Positions 1 through 64,000 of a DNA stretch of 64,000 bases are shown here, one piece after another. The stretch is from assembly GCF_965641715.1 (NCBI RefSeq), contig NZ_OZ282453.1; one strand, given 5' to 3'. The stretch is from Escherichia coli. GTDB lineage: Bacteria > Pseudomonadota > Gammaproteobacteria > Enterobacterales > Enterobacteriaceae. Position 1 is the first letter of the stretch, and each line of letters begins with the position of its first letter. The notes beneath the pieces were generated by a model. It saw only the letters and a program-made list of their open reading frames with translations, searched no databases and had not been told where the DNA came from. The translations under genes were made by a program, and so were the position numbers.

Positions 1-243
1 TTTTCAACATAAAGCTGGCGACACATAATGCGATGCCCACGACAGCGACGAGTTGCGTGACGGCTTGTAAAGGCCCCGCCTGGCGACGGGTCTGGCGCAG
101 ACGCAACAAAAGCAGCAACGCCATTAGCGGTAACAGCCAGTGCAGGCCGTTATGCGCTAAGCCAAACCAAATCACAAACGGCCAGGCGAGCAGCAATAAT
201 CCAGTCAGCAGCTTAATCATCGGTAGCGAGCGAATGCCCGACA
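1..243 (-). CDS. Membrane protein, C-terminally truncated by window edge (ATG at 243..241, reads MSGIRSLPMIKLLTGLLLLAWPFVIWF...); next gene after the tandem ACPs in the same operon
   Basis: Manual translation of minus strand; hydrophobic; starts 5 bp downstream of ACP stop; not in ORF track because it has no stop inside the window. Confidence 0.4.
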
Positions 244-248
244 TCAGA

Positions 249-500
249 TCAGGCTTCTTGTAGCAGGCGTTCTACAGCCTCGACGACATCCTGGACTGTA
301 CGCACGGCTTTAAACTCTTCCGGCTTGATTTTCTTACCGGTTTTCTTTTGCAGGTGCACAATCATGTCAACGGCGTCGATGCTGTCCAGTTCCAGATCTT
401 CGTACAGGCGCGCTTCAGGTTTGATGTCCTGCGGATCGATTTCAAACAGCTTAACCAGCAGGGCTGAGACTTCCTGATAGACGGTTTGTTGTTCTGTCAT
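249..500 (-). CDS. Acyl carrier protein (83 aa)
   Basis: ORF track; ACP-like size and LDSIDAVD phosphopantetheine-attachment motif. Confidence 0.8.
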   Translation of the reverse strand: MTEQQTVYQEVSALLVKLFEIDPQDIKPEARLYEDLELDSIDAVDMIVHLQKKTGKKIKPEEFKAVRTVQDVVEAVERLLQEA

Positions 501-511
501 GATGGCTTTCC

Positions 512-769
512 TCAGGCACGTTGCGCAGCAATGAAAGAGGCCAGAGTGGCGACGGAGAAAAAGTGCTGACGCATCTCTTCGCTTTCCGCAGAGAGCACGA
601 TGCCGTACTCATTTTTTACTGCCAGTCCCAGTTCCAGGGCATCGATAGAGTCCAGCCCTAAACCGTCGCCAAACAGCGGCGCGTCGGTATCGATATCATC
701 AGGCGTCAACTCGTCCAGATTGAGGGTGCTGATGATGAGGTTTTTAATTTCCAGATAAAGCGCTTGCAT
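512..769 (-). CDS. Acyl carrier protein (85 aa), tandem with the first
   Basis: ORF track; GLDSIDALEL serine motif typical of ACPs. Confidence 0.8.
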   Translation of the reverse strand: MQALYLEIKNLIISTLNLDELTPDDIDTDAPLFGDGLGLDSIDALELGLAVKNEYGIVLSAESEEMRQHFFSVATLASFIAAQRA

Positions 770-1565
770 TATTTATTCCTGAGAGAGGTAAACAACCTTG
801 TTGTAATTGAAGCAAAAGATGCCGGTTTAACTGCCTTGCTGCCAGCGCCGGTTCTTGTGAAGTTGCATCGTAAAATTTATTGATTTCAACCCGACCATGG
901 ACTGCAACCGTAAAAAACGGCCGGTCAGGTGGAACGTCATACCATTTACTTTGTTTATCCAGCAGATGCTCGCTACAGCCGATCGTCACGATGCGTAAAT
1001 CGCTGGCACAGCGCACGGCAATATTCGCCGCCCCGCGCTGCAGCGTCATTTTTTCACCGGGCTTCGTTCGCGTGCCTTCGGGGAAAATCAGGATAGTGTC
1101 ACCCTGTGCCAGTCGCTGTTGGCAGCGGGGTAACAGGGTTTCAGCTTCGCTGTTGATTAAATAATCTGCCGCCCGCACGACGCCGCCAAGAAAAGGATTT
1201 TTTAACAGCGCGCTTTTCACCAGGCAGTCAGTTTCTGGCATGACTGACGCCAGCAGCACGTAATCGATCAGCGTGGGATGATTGGCTACGACGAGGCAAC
1301 CGCGTTCCTGACGTAAAATTTCAGCGCCATCAATACGATAATCCAGCACGCCAAGCCCTTTCGCGACAGTTAAAAACAGGCGAAAACTGGCGGCAATGCT
1401 GCGACGCGCCAAACGACGGCGGCGGGAAGTATCCCACACCAAAACTAACAATATGTTAAACCACACGACAGAAAGCAGCAGGCCGCCGAGACCAAACAGG
1501 GCAAAACATAACCCGGTCATGACCAGTCGCCAGGTCCACTCCAGACGTGACATCAGCTTACTCAT
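744..1565 (-). CDS. Lysophospholipid (PlsC-type) acyltransferase
   Basis: ORF 744..1583; N-terminal TM segments; HX4D-type motif VVANHPTLIDYVLL; alternative ATG at 1565 gives an ATGA overlap with the upstream stop. Confidence 0.75.
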   Translation of the reverse strand: MSKLMSRLEWTWRLVMTGLCFALFGLGGLLLSVVWFNILLVLVWDTSRRRRLARRSIAASFRLFLTVAKGLGVLDYRIDGAEILRQERGCLVVANHPTLIDYVLLASVMPETDCLVKSALLKNPFLGGVVRAADYLINSEAETLLPRCQQRLAQGDTILIFPEGTRTKPGEKMTLQRGAANIAVRCASDLRIVTIGCSEHLLDKQSKWYDVPPDRPFFTVAVHGRVEINKFYDATSQEPALAARQLNRHLLLQLQQGCLPLSGINNASALSGN

Positions 1566-2308
1566 CTGTGGCTCCAGCGCCATTGCACGCGCTCGCCAGG
1601 CAGTGAAAATGTGTCTACATTTTGTAAATAGTGCTGTAAAAACAACATGCTTTGCGGCAGTGTTGTTTCATTGCCCGCAATGGCTGACTGCGTTTCACAT
1701 TGCCAGTCATCGCCAGCTTCAATCACCAGCGCGACGGCGTACGGCCAGGTCGGCATTTCTGCAGGCAGTTGTGGGTGATAAAACTCGGGCAGAAAACCGT
1801 CAAAATCGACCATCAGCACGCGCTGGTATCCCGCTTGTAACAGGCTAAGCACTTCACACAAACCTTGCTGGAAAGTGTCGCGACCAGCAGAAAGCGATGA
1901 CGAAACGATCGGCTGTTTGGCCGCAATGGTCAGGTTACCCACGGAAGAGTTGTGTACTGAAAGTGCAAAGTCGGTCGGAGAAAGCGCCTGTTCGGTTGCC
2001 AGTGCATGAACAATGCGGTAATTGCGCTCCAGTTCGCCATGACGACTGGTATACAAAACGGCGTCTGGCTGATGGCGGCGTAGCATTGCCAGACCGCATT
2101 CAACAGCCAGTTTGCTGCCTGAACTGAGGCGGCGGGCGGTCATCATTGGCAGTTCACTTAATTTTGCCAACGGCGCGGCAGGGTCAATCGCCCACGGCTG
2201 GCGCGACCATGCTTGCCATTGCTGCGCTTCGCTAAGTCCAGGCGCCAGTGCCTGCCAGTCGGTAATATTTAATGTAAATTTCATCAACGCGCGCCCGCGG
2301 TAAACCAA
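1562..2308 (-). CDS. Small ketosynthase-like protein, possible chain-length-factor-type subunit (248 aa)
   Basis: ORF track; size and operon position between a methyltransferase and acyltransferase/ACPs; domain call is by recollection of aryl-polyene clusters. Confidence 0.45.
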   Translation of the reverse strand: MVYRGRALMKFTLNITDWQALAPGLSEAQQWQAWSRQPWAIDPAAPLAKLSELPMMTARRLSSGSKLAVECGLAMLRRHQPDAVLYTSRHGELERNYRIVHALATEQALSPTDFALSVHNSSVGNLTIAAKQPIVSSSLSAGRDTFQQGLCEVLSLLQAGYQRVLMVDFDGFLPEFYHPQLPAEMPTWPYAVALVIEAGDDWQCETQSAIAGNETTLPQSMLFLQHYLQNVDTFSLPGERVQWRWSHR

Positions 2309-2324
2309 AATTATTAAGTGACGA

Positions 2325-3392
2325 TTATTTCTTTTGGCATATCAAAAGTGTATGCCCAACGCCTAAATTATCGTGGCGCTCTGCTACCTGGAATCCTGCT
2401 TTATTCAGATAGTCGTAAAATTTCTCTGCACTATAGAAACGGCTGTTACCGTTTGCCATGCAGGTAAAATAAAGTGAGGACGCGTTCAGGCTAAACGATG
2501 CTGCTTCAAACCGCTGCGCATCCCAGAACAACTCCATGATGCAAACTTTTGCGCCAGGCTTCATTACGCTGGCAATTTTGCTGAGTATGCTAATTATTTG
2601 TTCGGGTGAAAAACAGTCTAAAAATTGGCTCATCCACCAGATATCAGCCTCGCCCGGTAATGGGGCATCGCTTAGCATATCCACCGCATGGAAATCTATG
2701 CGATCAGAAAAACCTGCATTCGCGATATTTTCTTTCGCTAGTACGATTTGTTGTGGCAGATCTAATAACGTCACGGCGATGTTTTCATTGTATTTGCAGC
2801 AACGCAAAGCCCACTTACCCGTATTACCGCCTACATCGTACAATGTTGTGGGGTTGTTGGCGAATACATAAGGCAGTGCGGCGTTAAATGCGCCATCTGA
2901 ATAGTAATGATCAAACGCAAACCAGCTTTCACGAGCGGCGTCTGGTAATTGCGAAAGTGCCGGATATATCGTCGACCAGTCGCCAAATACTTTTAACCCG
3001 GAAGGTTTTCCTTCATTGAGTGAATCGGCGAGGAAGAAGAGCCCCTGGTAACAGACATCCTGGGTGAAATCCATATTCACGCGAGTCATAGTGTCATGCA
3101 GGAGGTAATGACCGATTTTCGCCAGGTAATAAATTCCCTCTTTACAGGTAATAATTCGCCCGCTTAAGCCCATATCTAACAGAACGCTGGCAGCATATTC
3201 GTTGATATGGCTATGTTCGGTGATATCAGCCAGCGTTGCGCCATGTTTGCCTTGCCGATCCAGATATGAAAGTACACCCGCATTACGTAGGCAGAGTGCT
3301 GTTTGAAAAAGCATAGGGGCAAAGGCAATGCGTTGAGCTTCGGTAATCGCATCCAGTGCGCTAAGAGAATCCTGTTCGTACATGTTGGGCAC
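2325..3392 (-). CDS. Class I SAM-dependent O-methyltransferase
   Basis: ORF track; glycine-rich SAM-binding motif LYDVGGNTGKWA and acidic LLDLP motif. Confidence 0.8.
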   Translation of the reverse strand: MPNMYEQDSLSALDAITEAQRIAFAPMLFQTALCLRNAGVLSYLDRQGKHGATLADITEHSHINEYAASVLLDMGLSGRIITCKEGIYYLAKIGHYLLHDTMTRVNMDFTQDVCYQGLFFLADSLNEGKPSGLKVFGDWSTIYPALSQLPDAARESWFAFDHYYSDGAFNAALPYVFANNPTTLYDVGGNTGKWALRCCKYNENIAVTLLDLPQQIVLAKENIANAGFSDRIDFHAVDMLSDAPLPGEADIWWMSQFLDCFSPEQIISILSKIASVMKPGAKVCIMELFWDAQRFEAASFSLNASSLYFTCMANGNSRFYSAEKFYDYLNKAGFQVAERHDNLGVGHTLLICQKK

Positions 3393-3451
3393 AACCTGTT
3401 AAGAGGGAATTAAATTATTATCGGACCGCAACGGCCCGACTTTAGGAAGAA

Positions 3452-3829
3452 TTATAAATCTGCGCCCGCTGACAAATTCAGTTGAATATCTTTGTCGAGA
3501 TTGCGGACCCAGCGATTGTAGTTTTTATGAATTTGTCCGCCTGACGCTTGTAGGTTCTGGCTATTTTCATAATTGATATCGTAGCTGGATGCCGTGTAGT
3601 TAATGCGTATTTCCGCTGAATGATCGCGTGACTGTTGACGTGCTTTAATTATGCCTTGTCCGGCTTCGGACATAATCCATTTGCGTTCAACGCCAGCTTT
3701 CAGAATCGCTTTTTTCACTTGTTCCTGGGTATGACCAGCGCTGACGGTTGAGTGAACCTGATCAATTGGCGCAGTACGCGCGCAACCTGCTAAAGCACCC
3801 ACAACAGCAATAGCCGCAAACCATTTCAT
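3452..3829 (-). CDS. Predicted lipoprotein of unknown function
   Basis: ORF 3452..3841; internal start MKWFAAIAVVGALAGC gives a signal peptide with lipobox LAGC. Confidence 0.55.
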   Translation of the reverse strand: MKWFAAIAVVGALAGCARTAPIDQVHSTVSAGHTQEQVKKAILKAGVERKWIMSEAGQGIIKARQQSRDHSAEIRINYTASSYDINYENSQNLQASGGQIHKNYNRWVRNLDKDIQLNLSAGADL

Positions 3830-4159
3830 GTAATGTCTCATTAGAACCCCATTAAAGTATTGTTTTTACGAGTAAAGCAAGATTTAACTGTAATTGCTGG
3901 CATCACTATTCTTTATTTAGAGAAAAAATTACTTGTGAGATAAGTCAGTAAGTGCACATCAGAGTAAAAATCTCTGAAATGACTAAATTACTGCCAGCAG
4001 GGACCAACTATAAGTGAGTGAGAAAAATGAGGCAATAAAAATAACACAATGTTATCAGTGCATTCTTTGAGAAGGATTTAATCGCTATTCGGCGTTTATA
4101 TATATTTGACTTAAGGAATGGTTTTTTTAAATTAATTTTCTGAATAATGTTTCATCATT

Positions 4160-4202
4160 TCCTCAAATCAAATGGCCACTGTTAGATAAACGGTGGCCAT
4201 TG
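4160..4202 (-). terminator. Hairpin (GGCCAC..GTGGCC) immediately downstream of yhhT
   Basis: Inverted repeat aatggccactgttagataaacggtggccatt read directly. Confidence 0.45.
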
Positions 4203-4220
4203 CCTGCTCAGGAGGTGCTA

Positions 4221-5270
4221 TTAACCCGGTAACCGACTTTTCGGTCTGCCCGGCCCCAGTAAAATCGCCAGTTTGCTACCGCCTTTGGTGGTTTCCATCC
4301 AGATTTTACACACGCTGGTTAATGGCACCGAAAGTAGCATCCCTACCGGGCCGAGCAGCCATCCCCAAATTAACAATGAAAGAAATACCACCATGGTGGA
4401 CATCCCCAGGCGATGGCCCATCATCCGTGGTTCTAAAATATTGCCGATAACCATATGGACAACTAAAAACAATGCGCCGACCAGAATACATTCGTAAACA
4501 CCATTAAACAGCAGCACCTGAATCATTGGCGGTACGGCGGAAATTACCGCGCCGATATTGGGCACGTAGTTGAGCAAAAACGCCAGTACTGCCCACATCA
4601 GCGCAAACTGCACCCCCATCAGCTCCAGCCCCAGCCAGACGATGACACCTGCCCATAAACTGAGTAGCGTCTTCAATGCAAGATAGTGCGAAACACCTTT
4701 TAAGGCGCGGTGTAGTCCGGCGATATGAATCTGTGGATTATCCAATGCAAAACGCATTTTGTAAGGGACGTGGCGCACTTCAAACAGCATAAAAACTACG
4801 GTCATCACCAGCAAAAGCACGCTCGCCATTGCCCCGGAAAGCCCGGTCATTAGCGCTGTGGTGAAGGTAACCACTTTTTCCGAGTCCATCCGCTGCAGCA
4901 TTCGCTCCGGCGACATATGCAAATTAAGAAAAGGCAACATCTCCTGCAATTTAAAAAGTTTGCGCGTCAGCTCCTTATTAAACTTCGGCAGCATAGAGAT
5001 AAATTCGTTAAACGATGCCGCCAGTACGCCGACCAGCGCGGTTAGTGTGATCAGCATCACCACCACCACAATCGTAATGGCAACGGGGCGTTTTACTCCC
5101 CGTCGAATAAACCAGGTAACGAGCGGGTTGAGGACGATGGCAAAAAACAGCGCCAGTAACAGCTGCACAATGATATCTGCCGCTGCGTGAATGCCCGCGA
5201 GGATCACTACCAGCGAGGCCAGCTTGAGCAGAATGTGCATGCCCGTTTTATCGGGTTGAGGGGTTTCCAT
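4221..5270 (-). CDS. yhhT: AI-2E/PerM-family membrane transporter
   Basis: ORF 4221..5351; start METPQPDKTG chosen to match the 349-aa K-12 protein. Confidence 0.9.
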   Translation of the reverse strand: METPQPDKTGMHILLKLASLVVILAGIHAAADIIVQLLLALFFAIVLNPLVTWFIRRGVKRPVAITIVVVVMLITLTALVGVLAASFNEFISMLPKFNKELTRKLFKLQEMLPFLNLHMSPERMLQRMDSEKVVTFTTALMTGLSGAMASVLLLVMTVVFMLFEVRHVPYKMRFALDNPQIHIAGLHRALKGVSHYLALKTLLSLWAGVIVWLGLELMGVQFALMWAVLAFLLNYVPNIGAVISAVPPMIQVLLFNGVYECILVGALFLVVHMVIGNILEPRMMGHRLGMSTMVVFLSLLIWGWLLGPVGMLLSVPLTSVCKIWMETTKGGSKLAILLGPGRPKSRLPG

Positions 5271-5401
5271 TGGGGCTTCCTTGTGACTTTTTGTATTAAG
5301 TGTAGCGGGAGTCACGCCAGCAATATTCTGATTCTTACTGCTGATTTTCACGTCAGCACGTGGTAAAAATGAAACACTGTTGTAAAAATGTGGTGATCCT
5401 C

Positions 5402-6619
5402 ATGCCCGAACCCGTAGCCGAACCCGCGCTAAACGGATTGCGCCTGAATTTGCGCATTGTCTCCATTGTCATGTTTAACTTCGCCAGCTACCTCACCATC
5501 GGGTTGCCGCTCGCTGTATTACCGGGCTATGTCCATGATGTGATGGGCTTTAGCGCTTTCTGGGCAGGATTGGTTATCAGCCTGCAATATTTTGCCACCT
5601 TGCTGAGCCGTCCTCATGCCGGACGTTACGCCGATTTGCTGGGCCCCAAAAAGATTGTCGTCTTCGGTTTATGCGGCTGCTTTTTGAGCGGTCTGGGATA
5701 TCTGACGGCAGGATTAACCGCCAGTCAGCCCGTCATCAGCCTGTTATTACTTTGCCTGGGACGCGTCATCCTTGGGATTGGGCAAAGTTTTGCCGGAACG
5801 GGATCGACCCTGTGGGGCGTTGGCGTGGTTGGCTCGCTGCATATCGGGCGGGTGATTTCGTGGAACGGCATTGTCACTTACGGGGCGATGGCGATGGGTG
5901 CGCCGTTAGGCGTCGTGTTTTATCACTGGGGCGGCTTGCAGGCGTTAGCGTTAATCATTATGGGCGTGGCGCTGGTGGCCATTTTGTTGGCGATCCCGCG
6001 TCCGACGGTAAAAGCCAGTAAAGGCAAACCGCTGCCGTTTCGCGCGGTGCTTGGGCGCGTCTGGCTGTACGGTATGGCGCTGGCGTTGGCTTCCGCCGGA
6101 TTTGGCGTCATCGCCACCTTTATCACGCTGTTTTATGACGCTAAAGGTTGGGACGGTGCGGCTTTCGCGCTGACGCTGTTTAGCTGTGCGTTTGTCGGTA
6201 CGCGTTTGTTATTCCCTAACGGCATTAACCGTATCGGCGGCTTAAACGTAGCGATGATTTGCTTTAGCGTTGAGATAATCGGCCTGCTACTGGTTGGCGT
6301 GGCGACTATGCCGTGGATGGCGAAAATCGGCGTCTTACTGGCGGGGGCCGGGTTTTCGCTGGTGTTCCCGGCATTGGGTGTAGTGGCGGTAAAAGCGGTT
6401 CCGCAGCAAAATCAGGGGGCGGCGCTGGCAACTTACACCGTATTTATGGATTTATCGCTTGGCGTGACTGGACCACTGGCTGGGCTGGTGATGAGCTGGG
6501 CGGGCGTACCGGTGATTTATCTGGCGGCGGCGGGACTGGTCGCAATCGCGTTATTACTGACGTGGCGATTAAAAAAACGGCCTCCGGAACACGTCCCTGA
6601 GGCCGCCTCATCATCTTAA
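5402..6619 (+). CDS. yhhS: MFS transporter
   Basis: ORF 5360..6619; start MPEPVAEP matches the 405-aa K-12 protein. Confidence 0.9.
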   Translation: MPEPVAEPALNGLRLNLRIVSIVMFNFASYLTIGLPLAVLPGYVHDVMGFSAFWAGLVISLQYFATLLSRPHAGRYADLLGPKKIVVFGLCGCFLSGLGYLTAGLTASQPVISLLLLCLGRVILGIGQSFAGTGSTLWGVGVVGSLHIGRVISWNGIVTYGAMAMGAPLGVVFYHWGGLQALALIIMGVALVAILLAIPRPTVKASKGKPLPFRAVLGRVWLYGMALALASAGFGVIATFITLFYDAKGWDGAAFALTLFSCAFVGTRLLFPNGINRIGGLNVAMICFSVEIIGLLLVGVATMPWMAKIGVLLAGAGFSLVFPALGVVAVKAVPQQNQGAALATYTVFMDLSLGVTGPLAGLVMSWAGVPVIYLAAAGLVAIALLLTWRLKKRPPEHVPEAASSS

Positions 6620-6622
6620 AAC

Positions 6623-7180
6623 TTACTGAATAACCAGCGTATTAATGATGTTTTCTGCGGTGGTCTGCGCTTTTTGCTGATCGTCAGCTGGCAGAGTAAT
6701 TTGCATGGTCAGCAGTTGATTACCCACGTTACCCAGAATAACGGAAGAGTACGCCGTCTGGCCTTTCGCGGAGATAATACTGTCTAACTGCTGCATTTTG
6801 TGACCTTTCAGCTCAATGGCTTTATTGGTTACCACTTGCAGCTGCGGATCGCGGCTACGTTGCTGATCTTCCAGACGCTTCGCCAGCACCGCCAGATCTT
6901 CTTTCGGATCATCGCCCATGATGACGATGACTGCTTTCTGCCCGGTGGCGTCGGACCAGACATGCATGTTATTGGCCTGCGTTCCCAGCTTACCGCTCTG
7001 GTCGGTCATATCCGCTGGCAGCGAGAAACTTAACTTGCCATCAAGCAGGTTGACGGGATTCCCGGTAGCGTTACTTTCCGCGACCGAACCCTGCGCCGTA
7101 GCGTTAGTGTCTTTATCATCACAGGCCGCAAGCCCCATAACCAGCAGGCCAATTCCGACATATTTAACCAGATTGCGCAT
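6623..7180 (-). CDS. dcrB: Periplasmic lipoprotein DcrB
   Basis: ORF 6623..7234; start [20 protein letters not shown] with lipobox. Confidence 0.9.
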
Positions 7181-7252
7181 TGACTTCTTCCTTTCGATAA
7201 ACGGCCATAACGGCTCATTCATCCATCTTATCACAACTCTGATAACGAACCT

Positions 7253-7918
7253 TTAACTCGCCTGCAAAGCGTTGATTTCGGATTTATCTGCCAGTCTTTT
7301 CAACAGCATATTGAGTAATACGCCATACATTGGCAGGAAGAAAACGATACTGATTAACACTTTGAAACAGTAATCGACCAGCGCGATTTCCATCCAGTGT
7401 TCAGCCATAAAGGCATCCGGGCTACGCCAGAAGGCAATGAAGAAAAAGGCCAGCGTGTCGCTGACGTTACCGAACAGTGTGGACGCTGTCGGTGCCAGCC
7501 ACCAGCGGCGACTCTGACGCAGGCGGTTAAAAACGTGCACGTCGAGGATCTGTCCCAGCGCGTAGGCCATGAAACTGGCGGTGGCGATACGGGCGACAAA
7601 CAGGTTGAAGTGAGCGAGTGCGCCGAATCCCTGCCAGGAGCCCATATAGAACAGCGACGAGATGACGTAGGAGATCAGCAACGCCGGGATCATCACCGCA
7701 AAGATGATACGACGGGCCAGCGGTGCGCCAAAAATACGCACGGTCAGGTCAGTAGCAAGGAAAATAAACGGAAAGCTAAACGCGCCCCAGGTGGTATGGA
7801 AACCAAAAATGGAGACGGGAAGCTGAACCAGATAGTTACTGGAGGTGATCACCAGAAGATGAAATAACGATAACCAGAACAACGCCTTATAGCGTTGCGT
7901 TTGCGAGAAAACGTTCAT
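7253..7918 (-). CDS. yhhQ: Queuosine-precursor transporter
   Basis: 221-aa membrane ORF, same length as K-12 YhhQ. Confidence 0.9.
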   Translation of the reverse strand: MNVFSQTQRYKALFWLSLFHLLVITSSNYLVQLPVSIFGFHTTWGAFSFPFIFLATDLTVRIFGAPLARRIIFAVMIPALLISYVISSLFYMGSWQGFGALAHFNLFVARIATASFMAYALGQILDVHVFNRLRQSRRWWLAPTASTLFGNVSDTLAFFFIAFWRSPDAFMAEHWMEIALVDYCFKVLISIVFFLPMYGVLLNMLLKRLADKSEINALQAS

Positions 7919-8138
7919 ATTGTACCTTTTTGATTAACCATTGGGGTGAGGGAACCCAATACGTACGACACGTCTGTTACCTTAACATAATAACGTGCTT
8001 ACCCTTTTTTCGAGCCGCCGCATGATACTGCTTTACGTTGACAATGCAATGGTTAATTTTCACGCAATCGTTAACCTGGTTTGCTTACGGACTCACAGGG
8101 CGTAAACTAGCGCCGTTTTTTTATGTGATGAGAAGAAA

Positions 8139-8384
8139 ATGACCGATCTCTTTTCCAGCCCTGACCACACTCTCGACGCACTTGGCCTGCGCTGCCCGGA
8201 ACCCGTAATGATGGTGCGCAAAACAGTGCGCAATATGCAGCCAGGTGAAACGTTGCTGATTATTGCTGACGATCCGGCGACGACCCGCGATATCCCTGGG
8301 TTTTGTACCTTTATGGAACACGAACTGGTTGCCAAAGAGACGGATGGACTGCCTTATCGTTATTTGATTCGTAAAGGTGGTTAA
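8139..8384 (+). CDS. tusA: Sulfur carrier protein TusA
   Basis: 81 aa with CPxP motif (LRCPEPV). Confidence 0.95.
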
Positions 8385-8394
8385 GGTGGATCAC

Positions 8395-8525
8395 GGACTG
8401 TTACCCTAACCCTCTCCCCAGAGGGGCGAGTGGACCGATCGCACTCAATGTTGCTGCTTGAAACCGGTACGTAGGACGGATAAGGCGTTCACGCCGCATC
8501 CGGCAAGCAAGTGTAATGGAATACA
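8395..8525. repeat. REP-type intergenic palindromic repeats
   Basis: gtaggacggataaggcgttcacgccgcatccggcaagc and ccctctccccagaggggcgag palindromes. Confidence 0.55.
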
Positions 8526-8528
8526 CAA

Positions 8529-8837
8529 ATGGATTATTTAATTCCTGTTTGCCTGGGATTGCTGGGATTGTTCGCGATGTTCGCCCCCAATTGGCTGATG
8601 CCTGTTTTAATCGCCGTGGGGGGATGGCTGGTGGTACTTGCCTGTGGTTGGCTCTGGCTAATGATTTTTTTACCTTTACTTAACGGCGTCGGGCTTGCTT
8701 ATGCCCTGTGGTTGATGTTCAAAAGGCCATCATTCACGTCCCGCCTGGTTGCTACATGTTGTGTTATCTCCGTCATTCTGATGTTAGCGCTATATTACAC
8801 TTTCCTGACCATGCCACCGTTCCCGGCCCAGCACTAA
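8529..8837 (+). CDS. Hypothetical small membrane protein (102 aa); may be non-coding
   Basis: ORF track only; very hydrophobic; sits between convergent tusA and zntA. Confidence 0.2.
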   Translation: MDYLIPVCLGLLGLFAMFAPNWLMPVLIAVGGWLVVLACGWLWLMIFLPLLNGVGLAYALWLMFKRPSFTSRLVATCCVISVILMLALYYTFLTMPPFPAQH

Positions 8838-8869
8838 CCCTGATAGCCAGAGGCTATCAGGCAACACCT

Positions 8870-11068
8870 TTATTTCCTGCGCAACAACCTTAACGCATTC
8901 GCCGTTACCAGCACCGTCGCACCCGTATCTGCCAGCACCGCCAGCCATAGTCCGGTCATTCCTAACAGCGTGGTGACGAGGAAGATCCCTTTCAGCCCCA
9001 GCGCAATAGTGATGTTCTGGCGGATATTGGCGTGAGTGGCGCGTGCCAGTTCAATCATTTGCACCAGACCGCGCAGGTGGTTATGGGTTAATGCTGCGTC
9101 GGCGGTTTCCAGCGCCACGTCTGTGCCGCTGCCCATTGCAATCCCGATGGCGGCAGCTTTCATCGCTGGCGCGTCGTTAATACCGTCACCGACCATCGCC
9201 AGCGGCGCATGTTGATTCAGCTCGGTCACCGCTTTGACTTTATCTTCCGGCAACAGGCCCGCTTTAAACTCCAGCCCCAGCTCCCCGGCAATTGCCGCCG
9301 CTGCGCGTGGATTATCGCCGGTGAGGATCACCCCTTTGACGCCCAGCGCGTTCAGTTCACTGATGGCAGTTGCAGCATCGGCGCGCAGGGTATCCTGTAA
9401 CGCAATGACACCAAGCACGTCATCGTTACGTACTACCAGCACTACCGTTTGCCCGGCGCTTTCCAGTTCGTTAATTAAACCAGCAAATGCATCAGCGGGA
9501 TGTTTCCCGGCAGCGCAAATCAATACGCGCTCACCGTTAACCTGCGCTTCAATGCCAGACCCGACCAGCGCCCGCTGTGATTCGGCGGCGGGAATGGCGA
9601 GTGCAGCAACCTGTGCTTCGCGCACGATGGCCTGCGCCAGTGGATGCGTCGCGCCTTGCTCGACCGCCGCCGCCAGTGTCAGCAGTTCAGATTCACTAAT
9701 ACCCGTTGCCGGATGAATCGCGGTAACGCGCGGTTTACCGACGGTCAGCGTACCGGTTTTATCAAACGCCACCTGGGTAACACGACCTAGCTGCTCCAGC
9801 GCCGCACCGCCTTTAATTAACGCCCCACGACGTGCCGCTGCTGCCAGCCCGGAGGTAATCACCGCGGGCGTGGAGATAACTAACGCACACGGGCAGCCAA
9901 TCAGCAGCAGCGTCAGCCCTTTATAAATCCACTCCTGCCAGCTTGCGGCAAACAGCAGCGGCGGCACCAGCGTTACCAGCAGGGCGACGGCCATAATTGC
10001 TGGCGTATAAATGCGGCTGAAACGGTCGATAAACCGCTCAATGGGGGCGCGGCGCTCTTCGGCTTCTTCGATCAGTTTCAGAATCCGGTCAATGGCGCTG
10101 GCACCCGGTTCTGACAGCACTTCCAGCGTTACCAGACGGTCTACGCTGGTGGCGCCTGCAGGAACTTTATCGCCCGTCGCGCGCTCCACCGGAATGGATT
10201 CTCCGGTCAGGGCGCTTTCATCAAAACTGGCAAACGGTGAGAGCAGTTTACCGTCGGCAGGCAAACGCCCACCTGCGGCGACTTCAATCACATCGCCAGG
10301 GCGCAGGCTGTTAATCGCCACCTCTTCCCGCTCACCGTTACGCAGGCGCGTGGCGGTTTCTGGTTTCAGCGCCATTAACGCGCTAACGCCCTGACGCGCG
10401 CGGCTGGCGGCCCAGCCTTCCAGTCGTTCACCAATCAAAAACAGCAGCAACACCATCGCAGCTTCAGCCGTTGCGCCAATAAACAGCGCACCAATAGCAG
10501 CTACGCTCATTAAGGTTTCAATGGCGAAGTAGCTGCCGGATTTGATCAGCCGTAATGCCTGACGAGCAATCGGGTACAGCCCAACCAGCGTGGTCGCGAT
10601 AAACGCCAGTTGCCCGAACGGATGATTGAACTGCTCCAGACCCCAGCTGATTGCCATCATCACGATTAGCGTAATCAGCGGCAGATTCTCTTTCAGGCGC
10701 GATTCTTGTGGCTCGTCGGCGGCCTGCTCATCGCGCAGGGAATAGCCCGCTTTTTGCACCGCAGATTCAACCTGGGCACGGATGTCATTGTCGGCATCAA
10801 CCACCAGTTTTTCGGTGGCGAACAGTACCTGCACCTGATTCACGCCTGCAAGCTGGCGCACGGCATTTTCTACCTTGCGCGCACAGGCGGCGCAGTCCAT
10901 GCCGCTGACTTTCCAGCTATAGCGGGTGCCGGAGACGTTTTCAGAGAGCGTTGGCGTGCTGGAACATGCGCCGTCGCAGCAACAGTCGTTGGCGTTCTGT
11001 ACCGTGGTTAGCGGTTTGAACGCAGCAAATTGAGGGGCTTTCTTGCCGTGATTGTCAGGAGTCGACAT
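8870..11068 (-). CDS. zntA: Zn/Cd/Pb-exporting P1B-type ATPase
   Basis: 732 aa; CxxC metal-binding motif (GMDCAAC), CPC, DKTGT phosphorylation site, GDGINDAP. Confidence 0.97.
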   Translation of the reverse strand: MSTPDNHGKKAPQFAAFKPLTTVQNANDCCCDGACSSTPTLSENVSGTRYSWKVSGMDCAACARKVENAVRQLAGVNQVQVLFATEKLVVDADNDIRAQVESAVQKAGYSLRDEQAADEPQESRLKENLPLITLIVMMAISWGLEQFNHPFGQLAFIATTLVGLYPIARQALRLIKSGSYFAIETLMSVAAIGALFIGATAEAAMVLLLFLIGERLEGWAASRARQGVSALMALKPETATRLRNGEREEVAINSLRPGDVIEVAAGGRLPADGKLLSPFASFDESALTGESIPVERATGDKVPAGATSVDRLVTLEVLSEPGASAIDRILKLIEEAEERRAPIERFIDRFSRIYTPAIMAVALLVTLVPPLLFAASWQEWIYKGLTLLLIGCPCALVISTPAVITSGLAAAARRGALIKGGAALEQLGRVTQVAFDKTGTLTVGKPRVTAIHPATGISESELLTLAAAVEQGATHPLAQAIVREAQVAALAIPAAESQRALVGSGIEAQVNGERVLICAAGKHPADAFAGLINELESAGQTVVLVVRNDDVLGVIALQDTLRADAATAISELNALGVKGVILTGDNPRAAAAIAGELGLEFKAGLLPEDKVKAVTELNQHAPLAMVGDGINDAPAMKAAAIGIAMGSGTDVALETADAALTHNHLRGLVQMIELARATHANIRQNITIALGLKGIFLVTTLLGMTGLWLAVLADTGATVLVTANALRLLRRK

Positions 11069-11102
11069 GGCATCCTCCGGTTAAGTTTTTTCTCATTAAC
11101 CG

Positions 11103-11136
11103 AAGGATACACTCTGGAGTCGACTCCAGAGTCAAG
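11103..11136 (-). promoter_or_regulatory. zntA promoter with ZntR (MerR-type) operator
   Basis: Perfect 22-bp palindrome ACTCTGGAGTCGACTCCAGAGT (11111..11132) between -35 TTGACT and a -10-like element, giving long MerR-type spacing. Confidence 0.8.
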
Positions 11137-11141
11137 TTTTA

Positions 11142-11768
11142 TCAGAGATACAGCGAGCGGACGATGAGGAAGTGACCGGCAAAGTAGCAGGCCGCAGCAA
11201 TCGCGTTATCCGCACGGAAGCGTCGGCGATAGTGGCTACCCAGCCAGACAAAGTTACTGATAAACAGCAACGAAGCGCCGACAAACGCGGAGAGCGCCGG
11301 AGCGGTCGGACGGAAGAACCACAGTTCACCTGCCAGCCACACCATCACCAGCGTCATGCCGATAAACGTGCAGATGGGCCAACGATACTCTTCCAGCCGC
11401 GTCCAGATAATCGCCAGTAACAGCGCGCCCAGAACCAGCAGTACCAACGGCAGAGGCCAGAAGAAAGAGAGCGTCATCTGACTGGCGAAATAGATGGTGT
11501 ACAGCAGGTGCGAGAGGAAAAACGCGCCGATGGCGTACATCAGACGTTGACGTGGCAACAGGGTTAGCGCATCGCCCAGCAGTGAGGCGCACAGCCCCGC
11601 CAGCACCAGATAGCTAATGGCGTCGAACATCGGCGCTTGCCAGGCCAGTAACAACAGGAGAAGAAGGGTTAACGGTTTAAACACCCAGCGTTGCCAGGTT
11701 GGCCCACGATACGATGCATCCACAGATAGCCATGCGGAAAGACAGACAGCGATAAACGACCAAAGCAT
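11142..11768 (-). CDS. yhhN: YhhN/TMEM86-family membrane protein
   Basis: 208-aa polytopic membrane ORF; position conserved upstream of zntA. Confidence 0.85.
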
Positions 11769-11908
11769 CTTAGTTCCTTGAATTCGTTATTTTTTCGTAG
11801 GCGGAATGCCTACGGTCTTGCTTCCAGTTTAGTGGCGAGGGTGGACGGATGACAACACCATAACTGGCAGGGTATGCTTAATTCCGCATTTTCCGATGAG
11901 GGATAAAG

Positions 11909-12268
11909 ATGAGCAAACCACCTCTTTTCTTTATTGTTATCATTGGCTTAATCATCGTCGCCGCATCGTTTCGTTTTATGCAACAGCGACGGGAAAAAGC
12001 TGATAATGATATGGCACCGCTCCAGCAAAAGCTGGTGGTGGTGAGCAACAAGCGGGAAAAACCGATTAACGATCGCCGTTCGCGCCAGCAGGAAGTGACT
12101 CCGGCAGGCACCAGTATGCGCTATGAGGCAAGCTTCAAACCGCAAAGCGGAGGAATGGAGCAGACGTTTCGCCTCGACGCCCAGCAGTACCACGCCCTGA
12201 CAGTGGGCGATAAAGGTACGCTGAGCTATAAAGGAACGCGCTTTGTTAGCTTTGTTGGCGAACAATAA
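11909..12268 (+). CDS. yhhM: DUF2500-family protein
   Basis: 119 aa with N-terminal TM segment; synteny. Confidence 0.8.
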   Translation: MSKPPLFFIVIIGLIIVAASFRFMQQRREKADNDMAPLQQKLVVVSNKREKPINDRRSRQQEVTPAGTSMRYEASFKPQSGGMEQTFRLDAQQYHALTVGDKGTLSYKGTRFVSFVGEQ

Positions 12269-12270
12269 GG

Positions 12271-12540
12271 TTATTTTTTAACTTTAAATTTCTTCTGCCA
12301 GACCAGCAGTTCAAACACGCCGAAAAGGAAAATCCGCACCTTTTCGGCGGTGGTCATCTGCGGGCCATCTTTCGGTAAAGTGGATTTCAATAGCGCCAGC
12401 TGCATACCATGCATCAGCACGGTAAAAATCAGCGCCACGTTAACGAAGATATTCAGCGGGCGTGGGAAGGGATGCACCAGGTTGAGGATTAAAAATCCCC
12501 AAACGCAGAGCATTAACAAACGACCAATATTAATCAGCAT
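12271..12540 (-). CDS. yhhL: DUF1145-family small membrane protein
   Basis: ORF 12271..12663; internal start MLINIGRLLML gives 89 aa; 11-bp overlap with rsmD. Confidence 0.75.
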   Translation of the reverse strand: MLINIGRLLMLCVWGFLILNLVHPFPRPLNIFVNVALIFTVLMHGMQLALLKSTLPKDGPQMTTAEKVRIFLFGVFELLVWQKKFKVKK

Positions 12541-13126
12541 CACTTTCTCCTTGTGCTTCGCGTTGATACAGCCGATAAGCCACCTGACCCGCCACTTTTT
12601 CCCGATGTAATGACCAGTTTGCCGGAACAGTGGGCAGACCGTTTTCGACTTCGCTTTCGACATAAATCAGGGCTTCGTCAGCCAGCCAGCCGTTATCTTC
12701 CAGTAAATTTATCGTCTCTTCTAACAAGCCACGGCGGAACGGTGGATCGACAAACACGATATTATGCGGTGTGCCTTTTTGCGCCAGGAATGACATCGCG
12801 TTGCTGTTCACCACGCGTGCATTGCCTGCTTTTAGTGTCGCCAGATTCTTAATTAACTGCTGAGAAACCGCGCGATCCATCTCAATCAACGTGGCCCCCG
12901 CAGCGTAGCGTGATAACGCTTCCAGTCCCAGCGCGCCGCTTCCGGCGAAGCAATCCAGACATTGGGCGTCAACAATGACCGGAGCCAGCCAGTTAAACAA
13001 CGTTTCGCGTACGCGGTCGGTGGTGGGGCGCAGACCTGGGCTATCAGGAACCGGGAGTTTACGGCCTCGCCACTGCCCGCCAATAATGCGGATTTGGCCG
13101 CTGCCGGAATGATTCGGTTTTTTCAT
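12530..13126 (-). CDS. rsmD: 16S rRNA m2G966 methyltransferase
   Basis: 198 aa; DPPF motif (VFVDPPFRRG); divergent from ftsY. Confidence 0.9.
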   Translation of the reverse strand: MKKPNHSGSGQIRIIGGQWRGRKLPVPDSPGLRPTTDRVRETLFNWLAPVIVDAQCLDCFAGSGALGLEALSRYAAGATLIEMDRAVSQQLIKNLATLKAGNARVVNSNAMSFLAQKGTPHNIVFVDPPFRRGLLEETINLLEDNGWLADEALIYVESEVENGLPTVPANWSLHREKVAGQVAYRLYQREAQGESDAD

Positions 13127-13275
13127 GATAAATTGCTCAATCCGCCAGATAACACATACTTGCAGGCGGTGATGTGAATTAAGTTAAGTGATAGACTATT
13201 TCATCATTTTTTTAGCTGCTATGTACATAGCGTTAACGCTGTGCCATGAAGCAACAGCGAGGAGTGTAGTCGCAA

Positions 13276-14772
13276 ATGGCGAAAGAAAAAAAACGTGGCT
13301 TTTTTTCCTGGCTGGGCTTTGGTCAAAAAGAGCAGACCCCGGAAAAAGAGACAGAAGTTCAGAATGAACAACCGGTTGTAGAAGAAATCGTTCAGGCGCA
13401 AGAGCCTGTGAAGGCTTCGGAACAAGCCGTTGAAGAGCAGCCGCAGGCGCATACTGAAGCCGAGGCGGAAACTTTTGCTGCCGACGTTGTGGAAGTCACT
13501 GAACAGGTAGCTGAAAGTGAAAAAGCGCAGCCTGAAGCGGAAGTCGTTGCACAGCCGGAACCGGTCGTAGAAGAAACGCCGGAGCCAGTGGCTATCGAAC
13601 GTGAAGAGCTGCCGTTGCCGGAAGACGTCAACGCCGAAGAGGTTTCGCCAGAAGAGTGGCAGGCTGAAGCGGAAACCGTAGAGATTGTCGAAGCGGCGGA
13701 AGAAGAAGCGGCTAAAGAAGAAATTACCGACGAAGAGCTGGAAACACAGGCGCTGGCTGCCGAAGCGGCAGAAGAGGCGGTGATGGTGGTTCCTCCGGCA
13801 GAAGAAGAGCAGCCGGTGGAAGAAATCGCTCAGGAGCAGGAAAAACCGACCAAAGAAGGTTTTTTCGCGCGCCTGAAACGCAGCCTGTTAAAAACCAAAG
13901 AAAATCTCGGTTCCGGATTTATCAGCCTGTTCCGCGGTAAAAAAATCGACGATGATCTTTTTGAAGAGCTGGAAGAACAGCTGTTGATCGCCGATGTGGG
14001 CGTGGAAACCACACGTAAAATTATCACCAATCTGACGGAAGGCGCATCCCGCAAGCAGCTTCGTGATGCCGAGGCGCTCTATGGCCTGCTGAAAGAAGAG
14101 ATGGGCGAGATTCTGGCGAAAGTCGATGAGCCGCTGAATGTTGAAGGTAAAACGCCGTTCGTGATCCTGATGGTGGGCGTCAACGGTGTGGGTAAAACCA
14201 CGACGATTGGTAAGCTGGCGCGTCAGTTTGAGCAGCAGGGTAAATCGGTGATGCTGGCGGCGGGCGATACTTTCCGTGCAGCAGCGGTTGAACAGCTTCA
14301 GGTCTGGGGTCAGCGCAACAATATTCCGGTGATTGCCCAGCATACCGGTGCGGATTCCGCCTCTGTTATCTTCGACGCCATTCAGGCAGCTAAAGCGCGT
14401 AATATCGACGTCCTGATTGCCGATACCGCCGGACGTCTGCAGAACAAATCGCATCTGATGGAAGAGTTGAAGAAAATCGTCCGCGTGATGAAGAAACTCG
14501 ACGTTGAAGCGCCGCATGAAGTTATGCTGACTATCGATGCCAGCACCGGGCAGAACGCGGTAAGCCAGGCCAAACTGTTCCACGAAGCCGTTGGCTTAAC
14601 CGGCATCACGCTAACGAAACTGGACGGCACGGCGAAAGGCGGGGTAATTTTCTCGGTGGCTGACCAGTTTGGTATCCCTATCCGCTACATTGGTGTCGGC
14701 GAACGTATTGAGGATTTGCGTCCGTTTAAGGCGGACGACTTTATAGAGGCACTTTTTGCCCGAGAGGATTAA
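13276..14772 (+). CDS. ftsY: Signal recognition particle receptor
   Basis: 498 aa; acidic Glu-rich N-terminal domain plus SRP GTPase domain (GVNGVGKTTT, DTAGR). Confidence 0.97.
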   Translation: MAKEKKRGFFSWLGFGQKEQTPEKETEVQNEQPVVEEIVQAQEPVKASEQAVEEQPQAHTEAEAETFAADVVEVTEQVAESEKAQPEAEVVAQPEPVVEETPEPVAIEREELPLPEDVNAEEVSPEEWQAEAETVEIVEAAEEEAAKEEITDEELETQALAAEAAEEAVMVVPPAEEEQPVEEIAQEQEKPTKEGFFARLKRSLLKTKENLGSGFISLFRGKKIDDDLFEELEEQLLIADVGVETTRKIITNLTEGASRKQLRDAEALYGLLKEEMGEILAKVDEPLNVEGKTPFVILMVGVNGVGKTTTIGKLARQFEQQGKSVMLAAGDTFRAAAVEQLQVWGQRNNIPVIAQHTGADSASVIFDAIQAAKARNIDVLIADTAGRLQNKSHLMEELKKIVRVMKKLDVEAPHEVMLTIDASTGQNAVSQAKLFHEAVGLTGITLTKLDGTAKGGVIFSVADQFGIPIRYIGVGERIEDLRPFKADDFIEALFARED

Positions 14773-14774
14773 CA

Positions 14775-15443
14775 ATGATTCGCTTTGAACATGTCAGCAA
14801 GGCTTATCTCGGTGGGAGACAGGCGCTGCAGGGCGTTACGTTCCATATGCAGCCGGGTGAGATGGCGTTTCTGACCGGTCATTCCGGCGCAGGGAAAAGT
14901 ACCCTCCTGAAGCTGATCTGTGGGATTGAGCGGCCCAGCGCCGGGAAAATCTGGTTTAGCGGCCATGACATCACGCGTCTGAAAAACCGTGAAGTTCCGT
15001 TTCTGCGCCGCCAGATTGGCATGATTTTCCAGGATCACCATCTACTGATGGACCGTACTGTCTACGATAACGTGGCGATCCCGCTGATTATCGCCGGCGC
15101 CAGCGGTGACGATATTCGTCGCCGGGTGTCGGCGGCGCTGGATAAAGTCGGGCTACTGGACAAAGCGAAGAACTTCCCTATTCAGCTTTCCGGCGGTGAA
15201 CAACAGCGTGTTGGCATTGCCCGCGCGGTGGTGAACAAGCCCGCGGTACTGCTGGCGGACGAACCGACCGGTAACCTGGACGACGCGTTGTCGGAAGGAA
15301 TTCTACGTCTGTTTGAAGAGTTTAACCGCGTTGGGGTAACCGTATTGATGGCAACGCACGACATCAACCTGATTTCACGGCGTTCCTATCGCATGCTCAC
15401 CCTGAGCGATGGTCACTTGCATGGAGGCGTGGGCCATGAATAA
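14775..15443 (+). CDS. ftsE: Cell-division ABC transporter ATPase
   Basis: 222 aa; Walker [10 protein letters not shown], signature LSGGEQQR. Confidence 0.97.
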
Positions 15444-16494
15444 GCGCGATGCAATCAATCATATCCGGCAGTTTGGAGGGCGTCTGGATCGCTTCCGTAA
15501 ATCGGTCGGCGGCTCTGGCGACGGCGGTCGTAACGCACCGAAACGCGCGAAATCCTCGCCAAAACCGGTAAATCGCAAAACCAACGTTTTCAACGAACAG
15601 GTGCGCTATGCCTTCCACGGCGCATTGCAGGATCTGAAAAGCAAACCGTTCGCCACGTTTTTAACGGTGATGGTTATCGCCATCTCCCTGACGCTGCCCA
15701 GTGTCTGTTATATGGTGTACAAAAACGTTAACCAGGCGGCGACGCAGTATTATCCGTCACCGCAAATCACTGTTTATCTGCAAAAAACGCTGGACGATGA
15801 CGCCGCTGCGGGCGTGGTGGCACAGTTGCAGGCCGAGCAAGGCGTGGAGAAAGTGAACTATCTTTCTCGTGAAGACGCACTGGGCGAGTTCCGTAACTGG
15901 TCTGGTTTTGGTGGTGCGCTGGATATGCTGGAAGAAAACCCGCTTCCGGCAGTGGCGGTGGTGATCCCGAAACTCGATTTTCAGGGGACGGAATCACTCA
16001 ATACGCTGCGTGATCGTATCACGCAGATTAACGGCATTGACGAAGTGCGGATGGATGACAGCTGGTTTGCCCGTCTGGCGGCGTTGACCGGGCTGGTCGG
16101 GCGCGTTTCGGCGATGATCGGCGTGTTGATGGTGGCGGCAGTGTTCCTCGTCATCGGTAACAGTGTACGCCTGAGTATCTTTGCTCGTCGTGACTCCATT
16201 AACGTGCAGAAACTGATTGGTGCAACGGATGGTTTCATCCTGCGCCCGTTCCTGTACGGTGGCGCATTGCTGGGGTTTTCTGGCGCATTGTTGTCACTAA
16301 TTTTGTCAGAAATTCTGGTACTGCGATTGTCATCGGCGGTTGCGGAAGTGGCACAGGTTTTCGGAACGAAGTTTGATATCAATGGCTTATCGTTCGATGA
16401 ATGCCTGCTATTGCTGCTGGTATGCTCGATGATTGGCTGGGTGGCAGCGTGGCTTGCCACGGTACAACATTTACGCCACTTTACGCCTGAATAA
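15436..16494 (+). CDS. ftsX: Cell-division ABC transporter permease-like protein
   Basis: ORF 15409..16494; start MNKRDAINH overlaps ftsE stop. Confidence 0.95.
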
Positions 16495-16611
16495 TAAAAG
16501 CGTGTTATACTCTTTCCCTGCAATGGGTTCCGTAGCAGGGAAAGAGACCCCGTTGTCTCTTCCCGGTATTTCATCTCTATGTCACATTTTGTGCGTAATT
16601 TATTCACAAGC

Positions 16612-16650
16612 TTGCATTGAACTTGTGGATAAAATCACGGTCTGATAAAA
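16612..16650 (+). promoter_or_regulatory. rpoH upstream region: sigma-E-type promoter plus DnaA box
   Basis: -35 GAACTT (16619..16624), 16-bp spacer, -10 TCTGA (16641..16645); TGTGGATAA (16624..16632) is the reverse complement of a DnaA box. Confidence 0.7.
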
Positions 16651-16738
16651 CAGTGAATGATAACCTCGTTGCTCTTAAGCTCTGGCACAGTTGTTGCTAC
16701 CACTGAAGCGCCAGAAGATATCGATTGAGAGGATTTGA

Positions 16739-17593
16739 ATGACTGACAAAATGCAAAGTTTAGCTTTAGCCCCAGTTGGCAACCTGGATTCCTACATCCG
16801 GGCAGCTAACGCGTGGCCGATGTTGTCGGCTGACGAGGAGCGGGCGCTGGCTGAAAAGCTGCATTACCATGGCGATCTGGAAGCAGCTAAAACGCTGATC
16901 CTGTCTCACCTGCGGTTTGTTGTTCATATTGCTCGTAATTATGCGGGCTATGGCCTGCCACAGGCGGATTTGATTCAGGAAGGTAACATCGGCCTGATGA
17001 AAGCAGTGCGCCGTTTCAACCCGGAAGTGGGTGTGCGCCTGGTCTCCTTCGCCGTTCACTGGATCAAAGCAGAGATCCACGAATACGTTCTGCGTAACTG
17101 GCGTATCGTCAAAGTTGCGACCACCAAAGCGCAGCGCAAACTGTTCTTCAACCTGCGTAAAACCAAGCAGCGTTTGGGCTGGTTTAACCAGGATGAAGTC
17201 GAAATGGTGGCCCGTGAACTGGGCGTAACCAGCAAAGACGTACGTGAGATGGAATCACGTATGGCGGCACAGGACATGACCTTTGACCTGTCTTCCGACG
17301 ACGATTCCGACAGCCAACCGATGGCACCGGTGCTCTATCTGCAGGATAAATCATCTAACTTTGCCGACGGCATTGAAGATGATAACTGGGAAGAGCAGGC
17401 AGCAAACCGTCTGACCGACGCGATGCAGGGTCTGGACGAACGCAGCCAGGACATCATCCGTGCGCGCTGGCTGGACGAAGACAACAAGTCCACGTTGCAG
17501 GAACTGGCTGACCGTTACGGTGTTTCCGCTGAGCGTGTGCGCCAGCTGGAAAAGAACGCGATGAAAAAACTGCGCGCTGCTATAGAAGCGTAA
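16739..17593 (+). CDS. rpoH: RNA polymerase sigma-32 (heat-shock sigma factor)
   Basis: 284 aa; conserved sigma-70-family regions. Confidence 0.98.
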
Positions 17594-17612
17594 TTTCCGC
17601 TATTAAGCAGAG

Positions 17613-17647
17613 AACCCTGGATGCGAGTCCGGGGTTTTTGTTTTTTG
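17613..17647 (+). terminator. Rho-independent terminator of rpoH
   Basis: Hairpin accctggatgcgagtccggggt followed by TTTTTGTTTTTT. Confidence 0.7.
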
Positions 17648-17863
17648 GGCCTCTACAATAATCAATTTCCCCTCCGGCAAAACGCCAATCCCCACGCAGA
17701 TTGTTAATAAACTGTCAAAATAGCTATTCCAATATCATAAAAATCGGGTATGTTTTAGCAGAGTATGCTGCTAAAGCACGGGTAGTCATGCATAAAACGA
17801 AATAAAGTGCTGAACAACAACATCACAACACACGTAATAACCAGAAGAATGGGGATTCTCAGG

Positions 17864-18967
17864 ATGAACATAAAGGGTAAAGCGTTACTGGCAGGATGTA
17901 TCGCGCTGGCATTCAGCAATATGGCTCTGGCAGAAGATATTAAAGTCGCGGTCGTGGGCGCAATGTCCGGTCCGGTTGCGCAGTACGGTGACCAGGAGTT
18001 TACCGGCGCAGAGCAGGCGGTTGCGGATATCAACGCTAAAGGCGGCATTAAAGGCAACAAACTGCAAATCGTAAAATATGACGATGCCTGTGACCCGAAA
18101 CAGGCGGTTGCGGTGGCGAACAAAGTCGTTAACGACGGCATTAAATATGTGATTGGTCACCTCTGTTCTTCATCAACGCAGCCTGCGTCTGACATCTACG
18201 AAGACGAAGGCATTTTAATGATCACCCCAGCGGCAACCGCGCCGGAGCTGACCGCCCGTGGCTATCAGCTGATCCTGCGCACCACCGGCCTGGACTCCGA
18301 CCAGGGGCCGACGGCGGCGAAATATATTCTTGAGAAAGTGAAACCGCAGCGTATTGCTATCGTTCACGACAAACAGCAATACGGCGAAGGTCTGGCGCGA
18401 GCGGTGCAGGACGGCCTGAAGAAAGGCAATGCTAACGTGGTGTTCTTTGATGGTATCACCGCCGGGGAAAAAGATTTCTCAACGCTGGTGGCGCGTCTGA
18501 AAAAAGAGAATATCGACTTCGTTTACTACGGCGGTTATCACCCGGAAATGGGGCAAATCCTGCGTCAGGCACGCGCGGCAGGGCTGAAAACTCAGTTTAT
18601 GGGGCCGGAAGGTGTGGCTAACGTTTCGCTGTCTAACATTGCGGGCGAATCAGCGGAAGGGCTGCTGGTGACCAAGCCGAAGAACTACGATCAGGTTCCG
18701 GCGAACAAACCCATTGTTGACGCGATCAAAGCGAAAAAACAGGACCCAAGTGGCGCGTTCGTCTGGACCACCTACGCCGCGCTGCAATCTTTGCAGGCGG
18801 GCCTGAATCAGTCTGACGATCCGGCTGAGATCGCCAAATACCTGAAAGCGAACTCGGTTGATACCGTGATGGGTTCGCTGACGTGGGATGAGAAAGGTGA
18901 TCTGAAAGGCTTTGAGTTCGGTGTGTTTGACTGGCACGCCAACGGCACGGCGACCGATGCGAAGTAA
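17864..18967 (+). CDS. livJ: Leu/Ile/Val periplasmic binding protein
   Basis: ORF 17807..18967; start [23 protein letters not shown] (signal peptide). Confidence 0.95.
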
Positions 18968-18985
18968 CGGATAGATAAATGAAAA

Positions 18986-19019
18986 TGCCCGATGCGCTTA
19001 ACGTCCATCGGGTTTTTTT
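18986..19019 (+). terminator. Rho-independent terminator of livJ
   Basis: Hairpin gcccgatgcgcttaacgtccatcgggt plus T-run. Confidence 0.7.
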
Positions 19020-19116
19020 ATGTTTGTCGAAATGGTTGTAGAAAGATTAAACAATCCAGGATATGCTTATTGTACGGTGATGTGCCGTACATATTATACG
19101 GAGCAGGAGAGTTCAC

Positions 19117-19383
19117 ATGTCTGCTGTTAAAAAGCAGCGTATCGATCTGCGTTTAACTGACGATGACAAAAGTATGATTGAGGAAGCGGCAGCGATATCT
19201 AATCAGTCCGTCAGCCAATTTATGTTGAACAGCGCTTCGCAGCGGGCTGCGGAAGTGATTGAACAGCATCGGCGGGTGATCCTCAATGAGGAATCCTGGA
19301 CGCGGGTGATGGATGCGCTGAGTAATCCACCGTCACCAGGTGAAAAGCTAAAACGTGCGGTAAAACGTCTTCAGGGAATGTAA
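19117..19383 (+). CDS. ataR: DUF1778-type antitoxin of a GNAT toxin-antitoxin pair (88 aa)
   Basis: Small protein immediately upstream (6-bp gap) of a GNAT gene; symbol assigned from memory of the O157:H7 AtaR-AtaT locus. Confidence 0.7.
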   Translation: MSAVKKQRIDLRLTDDDKSMIEEAAAISNQSVSQFMLNSASQRAAEVIEQHRRVILNEESWTRVMDALSNPPSPGEKLKRAVKRLQGM

Positions 19384-19389
19384 TAATTT

Positions 19390-19917
19390 ATGGATGATCT
19401 GACGATAGAGATTCTGACCGATGATGCAGATTATGATCTACAGCGATTCGACTGCGGCGAGGAAGCGTTAAATCTCTTTCTGACGACACATCTCGTTCGT
19501 CAACATCGCAACAAAATTCTGCGAGCGTATATCCTTTGTCGCAACACTCCAGAACGTCAGGTGCTGGGATATTACACATTATCCGGCAGTTGTTTTGAAC
19601 GAGCCGCATTGCCCTCGAAATCGAAACAGAAAAAAATTCCCTACAAAAATATTCCCAGCGTCACTCTTGGGCGTCTGGCAATTGATCGTTCATTACAGGG
19701 GCAGGGATGGGGAGCAACACTGGTTGCTCATGCCATGAAAGTCGTCTGGTCAGCCTCTTTAGCGGTAGGTATTCACGGTCTTTTTGTCGAGGCGCTGAAT
19801 GAAAAAGCCCATACGTTTTATAAATCGCTGGGCTTTATCCCTTTAGTCGGGGAAAACGAAAATGCGTTATTTTTCCCAACCAAATCCATTGAACTGCTTT
19901 TTACACAGAGCGATTAA
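19390..19917 (+). CDS. ataT: GNAT-family tRNA-acetylating toxin (175 aa)
   Basis: GNAT acetyl-CoA motif region (QGQGWGATLV); paired with upstream antitoxin-like gene. Confidence 0.7.
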   Translation: MDDLTIEILTDDADYDLQRFDCGEEALNLFLTTHLVRQHRNKILRAYILCRNTPERQVLGYYTLSGSCFERAALPSKSKQKKIPYKNIPSVTLGRLAIDRSLQGQGWGATLVAHAMKVVWSASLAVGIHGLFVEALNEKAHTFYKSLGFIPLVGENENALFFPTKSIELLFTQSD

Positions 19918-20297
19918 CGCTTCTCCCAGCCGCCCTGTTGTGCCGTAAATCCCAGTGCCTGCATAAACGCCGTCATCACACCGCGATCTTCCACGCCTGC
20001 ATCCGCCATCCACCAGCATGAAACGCCAGGATTGTTACGCAAAACCTCTTCCAGCAGATATTGCCCCACACCGCGACGTCGAGTGACTTCCCGCACGCGC
20101 AGGGAATCCAGTGCCCCCTCGGTGCCGCTTAAGGTTACCCGCACGGCAGCAAGCAGGCGCTCGTTAAAACGCGCGGCGTAGATACGGTGGTTATCGTCAA
20201 CCTGTAACGAGGAAGGGGAATACTCCGGCCAGATCTTTTGCAGGTCAATCCGGTCCTGGTCGCTAAATTTTTCTAATCGAATGATGGTCAGCTTCAT
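19914..20297 (-). CDS. panM: PanD maturation factor (GNAT fold)
   Basis: 127 aa, same length as K-12 PanZ/PanM; synteny between livJ and livK. Confidence 0.85.
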   Translation of the reverse strand: MKLTIIRLEKFSDQDRIDLQKIWPEYSPSSLQVDDNHRIYAARFNERLLAAVRVTLSGTEGALDSLRVREVTRRRGVGQYLLEEVLRNNPGVSCWWMADAGVEDRGVMTAFMQALGFTAQQGGWEKR

Positions 20298-20720
20298 GGG
20301 TAACCCGTGTAAATCACAAAAGTGGAACCAGTGTAGCGAAATAATTTAATCGGAGGCTTTCTCTTTTTTATTTCTTTTGGCAGGTGATTAATTTTTTAAC
20401 AGCAATAATTACAAAGTTAAAACATTAGAGAATGAAAAATGTCCAGCATAATCCCCTGAATGGTAGTGAATTATTCCGCCCTTTGTGCCGTTATTTTATG
20501 CTGACAAAGGCACCTTTTTCTGTTTATCTATCAATAAATTCAGAATATTATCTGTTCTTAATCGACTGAAAAATAGGGATTTTAATCGCTATTATCACAA
20601 AATACTGCGCTAAACCCTTAATCAAACAGGCAAAAACAGTGCAGTATAAAAAAAGAACAGTCTGATTTGTTAACACATAAGAACAAAGCAACACAACATC
20701 ACGAATGGGGATTTTTGACT

Positions 20721-21830
20721 ATGAAACGGAATGCGAAAACTATCATCGCAGGGATGATTGCACTGGCAATTTCACACACCGCTATGGCTGACGATATTAA
20801 AGTCGCCGTTGTCGGCGCCATGTCCGGCCCGATTGCCCAGTGGGGCGATATGGAATTTAACGGCGCGCGTCAGGCGATTAAAGACATTAATGCCAAAGGA
20901 GGGATTAAAGGCGATAAGCTGGTTGGCGTGGAATATGACGACGCCTGCGACCCGAAACAAGCCGTTGCGGTCGCCAACAAAATCGTTAATGACGGCATTA
21001 AATACGTTATTGGTCATCTGTGTTCTTCTTCTACCCAGCCTGCGTCAGATATCTATGAAGACGAAGGTATTCTGATGATCTCGCCGGGAGCGACCAACCC
21101 GGAGCTGACCCAACGCGGTTATCAACACATTATGCGTACTGCCGGGCTGGACTCTTCCCAGGGGCCAACGGCGGCAAAATACATTCTTGAGACGGTGAAG
21201 CCCCAGCGCATCGCCATCATTCACGACAAACAACAGTATGGCGAAGGGCTGGCGCGTTCGGTGCAGGACGGGCTGAAAGCGGCTAACGCCAACGTCGTCT
21301 TCTTCGACGGTATTACCGCCGGGGAGAAAGATTTCTCCGCGCTGATCGCCCGCCTGAAAAAAGAAAACATCGACTTCGTTTACTACGGCGGTTACTACCC
21401 GGAAATGGGGCAGATGCTGCGCCAGGCCCGTTCCGTTGGCCTGAAAACCCAGTTTATGGGGCCGGAAGGTGTGGGTAACGCATCATTGTCGAATATTGCC
21501 GGTGATGCCGCCGAAGGCATGTTGGTCACTATGCCAAAACGCTATGACCAGGATCCGGCAAACCAGGGCATCGTTGATGCGCTGAAAGCAGACAAGAAAG
21601 ATCCGTCCGGGCCTTATGTCTGGATCACCTACGCGGCGGTGCAATCTCTGGCAACTGCCCTTGAGCGTACCGGCAGCGATGAGCCGCTGGCGCTGGTGAA
21701 AGATTTAAAAGCTAACGGTGCAAACACCGTGATTGGGCCGCTGAACTGGGATGAAAAAGGCGATCTTAAGGGATTTGATTTTGGTGTCTTCCAGTGGCAC
21801 GCCGACGGTTCATCCACGGCAGCCAAGTGA
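20721..21830 (+). CDS. livK: Leucine-specific periplasmic binding protein
   Basis: ORF 20667..21830; start [23 protein letters not shown]; paralog of livJ. Confidence 0.95.
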
Positions 21831-21877
21831 TCATCCCACCGCCCGTAAAATGCGGGCGGGTTTAGAAAGGTTACCTT

Positions 21878-22804
21878 ATGTCTGAGCAGTTTTTATATTT
21901 CTTGCAGCAGATGTTTAACGGCGTCACGCTGGGCAGTACCTACGCGCTGATAGCCATCGGCTACACCATGGTTTACGGCATTATCGGCATGATCAACTTC
22001 GCCCACGGCGAGGTTTATATGATTGGTAGCTATGTCTCCTTTATGATCATCGCCGCGCTGATGATGATGGGCATTGATACCGGCTGGCTGCTGGTGGCGG
22101 CGGGATTCGTCGGCGCAATCGTCATTGCCAGCGCCTACGGCTGGAGTATCGAACGGGTGGCCTATCGCCCGGTGCGTAACTCTAAGCGCCTGATTGCGCT
22201 TATCTCCGCAATCGGTATGTCCATCTTCCTGCAAAACTACGTCAGCCTGACCGAAGGTTCGCGCGACGTGGCGCTGCCCAGCCTGTTTAACGGTCAGTGG
22301 GTGGTGGGCCACAGCGAAAACTTCTCTGCCTCTATTACTACCATGCAGGCGGTGATCTGGATTGTTACTTTCCTCGCCATGCTGGCGCTGACGATTTTCA
22401 TTCGCTATTCCCGCATGGGGCGGGCCTGTCGTGCCTGCGCGGAAGATCTGAAAATGGCGAGTCTGCTTGGCATTAACACCGACCGGGTGATTGCGCTGAC
22501 CTTTGTGATTGGTGCGGCGATGGCGGCGGTAGCGGGCGTACTGCTCGGTCAGTTCTACGGCGTCATTAACCCCTATATCGGCTTTATGGCCGGGATGAAA
22601 GCCTTTACCGCTGCGGTGCTCGGTGGGATTGGCAGCATTCCGGGAGCGATGATTGGCGGCCTGATTCTGGGGATTGCGGAAGCGCTCTCTTCTGCCTATC
22701 TGAGTACGGAATATAAGGATGTGGTCTCATTTGCCCTGCTGATTCTGGTGCTGCTGGTGATGCCGACCGGTATTCTGGGTCGCCCGGAGGTAGAGAAAGT
22801 ATGA
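21878..22804 (+). CDS. livH: Branched-chain amino acid ABC permease
   Basis: 308 aa; operon position. Confidence 0.95.
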
Positions 22805-24078
22805 AACCGATGCATATTGCAATGGCACTGCTCTCTGCCGCGATGTTCTTTGTCCTGGCAGGCGTTTTTATGGGCGTGCAACTGGAGCTGGATGGCACCA
22901 AACTGGTGGTCGACAGCGCTTCGGATGTCCGTTGGCAGTGGGTGTTTATCGGCACGGCGGTGGTCTTTTTATTCCAGATTTTGCGACCTGCTTTCCAGAA
23001 AGGGCTGAAAAGCGTTTCCGGACCGAAGTTTATTCTGCCCGCGATTGATGGCTCCACGGTGAAGCAAAAGCTGTTTCTCGTGGCGCTGCTGGTGCTTGCG
23101 GTGGCGTGGCCGTTTATGGTTTCACGCGGGACGGTGGATATCGCCACCTTGACCATGATCTACATTATCCTCGGACTCGGGCTGAACGTGGTTGTTGGTC
23201 TTTCTGGTCTGCTGGTGCTGGGGTACGGCGGCTTTTACGCCATCGGCGCTTACACTTTTGCGCTGCTCAATCACTATTACGGTCTGGGGTTCTGGACCTG
23301 TTTGCCGATTGCCGGGTTAATGGCAGCGGCGGCGGGCTTCCTGCTCGGCTTCCCGGTGTTGCGTTTACGTGGCGACTATCTGGCGATCGTTACCCTCGGT
23401 TTCGGCGAAATTGTGCGCATATTGCTGCTCAATAACACCGAAATTACCGGTGGTCCGAACGGTATCAGTCAGATCCCGAAACCGACACTCTTCGGACTCG
23501 AGTTCAGCCGCACCGCCCGTGAAGGCGGCTGGGACACGTTTAGTAATTTCTTTGGCCTGAAATACGATCCCTCCGATCGCGTCATCTTCCTCTACCTGGT
23601 GGCGTTGCTGCTGGTGGTATTAAGCCTGTTTGTCATTAACCGCCTGCTGCGGATGCCGCTGGGTCGCGCCTGGGAAGCGTTGCGTGAAGACGAAATCGCC
23701 TGCCGTTCGCTGGGCTTAAGCCCGCGTCGTATCAAGCTGACTGCCTTTACCATCAGCGCCGCGTTTGCCGGTTTTGCCGGAACGCTGTTTGCTGCGCGTC
23801 AGGGCTTTGTCAGCCCGGAATCCTTCACCTTTGCCGAATCGGCGTTTGTGCTGGCGATAGTGGTGCTCGGCGGTATGGGCTCGCAATTTGCGGTAATTCT
23901 GGCGGCAATTTTGCTGGTGGTGTCGCGCGAGTTGATGCGTGATTTCAACGAATACAGCATGTTAATGCTCGGTGGTTTGATGGTGCTGATGATGATCTGG
24001 CGTCCGCAGGGCTTGCTGCCCATGACGCGCCCGCAACTGAAGCTGAAAAACGGCGCAGCGAAAGGAGAGCAGGCATGA
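22801..24078 (+). CDS. livM: Branched-chain amino acid ABC permease
   Basis: 425 aa; overlaps livH stop. Confidence 0.95.
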
Positions 24079-24842
24079 GTCAGCCATTATTATCTGTTAA
24101 CGGCCTGATGATGCGCTTCGGCGGCCTGCTGGCGGTGAACAACGTCAATCTTGAACTGTACCCGCAGGAGATCGTCTCGTTAATCGGCCCTAACGGTGCC
24201 GGAAAAACCACGGTCTTCAACTGCCTGACCGGTTTCTACAAACCCACCGGCGGCACCATTTTACTGCGCGATCAGCATCTGGAAGGTTTGCCGGGGCAGC
24301 AAATCGCCCGCATGGGCGTGGTGCGTACCTTCCAGCATGTGCGTCTGTTCCGTGAAATGACGGTAATTGAAAACCTGCTGGTGGCGCAGCATCAGCAACT
24401 GAAAACCGGGCTGTTCTCAGGCCTGTTGAAAACGCCGTCTTTCCGTCGCGCCCAAAGTGAAGCGCTCGACCGCGCCGCCACCTGGCTTGAGCGCATTGGT
24501 TTGCTGGAACACGCCAACCGTCAGGCGAGTAACCTGGCCTATGGTGACCAGCGCCGTCTGGAGATCGCCCGCTGCATGGTGACGCAGCCGGAGATTTTAA
24601 TGCTCGACGAACCTGCGGCAGGTCTTAACCCGAAAGAAACGAAAGAGCTGGATGAGCTGATTGCCGAACTGCGTAACCATCACAACACCACTATCTTGTT
24701 GATTGAACACGATATGAAGCTGGTGATGGGAATTTCGGACCGAATTTACGTGGTCAATCAGGGGACGCCGCTGGCAAACGGTACGCCGGAGCAAATCCGT
24801 AATAACCCGGACGTGATCCGTGCCTATTTAGGTGAGGCATAA
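24075..24842 (+). CDS. livG: Branched-chain amino acid ABC ATPase
   Basis: 255 aa; Walker [10 protein letters not shown]. Confidence 0.95.
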
Positions 24843-24843
24843 G

Positions 24844-25557
24844 ATGGAAAAAGTCATGTTGTCCTTTGACAAAGTCAGCGCCCACTACGGCAAAATCCAG
24901 GCGCTGCATGAGGTGAGCCTGCATATCAATCAGGGCGAGATTGTCACGCTGATTGGCGCGAACGGGGCGGGGAAAACCACCTTGCTCGGCACGTTATGCG
25001 GCGATCCGCGCGCCACCAGCGGGCGAATTGTGTTTGATGATAAAGACATTACCGACTGGCAGACGGCGAAAATCATGCGCGAAGCGGTAGCGATTGTCCC
25101 GGAAGGGCGTCGCGTCTTCTCGCGGATGACGGTGGAAGAGAACCTGGCGATGGGCGGCTTTTTTGCCGAACGTGATCAGTTTCAGGAGCGCATAAAGTGG
25201 GTGTATGAGCTGTTTCCACGTCTTCATGAGCGTCGTGTTCAGCGGGCGGGCACCATGTCCGGCGGTGAACAGCAGATGCTGGCGATTGGTCGCGCGCTGA
25301 TGAGCAACCCGCGTTTGTTGTTGCTTGATGAGCCATCGCTCGGTCTTGCGCCGATTATCATCCAGCAAATTTTCGACACCATCGAGCAGCTGCGCGAGCA
25401 GGGGATGACGATCTTCCTCGTCGAGCAGAACGCCAACCAGGCGCTGAAGCTGGCGGATCGCGGCTACGTGCTGGAAAACGGCCATGTTGTGCTCTCCGAT
25501 ACCGGCGATGCGCTGCTGGCGAACGAAGCAGTGAGAAGTGCGTATTTAGGCGGGTAA
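24844..25557 (+). CDS. livF: Branched-chain amino acid ABC ATPase
   Basis: ORF 24832..25557; start MEKVMLSF; Walker A GANGAGKTT. Confidence 0.95.
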   Translation: MEKVMLSFDKVSAHYGKIQALHEVSLHINQGEIVTLIGANGAGKTTLLGTLCGDPRATSGRIVFDDKDITDWQTAKIMREAVAIVPEGRRVFSRMTVEENLAMGGFFAERDQFQERIKWVYELFPRLHERRVQRAGTMSGGEQQMLAIGRALMSNPRLLLLDEPSLGLAPIIIQQIFDTIEQLREQGMTIFLVEQNANQALKLADRGYVLENGHVVLSDTGDALLANEAVRSAYLGG

Positions 25558-25675
25558 ATTATCGAATACCCGGCAGCCACGTTCTGCCGGGATCTTCGTC
25601 CGTATACAGACTTGTTTCAACTGACCGGGAGGATTAAAACCAGACCACTTATTTGCCACGGAAAGGTTCCCTCCC

Positions 25676-26422
25676 ATGCATTATGCCGTTGTTGTCATGC
25701 TTGAACTGCTTTGCTGTATTCACGCTTACCGTACCGGACAAGAGCGGTACTGGATTTTTATCATTTTCTGTTTTCCGGTGATTGGCTGCGTGGCGTATTT
25801 CGTCATAGTGATGCTGCCTGAAACGGGCGCTGACCGTCACGGGCATACTTTGCTGATGCGCCTGCAGAACAAACTCAACCCTGAGCGCCACCTGCGCAAA
25901 TTAACCGAAGAACTGGCGATTGCCGAGACGAATCAAAACCATTATGCGTTGGCTAATGAACTGGCGCGTCTGGGGCGTTATCACGAAGCTGTTCCCCATT
26001 ATCAGCAGGCGTTAAGCGGGATATTCGCCCATGAAGCGGCAATGATGCTAAGCCTGGCGCAGGCACAGTTTGCTATTCAGGAGTTCGCCGCCTGTCAGCA
26101 GACGCTGGAAGATGTGATGCGTTATAACCCTGATTTTCAGTCGGCAGACGGGCATTTGTTATTTGCCAGAACGTTAGCCGCACAAGAAAAATACGCTGAT
26201 GCGGAAAGCGAGTTTGAAGTATTGATTTCTTATTACCCCGGCCCGCAGGCGCGTATTTACTATGCGGAAATGTTGGCGAAAATGAGTCGGTTACGTGAAG
26301 CCAACGAGCAGTATGTTGCCGTGGTTGATACGGCTAAACGCTCAAGACCTCATTATAGAAAACACCACCGGGAATGGATTAAGACCGCCAATGAACGGCT
26401 GAAGCAGAGTGTGGTGCAATGA
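25676..26422 (+). CDS. Hypothetical membrane-anchored protein with TPR-like helical domain (248 aa)
   Basis: ORF track; two N-terminal hydrophobic segments then helical repeat-like region; lies in an intergenic space that I recall as much shorter in K-12. Confidence 0.45.
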   Translation: MHYAVVVMLELLCCIHAYRTGQERYWIFIIFCFPVIGCVAYFVIVMLPETGADRHGHTLLMRLQNKLNPERHLRKLTEELAIAETNQNHYALANELARLGRYHEAVPHYQQALSGIFAHEAAMMLSLAQAQFAIQEFAACQQTLEDVMRYNPDFQSADGHLLFARTLAAQEKYADAESEFEVLISYYPGPQARIYYAEMLAKMSRLREANEQYVAVVDTAKRSRPHYRKHHREWIKTANERLKQSVVQ

Positions 26423-26639
26423 AAATCTTCTTTGCCGTTAGACCAGTGTCGCGGCAATCTTTTGTTAAAATTGAAAAATGTAGCTCTCATCGGGCAGCAA
26501 AACTGGACGCAGAATTTGCTGCCATTTTTGCTCTTCATGGTAAGGAGTTCTGGCGATTAGCTGGCCGTTAATCGCCTCTTTTCAGTGCATTCTCGGGATA
26601 TCCGTGCCCCATCTCCCATTTTCCCTCACCCGTACCGTC

Positions 26640-26760
26640 ACCGCCTTGTCATCTTTCTGACACCTTACTATCTTACAAATGTAACAAAAAAGTTATTTTT
26701 CTGTAATTCGAGCATGTCATGTTACCCCGCGAGCATAAAACGCGTGAATTCGCGCATTCG
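26640..26760 (+). promoter_or_regulatory. ugpB promoter region with Pho-box-like repeats
   Basis: Repeated CTGTCAT/ATGTCAT/CTGTAAT-like heptamers upstream of ugpB; ugp is a known Pho-regulon operon. Confidence 0.5.
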
Positions 26761-26781
26761 GTACAACAAGAGAGATAAACG

Positions 26782-28098
26782 ATGAAACCGTTACATTATA
26801 CAGCTTCAGCACTGGCGCTCGGACTGGCGTTAATGGGGAATGCACAGGCAGTGACGACCATTCCGTTCTGGCATTCTATGGAAGGGGAACTGGGTAAAGA
26901 GGTGGATTCTCTGGCCCAACGTTTTAACGCCGAAAACCCGGATTACAAAATTGTACCGACCTATAAAGGCAACTACGAACAGAATTTAAGCGCGGGGATT
27001 GCCGCATTTCGTACCGGCAATGCTCCGGCTATTTTGCAGGTTTATGAAGTTGGCACCGCCACCATGATGGCGTCGAAAGCCATTAAACCGGTATATGACG
27101 TGTTTAAAGAGGCGGGGATTCAATTCGATGAGTCGCAGTTTGTGCCGACGGTTTCCGGTTACTACTCCGACAGCAAAACGGGCCACTTACTCTCCCAGCC
27201 ATTCAACAGCTCGACCCCCGTTCTCTATTACAACAAAGACGCCTTCAAGAAAGCGGGGTTAGACCCGGAACAACCGCCGAAAACCTGGCAGGATCTGGCG
27301 GACTATGCCGCAAAACTAAAAGCCTCCGGCATGAAGTGCGGCTACGCCAGCGGCTGGCAGGGCTGGATCCAACTGGAAAACTTTAGCGCCTGGAACGGTC
27401 TGCCGTTTGCCAGCAAGAACAACGGTTTTGACGGCACAGACGCGGTGCTTGAGTTCAACAAGCCGGAGCAGGTGAAACACATCGCCATGCTCGAAGAGAT
27501 GAACAAGAAGGGCGATTTCAGCTACGTCGGGCGTAAGGATGAATCCACCGAGAAGTTCTATAACGGTGATTGCGCGATGACCACCGCCTCTTCCGGTTCT
27601 CTCGCTAACATTCGTGAGTACGCCAAATTTAACTACGGCGTAGGCATGATGCCTTACGACGCCAATGCGAAAGATGCACCGCAAAACGCCATTATCGGCG
27701 GGGCCAGCCTGTGGGTGATGCAGGGCAAAGATAAAGAAACGTATACCGGCGTGGCGAAGTTCCTCGACTTCCTCGCGAAGCCAGAAAACGCTGCCGAGTG
27801 GCATCAGAAAACCGGTTATCTGCCAATCACCAAAGCAGCGTATGACCTGACCCGTGAGCAGGGCTTTTATGAGAAAAACCCAGGGGCGGATACCGCGACG
27901 CGTCAGATGCTGAATAAGCCGCCGTTGCCGTTCACTAAAGGGCTGCGTCTGGGCAACATGCCGCAGATCCGCGTGATTGTGGATGAAGAGCTGGAGAGCG
28001 TGTGGACCGGTAAGAAGACACCGCAGCAGGCACTGGATACCGCCGTTGAGCGTGGGAACCAGTTACTGCGCCGCTTTGAGAAATCGACGAAGTCTTAA
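26782..28098 (+). CDS. ugpB: sn-glycerol-3-phosphate periplasmic binding protein
   Basis: 438 aa with signal peptide. Confidence 0.95.
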
Positions 28099-28104
28099 TC
28101 AGTG

Positions 28105-28185
28105 TAATGTCGGATGCGTTTCGCTTATCTGACCTGGCATCGCGTGTAGGCCGGATAAGCGAAGCGCATCCGGCACAGTTCAGGA
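28105..28185. repeat. REP element between ugpB and ugpA
   Basis: gtaggccggataagcgaagcgcatccggca palindromic unit. Confidence 0.7.
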
Positions 28186-28195
28186 ATTAACCGTA

Positions 28196-29083
28196 ATGTC
28201 ATCATCCCGTCCGGTGTTCCGCTCGCGCTGGCTGCCTTATCTGCTGGTCGCGCCGCAGCTCATCATCACCGTTATCTTTTTTATCTGGCCTGCGGGCGAA
28301 GCGTTGTGGTACTCGCTGCAAAGCGTCGATCCGTTTGGTTTCTCCAGCCAGTTTGTCGGCCTGGATAACTTCGTCGCGCTGTTTCATGACAGCTACTATC
28401 TCGACTCCTTCTGGACGACGATAAAATTCAGCACCTTTGTCACCGTCAGCGGTTTGCTGGTATCGCTGTTCTTTGCGGCGCTGGTGGAGTACATCGTGCG
28501 CGGCAGTCGTTTCTATCAAACCTTGATGCTGCTGCCGTATGCCGTGGCTCCCGCCGTTGCCGCCGTATTGTGGATCTTCCTGTTTAACCCCGGTCGCGGG
28601 CTGATCACCTATTTTCTCGCTGAGTTCGGCTACGACTGGAACCACGCGCAAAATAGCGGTCAGGCGATGTTTCTGGTGGTGTTTGCCTCAGTATGGAAGC
28701 AAATCAGCTACAACTTCCTGTTCTTCTATGCCGCGCTGCAATCCATTCCCCGTTCGTTGATCGAAGCCGCAGCCATCGACGGTGCAGGGCCGATTCGCCG
28801 CTTCTTTAAGATTGCGCTGCCGCTTATCGCCCCGGTGAGTTTCTTCCTGCTGGTAGTGAACCTGGTGTATGCCTTCTTCGACACCTTCCCGGTGATCGAC
28901 GCCGCCACGTCCGGCGGGCCGGTTCAGGCCACCACGACGCTGATTTATAAGATCTACCGCGAAGGCTTTACCGGACTGGATCTGGCTTCGTCTGCCGCGC
29001 AGTCGGTGGTGTTGATGTTCCTCGTCATCGTGCTGACGGTGGTGCAGTTCCGCTATGTTGAAAGCAAGGTGCGTTACCAATGA
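28196..29083 (+). CDS. ugpA: G3P ABC permease
   Basis: 295 aa; synteny. Confidence 0.95.
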
Positions 29084-29925
29084 TTGAGAACCGTCCGTGG
29101 CTGACGATATTCAGCCATACCATGCTGATCCTCGGGATCGCGGTGATCCTATTCCCGCTGTACGTGGCGTTTGTCGCGGCGACGCTGGATAAACAGGCCG
29201 TCTACGCCGCGCCGATGACGCTCATCCCCGGCACGCATCTGCTGGAAAACATCCACAACATCTGGGTAAACGGGGTAGGCACAAATAGTGCGCCGTTCTG
29301 GCGGATGTTGCTTAACAGCTTCGTGATGGCGTTCAGCATTACGCTCGGCAAAATTACCGTCTCGATGCTCTCGGCATTCGCCATTGTCTGGTTTCGTTTT
29401 CCGCTGCGTAACCTCTTTTTCTGGATGATTTTTATCACCCTGATGTTGCCGGTTGAAGTACGTATCTTCCCGACGGTGGAAGTCATCGCCAACCTGAAGA
29501 TGCTCGACAGCTACGCAGGTTTAACGCTGCCGCTGATGGCCTCGGCGACCGCGACGTTTCTTTTCCGCCAGTTCTTTATGACCCTACCGGATGAACTGGT
29601 GGAAGCCGCGCGGATCGACGGCGCGTCGCCAATGCGCTTCTTTTGCGACATCGTTTTTCCGTTGTCCAAAACTAATCTGGCGGCGTTGTTTGTGATCACC
29701 TTTATTTACGGCTGGAACCAGTATTTGTGGCCGTTGTTGATTATTACCGACGTGGATCTCGGCACCACCGTGGCAGGGATCAAAGGGATGATCGCCACTG
29801 GCGAAGGCACCACAGAATGGAACTCAGTGATGGCGGCGATGTTGTTAACCCTGATCCCACCAGTAGTGATTGTTTTAGTGATGCAGCGTGCCTTCGTGCG
29901 CGGCCTGGTCGATAGTGAGAAATAA
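29080..29925 (+). CDS. ugpE: G3P ABC permease
   Basis: 281 aa; synteny. Confidence 0.95.
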
Positions 29926-29926
29926 G

Positions 29927-30997
29927 ATGGCAGGACTGAAATTACAGGCAGTAACCAAAAGCTGGGATGGCAAAACCCAGGTGATTAAACCGCTGACCCT
30001 TGATGTGGCGGATGGCGAATTTATCGTGATGGTCGGGCCGTCAGGCTGCGGGAAATCGACGCTGCTGCGCATGGTTGCCGGGCTGGAGCGGGTGACGGAA
30101 GGCGATATCTGGATCAACGACCAGCGGGTGACCGAAATGGAGCCGAAAGATCGCGGGATTGCGATGGTGTTCCAGAACTACGCGCTTTATCCGCATATGA
30201 GTGTTGAAGAAAACATGGCGTGGGGGCTGAAAATTCGCGGCATGGGCAAGCAGCAAATTGCCGAGCGCGTTAAAGAAGCGGCGCGCATTCTGGAGCTGGA
30301 CGGCCTGCTCAAACGTCGCCCACGCGAGCTTTCCGGCGGTCAGCGCCAGCGTGTGGCGATGGGACGCGCGATTGTGCGCGATCCGGCGGTGTTCCTGTTT
30401 GATGAGCCCCTCTCTAACCTCGATGCCAAGCTGCGCGTACAGATGCGTCTTGAACTGCAACAGCTGCACCGTCGCCTGAAAACGACTTCACTCTACGTTA
30501 CTCACGATCAGGTTGAGGCGATGACCCTCGCCCAGCGAGTAATGGTGATGAACGGCGGCGTTGCCGAACAGATTGGCACGCCAGTTGAAGTCTACGAAAA
30601 GCCCGCCAGCCTGTTTGTGGCGAGTTTTATTGGCAGTCCGGCGATGAATCTGCTGACAGGCCGCGTGAATAACGAAGGCACGCATTTCGAACTGGACGGC
30701 GGTATTGTGCTACCGCTAAACGGTAGTTACCGTCAGTATGCCGGGCGTAAAATGACTCTCGGCATTCGCCCGGAACATATTGCGCTAAGCTCGCAGGCAG
30801 AAGGCGGCGTACCGCTGGTGATGGACACGCTGGAGATCCTCGGCGCAGATAACCTGGCGCACGGACGCTGGGGCGAACAGAAGCTGGTGGTGCGACTGGC
30901 GCATCAGGAGCGCCCGACGGCAGGCAGCACGCTGTGGCTGCATCTGGCGGAAAATCAGCTGCATCTTTTTGATGGTGAAACAGGACAACGAGTATGA
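29927..30997 (+). CDS. ugpC: G3P ABC ATPase
   Basis: ORF 29888..30997; start MAGLKLQAV; Walker [10 protein letters not shown]. Confidence 0.95.
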
Positions 30998-31737
30998 GTA
31001 ACTGGCCTTATCCCCGCATCGTCGCACATCGTGGCGGCGGTAAGCTGGCCCCGGAAAACACCCTGGCGGCAATCGACGTCGGGGCAAAATACGGTCATAA
31101 GATGATCGAATTTGACGCGAAGTTATCGAAAGATGGCGAGATCTTTCTGCTCCATGACGACAATCTCGAACGTACCAGCAACGGCTGGGGCGTCGCGGGT
31201 GAACTGAACTGGCAGGATTTACTACGTGTGGATGCAGGCAGTTGGTACGGCAAAGCGTTTAAAGGTGAGCCGCTGCCGTTGCTTTCGCAGGTGGCGGAAC
31301 GCTGTCGCGAACATGGGATGATGGCGAATATCGAAATCAAACCCACCACTGGCACTGGGCCATTAACGGGCAAAATGGTGGCGCTGGCGGCACGCGAGCT
31401 GTGGGCCGGTATGACGCCGCCGCTACTGTCATCGTTTGAGATTGATGCTTTAGAAGCCGCACAACGGGCAGTACCAGAACTGCCGCGCGGTTTGTTGCTG
31501 GATGAGTGGCGCGACGACTGGCGAGAACTGACCGCGCGGCTGGGCTGCGTCTCTATTCATCTCAATCATAAGTTGCTCGATAAAGCGCGAGTGATGCAGT
31601 TGAAAGACGCCGGATTACGGATTCTGGTTTATACCGTCAATAAACCCCAGCGCGCGGCAGAGTTGCTGCGCTGGGGCGTGGATTGCATCTGTACCGATGC
31701 GATTGATGTGATTGGTCCGAACTTTACGGCCCAATAG
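30994..31737 (+). CDS. ugpQ: Glycerophosphodiester phosphodiesterase
   Basis: 247 aa; GDPD-family N-terminus (HRGG). Confidence 0.95.
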
Positions 31738-32164
31738 TTTTCAACGGTATATCAGGCTGCGGCGTGCCGGGCTGATTCAGCATGTCGCCGTTTCTCCTCT
31801 CCGGCAACATATGCTGCTGATTCAACGAACTATCCGGATTACGGTTGCTGTTTAACATCCCGCCATTGGTGTTGGGCAGCATTTGCTGCCGGGCGGGATT
31901 TCGCTCCCCCGGCTGTGACTGCAACACCCGCTGAGAATTATTGTTTATCTGGTTTTCTAAATGCTGTTGTTGCAACTGAGTTTGCGTTTTCAGTTGCTGA
32001 TTCAGCATCCCTTTTTGCTGGATTTGCTGCGTTTGCATTTGGGTTTGCATCCGCTGCTGACTGGGGATCTGATACCCCGGCTGGTTAGGGTTATTCAGAG
32101 TATTAATGGGCTGTGCAAAGCCGACAAACGGCAGGAGTGCCGTAAGAATCAGAAGTCGTTTCAT
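31724..32164 (-). CDS. yhhA: Gln-rich secreted protein (DUF2756)
   Basis: 146 aa with signal peptide and Q/N-rich low-complexity region. Confidence 0.85.
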
Positions 32165-32283
32165 CGCGTATCCTCCTCTGAAGATATTCTTTAAGTTTAC
32201 TCCTTTCCTGCAATCATCAGGATTAATTCAGAGTTATATACCAGGCTTAGCTGGGGTTGCCCCTTAATCTCTGGAGAATAACG

Positions 32284-34029
32284 ATGATAAAACCGACGTT
32301 TTTACGCCGGGTGGCCATTGCTGCTCTGTTCACAGGAAGTTGTTTTAGTACGGTAGCCGCGCCACCTGCGCCGTCTCCTGTTTCTTACGGCGTGGAGGAA
32401 GATGTCTTTCATCCGGTACGCGCGAAACAGGGGATGGTGGCATCTGTAGATGCTACTGCCACTCAGGTGGGGGTGGATATCCTCAAGGAGGGCGGGAATG
32501 CCGTTGATGCCGCCGTGGCTGTGGGCTACGCGCTGGCGGTAACGCATCCGCAGGCAGGGAATCTGGGCGGTGGTGGTTTTATGCTGATCCGCTCGAAAAA
32601 TGGCAATACCACCGCTATCGATTTCCGCGAAATGGCACCCGCCAAAGCGACCCGCGATATGTTCCTTGATGACCAGGGCAACCCGGACAGCAAAAAATCA
32701 CTCACTTCGCATCTGGCTTCCGGCACGCCCGGTACGGTCGCTGGTTTCTCGCTGGCGTTGGATAAATACGGCACAATGCCGTTGAACAAAGTGGTGCAGC
32801 CAGCGTTTAAACTGGCACGCGATGGTTTTATCGTTAACGACGCGCTGGCTGACGATCTCAAAACCTACGGGAGCGAAGTGCTGCCGAATCACGAAAACAG
32901 CAAGGCTATCTTCTGGAAAGAGGGCGAGCCGCTGAAAAAGGGCGACAAGCTGGTGCAGGCGAACCTGGCAAAGAGCCTGGAGATGATTGCCGAAAACGGC
33001 CCGGACGAATTCTACAAAGGCACGATAGCGGAACAGATTGCCCAGGAGATGCAGAAAAACGGTGGCCTGATCACTAAAGAAGATTTAGCGGCGTATAAAG
33101 CGGTCGAACGCACACCGATAAGCGGCGATTATCGCGGGTATCAGGTTTACTCTATGCCACCGCCATCTTCCGGTGGGATTCATATCGTGCAGATCCTCAA
33201 TATTCTGGAAAACTTCGATATGAAGAAATACGGCTTTGGCAGTGCCGATGCGATGCAAATCATGGCAGAGGCTGAGAAATACGCCTACGCCGACCGCTCG
33301 GAATATCTTGGCGACCCGGATTTTGTCAAAGTCCCGTGGCAGGCGCTGACCAATAAAGCCTATGCCAAATCTATTGCCGAGCAAATCGATATCAATAAAG
33401 CGAAACCGTCCAGCGAGATTCGCCCTGGCAAGCTTGCGCCTTATGAGAGTAATCAAACTACCCATTACTCAGTGGTGGATAAAGACGGTAACGCCGTGGC
33501 GGTGACCTATACGCTGAACACCACCTTCGGTACGGGTATTGTCGCGGGCGAGAGCGGTATTCTGCTTAATAACCAGATGGATGATTTCTCCGCCAAACCG
33601 GGCGTACCGAACGTTTACGGGCTGGTAGGCGGTGATGCCAACGCGGTCGGGCCGAATAAACGCCCGCTGTCGTCGATGTCACCAACCATTGTGGTGAAAG
33701 ACGGTAAAACCTGGCTGGTTACCGGTAGCCCTGGCGGGAGCCGGATTATTACCACCGTGCTGCAAATGGTGGTGAATAGCATCGATTATGGCATGAACGT
33801 CGCCGAAGCGACCAATGCGCCGCGTTTCCACCATCAGTGGTTGCCGGACGAGCTGCGTGTCGAAAAAGGGTTTAGCCCGGATACGCTCAAACTGCTGGAA
33901 GCAAAAGGTCAGAAAGTGGCGCTGAAAGAGGCGATGGGCAGTACACAAAGCATTATGGTTGGGCCGGACGGTGAGTTGTACGGCGCATCCGACCCGCGCT
34001 CGGTGGATGATTTAACGGCGGGGTACTAA
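32284..34029 (+). CDS. ggt: Gamma-glutamyltranspeptidase
   Basis: ORF 32257..34029; start MIKPTFLRR; 580 aa. Confidence 0.95.
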   Translation: MIKPTFLRRVAIAALFTGSCFSTVAAPPAPSPVSYGVEEDVFHPVRAKQGMVASVDATATQVGVDILKEGGNAVDAAVAVGYALAVTHPQAGNLGGGGFMLIRSKNGNTTAIDFREMAPAKATRDMFLDDQGNPDSKKSLTSHLASGTPGTVAGFSLALDKYGTMPLNKVVQPAFKLARDGFIVNDALADDLKTYGSEVLPNHENSKAIFWKEGEPLKKGDKLVQANLAKSLEMIAENGPDEFYKGTIAEQIAQEMQKNGGLITKEDLAAYKAVERTPISGDYRGYQVYSMPPPSSGGIHIVQILNILENFDMKKYGFGSADAMQIMAEAEKYAYADRSEYLGDPDFVKVPWQALTNKAYAKSIAEQIDINKAKPSSEIRPGKLAPYESNQTTHYSVVDKDGNAVAVTYTLNTTFGTGIVAGESGILLNNQMDDFSAKPGVPNVYGLVGGDANAVGPNKRPLSSMSPTIVVKDGKTWLVTGSPGGSRIITTVLQMVVNSIDYGMNVAEATNAPRFHHQWLPDELRVEKGFSPDTLKLLEAKGQKVALKEAMGSTQSIMVGPDGELYGASDPRSVDDLTAGY

Positions 34030-34066
34030 GGTTAGCGGCCCTCTTCGTGGGAAGAGGGCTATTTTG

Positions 34067-34351
34067 TCAGGGCAAGCCGAAGGTAGCCTTTTTTATTTCG
34101 TAATCCTGTAGATATTCTTCCAGCGGCTTTGCCGTTCCCAGAGAATGAATTTCACCACTGTCTTTATCAATAATAAAAGGTGCGTTACCAGCTAAGCGCG
34201 CGGCCTCATCTCCAGTTTCGAGAAATTCTCGTGCTTCGAAACAGAAATACCAGCCCTGGCTAAAGCGTCCATGTAGAGTAATGACGACCGGGAGATCTGC
34301 ATCATCAAGGTAATGGTTCGCTTTCGCGAATGCGTCGTGATAAGTAATCAT
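34067..34351 (-). CDS. yrhB: YrhB-family small protein (immunity-like)
   Basis: 94 aa; matches recalled K-12 YrhB. Confidence 0.8.
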   Translation of the reverse strand: MITYHDAFAKANHYLDDADLPVVITLHGRFSQGWYFCFEAREFLETGDEAARLAGNAPFIIDKDSGEIHSLGTAKPLEEYLQDYEIKKATFGLP

Positions 34352-34800
34352 AATTATAATAAATATTATTGTTGAATGTTATATTATTATTCCTGTGTGA
34401 TACATTGAGCAAAGGTGCATTCATCTTCGTCAAAGATATTATTAAATGCTGGTTTTGAAAAAAGTTCATCGGATAAGATATAGTCACGAAATAAGTATCT
34501 GCTAATATTTTGTGATTTCTTTTTCAGAACGTCGAACGGGATTTTCTTATTTAAGATATCAGAATCTTATGATTTGGGTAAAATTCTAAATAAATCAACA
34601 TGTCACTAAAATCATCATAGCCATTAGCTATTTCGGCTAAAATAGAGACTACATGTCTTCGGTCCATCTCACTTAAGGAGTGTAGTTCCGTTGTAAGTTT
34701 TTCCATAGCTTGCATTGCTAAATTTCGAACAAGGAATTTTCTGGTGGTAATCTCTAAAAAGATGGCATGGTTTACAATGATTTTTGTTTCCTTTTGATTA

Positions 34801-35295
34801 TTATGAACAACTATCCATGATTTCGTTTAAGAATGAAGAGAAATCACTAAACGAACTGAATATATTTTCTGTGCCAATATTATCTCTAATTTCAAAAAAG
34901 TTACTTTTAATGTCATAAGTAAATATTGAAATGCTATCATCCCCGATCACTAACCGTTCTTGTAGATCAGGGTTTATGAAATCATCATTATTTCTATAAA
35001 ATTCATTTACGGCAAAAAGGTTTTTAACTGAAGGTTCTGGAATCGAGAGGCTAAATAATCGCAATCCATTAACTTCGAATCCATCCATTGCTCTTAAAAA
35101 AGTAAGATAATCAGGTTGATTCTTAAAAAGAATACTAACTTCATTACATAACTTCTCCAGGCAATTAGTTGAATTAGAATTAAATTCTATTTGGATTATA
35201 CTTTCAATAAATGATTCCTTGAGCGGTGCTTCAAATGGATAGTCTAAATCATTCATCATTTTTATTAATTTGTTTATTTGGGTTTTAGTCATCAT
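34801..35295 (-). CDS. yrhA: Putative immunity protein for the upstream HNH toxin domain (YrhA-like), intact here
   Basis: 164 aa; start overlaps the toxin ORF stop by 4 bp; low-GC gene. Confidence 0.6.
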   Translation of the reverse strand: MMTKTQINKLIKMMNDLDYPFEAPLKESFIESIIQIEFNSNSTNCLEKLCNEVSILFKNQPDYLTFLRAMDGFEVNGLRLFSLSIPEPSVKNLFAVNEFYRNNDDFINPDLQERLVIGDDSISIFTYDIKSNFFEIRDNIGTENIFSSFSDFSSFLNEIMDSCS

Positions 35296-36470
35296 TTTGT
35301 GGGTTCCATAATATTTTTCATGGGAGGATAAATTGAGCCAGATGGAATGGCCCAGGGAGTGATTTTGCTTTCACCTACTAATATTCCCTTAGCTATTCGT
35401 GATTGCATGTTAGTAAAAACTTTATGATATGGTTCGTTTTCGATTAATACTAAATTTTCGAAATCATTAGTACCACCATCATCTAGAGATAGTTTATGGT
35501 GAACATTATAATTTAGAGGAACATAGCCCTTTCTCATTCTTAAAAGGTCTTCGGTGTTGAATCTTCCAGATGCTTCGGAGGTTTTTGCAAGTTTGATAAG
35601 AAAATTTTTTCTTACAGTTTTGTTAAACTCCTTTCGTAAGTTAGCTAAGTCTTTTGAAGGTCTCTTAATGTATATTATTTATATTATGTCTATGCCATCA
35701 AGAAGTTTTTGTTGATCTCTAAGTTTGCCTAAGTAACTATTTATTTCTGTATATGTATCAACTTTAGAACGCTTTGTTAAAAGAATAGATGCTGTTGCTA
35801 TCGCTATGCCCGCTGTTTTTTCATTTAGTATTTGATCATAGCCTTTGATTGCATCTCCACCCAGTTTTTCCGCAGTATCTCTGAATCCTTCAATGTTCCC
35901 ATTGTATACGCCACCAGCAGCAAGTAGCCTGCCAACAGCTTTGCTGTTTAACGTTTTGAAACGATTATTTGTTTGGTTTTTTGAATTTGGTAAAAACAAA
36001 CGGTTATAATTTTCAGGGAGTGCCAAATAGCTGAACTCGGTATTTGCGATAAGATGTTGACAGAGGATAAATTCATAACTAACAGTTATTGTTTCTGTAT
36101 CCAGTTGATTTTGAATGATCTGATGATGAATAGCCGATAAAAAAGCGCCTCTTAGTTGTGTATAATAATACTTTTCCCATCTACCAAATCTATTGATTCT
36201 ATAAAAGTCAAATTTCATAAATAATTGCTCATTATTGTTAATGGAATTAATAAGTAATGGAGTGCTTTTATCAATTAATTTACAAAATGTCATAGCCTGT
36301 AACTGTGAACCAAGCCCCGTATTAGTAATTCTATTTTCGAGTGAGAATGTAAATATTTCATTCTCATGCCCGCTCTGCCAGCGATTACCTATAGATTCAG
36401 TAGTCCCACAACCTGCGGAGATGCTTCCTTGTTGTTCTCCCGTTACTGTCAGATAAACAATATTACTCAT
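35292..36470 (-). pseudogene. yhhZ: Hcp-domain protein fused to a C-terminal HNH nuclease toxin (yhhZ-like), interrupted by one in-frame TAA at 35679..35681
   Basis: 263-aa ORF with Hcp-like N-terminus; same frame continues after the single stop through 47 codons into the 81-aa HNH ORF (NVHHKLSLDDGGTNDFENLVLIENEPYH); 392 codons in total. Confidence 0.65.
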
Positions 36471-36706
36471 CCCTGAAAAGTCCTTTTATGGCATGCTATT
36501 TTATCAATGGCACTATTATGCTTGTTAATTGTTATTTATTTACTCCAGGAAATTGTAGGCGTATATATTAAAAAATAAAATATTACACTTTAGGAAGTAA
36601 TTATGAGGTAAGTCTCAATATATTTATTGGGAAAATAAATACATTAAAGGAAGGTATGCCGATTTTGAATGACACCCTTTTTCCATCTCAGAAAAAGGGC
36701 ACTATT

Positions 36707-37195
36707 TTACTTCACCCGCGCCATAAAATACGCATCAACATATTCACCATTACGTAATGCGTACTTCTTGCCAGTCCCTTCAATCTCAAAGCCGAATTTT
36801 TTATAGACCTTAATTGCTGGCGCGTTATCGACAAACACCGTTAGCTCAATACGATCTACCCGCAACCAGTTGTCGCACATTTCAATCATCTCTCGCATCA
36901 GGGCGCTGGCGACGCCGCGATTCTTCCAGCGGGCGTCGACACAGATACCAAAATCGGCAACATGACTGCGGCGTGGGCGCTGTTGCACGTCAATGGTGAG
37001 ATGGCCCACGACGTCTCCATCAATACAGGCGACGAGTTGCTTGATGCCGGGACGATTGGCGAGTCGCTCCTGCCACATATAATCGGAAGGATGAGGCACT
37101 TGTAGCGTGTTGTAATACACCTCCGGCTGGGCGTGAATCTGCCTGATGGCCTCGTAATCGCGCGTTTCAGCATGGCGTATCACTATCTCACTCAT
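36707..37195 (-). CDS. yhhY: GNAT-family N-acetyltransferase
   Basis: ORF 36707..37273; start MSEIVIRHAE gives 162 aa. Confidence 0.85.
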   Translation of the reverse strand: MSEIVIRHAETRDYEAIRQIHAQPEVYYNTLQVPHPSDYMWQERLANRPGIKQLVACIDGDVVGHLTIDVQQRPRRSHVADFGICVDARWKNRGVASALMREMIEMCDNWLRVDRIELTVFVDNAPAIKVYKKFGFEIEGTGKKYALRNGEYVDAYFMARVK

Positions 37196-37277
37196 TCCTT
37201 TGTCCTCTTTGGGGTAAATGTCCCTTTCAACATCATTGACTTTCGAATGCGAGTCAAATGCATTTTTTTGCAAAAAG

Positions 37278-37316
37278 TGTTGGACAAGTGCGAATGAGAA
37301 TGATTATTATTGTCTC
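37278..37316 (+). promoter_or_regulatory. ryhB promoter with Fur box
   Basis: AT-rich Fur-box-like aatgagaatgattattatt directly upstream of the RyhB start. Confidence 0.7.
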
Positions 37317-37409
37317 GCGATCAGGAAGACCCTCGCGGAGAACCTGAAAGCACGACATTGCTCACATTGCTTCCAGTATTACTTAGCCAGCCGGGTGCTG
37401 GCTTTTTTT
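37317..37409 (+). ncRNA. ryhB: RyhB small RNA (Fur-repressed iron-sparing sRNA) with intrinsic terminator
   Basis: Matches recalled RyhB sequence GCGATCAGGAAGACCCTCGCGGAGAACCTGAAAGCACGACATTGCTCACATTGCTTCCAGTATTACTTAGCCAGCCGGGTGCTGGCTTTTTTTTT. Confidence 0.92.
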
Positions 37410-37528
37410 TTGATCTTTCGTTCTCAATTTATCCTCGGGAAGTGCTTGTGTTCGTTATGCGCACTCCAGTAGGAACCACGTCCGCTTTGCGCTAAGGTGT
37501 AAATAACCACCTTAAAAAGGACGAAATC

Positions 37529-38566
37529 ATGGTCATCAACTGCGCCTTTATTGGCTTCGGCAAAAGCACCACCCGTTACCATCTGCCGTATGTACTTAAC
37601 CGCAAGGATAGCTGGCATGTCGCGCATATTTTTCGCCGCCATGCAAAGCCGGAAGAACAAGCTCCCATTTACTCTCATATCCATTTCACCAGCGATCTCA
37701 ACGAAGTGCTAAACGATCCCGATGTTAAGCTGGTTGTTGTCTGCACCCATGCGGACAGCCACTTCGAGTACGCGAAGCGCGCGCTGGAAGCCGGGAAAAA
37801 TGTGCTGGTCGAAAAACCGTTCACTCCGACACTTGCGCAGGCGAAAGAGCTGTTTGCACTGGCGAAAAGCAAAGGGCTGACCGTCACGCCATATCAGAAT
37901 CGTCGCTTTGATTCCTGCTTCCTGACGGCGAAAAAAGCGATTGAAAGCGGCAAGCTGGGAGAGATTGTCGAAGTGGAAAGCCATTTTGACTATTACCGCC
38001 CGGTGGCAGAAACCAAACCTGGGCTGCCGCAGGATGGCGCGTTCTATGGCCTTGGTGTGCATACGATGGACCAGATTATTTCTCTGTTCGGTCGCCCGGA
38101 TAACGTCGCTTATGACATCCGCAGCCTGCGCAATAAAGCCAATCCTGACGATACTTTCGAAGCGCAACTGTTTTATGGCGATCTAAAAGCCATCGTCAAA
38201 ACCAGCCATCTGGTGAAAATCGATTATCCGAAATTTATCGTTCATGGTAAGAAAGGTTCGTTTATTAAATACGGTATCGACCAGCAGGAAACCAGCCTGA
38301 AGGCTAATATTATGCCGGGCGAACCGGGATTCGCAGCGGATGATTCGGTCGGTGTGCTGGAGTATGTCAATGACGAGGGCGTGACGGTCAGAGAAGAGAT
38401 GAAGCCGGAGATGGGCGATTACGGGCGCGTTTATGATGCGTTGTATCAAACCATCACCCACGGTGCGCCAAATTACGTCAAGGAATCTGAAGTTCTTACG
38501 AATATGGAAATCCTTGAACGCGGATTCGAGCAAGCCTCTCCCTCCACAGTGACTCTCGCGAAGTAA
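37529..38566 (+). CDS. yhhX: Gfo/Idh/MocA-family oxidoreductase
   Basis: 345 aa; N-terminal Rossmann fold. Confidence 0.9.
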   Translation: MVINCAFIGFGKSTTRYHLPYVLNRKDSWHVAHIFRRHAKPEEQAPIYSHIHFTSDLNEVLNDPDVKLVVVCTHADSHFEYAKRALEAGKNVLVEKPFTPTLAQAKELFALAKSKGLTVTPYQNRRFDSCFLTAKKAIESGKLGEIVEVESHFDYYRPVAETKPGLPQDGAFYGLGVHTMDQIISLFGRPDNVAYDIRSLRNKANPDDTFEAQLFYGDLKAIVKTSHLVKIDYPKFIVHGKKGSFIKYGIDQQETSLKANIMPGEPGFAADDSVGVLEYVNDEGVTVREEMKPEMGDYGRVYDALYQTITHGAPNYVKESEVLTNMEILERGFEQASPSTVTLAK

Positions 38567-38688
38567 GTTTGATGGCCCCTCGAATAGTTCAATTTTTTTG
38601 AACAGAGGGGTCAATTTTCACCCTCTATCATCCCAGGCAGATCGGGTCCACACTAAGCCCATCGAAATCATTCAGGGGGCGAATACAA

Positions 38689-39384
38689 ATGATCTACTTA
38701 CGCAAAGCAAATGAACGTGGTCATGCAAATCATGGCTGGCTGGACTCCTGGCATACTTTCTCTTTTGCCAACTATTACGATCCGAACTTTATGGGCTTCT
38801 CCGCGCTGCGCGTGATTAACGACGACGTGATTGAAGCAGGGCAGGGCTTCGGCACTCACCCGCATAAAGATATGGAAATTTTGACCTACGTGCTGGAAGG
38901 TACTGTTGAGCACCAGGACAGCATGGGCAATAAAGAGCAGGTTCCGGCGGGCGAGTTCCAGATTATGAGTGCGGGTACGGGTATTCGTCACTCAGAGTAC
39001 AACCCAAGCAGCACTGAGCGTCTGCATCTGTATCAGATCTGGATCATGCCTGAAGAAAACGGTATTACGCCGCGTTATGAACAGCGTCGCTTCGATGCCG
39101 TACAGGGCAAACAGCTGGTGCTCTCGCCGGATGCGCGAGATGGTTCATTGAAAGTGCATCAGGATATGGAACTGTACCGCTGGGCGTTGCTGAAAGATGA
39201 GCAGTCGGTGCATCAGATTGCCGCTGAACGCCGCGTCTGGATCCAGGTGGTGAAAGGCAATGTCACCATTAACGGCGTGAAAGCCTCGACCAGCGATGGT
39301 CTGGCAATCTGGGATGAGCAGGCAATCTCCATCCATGCGGATAGCGACAGCGAAGTGTTACTGTTCGATCTGCCGTCGGTTTAA
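38689..39384 (+). CDS. yhhW: Pirin-like quercetin 2,3-dioxygenase
   Basis: 231 aa; cupin His motif (HPHKDMEI). Confidence 0.9.
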   Translation: MIYLRKANERGHANHGWLDSWHTFSFANYYDPNFMGFSALRVINDDVIEAGQGFGTHPHKDMEILTYVLEGTVEHQDSMGNKEQVPAGEFQIMSAGTGIRHSEYNPSSTERLHLYQIWIMPEENGITPRYEQRRFDAVQGKQLVLSPDARDGSLKVHQDMELYRWALLKDEQSVHQIAAERRVWIQVVKGNVTINGVKASTSDGLAIWDEQAISIHADSDSEVLLFDLPSV

Positions 39385-39607
39385 AGCTCAACGGCATCTT
39401 TGAAGCCTGCCTTTTTGCAGGCTTCCTCGCTCGCTCCGGTCGCGTGCTGATGTACGCTTCCGGGGTTTTGCAGCGTCGTTAGCACAATGCGATGCAATTG
39501 ATTTAGTGTATATCTAATAATTGTAAACAAGCACTGTTTTCCCCGGGAAGGTTCTGATGCGTCCGTGTTAAACTAAGAGAATCTATCTCTTTTGTACCTT
39601 CAGGACG

Positions 39608-40603
39608 ATGAAAAAGAAAAGACCCGTACTTCAGGATGTGGCTGACCGTGTAGGCGTGACCAAAATGACGGTCAGCCGTTTTTTACGCAACCCGGAGCAG
39701 GTTTCCGTCGCTCTACGCGGCAAGATTGCCGCGGCTCTTGATGAACTGGGCTATATTCCCAATCGTGCGCCCGATATCCTCTCTAACGCCACCAGCCGGG
39801 CGATTGGCGTCCTGTTACCTTCTCTCACCAACCAGGTTTTCGCGGAAGTATTACGCGGAATCGAAAGCGTCACCGACGCGCACGGTTATCAGACCATGCT
39901 GGCGCACTACGGTTATAAACCGGAAATGGAGCAAGAACGTCTCGAATCCATGCTCTCATGGAATATCGACGGACTGATCCTCACCGAACGTACCCACACG
40001 CCGCGCACCTTAAAGATGATTGAAGTGGCGGGGATTCCCGTGGTGGAACTCATGGACAGCCAGTCGCCGTGCCTCGATATCGCCGTCGGTTTTGATAACT
40101 TTGAAGCGGCACGCCAGATGACCACCGCCATTATTGCTCGCGGGCATCGCCACATTGCCTATCTCGGCGCACGTCTCGACGAACGTACTATCATCAAACA
40201 GAAGGGATACGAACAGGCGATGCTGGATGCAGGCCTGGTGCCATATAGCGTGATGGTTGAGCAATCTTCTTCTTACTCTTCCGGTATTGAACTGATTCGC
40301 CAGGCGCGGCGGGAATATCCGCAGCTGGATGGCGTGTTCTGTACTAATGATGATCTGGCGGTCGGCGCGGCGTTTGAATGTCAGCGTCTGGGGTTAAAAG
40401 TTCCTGACGATATGGCGATTGCCGGTTTCCACGGTCATGACATTGGTCAGGTGATGGAGCCACGACTTGCGAGCGTGCTGACGCCGCGTGAGCGGATGGG
40501 CAGTATTGGCGCTGAACGCCTGCTGGCGCGTATTCGTGGCGAATCTGTGACACCGAAAATGTTAGATTTAGGTTTCACCTTGTCACCGGGCGGATCTATT
40601 TAA
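39608..40603 (+). CDS. gntR: LacI-family gluconate repressor
   Basis: 331 aa; N-terminal HTH. Confidence 0.95.
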   Translation: MKKKRPVLQDVADRVGVTKMTVSRFLRNPEQVSVALRGKIAAALDELGYIPNRAPDILSNATSRAIGVLLPSLTNQVFAEVLRGIESVTDAHGYQTMLAHYGYKPEMEQERLESMLSWNIDGLILTERTHTPRTLKMIEVAGIPVVELMDSQSPCLDIAVGFDNFEAARQMTTAIIARGHRHIAYLGARLDERTIIKQKGYEQAMLDAGLVPYSVMVEQSSSYSSGIELIRQARREYPQLDGVFCTNDDLAVGAAFECQRLGLKVPDDMAIAGFHGHDIGQVMEPRLASVLTPRERMGSIGAERLLARIRGESVTPKMLDLGFTLSPGGSI

Positions 40604-40741
40604 GCCCACAAATTTGAAGTAGCTCACACTTATACACTTAAGGCACGGATGGATATTGCTTCTGATAATGTCCGGCTGGACAATGTTACCGATAACAGTT
40701 ACCCGTAACATTTTTAATTCTTGTATTGTGGGGGCACCACT

Positions 40742-41269
40742 TTGAGCACGACTAACCATGATCACCACGTTTACGTCTTGATGGGCGTATCGGGCAGCGG
40801 CAAATCTGCGGTCGCAAGTGAAGTGGCGCATCAACTTCATGCCGCGTTTCTTGATGGCGATTTCCTCCATCCACGGCGCAATATCGAAAAAATGGCGTCT
40901 GGCGAACCGCTGAATGACGACGATCGCAAACCGTGGTTGCAGGCGCTGAACGACGCTGCGTTTGCTATGCAGCGCACTAATAAAGTGTCGCTGATCGTCT
41001 GTTCTGCATTGAAAAAACACTATCGCGACTTGCTGCGTGAAGGTAATCCGAATCTCTCTTTCATCTACCTGAAAGGCGATTTTGATGTGATTGAAAGCCG
41101 CCTGAAAGCGCGCAAAGGCCATTTCTTTAAAACCCAAATGTTGGTGACGCAGTTTGAAACGCTGCAGGAGCCGGGTGCGGACGAAACCGATGTACTGGTG
41201 GTGGATATCGATCAACCGCTGGAAGGTGTTGTGGCAAGCACCATTGAGGTTATTAAAAAAGGCAAATAA
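40742..41269 (+). CDS. gntK: Gluconokinase
   Basis: ORF 40721..41269; start placed at in-frame TTG to match the 175-aa K-12 protein (start codon uncertain); Walker A GVSGSGKS. Confidence 0.85.
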   Translation: MSTTNHDHHVYVLMGVSGSGKSAVASEVAHQLHAAFLDGDFLHPRRNIEKMASGEPLNDDDRKPWLQALNDAAFAMQRTNKVSLIVCSALKKHYRDLLREGNPNLSFIYLKGDFDVIESRLKARKGHFFKTQMLVTQFETLQEPGADETDVLVVDIDQPLEGVVASTIEVIKKGK

Positions 41270-41272
41270 GTA

Positions 41273-42613
41273 GTGACTACATTAACGCTTGTTTTAACAG
41301 CAGTAGGGTCTGTTTTACTGCTGCTGTTTTTAGTCATGAAGGCGCGTATGCACGCTTTCCTGGCTTTGATGGTGGTGTCCATGGGGGCTGGCCTTTTTTC
41401 CGGTATGCCGCTCGATAAAATCGCAGCGACGATGGAAAAAGGGATGGGAGGCACCCTCGGCTTCCTGGCGGTGGTTGTCGCCCTGGGAGCTATGTTTGGC
41501 AAGATCTTACATGAAACCGGCGCAGTCGATCAGATTGCCGTCAAAATGCTCAAATCCTTCGGTCACAGCCGCGCGCATTATGCCATCGGCCTTGCGGGGC
41601 TGGTCTGTGCGCTACCGCTGTTCTTTGAAGTGGCGATTGTTCTGCTGATTAGCGTTGCTTTCTCAATGGCGCGCCACACCGGTACGAACCTGGTGAAGCT
41701 GGTAATCCCATTATTCGCAGGCGTGGCGGCAGCGGCGGCGTTCCTGGTGCCAGGGCCAGCGCCAATGCTGCTGGCATCGCAGATGAACGCCGATTTTGGC
41801 TGGATGATCCTGATTGGCCTGTGTGCGGCAATTCCGGGAATGATTATTGCCGGGCCGCTGTGGGGTAACTTCATCAGCCGTTACGTTGAGCTGCATATTC
41901 CTGATGACATCAGCGAGCCGCATCTCGGCGAAGGCAAAATGCCGTCCTTCGGATTCAGCCTGTCGCTGATCCTGCTGCCGCTGGTGCTGGTGGGGCTGAA
42001 AACCATTGCCGCGCGTTTTGTGCCAGAAGGCTCTACCGCTTACGAATGGTTCGAGTTTATTGGTCATCCGTTTACCGCGATTCTGGTTGCTTGTCTGGTA
42101 GCGATTTATGGCCTGGCAATGCGTCAGGGCATGCCAAAAGACAAAGTGATGGAGATTTGCGGTCACGCGCTGCAACCGGCGGGGATCATTCTGCTGGTGA
42201 TTGGTGCGGGCGGCGTGTTCAAACAGGTGCTGGTTGACTCTGGCGTAGGTCCGGCACTGGGCGAAGCGTTAACCGGCATGGGCCTGCCGATTGCTATCAC
42301 CTGCTTCGTGCTGGCCGCTGCAGTGCGCATCATTCAGGGTTCTGCAACCGTTGCCTGTTTAACGGCGGTGGGACTGGTGATGCCGGTTATTGAACAACTG
42401 AACTACTCCGGTGCGCAAATGGCGGCGCTGTCGATTTGTATCGCCGGTGGTTCGATTGTTGTCAGCCACGTTAACGACGCTGGTTTCTGGTTGTTCGGTA
42501 AATTTACCGGCGCGACCGAAGCCGAAACGCTGAAAACCTGGACCATGATGGAAACCATCCTCGGCACTGTCGGTGCCATCGTTGGGATGATTGCGTTCCA
42601 GCTGTTGAGTTAA
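41273..42613 (+). CDS. gntU: Low-affinity gluconate transporter
   Basis: 446 aa GntP-family permease. Confidence 0.95.
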   Translation: MTTLTLVLTAVGSVLLLLFLVMKARMHAFLALMVVSMGAGLFSGMPLDKIAATMEKGMGGTLGFLAVVVALGAMFGKILHETGAVDQIAVKMLKSFGHSRAHYAIGLAGLVCALPLFFEVAIVLLISVAFSMARHTGTNLVKLVIPLFAGVAAAAAFLVPGPAPMLLASQMNADFGWMILIGLCAAIPGMIIAGPLWGNFISRYVELHIPDDISEPHLGEGKMPSFGFSLSLILLPLVLVGLKTIAARFVPEGSTAYEWFEFIGHPFTAILVACLVAIYGLAMRQGMPKDKVMEICGHALQPAGIILLVIGAGGVFKQVLVDSGVGPALGEALTGMGLPIAITCFVLAAAVRIIQGSATVACLTAVGLVMPVIEQLNYSGAQMAALSICIAGGSIVVSHVNDAGFWLFGKFTGATEAETLKTWTMMETILGTVGAIVGMIAFQLLS

Positions 42614-42625
42614 TTACTGCGACAA

Positions 42626-42670
42626 ATTACTGCGAGCTTGCTCGCAGTAATTCATTTCTCTTTTCTCCTC
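42626..42670 (+). terminator. Rho-independent terminator after gntU
   Basis: Hairpin attactgcgagcttgctcgcagtaat followed by T-rich tract. Confidence 0.65.
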
Positions 42671-42752
42671 TCTTCATCTTTTTGATCTCTCTCGCAAATT
42701 TACCTGCAAATAATCCGTTCTAATCACTGCCTAAAGATCGCAGGAGATAAAG

Positions 42753-44849
42753 ATGGAAAAGCACGCAGCTGAATTGCTTTTACAGCGGATGTTAGGAAAT
42801 ACCACCGCTACTTTCAGGGAAGGGCAATGGGAAGCCATAGACGCGGTGGTGAACCAACGGCGAAAACTGCTGGTTGTCCAACGCACTGGCTGGGGGAAAA
42901 GTGCTGTGTACTTCATCGCCAGTAAAATCTTCCGCGATCGCGGCGCTGGCCCGACAATTATCATCTCTCCTTTGCTTGCCCTGATGCGTAACCAGGTTGC
43001 CGCCGCTGAACGGTTAGGTATTACGGCTGAAACGTTGAATTCTACAAACAGAGAAGAATGGCAGCGCATTAGCGATAAGTTGCTGCAAGGTGAGGTCGAT
43101 TGCTTGCTGGTTTCCCCGGAACGTTTGGCAAACCAGGACTTTATCGAAACGGTTTTATATCCTATAGCCGATCGTATTGGCTTGCTTGTGGTCGACGAGG
43201 CGCACTGCATCTCTGATTGGGGCCACGATTTTCGCCCGGATTACCGACGTATATTAGATATTTTGCGCCAACTACCTGCGAATACCCCTGTTCTGGGTAC
43301 AACCGCGACAGCGAATAACCGTGTCGTTGAGGATATCCGTCAGCAATTGGGTGACATTGTGATTCAGCGTGGAACGCTGGCTCGCGAAAGTTTGGCGCTT
43401 GATGCCTTAGTCTTAGGTGAACAGTCATCCCGTCTGGCATGGTTAGCAACGGTTATCCCTCAGTTTTCCAAATCGGGAATTGTTTATACCCTGACTACTC
43501 GCGATGCCGAACTTGTCGCCGAGTGGTTAAGGAAAAATGGTATCAGTGCATTTGCTTACTACAGCGGCGTGACTTGCGAAGGCGCGGAAGATTCTAATAC
43601 TGCCAGGGAATATCTGGAGCAGGCGTTGCTGGCAAATAAAATTAAAGTGCTGGTTGCGACAACGGCGCTGGGAATGGGCTTTGACAAACCGGATTTGGGG
43701 TTTGTTATTCATTACCAGATGCCAGGTTCGATAGTTGGTTACTACCAACAGGTGGGGCGTGCCGGTCGCGGTATCGATTCTGCTGTTGGCATACTGCTTT
43801 GCGGCAGTGAAGACCGTGCTATTCATAAATTCTTCCGTGAAAGCGCCTTTCCTGCGGAGGCGCAAATTCATGAAATACTCAACGTACTTAGCGTGAATGA
43901 CGGTCTTACCTTACGAGGCATTGAACAACGGACGAATCTCCGTTATGGGCAAATAGAAAAAGCACTGAAATTATTGGTAGCTGAAAATCCATCGCCTGTG
44001 GTGTATACCGAGAAATTATGGCGCAGAACAATTGTCAGTTTTTCTCCTGACCATGAACGAATTAACCATTTGATGAATCAGAGAAAAAGTGAGCTGGCAG
44101 ACGTTGAAAGCTATATCACGACCAAGGAGTGCAAAATGCAATTTCTGCGCCGCGCACTCGATGAGCCAGGTGCCGAACATTGTGGTAAATGTAGCAGTTG
44201 TCTTCAGCATCCGTTGTTGTCGCCCGACATTGATAGCGGCTTACTCCATGCGGCAAACTTATTTATTAAACACGCTGACCTGCCATTAAATCTCAATAAA
44301 CAGGTGGCAGCTGGGGCTTTTACGCAATACGGATTTAAAGGGAACTTGCCTGCGAGTTTACAAGGATCTACGGGGCGAATCCTTTCTCGTTGGGGAGATT
44401 CCGGGTGGGGAAAGCAGGTAGCACAGGAGAAAAAAACGGGGCGATTCAGTGATGAACTGGTGGAGGCATGTGCGGAAATGGTTCGCCAACGCTGGAATCC
44501 GCATCCTGAACCAACCTGGGTATGCTGCGTTCCTTCATTAAAGCACCTCGACCTGGTTCCTGATTTTGCCCGGCGACTGGCGGCGAAACTTGGCTTACCT
44601 TTTATTGATGCCATTGAAAAAGTCGTGGACAATCCACCGCAGAAAATGCAGCAAAACCGTTTCCACCAGTGTCAAAATCTCGACGGGGCGTTTGTGATTA
44701 CCCCTCCTTTGATGCCTGGTCCGGCGTTGCTGGTTGACGATATCGTGGATTCTGCATGGACGCTGACAGTTCTGACAGCACTGTTACGCCAGGCAGGTTG
44801 CCCGACGGTTTATCCTCTTGCCCTTGCTTCTACCTCGGTAAAAAATTGA
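42753..44849 (+). CDS. RecQ-family helicase fused to C-terminal phosphoribosyltransferase-like domain (698 aa); candidate toxin/effector
   Basis: RecQ motifs GWGKS, VVDEAHCISDWGHDFRPDY, GTTATA, QQVGRAGRG; C-terminal PRTase-type motif LLVDDIVDSAWTLT. Confidence 0.8.
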   Translation: MEKHAAELLLQRMLGNTTATFREGQWEAIDAVVNQRRKLLVVQRTGWGKSAVYFIASKIFRDRGAGPTIIISPLLALMRNQVAAAERLGITAETLNSTNREEWQRISDKLLQGEVDCLLVSPERLANQDFIETVLYPIADRIGLLVVDEAHCISDWGHDFRPDYRRILDILRQLPANTPVLGTTATANNRVVEDIRQQLGDIVIQRGTLARESLALDALVLGEQSSRLAWLATVIPQFSKSGIVYTLTTRDAELVAEWLRKNGISAFAYYSGVTCEGAEDSNTAREYLEQALLANKIKVLVATTALGMGFDKPDLGFVIHYQMPGSIVGYYQQVGRAGRGIDSAVGILLCGSEDRAIHKFFRESAFPAEAQIHEILNVLSVNDGLTLRGIEQRTNLRYGQIEKALKLLVAENPSPVVYTEKLWRRTIVSFSPDHERINHLMNQRKSELADVESYITTKECKMQFLRRALDEPGAEHCGKCSSCLQHPLLSPDIDSGLLHAANLFIKHADLPLNLNKQVAAGAFTQYGFKGNLPASLQGSTGRILSRWGDSGWGKQVAQEKKTGRFSDELVEACAEMVRQRWNPHPEPTWVCCVPSLKHLDLVPDFARRLAAKLGLPFIDAIEKVVDNPPQKMQQNRFHQCQNLDGAFVITPPLMPGPALLVDDIVDSAWTLTVLTALLRQAGCPTVYPLALASTSVKN

Positions 44850-46051
44850 TGAATCTTTCAGCCAATGCACAAGCAACTCTCCTGCTAACCAGCGATTTTT
44901 CTCGCGCGGCGGCGAGTGAGTATAAACCTCTTAGTAATAGTGAATGGGGGAAGTTTGCATTATGGCTGAAGCACCAACGTATCAGTCCCGCCGAGCTTCT
45001 GGTGCCGCAACCGCAAGAGAAACTTACAGGCTGGAGCGATCCGCGTATTTCTCAGGAGCGTATTCTTGGCTTGCTGGCGCGTGGTCATAGTCTGGCGTTG
45101 GCGGTAGATAAGTGGCAACGCGCCGGTTTATGGATCTTAACCCGCGGAGATGCTGATTATCCCGTTCGCTTGAAAAACCGATTGCGAACGGATGCACCTC
45201 CCGTTTTATTTGGCTGCGGGAATAAAGCATTACTGCAAGCGGAAGGTATGGCGATTGTTGGCTCGCGAGATGCTCCGACTGACGATTTGCGCTATACCCA
45301 ACAACTGGCCGCGAAACTGGCCCAACAGGGGATTTGCGTTATCTCTGGTGGTGCGCGAGGTATTGATGAATGTGCAATGGCGTCGGCACTGGAGGCCGGG
45401 GGAACTGCCGTTGGCGTATTAGCTGATAGCTTGTTAAAAACGAGTACGTTAGTGAAATGGCGTGAAGGGCTTATAGCAGGCAACCTGGTGTTGATTTCGC
45501 CGTTTTACCCAGAGGTACGTTTCACCGTCGGCAATGCGATGGCGCGAAATAAATATATTTATTGCCTTGCTGAAAGCGCAATGGTTGTACGTGCGGGAAT
45601 GACCGGTGGAACGATAACCGGGGCGATGGAGGCATTAAAACATCAGTGGCTGCCTGTGCAGGTTAAACCAAATCAGGATATGCAATCAGCCAATTCACGA
45701 TTAGTAGAAAATGGGGCGTCATGGAGTGCTGAACAGGCTGAGAATGTGACGATCAGACTGCCAGACGTTCCTGGGCTGATGTATGACAGAGCACTCCGTA
45801 ACGCTCAACCAGAACTGTTTTCGCTGCATGAAGATGACGCAAATTACGCAGTAATGCCCGCGTATACGCCTGTCGATTTTTATCAACTCTTTGTGGCGGA
45901 ACTGGCGATCCTTGCAAAGGAATCGATAAGTATTGAAAGGCTGGCGTCTTGTACTGGTTTAACCATCGAACAAATTAGTGTGTGGCTGAACCGCGCAGAA
46001 GAAGAGGGAAGGGTTATCCGATTGGGCGAAGGTCATTATCAGTTCAGGTAA
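44849..46051 (+). CDS. DprA/Smf-like (SLOG Rossmann) protein with C-terminal winged helix (400 aa); candidate antitoxin/partner
   Basis: ORF 44756..46051; ATG at 44849 overlaps upstream stop (TGATG); DprA-like GSRD and ISGGARGID motifs. Confidence 0.75.
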   Translation: MNLSANAQATLLLTSDFSRAAASEYKPLSNSEWGKFALWLKHQRISPAELLVPQPQEKLTGWSDPRISQERILGLLARGHSLALAVDKWQRAGLWILTRGDADYPVRLKNRLRTDAPPVLFGCGNKALLQAEGMAIVGSRDAPTDDLRYTQQLAAKLAQQGICVISGGARGIDECAMASALEAGGTAVGVLADSLLKTSTLVKWREGLIAGNLVLISPFYPEVRFTVGNAMARNKYIYCLAESAMVVRAGMTGGTITGAMEALKHQWLPVQVKPNQDMQSANSRLVENGASWSAEQAENVTIRLPDVPGLMYDRALRNAQPELFSLHEDDANYAVMPAYTPVDFYQLFVAELAILAKESISIERLASCTGLTIEQISVWLNRAEEEGRVIRLGEGHYQFR

Positions 46052-46096
46052 TAAAACAGGTGCCGCGTCTGGTTGTGTGCAGCACCTGTTTGAACC

Positions 46097-46690
46097 TTAC
46101 CCCTTCATCCACATTCGAATGCCGTCGAGGAACATCTGGGTTGCCATCATCACCAGAATCAATCCCATCAGGCGTTCAAGTGCGTTCACCCCTTTCTCGC
46201 CCAGCAGACGTAAAAATAGCGAAGACTGTAGCAGGATGACAAAGGTGCCGCCCCAGGCCAGCAGCAGAGCAATCACCAGATGTCCCATCTGATTCGGGTA
46301 CTGATGAGACAACAACATCAGCGTGGCGAGAATAGTTGGCCCGGCGACCAGCGGAATTGCCAGCGGCACGATAAATGGCTCTTCACCTGCCGGAAGCCCG
46401 CTGCTATTTCCTGAAGCGCTGGGGAAAATCATCTTAATGGCAATTAGAAACAGAATGATGCCGCCAGAAATGGAGACGGTTTCTGCTCGCAGGCTGAGAA
46501 ATGCCAGAATTTTCTCACCCGCAAACAGGAACACCAGCATCACCAGGAGAGCAATAAGCAACTCTCGCACCATGATTGCCCGCCGTCTTTTCGGTTCAGT
46601 ATGTTTCAGTACGGACATGAAAATAGGTAGGTTTCCGAGCGGATCCATAATCAGGATCAATAAAACTGCTGCAGAAATGATTTCATTCAT
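46097..46690 (-). CDS. yhgN: MarC-family membrane protein
   Basis: 197 aa; synteny next to asd. Confidence 0.9.
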   Translation of the reverse strand: MNEIISAAVLLILIMDPLGNLPIFMSVLKHTEPKRRRAIMVRELLIALLVMLVFLFAGEKILAFLSLRAETVSISGGIILFLIAIKMIFPSASGNSSGLPAGEEPFIVPLAIPLVAGPTILATLMLLSHQYPNQMGHLVIALLLAWGGTFVILLQSSLFLRLLGEKGVNALERLMGLILVMMATQMFLDGIRMWMKG

Positions 46691-46881
46691 AACTCAAATT
46701 CCCTGATAATTGCCGCGGACTTTCTGCGTGCTAACAAAGCAGGATAAGTCGCATTACTGATGGCTTCGCTATCATTGATTAATTTCACTTGCGACTTTGG
46801 CTGCTTTTTGTATGGTGAAAGATGTGCCAAGAGGAGACCGGCACATTTATACAGCACACATCTTTGCAGGAAAAAACGCTT

Positions 46882-47985
46882 ATGAAAAATGTTGGTTTTA
46901 TCGGCTGGCGCGGTATGGTCGGCTCCGTTCTCATGCAACGCATGGTTGAAGAGCGCGACTTCGACGCCATTCGCCCTGTCTTCTTTTCTACTTCTCAGCT
47001 TGGTCAGGCTGCGCCGTCTTTTGGCGGAACCACTGGCACACTTCAGGATGCCTTTGATCTGGAGGCGCTAAAGGCCCTCGATATCATTGTGACCTGTCAG
47101 GGCGGCGATTATACCAACGAAATCTATCCAAAGCTTCGTGAAAGCGGATGGCAGGGTTACTGGATTGACGCAGCATCGTCTCTGCGCATGAAAGATGACG
47201 CCATCATCATTCTTGACCCCGTCAATCAGGACGTCATTACCGACGGATTAAATAATGGCATCAGGACTTTTGTTGGCGGTAACTGTACCGTAAGCCTGAT
47301 GTTGATGTCGTTGGGTGGTTTATTCGCCAATGATCTTGTTGATTGGGTGTCCGTTGCAACCTACCAGGCCGCTTCCGGCGGTGGTGCGCGACATATGCGT
47401 GAGTTATTAACCCAGATGGGCCATCTGTATGGCCATGTAGCAGATGAACTCGCGACCCCGTCCTCTGCTATTCTCGATATCGAACGCAAAGTCACAACCT
47501 TAACCCGTAGCGGTGAGCTGCCGGTGGATAACTTTGGCGTGCCGCTGGCGGGTAGCCTGATTCCGTGGATCGACAAACAGCTCGATAACGGTCAGAGCCG
47601 CGAAGAGTGGAAAGGGCAGGCGGAAACCAACAAGATCCTCAACACATCTTCCGTAATTCCGGTAGATGGTTTATGTGTGCGTGTCGGGGCATTGCGCTGC
47701 CACAGCCAGGCATTCACTATTAAATTGAAAAAAGATGTGTCGATTCCGACCGTGGAAGAACTGCTGGCTGCGCACAATCCGTGGGCGAAAGTCGTTCCGA
47801 ACGATCGGGAAATCACTATGCGTGAGCTAACCCCAGCTGCCGTTACCGGCACGCTGACCACGCCGGTAGGCCGCCTGCGTAAGCTGAATATGGGACCAGA
47901 GTTCCTGTCAGCCTTTACCGTGGGCGACCAGCTGCTGTGGGGGGCCGCGGAGCCGCTGCGTCGGATGCTTCGTCAACTGGCGTAA
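46882..47985 (+). CDS. asd: Aspartate-semialdehyde dehydrogenase
   Basis: ORF 46822..47985; start [16 protein letters not shown] gives 367 aa. Confidence 0.95.
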
Positions 47986-48257
47986 TCTTTATTCATTAAA
48001 TCTGGGGCGCGATGCCGCCCCTGTTAGTGCGTAATACAGGAGTAAGCGCAGATGTTTCATGATTTACCGGGAGTTAAATAGAGCATTGGCTATTCTTTAA
48101 GGGTGGCTGAATACATGAGTATTCACAGCCTTACCTGAAGTGAGGACGACGCAGAGAGGATGCACAGAGTGCTGCGCCGTTCAGGTCAAAAAAATGTCAC
48201 AACCAGAAGTCAAAAATCCAATTGGATGGGGTGACACAATAAAACAGGAAGACAAGC

Positions 48258-50444
48258 ATGTCCGATCGTATCGATAGAGACGTGATTAACGCGCTAATTG
48301 CAGGCCATTTTGCGGATCCTTTTTCCGTACTGGGAATGCATAAAACCACCGCGGGACTGGAAGTCCGTGCCCTTTTACCCGACGCTACCGATGTGTGGGT
48401 GATTGAACCGAAAACCGGGCGCAAACTCGCAAAACTGGAGTGTCTCGACTCACGGGGATTCTTTAGCGGCGTCATTCCGCGACGTAAGAATTTTTTCCGC
48501 TATCAGTTGGCTGTTGTCTGGCATGGTCAGCAAAACCTGATTGATGATCCTTACCGTTTTGGTCCGCTAATCCAGGAAATGGATGCCTGGCTATTATCTG
48601 AAGGTACTCACCTGCGTCCGTATGAAACCTTAGGCGCGCATGCAGATACTATGGATGGCGTCACAGGTACGCGTTTTTCTGTCTGGGCTCCAAACGCCCG
48701 TCGGGTCTCGGTGGTTGGGCAATTCAACTACTGGGACGGTCGCCGTCACCCGATGCGCCTGCGTAAAGAGAGCGGCATCTGGGAACTGTTTATCCCTGGG
48801 GCGCATAACGGTCAGCTCTATAAATACGAGATGATTGATGCCAATGGCAACTTGCGTCTGAAGTCCGACCCTTATGCCTTCGAAGCGCAAATGCGCCCGG
48901 AAACCGCGTCTCTTATTTGCGGGCTGCCGGAAAAGGTTGTACAGACTGAAGAGCGCAAAAAAGCGAATCAGTTTGATGCGCCAATCTCTATTTATGAAGT
49001 TCACCTGGGCTCCTGGCGTCGCCACACCGACAACAATTTCTGGTTGAGCTACCGCGAGCTGGCCGATCAACTGGTGCCTTATGCTAAATGGATGGGCTTT
49101 ACCCACCTCGAACTACTGCCCATTAACGAGCATCCCTTCGATGGCAGTTGGGGTTATCAGCCAACCGGCCTGTATGCACCAACCCGCCGTTTTGGTACTC
49201 GCGACGACTTCCGTTATTTCATTGATGCTGCACACGCAGCTGGTCTGAACGTGATTCTCGACTGGGTGCCAGGCCACTTCCCGACTGATGACTTTGCGCT
49301 TGCCGAATTTGATGGTACGAACTTGTATGAACACAGCGATCCGCGCGAAGGCTATCATCAGGACTGGAACACGCTGATTTACAACTATGGTCGCCGTGAA
49401 GTCAGTAACTTCCTCGTCGGTAACGCGCTTTACTGGATTGAACGTTTTGGTATTGATGCGCTGCGCGTCGATGCGGTGGCGTCGATGATTTATCGTGACT
49501 ACAGCCGTAAAGAGGGGGAGTGGATCCCGAATGAATTTGGCGGGCGCGAGAATCTTGAAGCGATTGAATTCTTGCGTAATACCAACCGTATTCTTGGTGA
49601 GCAGGTTTCCGGTGCGGTGACAATGGCTGAGGAGTCTACCGATTTCCCTGGCGTTTCTCGTCCGCAGGATATGGGCGGTCTGGGCTTCTGGTACAAGTGG
49701 AACCTCGGCTGGATGCATGACACCCTGGACTACATGAAGCTCGACCCGATTTATCGTCAGTATCATCACGATAAACTGACCTTCGGGATGCTCTACAACT
49801 ACACTGAAAACTTCGTCCTGCCGTTGTCGCATGATGAAGTGGTCCACGGTAAAAAATCGATTCTCGACCGCATGCCGGGCGACGCATGGCAGAAATTCGC
49901 TAACCTGCGCGCTTACTATGGCTGGATGTGGGCATTTCCGGGCAAGAAACTGCTGTTCATGGGGAACGAATTTGCCCAGGGCCGCGAGTGGAACCATGAC
50001 GCCAGCCTCGACTGGCATCTGTTGGAAGGCGGCGATAACTGGCACCACGGTATCCAGCGTTTGGTGCGCGATCTGAACCTCACCTACCGCCACCATAAAG
50101 CGATGCATGAACTGGATTTTGACCCGTACGGCTTTGAATGGCTGGTGGTGGATGACAAAGAACGCTCGGTGCTGATCTTTGTGCGTCGCGATAAAGAGGG
50201 TAACGAAATCATCGTTGCCAGTAACTTTACGCCGGTGCCGCGTCATGATTATCGCTTCGGCATTAATCAGCCAGGCAACTGGCGTGAGATCCTCAATACC
50301 GATTCCATGCACTATCACGGCAGTAATGCAGGCAATGGCGGCACGGTACACAGCGATGAGATTGCCAGCCACGGTCGTCAGCATTCACTAAGCCTGACGC
50401 TACCACCGCTGGCCACTATCTGGCTGGTTCGGGAGGCAGAATGA
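48258..50444 (+). CDS. glgB: 1,4-alpha-glucan branching enzyme
   Basis: 728 aa. Confidence 0.97.
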
Positions 50445-52414
50445 CACAACTCGCCATTGGCAAGCCCGCTCCCCTCGGCGCGCATTACGACGGTCAGGGC
50501 GTCAACTTCACACTTTTCTCCGCTCATGCCGAGCGGGTAGAGCTGTGTGTCTTTGACGCCAATGGCCAGGAACATCGCTATGACTTGCCAGGGCACAGTG
50601 GCGACATTTGGCACGGTTATCTGCCGGATGCGCGCCCGGGTTTGCGTTATGGTTATCGCGTTCATGGCCCCTGGCAACCCGCCGAGGGGCATCGCTTTAA
50701 CCCGGCGAAGTTGTTGATTGATCCTTGCGCGCGGCAAATTGACGGGGAGTTTAAAGATAACCCGCTGCTGCACGCCGGTCATAATGAACCTGACTATCGC
50801 GACAACGCCGCCATTGCGCCGAAATGCGTAGTGGTGGTTGATCACTATGACTGGGAAGATGATGCCCCGCCGTGCACGCCGTGGAGCAGCACCATCATTT
50901 ATGAAGCCCATGTCAAAGGATTAACATACCTGCACCCGGAGATCCCGGTCGAGATCCGTGGCACTTATAAAGCCCTCGGGCATCCGGTGATGATCAACTA
51001 TTTGAAACAGTTGGGCATTACCGCGCTGGAACTGCTGCCGGTGGCGCAGTTTGCCAGTGAACCACGTCTGCAACGCATGGGGCTAAGTAACTACTGGGGG
51101 TACAACCCGGTGGCGATGTTTGCGCTGCATCCGGCGTATGCCTGCTCGCCAGAAACGGCGCTGCATGAGTTTCGCGATGCAATCAAAGCACTGCATAAAG
51201 CGGGTATCGAAGTCATTCTTGATATCGTGCTCAACCATAGTGCGGAACTGGACCTCGACGGCCCGTTATTCTCGCTGCGTGGGATCGACAACCGTAGCTA
51301 TTATTGGATAAGAGAAGACGGCGATTATCACAACTGGACCGGTTGTGGCAACACGCTCAATTTGAGTCACCCGGCGGTGGTGGATTATGCCAGCGCCTGC
51401 CTGCGTTATTGGGTAGAAACCTGCCACGTCGATGGTTTCCGCTTTGATCTGGCGGCAGTCATGGGTCGTACGCCAGAGTTCCGTCAGGATGCGCCGTTGT
51501 TTACCGCTATCCAGAACTGCCCGGTGCTCTCGCAGGTGAAGTTAATTGCTGAACCGTGGGATATCGCTCCTGGTGGTTATCAGGTGGGAAATTTCCCGCC
51601 GCTGTTTGCCGAGTGGAACGATCATTTCCGCGATGCTGCCCGTCGTTTCTGGCTACATTATGATTTGCCTCTGGGGGCGTTTGCCGGGCGTTTTGCTGCC
51701 TCCAGCGATGTTTTTAAACGTAATGGTCGTCTGCCGAGTGCCGCGATTAATCTCGTCACCGCACATGACGGTTTTACGCTTCGCGACTGCGTTTGCTTCA
51801 ACCATAAACACAATGAAGCAAACGGAGAAGAAAATCGCGACGGGACCAACAACAATTACAGTAACAATCATGGTAAAGAAGGGTTAGGCGGTACTCTTGA
51901 TCTGGTTGAACGGCGGCGCGACAGCATTCATGCCCTGTTAACAACGTTGTTGCTCTCCCAGGGCACGCCGATGTTACTGGCCGGTGACGAACATGGTCAC
52001 AGCCAGCATGGCAATAACAATGCCTACTGTCAGGATAACCAATTAACCTGGTTGGACTGGTCGCAGGCAAGCAGTGGTTTAACCGCATTTACCGCCGCGT
52101 TAATCCATCTGCGCAAGCGTATTCCCGCTTTGGTGGAGAATCGCTGGTGGGAAGAAGGCGACGGCAATGTCCGTTGGCTAAATCGATATGCTCAACCTTT
52201 AAGCACGGATGAGTGGCAAAACGGGCCGAAACAGCTGCAAATTCTGCTCTCGGATCGCTTTTTGATCGCAATTAACGCCACGCTTGAGGTAACAGAGATT
52301 GTTTTACCTGCTGGGGAGTGGCACGCCATTCCCCCATTCGCTGGAGAGGATAACCCAGTGATTACGGCTGTCTGGCAGGGACCTGCACACGGATTGTGTG
52401 TGTTCCAGAGATGA
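50441..52414 (+). CDS. glgX: Glycogen debranching enzyme
   Basis: 657 aa; overlaps glgB stop. Confidence 0.97.
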
Positions 52415-52431
52415 TAAAAAAGGAGTTAGTC

Positions 52432-53727
52432 ATGGTTAGTTTAGAGAAGAACGATCACTTAATGTTGGCGCGCCAGCTGCCATTGAAATCTGTTGCCCTG
52501 ATACTGGCGGGAGGACGTGGTACCCGCCTGAAGGATTTAACCAATAAGCGAGCAAAACCGGCCGTACACTTCGGTGGTAAGTTCCGCATTATCGACTTTG
52601 CGCTGTCTAACTGCATCAACTCCGGGATCCGTCGTATGGGCGTGATCACCCAGTACCAGTCCCACACTCTGGTGCAGCACATTCAGCGCGGCTGGTCATT
52701 CTTTAATGAAGAAATGAACGAGTTTGTCGATCTGCTGCCAGCGCAGCAGAGAATGAAAGGGGAAAACTGGTATCGCGGCACCGCAGATGCGGTCACCCAA
52801 AACCTCGACATTATCCGCCGTTATAAAGCGGAATACGTGGTGATCCTGGCGGGCGACCATATCTACAAGCAAGACTACTCGCGTATGCTTATCGATCACG
52901 TCGAAAAAGGCGCACGTTGCACCGTTGCTTGTATGCCAGTACCGATTGAAGAAGCCTCCGCATTTGGCGTTATGGCGGTTGATGAGAACGATAAAATTAT
53001 CGAATTCGTTGAAAAACCTGCTAACCCGCCGTCAATGCCGAACGATCCGAGCAAATCTCTGGCGAGTATGGGTATCTACGTCTTTGACGCCGACTATCTG
53101 TATGAACTGCTGGAAGAAGACGATCGCGATGAGAACTCCAGCCACGACTTTGGCAAAGATTTGATTCCCAAGATCACCGAAGCCGGTCTGGCCTATGCGC
53201 ACCCGTTCCCGCTCTCTTGCGTACAATCCGACCCGGATGCCGAGCCGTACTGGCGCGATGTGGGTACGCTGGAAGCTTACTGGAAAGCGAACCTCGATCT
53301 GGCCTCTGTGGTGCCGGAGCTGGATATGTACGATCGCAATTGGCCAATTCGCACCTACAATGAATCATTACCGCCAGCGAAATTCGTGCAGGATCGCTCC
53401 GGTAGCCACGGGATGACCCTTAACTCACTGGTTTCCGGCGGTTGTGTGATCTCCGGTTCGGTGGTGGTGCAGTCCGTTCTGTTCTCGCGCGTTCGCGTGA
53501 ATTCATTCTGCAACATTGATTCCGCCGTATTGTTACCGGAAGTATGGGTAGGTCGCTCGTGCCGTCTGCGCCGCTGCGTCATTGATCGTGCTTGTGTTAT
53601 TCCGGAAGGCATGGTGATTGGTGAAAACGCAGAGGAAGATGCACGTCGTTTCTATCGTTCAGAAGAAGGCATCGTGCTGGTAACGCGCGAAATGCTACGG
53701 AAGTTAGGGCATAAACAGGAGCGATAA
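52432..53727 (+). CDS. glgC: Glucose-1-phosphate adenylyltransferase
   Basis: ORF 52396..53727; start [10 protein letters not shown] gives 431 aa. Confidence 0.97.
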
Positions 53728-55160
53728 TGCAGGTTTTACATGTATGTTCAGAGATGTTCCCGCTGCTTAAAACCGGCGGTCTGGCTGATGTTATTGGGGC
53801 ATTACCCGCAGCACAAATCGCAGACGGCGTTGACGCTCGCGTACTGTTGCCTGCATTTCCCGATATTCGCCGTGGCGTGACCGATGCGCAGGTAGTATCC
53901 CGTCGTGATACCTTCGCCGGGCATATCACGCTGTTGTTCGGTCATTACAACGGGGTTGGCATATACCTGATTGACGCGCCGCATCTCTATGATCGTCCGG
54001 GAAGCCCGTATCACGATACCAACTTATTTGCCTATACCGACAACGTATTGCGTTTTGCGCTGCTGGGGTGGGTTGGGGCAGAAATGGCCAGCGGGCTTGA
54101 CCCATTCTGGCGTCCTGATGTGGTGCATGCGCACGACTGGCATGCAGGCCTTGCGCCTGCGTATCTGGCGGCGCGCGGGCGTCCGGCGAAGTCGGTGTTT
54201 ACTGTGCACAACCTGGCCTATCAAGGCATGTTTTATGCACATCACATGAATGACATCCAATTGCCATGGTCATTCTTTAATATTCATGGGCTGGAATTCA
54301 ACGGACAAATCTCTTTCCTGAAGGCCGGTCTGTACTATGCCGATCACATTACGGCGGTCAGTCCAACCTACGCTCGCGAGATCACCGAACCGCAGTTTGC
54401 CTACGGTATGGAAGGTCTGTTGCAACAGCGTCACCGTGAAGGGCGTCTTTCCGGCGTACTGAACGGCGTGGACGAGAAAATCTGGAGTCCAGAGACGGAC
54501 TTACTGTTGGCCTCGCGTTACACCCGCGATACGTTGGAAGATAAAGCGGAAAATAAGCGCCAGTTACAAATCGCAATGGGGCTTAAGGTTGACGATAAAG
54601 TGCCGCTTTTTGCAGTGGTGAGCCGTCTGACCAGCCAGAAAGGTCTCGACCTGGTGCTGGAAGCCTTACCGGGCCTTCTGGAGCAGGGCGGGCAGCTGGC
54701 GCTACTCGGCGCGGGCGATCCGGTGCTGCAGGAAGGTTTCCTTGCGGCGGCAGCGGAATACCCCGGCCAGGTGGGCGTTCAGATTGGCTATCACGAAGCA
54801 TTTTCGCATCGCATTATGGGCGGCGCGGACGTCATTCTGGTGCCCAGCCGTTTTGAACCGTGCGGCTTAACGCAACTTTATGGATTGAAGTACGGTACGC
54901 TGCCGTTAGTGCGGCGCACCGGTGGGCTTGCTGATACGGTTTCTGACTGTTCTCTTGAGAACCTTGCAGATGGCGTCGCCAGTGGGTTTGTCTTTGAAGA
55001 TAGTAATGCCTGGTCGCTGTTACGAGCTATTCGACGTGCTTTTGTACTGTGGTCCCGTCCTTCTCTGTGGCGGTTTGTGCAACGTCAGGCTATGGCAATG
55101 GATTTTAGCTGGCAGGTCGCGGCGAAGTCGTACCGTGAGCTTTACTATCGCTTGAAATAG
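53727..55160 (+). CDS. glgA: Glycogen synthase
   Basis: 477 aa. Confidence 0.97.
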
Positions 55161-57626
<2,466 letters not shown>

Positions 57627-57642
57627 GTTCGCTAAAAAACAG

Positions 57643-57670
57643 AACGGGGCCACAAGGTCCCGTTTTTTTT
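57643..57670 (+). terminator. Rho-independent terminator after glgP
   Basis: Hairpin acggggccacaaggtcccgt followed by TTTTTTTT. Confidence 0.7.
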
Positions 57671-57742
57671 CGCCTTTATTTCGGAAAAGTGTCCAGAGGG
57701 GGCGAGGGTTCTCGGGGAGTATAATTCCGTCATTCAGGAAGA

Positions 57743-59260
57743 ATGGACAGAATGATGCCAAATAGAAAATGGATTTTGACCTCGCTGATAATGACTTTTT
57801 TCGGCATCCCCATACTGGCGCAATTTTTGGCAGCGGTTGTTGCCATGCTGGGTGTCGGGCTTACCGGTATTATTGAAGTTTGTAATATCCTTATCACGCC
57901 AACAATTTATCTTCTACTCAACGTCTTTATGCTGACGCTGGGGGCGATAATAATATTTTTCTCTGGTCGCGTGTGGGCCGGTGATAGCGCGCCAGAAAAC
58001 AGAGAAATAGCCGTCTGGCGGCAATGCTTTTTTCTCTTACCCGCGCTATTAACCTTGGTTGGCTGGATAATCACGCTACATCTGGCAGATTATCAATTTC
58101 GCCAGATGGGAGCTGGTTGGTTGGCAAACCTTATGCTTCCCTGGTTGGGCGTTTTTTTAGTCTCATTAGTGGGTGGTGAGTACTGGTGGATGGTCATTAT
58201 TCCCGTTGGGGCGCATATCAGTTTTTCGCTGGGATACGCCTGGCCGACCAGATATCCTTTATCCGGCACGTCCGGACTACGTTGCCGTAACTTACTCCTG
58301 TTTCTACTTATCTTACTTGGTATTGTCGCCGGGTATCAGGCCCATTTATATAAGCAGCAAAATCCTGGTGTCGGTGTACGCGAAAATATTGATATCTGGG
58401 CCTGGCGACCCGATAAACTCAATAATCGACTGACGCCGCTGCGTGGCAAACCGCAAATTCAGTTTAGGCAAAACTGGCCGCGAATCGATGGCGCCACGGC
58501 TGCGTACCCAATTTATGCTTCTGCATTTTATGCATTAAGTGTAATACCAGAGGATTTTCACGTTTGGGATTATCTGGAAAACTCTCGTACGCCAGAAGCA
58601 TATAACAAAATCGTTAAGGGCGATGCTGATATTATTTTCGTGGCGCAACCTTCCGGTGGGCAAAAAAAACGTGCAAAGGAATCTGGTGTCACTTTGGTGT
58701 ACACCCCCTTTGCCCGTGAAGCATTCGTTTTCATCGTCAATGCGGATAATCCGGTTAATTCCCTGACTGAACAACAGGTGCGTGACATTTTCAGTGGTGC
58801 AATTACCAATTGGCGTACTGTTGGCGGTAACGATCAGGAGATCCAGACCTGGCAGCGCCCGGAAGACTCTGGCAGCCAGACAGTGATGCAATCACAGGTC
58901 ATGAAAAATGTCCGCATGATCTCGCCGCAGGAAACGGAAGTGGCAAGCGTGATGGAGGGAATGATTAAAGTCGTTGCCGAATACCGTAATACAAACAACG
59001 CAATAGGCTATACCTTCCGCTATTACGCGACGCAAATGAATGCCGATAAAAATATAAAACTGCTAGCGATTAACGGTATTGCACCGACTGCGGAAAATAT
59101 TCGCAATGGCAAATATGCGTACATCGTCGATGCATTTATGGTGACGAGAGAAAATACAACGTCAGAAACACAAAAACTGGTCGAATGGTTTTTAACGCCG
59201 CAGGGGCAGAGTCTGGTAGAAGATGTGGGATATGTGCCGCTGTATCCAACAATGGAATAA
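57743..59260 (+). CDS. Polytopic membrane domain fused to PstS-like periplasmic binding domain (505 aa)
   Basis: N-terminal ~200 aa with several hydrophobic segments; C-terminal ~300 aa paralogous to the next gene. Confidence 0.7.
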   Translation: MDRMMPNRKWILTSLIMTFFGIPILAQFLAAVVAMLGVGLTGIIEVCNILITPTIYLLLNVFMLTLGAIIIFFSGRVWAGDSAPENREIAVWRQCFFLLPALLTLVGWIITLHLADYQFRQMGAGWLANLMLPWLGVFLVSLVGGEYWWMVIIPVGAHISFSLGYAWPTRYPLSGTSGLRCRNLLLFLLILLGIVAGYQAHLYKQQNPGVGVRENIDIWAWRPDKLNNRLTPLRGKPQIQFRQNWPRIDGATAAYPIYASAFYALSVIPEDFHVWDYLENSRTPEAYNKIVKGDADIIFVAQPSGGQKKRAKESGVTLVYTPFAREAFVFIVNADNPVNSLTEQQVRDIFSGAITNWRTVGGNDQEIQTWQRPEDSGSQTVMQSQVMKNVRMISPQETEVASVMEGMIKVVAEYRNTNNAIGYTFRYYATQMNADKNIKLLAINGIAPTAENIRNGKYAYIVDAFMVTRENTTSETQKLVEWFLTPQGQSLVEDVGYVPLYPTME

Positions 59261-59285
59261 CGCTCGAGAGAAAGGAATCAGCGAG

Positions 59286-60278
59286 ATGAATAAATTCACC
59301 GGTGTTTTACTATTAGGCACGGCGTTACTGGCGGGATGTGTCGACCGGGAAGGGTACTATAACAGCGTCAGGGAAGAAGAGAGCCATGGACTGACGTCTC
59401 TGCGGGGGCAACCTGCATTACGTTACAGCGATGATTGGTCAAGATGGCCGAGAGTGTACGGCGCTACAGCCTTATACCCGCTGTATGCCTCCGCGTATTA
59501 TAAATTAGTACCCGAGCCAAAAGATAAGGATCGAACCTCGCTGGCCTGGCAGGCGTATGGTTTGCAGCAAACCCGAACAGCTGAAGCCTACGATAGTCTG
59601 ATTAAAGGTTCCGCGACGGTTATTTTTGTTGCACAACCGTCGGAAGGACAGAAAAAACGTGCAGAAGAAGCGGGTGTTAAACTGAAATATACCGCTTTCG
59701 CCCGCGAAGCCTTTGTCTTTATCGTTGATATTAATAACCCGGTAAATTCTCTCTCTGAGCACCAGGTTAAAGATATTTTTAGCGGCAAAACTAGCCGCTG
59801 GAATAAAGTAGGTGGTAGTGACGAACATATAAAAGTCTGGCAGCGCCCTGAAGATTCTGGAAGCCAAACGATTATGAAGGGATTGGTTATGCAAGACACC
59901 CCAATGCTGCCAGCTAAAAAATCCACTGTGATTGATCTTATGGGCGGTTTAATTACTGAAGTTGCCGACTATCAAAACACGCCATCTTCCATTGGGTACA
60001 CCTTCCACTATTACGTCACTCGTATGAATGACAATATGCTCAAAATGCGCAAGCAGATTAAACTTTTGGCTATAAATGGCGTTGCGCCTACCGAGGAAAA
60101 TATCCGCAACGGCACTTATCCATACATTGTGGATGCCTATATGGTGACGCGTGAAAATCCCACGCCGGAAACGCAGAAATTTGTTGACTGGTTTATAAGT
60201 CAGCAGGGGCAACAGTTGGTAGAGGATGTGGGGTATGTGCCGCTGTATGAAGCATCCCCCGAATCATCAGGACAATAA
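59286..60278 (+). CDS. PstS-like periplasmic binding-protein lipoprotein (about 330 aa)
   Basis: ORF 59223..60278; start MNKFTGVLLLGTALLAGC (lipobox); about 60% identical to the C-terminal domain of the upstream gene. Confidence 0.7.
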   Translation: MNKFTGVLLLGTALLAGCVDREGYYNSVREEESHGLTSLRGQPALRYSDDWSRWPRVYGATALYPLYASAYYKLVPEPKDKDRTSLAWQAYGLQQTRTAEAYDSLIKGSATVIFVAQPSEGQKKRAEEAGVKLKYTAFAREAFVFIVDINNPVNSLSEHQVKDIFSGKTSRWNKVGGSDEHIKVWQRPEDSGSQTIMKGLVMQDTPMLPAKKSTVIDLMGGLITEVADYQNTPSSIGYTFHYYVTRMNDNMLKMRKQIKLLAINGVAPTEENIRNGTYPYIVDAYMVTRENPTPETQKFVDWFISQQGQQLVEDVGYVPLYEASPESSGQ

Positions 60279-60402
60279 TGATGAATATAATCAGACTTTA
60301 TATTTATCCGTTATTTCTCGGCTTTGTTATTGTGCCGTTGTTGGTGTGGCCGATGGTGGTTGCGCTGGCTGCTTGTATTATCGTTGACAAAGTGCACTTT
60401 GT

Positions 60403-60437
60403 TCATGCCTGATGCGGCGTGAACGCCTTATCAGGCC
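60403..60437. repeat. REP element
   Basis: gcctgatgcggcgtgaacgccttatcaggcctac. Confidence 0.7.
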
Positions 60438-60547
60438 TACAAAATCATGCAAATTCAATATATTGCATAAACCACGCATCAGGCAATTTTGTGTTTGTCA
60501 TCAGTCTCAGGCCAGATTGAAATCTGACCTGATCACCTTACGTTAAT

Positions 60548-62053
60548 TTATGACGCCAGCGACAACTTCTGCTGCGTATATTCCACCAGCCACTGACTCA
60601 CACGAGATTGTTGATCCGCATTCAGCCACATGCCTTGTTTTGTGCGACGCCACAGGGCATCGTCGGCGCGGCGGACCCATTCGTGATCCACCAGGTATTT
60701 CAGTTCCGCTTCGTAGAACTCATGACCGAAATCCTCCCCGAGGTCGCTTATCGCCCCCGCATTGCCGAGCAGCAGCTCGCTGTTGCTGCCGTAAGTGCGT
60801 GCGTAATGACGCGCCAGCGATTCAGTCAGGAATGGATAGCGACGGCGCAGACGAGCGGCATAATCGTCGCGGTCGCCTTCAATGGCACCACCCGGTAGCA
60901 CGCTCTCTTTCGTCCACGCCGGGCCAATACCCTGATAATACGGCGTCAGTTTTTCCAGCGCATGTTCCGCCAGTTTGCGGTAGGTGGTCAGCTTACCGCC
61001 GAATACCGACAGCAGCGGTGCTTTGCCATTTTCATCATGAATATCAAGGGTGTAATCACGGGTAATAGCCTGCGGCGAGTCGGACTCATCATCACACAGC
61101 GGACGCACACCGGAGTAGGTCCAGACGATATCGTCACGGCTTAACTGCTTTTTAAAGTGCGTGTTATACACTTTCAGCAGGTAATTGATTTCACTCTCTT
61201 CAATCTTCACTGCTTTCGGATCACCTTTGTATTCCACATCGGTGGTGCCGATGATGGAAAACTCGTCCATCCACGGGATCACGAACACAATGCGTTTATC
61301 TTCGTTTTGCAGAATGTAGGCCTGCTTTTGGGTATGCACGCGCGGCACCACAATATGGCTGCCTTTGATCAGGCGAATGCCATAAGGCGAAGGCAGATGC
61401 ATCCCGTCGTCGAAGAACTGTTTCACCCACGGGCCGGTGGCGTTAACCAGGCCGCGCGCTTGCCAGCTATATTTTTTGCCGGTATCGATATCTTCCGCTT
61501 CCACAATCCACAGGCCGTTTTCGCGGCGAGCAGAGGTGGCGCGAGTCCGAGTAAGCACTTCGCCGCCTTTACGCACCACCATCTGGGCGTTGGCGAGTAC
61601 CAGACGGGCGTCGTCTACCCAACAGTCAGAATATTCGAATCCGCGCTTAATTTCCGGTTTTAACACTGAATTTGCGCCAAAACGCAAACCAGTTGATCCC
61701 GGCAGGCTGGTGCGTTTACCCAGATGATCGTACATAAACAGACCAATGCGAATCATCCACGCCGGGCGCAGATGCGGACGATGTGGCAGGCGAAAACGCA
61801 TCGGGAAGGCGATATGCGGGGCCATTTTCAGCAGCACTTCACGTTCAGCCAGCGCCTCGCTGACCAGGCGGAATTCATAGTGCTCAAGGTAGCGCAGGCC
61901 ACCGTGAATGAGTTTTGAACTGGCGGAAGAGGTCGCGCAAGCGAGATCCTGCGCCTCCAGCATCAGCACGGATAAACCGCGTCCAGCGGCGTCTGCCGCG
62001 ATACCAGCACCATTGATGCCGCCCCCTATCACAATCAGATCTTTGGTTTCCAT
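60548..62053 (-). CDS. glpD: Aerobic glycerol-3-phosphate dehydrogenase
   Basis: ORF 60548..62068; start METKDLIVIGGGINGAG (FAD-binding) gives 501 aa. Confidence 0.97.
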   Translation of the reverse strand: METKDLIVIGGGINGAGIAADAAGRGLSVLMLEAQDLACATSSASSKLIHGGLRYLEHYEFRLVSEALAEREVLLKMAPHIAFPMRFRLPHRPHLRPAWMIRIGLFMYDHLGKRTSLPGSTGLRFGANSVLKPEIKRGFEYSDCWVDDARLVLANAQMVVRKGGEVLTRTRATSARRENGLWIVEAEDIDTGKKYSWQARGLVNATGPWVKQFFDDGMHLPSPYGIRLIKGSHIVVPRVHTQKQAYILQNEDKRIVFVIPWMDEFSIIGTTDVEYKGDPKAVKIEESEINYLLKVYNTHFKKQLSRDDIVWTYSGVRPLCDDESDSPQAITRDYTLDIHDENGKAPLLSVFGGKLTTYRKLAEHALEKLTPYYQGIGPAWTKESVLPGGAIEGDRDDYAARLRRRYPFLTESLARHYARTYGSNSELLLGNAGAISDLGEDFGHEFYEAELKYLVDHEWVRRADDALWRRTKQGMWLNADQQSRVSQWLVEYTQQKLSLAS

Positions 62054-62084
62054 GCTGCCCTCATTCACTTTCGTTAAAGCTCAT

Positions 62085-62106
62085 AAATGTTCGTTATCGA
62101 ACATAT
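62085..62106. promoter_or_regulatory. GlpR operator in glpD/glpE divergent control region
   Basis: Palindrome aaATGTTCGTTATCGAACATat matching the GlpR operator half-site consensus. Confidence 0.75.
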
Positions 62107-62164
62107 TAGCAAAGAATCGCGCTTTAGGTAACATTGAAAAAACATTTTAGAGTGATATGTATAA

Positions 62165-62569
<405 letters not shown>

Positions 62570-62601
62570 CGCTTTATACTGTCCCCTTTTGTGTGGAATA
62601 A

Positions 62602-63444
<843 letters not shown>

Positions 63445-63460
63445 TTCCAGGGATTTATAA

Positions 63461-64000
63461 ATGAAACAAACACAACGTCACAACGGTATTATCGAACTGG
63501 TTAAACAGCAGGGTTATGTCAGTACCGAAGAGCTGGTAGAGCATTTCTCCGTCAGCCCGCAGACTATTCGCCGCGACCTCAATGAGCTGGCGGAGCAAAA
63601 CCTGATCCTGCGCCATCATGGCGGTGCGGCGCTGCCTTCCAGTTCGGTTAACACGCCGTGGCACGATCGTAAAGCCACCCAGACCGAAGAAAAAGAGCGC
63701 ATCGCCCGCAAAGTGGCGGAGCAAATCCCCAATGGCTCGACGCTGTTTATCGATATCGGCACCACGCCGGAAGCGGTGGCGCACGCGCTGCTCAATCACA
63801 GCAATTTGCGCATTGTCACCAACAATCTTAACGTTGCTAACACGCTGATGGTAAAAGAGGATTTCCGTATTATTCTCGCCGGTGGCGAATTACGCAGCCG
63901 CGATGGCGGGATCATTGGCGAAGCGACGCTCGATTTTATCTCCCAGTTCCGCCTTGATTTCGGCATTCTGGGGATCAGCGGCATCGATAGCGACGGCTCG
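63461..64000 (+). CDS. glpR: DeoR-family glycerol-3-phosphate repressor, 3' end truncated by window
   Basis: ATG at 63461; MKQTQRHNGIIELVKQQGYVSTEELVEHF HTH region; no stop inside window. Confidence 0.9.
   Translation, partial: MKQTQRHNGIIELVKQQGYVSTEELVEHFSVSPQTIRRDLNELAEQNLILRHHGGAALPSSSVNTPWHDRKATQTEEKERIARKVAEQIPNGSTLFIDIGTTPEAVAHALLNHSNLRIVTNNLNVANTLMVKEDFRIILAGGELRSRDGGIIGEATLDFISQFRLDFGILGISGIDSDGS

Follow-up and report, generated by a model that had tools for sequence, protein, structure and literature searches.

The chromosomal locus between glgP and glpD in Escherichia coli raises the question of what a substrate-binding protein might do when it is built into the membrane. Binding proteins are thought to act through ABC, TRAP or TTT transporters, or as receptors having output domains. 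An initial annotation of the locus, made from sequence, described about 200 N-terminal residues with several hydrophobic helices joined to a binding-protein domain. It took the product to be a tethered sensor or receptor rather than a free periplasmic protein, and presented it as one of a pair together with a lipoprotein gene. Here we consider whether this fusion is genuine, what its two domains are, and which mode of action agrees best with their distribution and conservation.

A continuous fusion gene between glgP and glpD

The window, by which we mean the whole 64,000-nucleotide stretch of E. coli chromosome that was analysed, has the gene order glgA-glgP-[gene 1]-[gene 2]-glpD, with both gene 1 and gene 2 named "PstS family" proteins by PGAP. 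Gene 1 lies within an uninterrupted open reading frame of the plus strand (57743-59260), which gives 505 residues when counted from the first ATG. The RefSeq/PGAP start at 57752, also favoured by the homologues, gives the 502-residue protein whose numbering is used throughout, and a Shine-Dalgarno-like AGGAAG stands 10 nt ahead of this ATG. A hairpin after glgP (acggggcc-acaa-ggtcccgt, then tttttttt) is probably the glgP terminator and would uncouple transcription of gene 1 from that of glgP. Neither this hairpin nor the TATAAT further downstream, which lacks a matching -35 hexamer, appeared in the output of a consensus scan of the window, and a search of the whole window for a Pho box (CTGTCATAWAWCTGTCAY, at most three mismatches) gave no match.

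The fusion of a binding domain to a polytopic membrane domain, as initially described, was confirmed by the continuity of the reading frame and by conserved homologues of about 500 residues. A start solely at the domain boundary, or a membrane domain lacking conservation, had been named as grounds for doubt; we found no in-frame ATG, GTG or TTG across the boundary (aa 200-245), and the homologues keep the membrane domain. Proteins of about 500 residues carrying both domains occur in Escherichia, Klebsiella, Salmonella, Budviciaceae, Rahnella and Propionibacteriaceae, the two-domain architecture being kept across Enterobacterales, Clostridia, Actinomycetota and other groups, and the N-terminal MMxNRKW is conserved among homologues. 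Purifying selection acts on both halves of the gene, with dN/dS among E. coli alleles of 0.16-0.34 for the membrane domain and about 0.1 for the binding domain. An annotation artefact, with the membrane region produced by a mis-called start or by two genes joined through a frameshift, is refuted by the identical 500-residue architecture in hundreds of independent genomes, the missing boundary start codon, the conserved N-terminus and the selection on the membrane part; we found no point supporting it and consider its probability to be close to nil.

Features of the gene 1 locus, with positions in the window
Feature	Position	Strand	Basis
glgP terminator candidate: GC-rich hairpin and T-run	57644..57670	+	just 3' of glgP stop; read by eye
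Promoter/RBS-like elements	57720..57741	+	TATAAT 57720-57725 (perfect -10-like) and AGGAAG 57736-57741 (Shine-Dalgarno-like); read from sequence
Gene 1, 502-aa fusion of membrane domain and PstS-like binding domain	57752..59260	+	PGAP start, homologues
Predicted N-terminal polytopic membrane domain, aa 1-205	57752..58366	+	hydropathy, AF2 model, loop charges
Linker, aa 206-240	58367..58471	+	lower AF2 confidence; ends in conserved LTPL...NWPR lead-in to binding domain
Predicted periplasmic PstS-like type II binding domain, aa 241-502	58472..59257	+	Pfam, structure and profile comparison
Gene 2, predicted 330-aa lipoprotein paralogue of the binding domain	59286..60278	+	lipobox LAGC, Cys18 then Val
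Gene 3 remnant, 44 codons, stand-alone membrane-domain homologue	60278..60412	+	PGAP 'partial' CDS

A divergent PstS-like domain and a previously undescribed membrane domain

The binding domain of gene 1 matched the Pfam family PBP_like_2 (PF12849) over aa 247-485 with 104.4 bits, and gene 2 matched with 105.1 bits, the gathering threshold being 27. Neither protein reached the TIGR02136 cutoff of 206.6 bits (gene 1, 123.7 bits; gene 2, 119.1 bits), and TIGR00975 matched gene 2 only, with 15.8 bits against a cutoff of 205. Structural comparison gave the PstS fold (Foldseek E down to 6e-15, target-normalised TM-score 0.76-0.79) with phosphate-binding proteins as all of the top 42 PDB hits, at only about 20% identity to solved PstS structures. 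The domain carries the signature motifs DGATAAYP, VAQPS, QRPEDSGSQT and IGYTFRYY, and the ligand-site motif is conserved. In a profile alignment to the phosphate-bound structure 4GD5, T249, R369 and S373-G374-S375 are retained, whereas GSTS is replaced by GATA and ASR by AQP, with A298 at the Ser position; we take A298 to correspond to D56 of E. coli PstS, with the roles of ligand residues taken from PstS structures. As aligned, the phosphate site appears partly retained, its core being kept and several canonical hydrogen-bond donors lost, and because of this loss the ligand would probably be a phosphate-like oxyanion or a phosphorylated compound and not free phosphate bound with PstS-like specificity.

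In the N-terminal domain, both hydropathy and an AF2 model predicted six membrane-length helices (DSSP 3-44, 50-79, 84-111, 121-141, 146-166 and 174-203), which agrees with the several helices initially described, and the WW segment mentioned there proved to be GGEYWW at aa 141-146. Modelled alone from 29 sequences, the domain looks like a compact, confidently predicted bundle (pLDDT 91.7, pTM 0.88), while the linker has pLDDT block means of 59 and 74 for aa 201-220, climbing afterwards, and holds a conserved L227. The net charge was +1.6 at the N-terminus, +2.3 in loop 73-90 and +3.8 in loop 167-180, and negative in loops 45-49, 112-122 and 142-146. Because these loop charges favour an N-in/C-out orientation, the most likely topology has five crossings together with a non-spanning helix-break-helix at aa 121-141, the site of the LPW motif. 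A plain six- or seven-helix topology was at odds with the loop charges; six crossings are possible in terms of the model, as all six predicted helices are of membrane length. The loop-charge analysis gave two cytoplasmic loops averaging only 13-16 residues. P20 does not vary among the homologues, and W105 and Q196 reach at least 90% conservation. Conserved polar residues are few in the membrane domain, whose rate of evolution is two to three times that of the binding domain.

Sequence and fold searches with the membrane domain matched no Pfam family, no solved fold and no known sensor family, and when the 29 N-domain sequences were compared with family models, any family that was hit was hit by a single sequence and below its curated cutoff. 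A profile of the domain, against which gene 1 scored 207.6 bits (E 2e-62), retrieved no more than 198 clusters from 1.84 billion representatives. Every newly fetched match of at least 450 residues carried the binding domain, and matches without it were at most 300 residues long, except for one 1286-residue protein matched in ten short stretches only. Judged by these searches, the yzgL-type N-terminal domain (yzgL being the K-12 pseudogene of this locus, treated below) is a previously undescribed membrane-domain family of about 200 residues, occurring only with the binding-domain clade of gene 1.

A split form, strain distribution and neighbours

Gene 2 starts at 59286, preceded by the Shine-Dalgarno sequence GAAAGGAA, and the binding domains of genes 1 and 2 share 58% identity. 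The initial description of this gene as a conventional LAGC lipoprotein agreed with its N-terminus, MNKFTGVLLLGTALLAGC, a predicted signal peptide ending in a classical lipobox that fits [LVI][ASTVI][GAS]C with the Cys at residue 18. According to the +2 rule, the Val directly after this Cys predicts outer-membrane sorting. For the short open reading frame after gene 2 we considered, and rejected, the beginning of a third fusion; it is what remains of a stand-alone gene for the membrane domain. The start codon of this gene and the stop codon of gene 2 overlap (TAATG), an arrangement also seen in O157:H7 and other E. coli, where the stand-alone gene likewise directly follows gene 2; the full-length protein has 200 residues in O157:H7, and in the window the remainder was lost through a 523-bp deletion mapped to about position 60382. 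Homology of gene 3 to the membrane domain of gene 1 was found by hmmsearch as well as by hhalign (probability 96.6%, E 6e-10, 162 columns).

Of 5426 E. coli genomes, 3346 had a full-length gene 1 and 884 a full-length gene 2, showing that the two do not form an obligatory pair; gene 3 had matches in 3286 of the same genomes, in 2054 of them at 80% or more of its length. Gene 1 of O157:H7 is 97.5% identical to that of the window. In K-12, the yzgL pseudogene aligns with the 235 nt that open gene 1 and the 60 nt that close gene 3 and is, as read from these matches, a deletion remnant of the gene 1-gene 3 locus, whereas the window retains genes 1 and 2 intact with a truncated gene 3. From the gene numbering, O-island 133 probably corresponds to the gene 1-3 locus, in its three-gene version in O157:H7. 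A literature search covering yzgL, PBP_like_2, PstS in combination with immunity or polymorphic toxins, and the O157 locus tags, yielded microarray tables and one whole-island deletion screen but no functional study.

We also surveyed 80 species-representative loci, with clustering of the neighbouring open reading frames. At least three hydrophobic segments preceded 75 of the 83 complete binding-domain open reading frames; of these 75, 32 matched the long N-domain HMM and 39 had a three-helix short form, seen in Bacillales. The short form aligned weakly with the C-terminal half of the long domain (hhalign probability 66%), and we do not claim homology between them. No permease, ATPase, kinase, chemoreceptor, cyclase or other partner was conserved nearby in the 80 loci, where clustering brought out nothing beyond generic ABC ATPases and response regulators, scattered in position, and pstCAB adjoined the homologues at none of the loci examined. 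Gene 1 appears autonomous, with no conserved neighbour family and with single-gene insertions at unrelated sites (glgP-glpD, purB-phoP, ruvC-ruvA). Salmonella has lipoprotein copies without an adjacent membrane-domain gene, and covalent or adjacent pairing is therefore not obligatory.

Possible modes of action and relation to known systems

With regards to the proposed tethered sensor or receptor, the tether is real and probably functional, the binding domain being membrane-bound and not a free periplasmic protein, but the sensor part gained no backing, with no output domain, no match to a sensor family and no conserved signalling neighbour. The explanation that we prefer, though at low confidence (a probability of roughly 40%), is that gene 1 encodes a self-contained ligand-capture unit. 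It would be an autonomous inner-membrane protein whose membrane domain, about 200 residues long, serves as cognate docking partner, and not as inert anchor, of the periplasmic PstS-like domain held on a linker of about 35 residues. With the bundle oriented N-in/C-out, crossing the membrane five times and having its short helix-break-helix dip in from the periplasmic side, the binding domain, once loaded with ligand, would close and then dock at the periplasmic face of the bundle, where we would place the conserved P20, W105, LPW130-131 and Q196. Afterwards the bundle would move the ligand into the membrane or through it, or would itself change state. Gene 2 and, in other strains, the stand-alone membrane gene behind it would be a split form of the same device.

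Several features suggest that the membrane part is not just a simple anchor: its compact and confidently predicted fold, the purifying selection upon it, its pairing with a single binding-domain clade and its existence as a separate gene. Against a docking partner speak the forms of the binding domain that are anchored simply as lipoproteins, including the Salmonella copies that lack a neighbouring membrane-domain gene, the faster evolution and few conserved polar residues of the membrane domain, and the weak alignment of the Bacillales short form to the long form. The outer-membrane sorting predicted for gene 2 would also be awkward for docking at the inner membrane.

A passive tether is somewhat doubtful as an explanation, with the membrane region merely keeping a phosphate-scavenging protein at the membrane, to feed PstCAB or another importer or to concentrate phosphate. 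The PstS fold with its partly retained phosphate site and the PGAP name agree with it, as do the higher dN/dS of the membrane domain and the interchangeable anchors of the paralogues (polytopic, three-helix or lipoprotein). However, a compact, confidently predicted multi-helix anchor conserved across phyla is hard to square with a mere tether, as is the maintenance of a stand-alone membrane-domain gene beside the lipoprotein form. Docking on E. coli PstCA is moreover unlikely because of the low PstS-family scores and the low identity to solved PstS structures, and there was no pstCAB neighbour at the loci examined and no Pho box in the window.

We regard it as unlikely that gene 1 encodes a tethered sensor or co-receptor whose membrane helices relay ligand binding to a kinase, a chemoreceptor or another membrane protein made from a separate gene. 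Activation of chemoreceptors and kinases by binding proteins is known, for example with PstS and CtpL (PMC8050422), and the sole hint of a regulatory role is that deletion of O-island 133 lowered type III secretion in a screen of EHEC (PMC3378721). That result concerned the whole island, next to glpD and glgP. The protein also ends with its periplasmic domain and has no cytoplasmic domain, its cytoplasmic loops averaging at most 16 residues; the membrane domain resembles no known sensor module in sequence or fold, and no signalling neighbour was conserved among the 80 loci, the Rahnella copy adjoining phoPQ being a single case.

Clearly improbable, finally, is a role in immunity or protection, with a family diversifying in variable islets and shielding the periplasmic membrane face from a toxin or antibiotic that bears or targets a phosphate group. 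Tandem paralogues (two in Salmonella, three on a metagenome contig, four in a Helicobacteraceae MAG) would fit such a role, and the Salmonella lipoprotein copies lie in a one-strand array of small uncharacterised open reading frames, among them those for an Ntox34 toxin fragment and a HEAT-repeat protein. In E. coli, gene 1 alleles have a dS of 0.2-0.6, far above the 0.03-0.2 of the adjacent glgP, gene 1 is often pseudogenised, and some genomes hold alternative cargo genes at the locus. On the other hand, the binding domain is strongly conserved across phyla, at low dN/dS and with its ligand-site motif kept, and most of the 80 loci have a single copy and no toxin neighbour. PADLOC recognised neither genes 1-3 nor the alternative cargo genes, and a plasmid search found no genuine plasmid copy, the sole full-length 'plasmid' match being a chromosome-sized 4.8-Mb record.

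Several known systems can be compared with the gene 1 product. With PstS/PBP_like_2 proteins of the short TIGR02136 type (C. perfringens 4GD5, V. cholerae 1TWY), gene 1 shares the type II fold, PF12849, the ITNW..VGG, R...SG(S/T) and IGY motifs and, as aligned, the Thr and Arg/Ser-Gly-Ser phosphate ligands. It differs in its score (about 124 versus 207 bits), in having G-A-T-A for G-S-T-S and Q-P for the Ser-Arg of A-S-R, and in being a polytopic membrane fusion never found beside pstCAB and without a Pho box. In the GlnPQ and OpuA types, binding domains are fused to ABC importer permeases and are likewise covalently tethered to a polytopic membrane domain at the outer face of the membrane, but gene 1 has no BPD_transp_1 signature or Pfam match in its membrane part and no linked ATPase, and its binding domain is C-terminal to the bundle, which has only about 200 residues. 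TRAP (DctPQM) and TTT (TctABC) systems are binding-protein-dependent secondary transporters, akin to the gene 1 product as proposed here in that a binding protein works with non-ABC membrane proteins, including small subunits of 4-5 helices. LtaS, EptA and PbgA/YejM, polytopic N-terminal proteins with a periplasmic domain that act on lipid phosphates, are similar in having about five N-terminal helices followed by a periplasmic globular domain for phosphate-containing groups, and in being encoded by genes that stand alone; their periplasmic domain has a sulfatase-like hydrolase fold, unlike the binding-protein fold of gene 1, and we detected no similarity in sequence or structure. A more far-reaching proposal, that the two domains form a new binding-domain-dependent device without ABC, TRAP or TTT components, in fused and split forms in Gram-negative and Gram-positive phyla, is a long shot at present. 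Such a device could be an oligomeric secondary transporter or a ligand-gated channel for a phosphate-bearing ligand, the channel having its model in GluR0, where a pore that contains a re-entrant loop is coupled to a binding-protein fold.

The locus explains K-12 yzgL as a deletion remnant and O-island 133 as a probable three-gene version, and the label "phosphate ABC transporter substrate-binding protein" is misleading for gene 1 and gene 2. Because E. coli BL21 and O157:H7 carry the genes, experiments should be easy. The binding-domain clade is found in hundreds of species, with about nine in ten of the sampled copies joined to a private membrane domain and with the known partner types absent; if that membrane domain is indeed a functional partner, the family would represent a fourth way of using a binding protein.

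Architecture of gene 1 and its paralogue

The initial annotation had described two adjacent genes, the first (gene 1) with hydrophobic N-terminal helices preceding a binding-protein domain and the second (gene 2) a conventional lipoprotein, and this description was right in every point. The window is E. coli chromosome. Using the 502-residue numbering that follows from the PGAP start, gene 1 has six membrane-length helices at residues 3–203, as seen by hydropathy and in two AlphaFold2 models, followed in the models by a low-confidence linker and an alpha/beta domain, with a Pfam PBP_like_2 match spanning residues 247–485. From the linker onward gene 2 is 58% identical to gene 1. PGAP annotates both genes as PstS family proteins. 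The 3-kb region between glgP and glpD shares 99.5% identity with E. coli strain 100181 and is also found in O157:H7 and BL21-AI.

Features of the window
Feature	Position	Strand	Remarks
ggt	32257–34029		precedes low-GC islet
Low-GC islet	34000–36500		GC 0.34, just past ggt
164-aa ORF	34801–35295	−	unknown; in low-GC islet
263-aa ORF	35679–36470	−	Hcp (type VI secretion) domain plus extra C-terminal sequence
glgP	55179–57626		upstream flank of genes 1 and 2
Gene 1 ORF	57743–59260	+	uninterrupted; PGAP start at 57752, 502 aa
Gene 2	59286–60278	+	good ribosome-binding site; signal peptide MNKFTGVLLLGTALLAGC
Gene 3 remnant	60278–60412	+	44 codons; 523-bp deletion versus O157:H7; PGAP: partial hypothetical protein
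Palindrome	60405–60470		gcctgatgcggcgtgaacgccttatcaggcctac; REP-like, recognised by eye; between gene 3 remnant and glpD end
glpD	60548–62068	−	downstream flank

A mis-called start or a frameshift, as considered in that annotation, could be excluded as the source of the fusion. The N-terminus is real, since AGGAAG lies 10 nt 5′ of the ATG and its homologues share the M(M)xNRKW opening, and reading of the sequence found no in-frame ATG, GTG or TTG at residues 200–245, which leaves the domain boundary without an alternative start; the membrane domain is likewise kept in homologues.

The binding domain has the PstS fold, with the top 42 Foldseek matches all being phosphate-binding proteins at about 20% identity, but it scores far below the cutoffs curated for the PstS family. 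Upon profile alignment to the phosphate-bound C. perfringens binding protein (4GD5), Thr249 and the R369...S373-G374-S375 motif were found to be retained, whereas G-S-T-S is G-A-T-A and the Ser-Arg of A-S-R is replaced by A298-Q299, followed by an invariant P300-S301. We read this as a putative oxyanion site with altered specificity.

Distribution of the fusion

Database searches returned proteins of about 500 residues at 98–100% coverage from Escherichia, Klebsiella, Salmonella, Intestinirhabdus, Phytobacter, Budviciaceae, Limnobaculum and Rahnella, with more distant relatives of the same size in Propionibacteriaceae and metagenomes. In an alignment of 31 homologues the binding domain is highly conserved and the membrane domain far more divergent (identity with the query ranges from 82% to 15%), with the helix pattern retained, P20 invariant and W105 and Q196 at least 90% conserved. 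The membrane-domain profile matched only 198 clusters among 1.84 billion representative proteins. Among newly fetched matches, every protein of at least 450 residues has the binding domain, and matches lacking it are all of 300 residues or fewer, except for one 1286-residue protein matched in just ten short stretches.

A scan with two binding-domain motifs, in which a single genome stood for each species, gave more than 580 loci, spanning Proteobacteria, Campylobacterota, Bacillota, Actinomycetota, Spirochaetes, Planctomycetes, Synergistetes and Bacteroidia. Within the best 80 of these, at least three hydrophobic segments precede 75 of the 83 complete binding-domain ORFs. The long membrane-domain profile picks up 32 of these 75, another 4 are of the long type but have diverged too far for it, and the other 39, mostly from Bacillales, carry a shorter three-helix region. 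The lipoprotein form, as in gene 2, is the exception and was seen mainly in Enterobacteriaceae. The fusion is a trait of the family rather than an accident, and its architecture is firmly established.

The short form in many Bacillales loci (L050–L104) has about 380–400 residues with three N-terminal helices, aligning weakly with helices 4–6 of the long domain (hhalign probability 66%). A Helicobacteraceae metagenome-assembled genome (L044, 1–6888) carries four tandem binding-domain genes on one strand, three consecutive and the fourth past a 1-kb gap, three having 5–6 hydrophobic segments and one a single segment; paralogue arrays thus occur also outside Enterobacteriaceae.

The membrane domain and its split form

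The membrane domain is a constrained, folded unit. It was modeled by AlphaFold2 with pLDDT 91.7 and pTM 0.88 from just 29 sequences, and among seven E. coli alleles its dN/dS is 0.16–0.34, compared to 0.05–0.16 for the binding domain in 20 of 21 pairs. Net loop charge across the family is positive at the N-terminus (+1.6) and in loops 73–90 (+2.3) and 167–180 (+3.8), and negative in loops 45–49, 112–122 and 142–146. If the C-terminal domain lies outside, only a topology in which helices 1, 2, 3, 5 and 6 span the membrane would agree with the positive-inside rule; in this predicted topology the helix-break-helix at 121–141 (LPW motif) would enter and exit on the periplasmic side.

Many E. coli, O157:H7 among them, carry behind gene 2 a gene for a 200-residue "hypothetical protein" (gene 3), its start overlapping the gene 2 stop codon (TAATG). 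The membrane-domain profile matches this protein over nearly its full length, and profile–profile comparison gives a probability of 96.6% (E 6e-10, 162 columns). Among the shared motifs are G-x-P-L-L in helix 1, GW-x-F/W-A-R-R after helix 2 and P-I/V-x-A/G-Q-L-G-F-x-L-G-Y-Y in helix 5. Database searching found stand-alone gene 3 only in Escherichia. Of 5426 complete E. coli genomes, 3286 have a match to it, which in 2054 of them spans 80% or more of its length. The full Escherichia locus therefore encodes the fusion, a lipoprotein binding domain and the membrane domain alone. That a separate membrane-domain gene is kept beside a lipid-anchored binding domain argues for a role beyond anchoring, and we find it rather unlikely that the domain serves a scavenging binding protein just as a passive tether.

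A variable islet and its possible function

The glgP–glpD gap is a variable islet in Enterobacteriaceae, holding two tandem fusion genes with small unknown genes in Salmonella, one fusion gene with two lipoprotein-size paralogues behind it on a metagenome contig and, in E. coli, a fusion gene and stand-alone domain flanking either the lipoprotein or two unrelated cytoplasmic-looking proteins. Of 5426 E. coli genomes, 3346 carry a full-length gene 1 and 884 a full-length gene 2. The two genes in place of gene 2 in many E. coli encode Cys-rich proteins of 236 and 255 residues without signal peptide, having no significant Pfam or PADLOC match (sub-threshold DUF4286, E 0.099), and a homologue of the 236-residue protein occurs in the same islet of Salmonella (loci L017 5034–6514; L002 4863–5630; L004 11052–11756). 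The K-12 pseudogene yzgL (L003 2753–2974) corresponds at one end to the initial 235 nt of gene 1 and at the other to the final 60 nt of gene 3, and thus looks like a deletion remnant joining their two homologous membrane-domain coding regions. Comparing window 57752–59257 with L013–L018 and L002, gene 1 alleles were unusually deep, with dS of 0.2–0.6 (up to 0.64) against 0.03–0.2 in adjacent glgP; this several-fold excess points to allelic lineages that are old or were imported from other Escherichia. From gene numbering (ECs4269 being glpD), we infer that the locus is O-island 133, deletion of which lowered type III secretion in a screen (PMC3378721), as restated in a review (PMC10877973).

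Elsewhere in the window, the two tabulated ORFs of the low-GC islet may form an Hcp-linked effector/immunity pair.

The gene also stands alone between purB and phoP in Rahnella, between ruvC and ruvA as a second Salmonella copy, and between unrelated genes in a wastewater organism. Clustering of all neighboring ORFs in the best 80 of the more than 580 loci revealed no neighbor family traveling with it; the family has no conserved partner. The sensor view of the initial annotation, here taken to act through an unlinked partner, is in our view improbable, and an immunity-type protein, suggested by the islet behavior and a Salmonella array with an Ntox34 fragment, even more so. That array, a 21-kb S. 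enterica locus (L024, DBHMGN010000006.1), has about 16 small unknown ORFs on one strand, including two lipoprotein paralogues of the binding domain, a 67-residue Ntox34 toxin-domain fragment, a HEAT-repeat protein and a DUF7674 protein, and resembles an orphan toxin/immunity array. No Pho box was found in the window.

We tentatively favor, at a probability of roughly 40%, that gene 1 works as a unit of its own: the binding domain would capture a phosphate-like ligand and, when loaded, dock on its own membrane domain, and this domain would in turn pass the ligand on or switch its state. Exclusive pairing of the domains, the split form of genes 2 and 3, the confident fold, purifying selection and the autonomy needed by a gene moving alone speak for this; against it counts that anchors are interchangeable, that the membrane part evolves faster and that gene 2 is predicted to sort to the outer membrane. 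These sequences are found in every database under a generic name that is probably misleading, but no description seems to exist so far of the dedicated membrane domain, of the way it is paired phylum-wide with this clade of binding domains, or of the split form.
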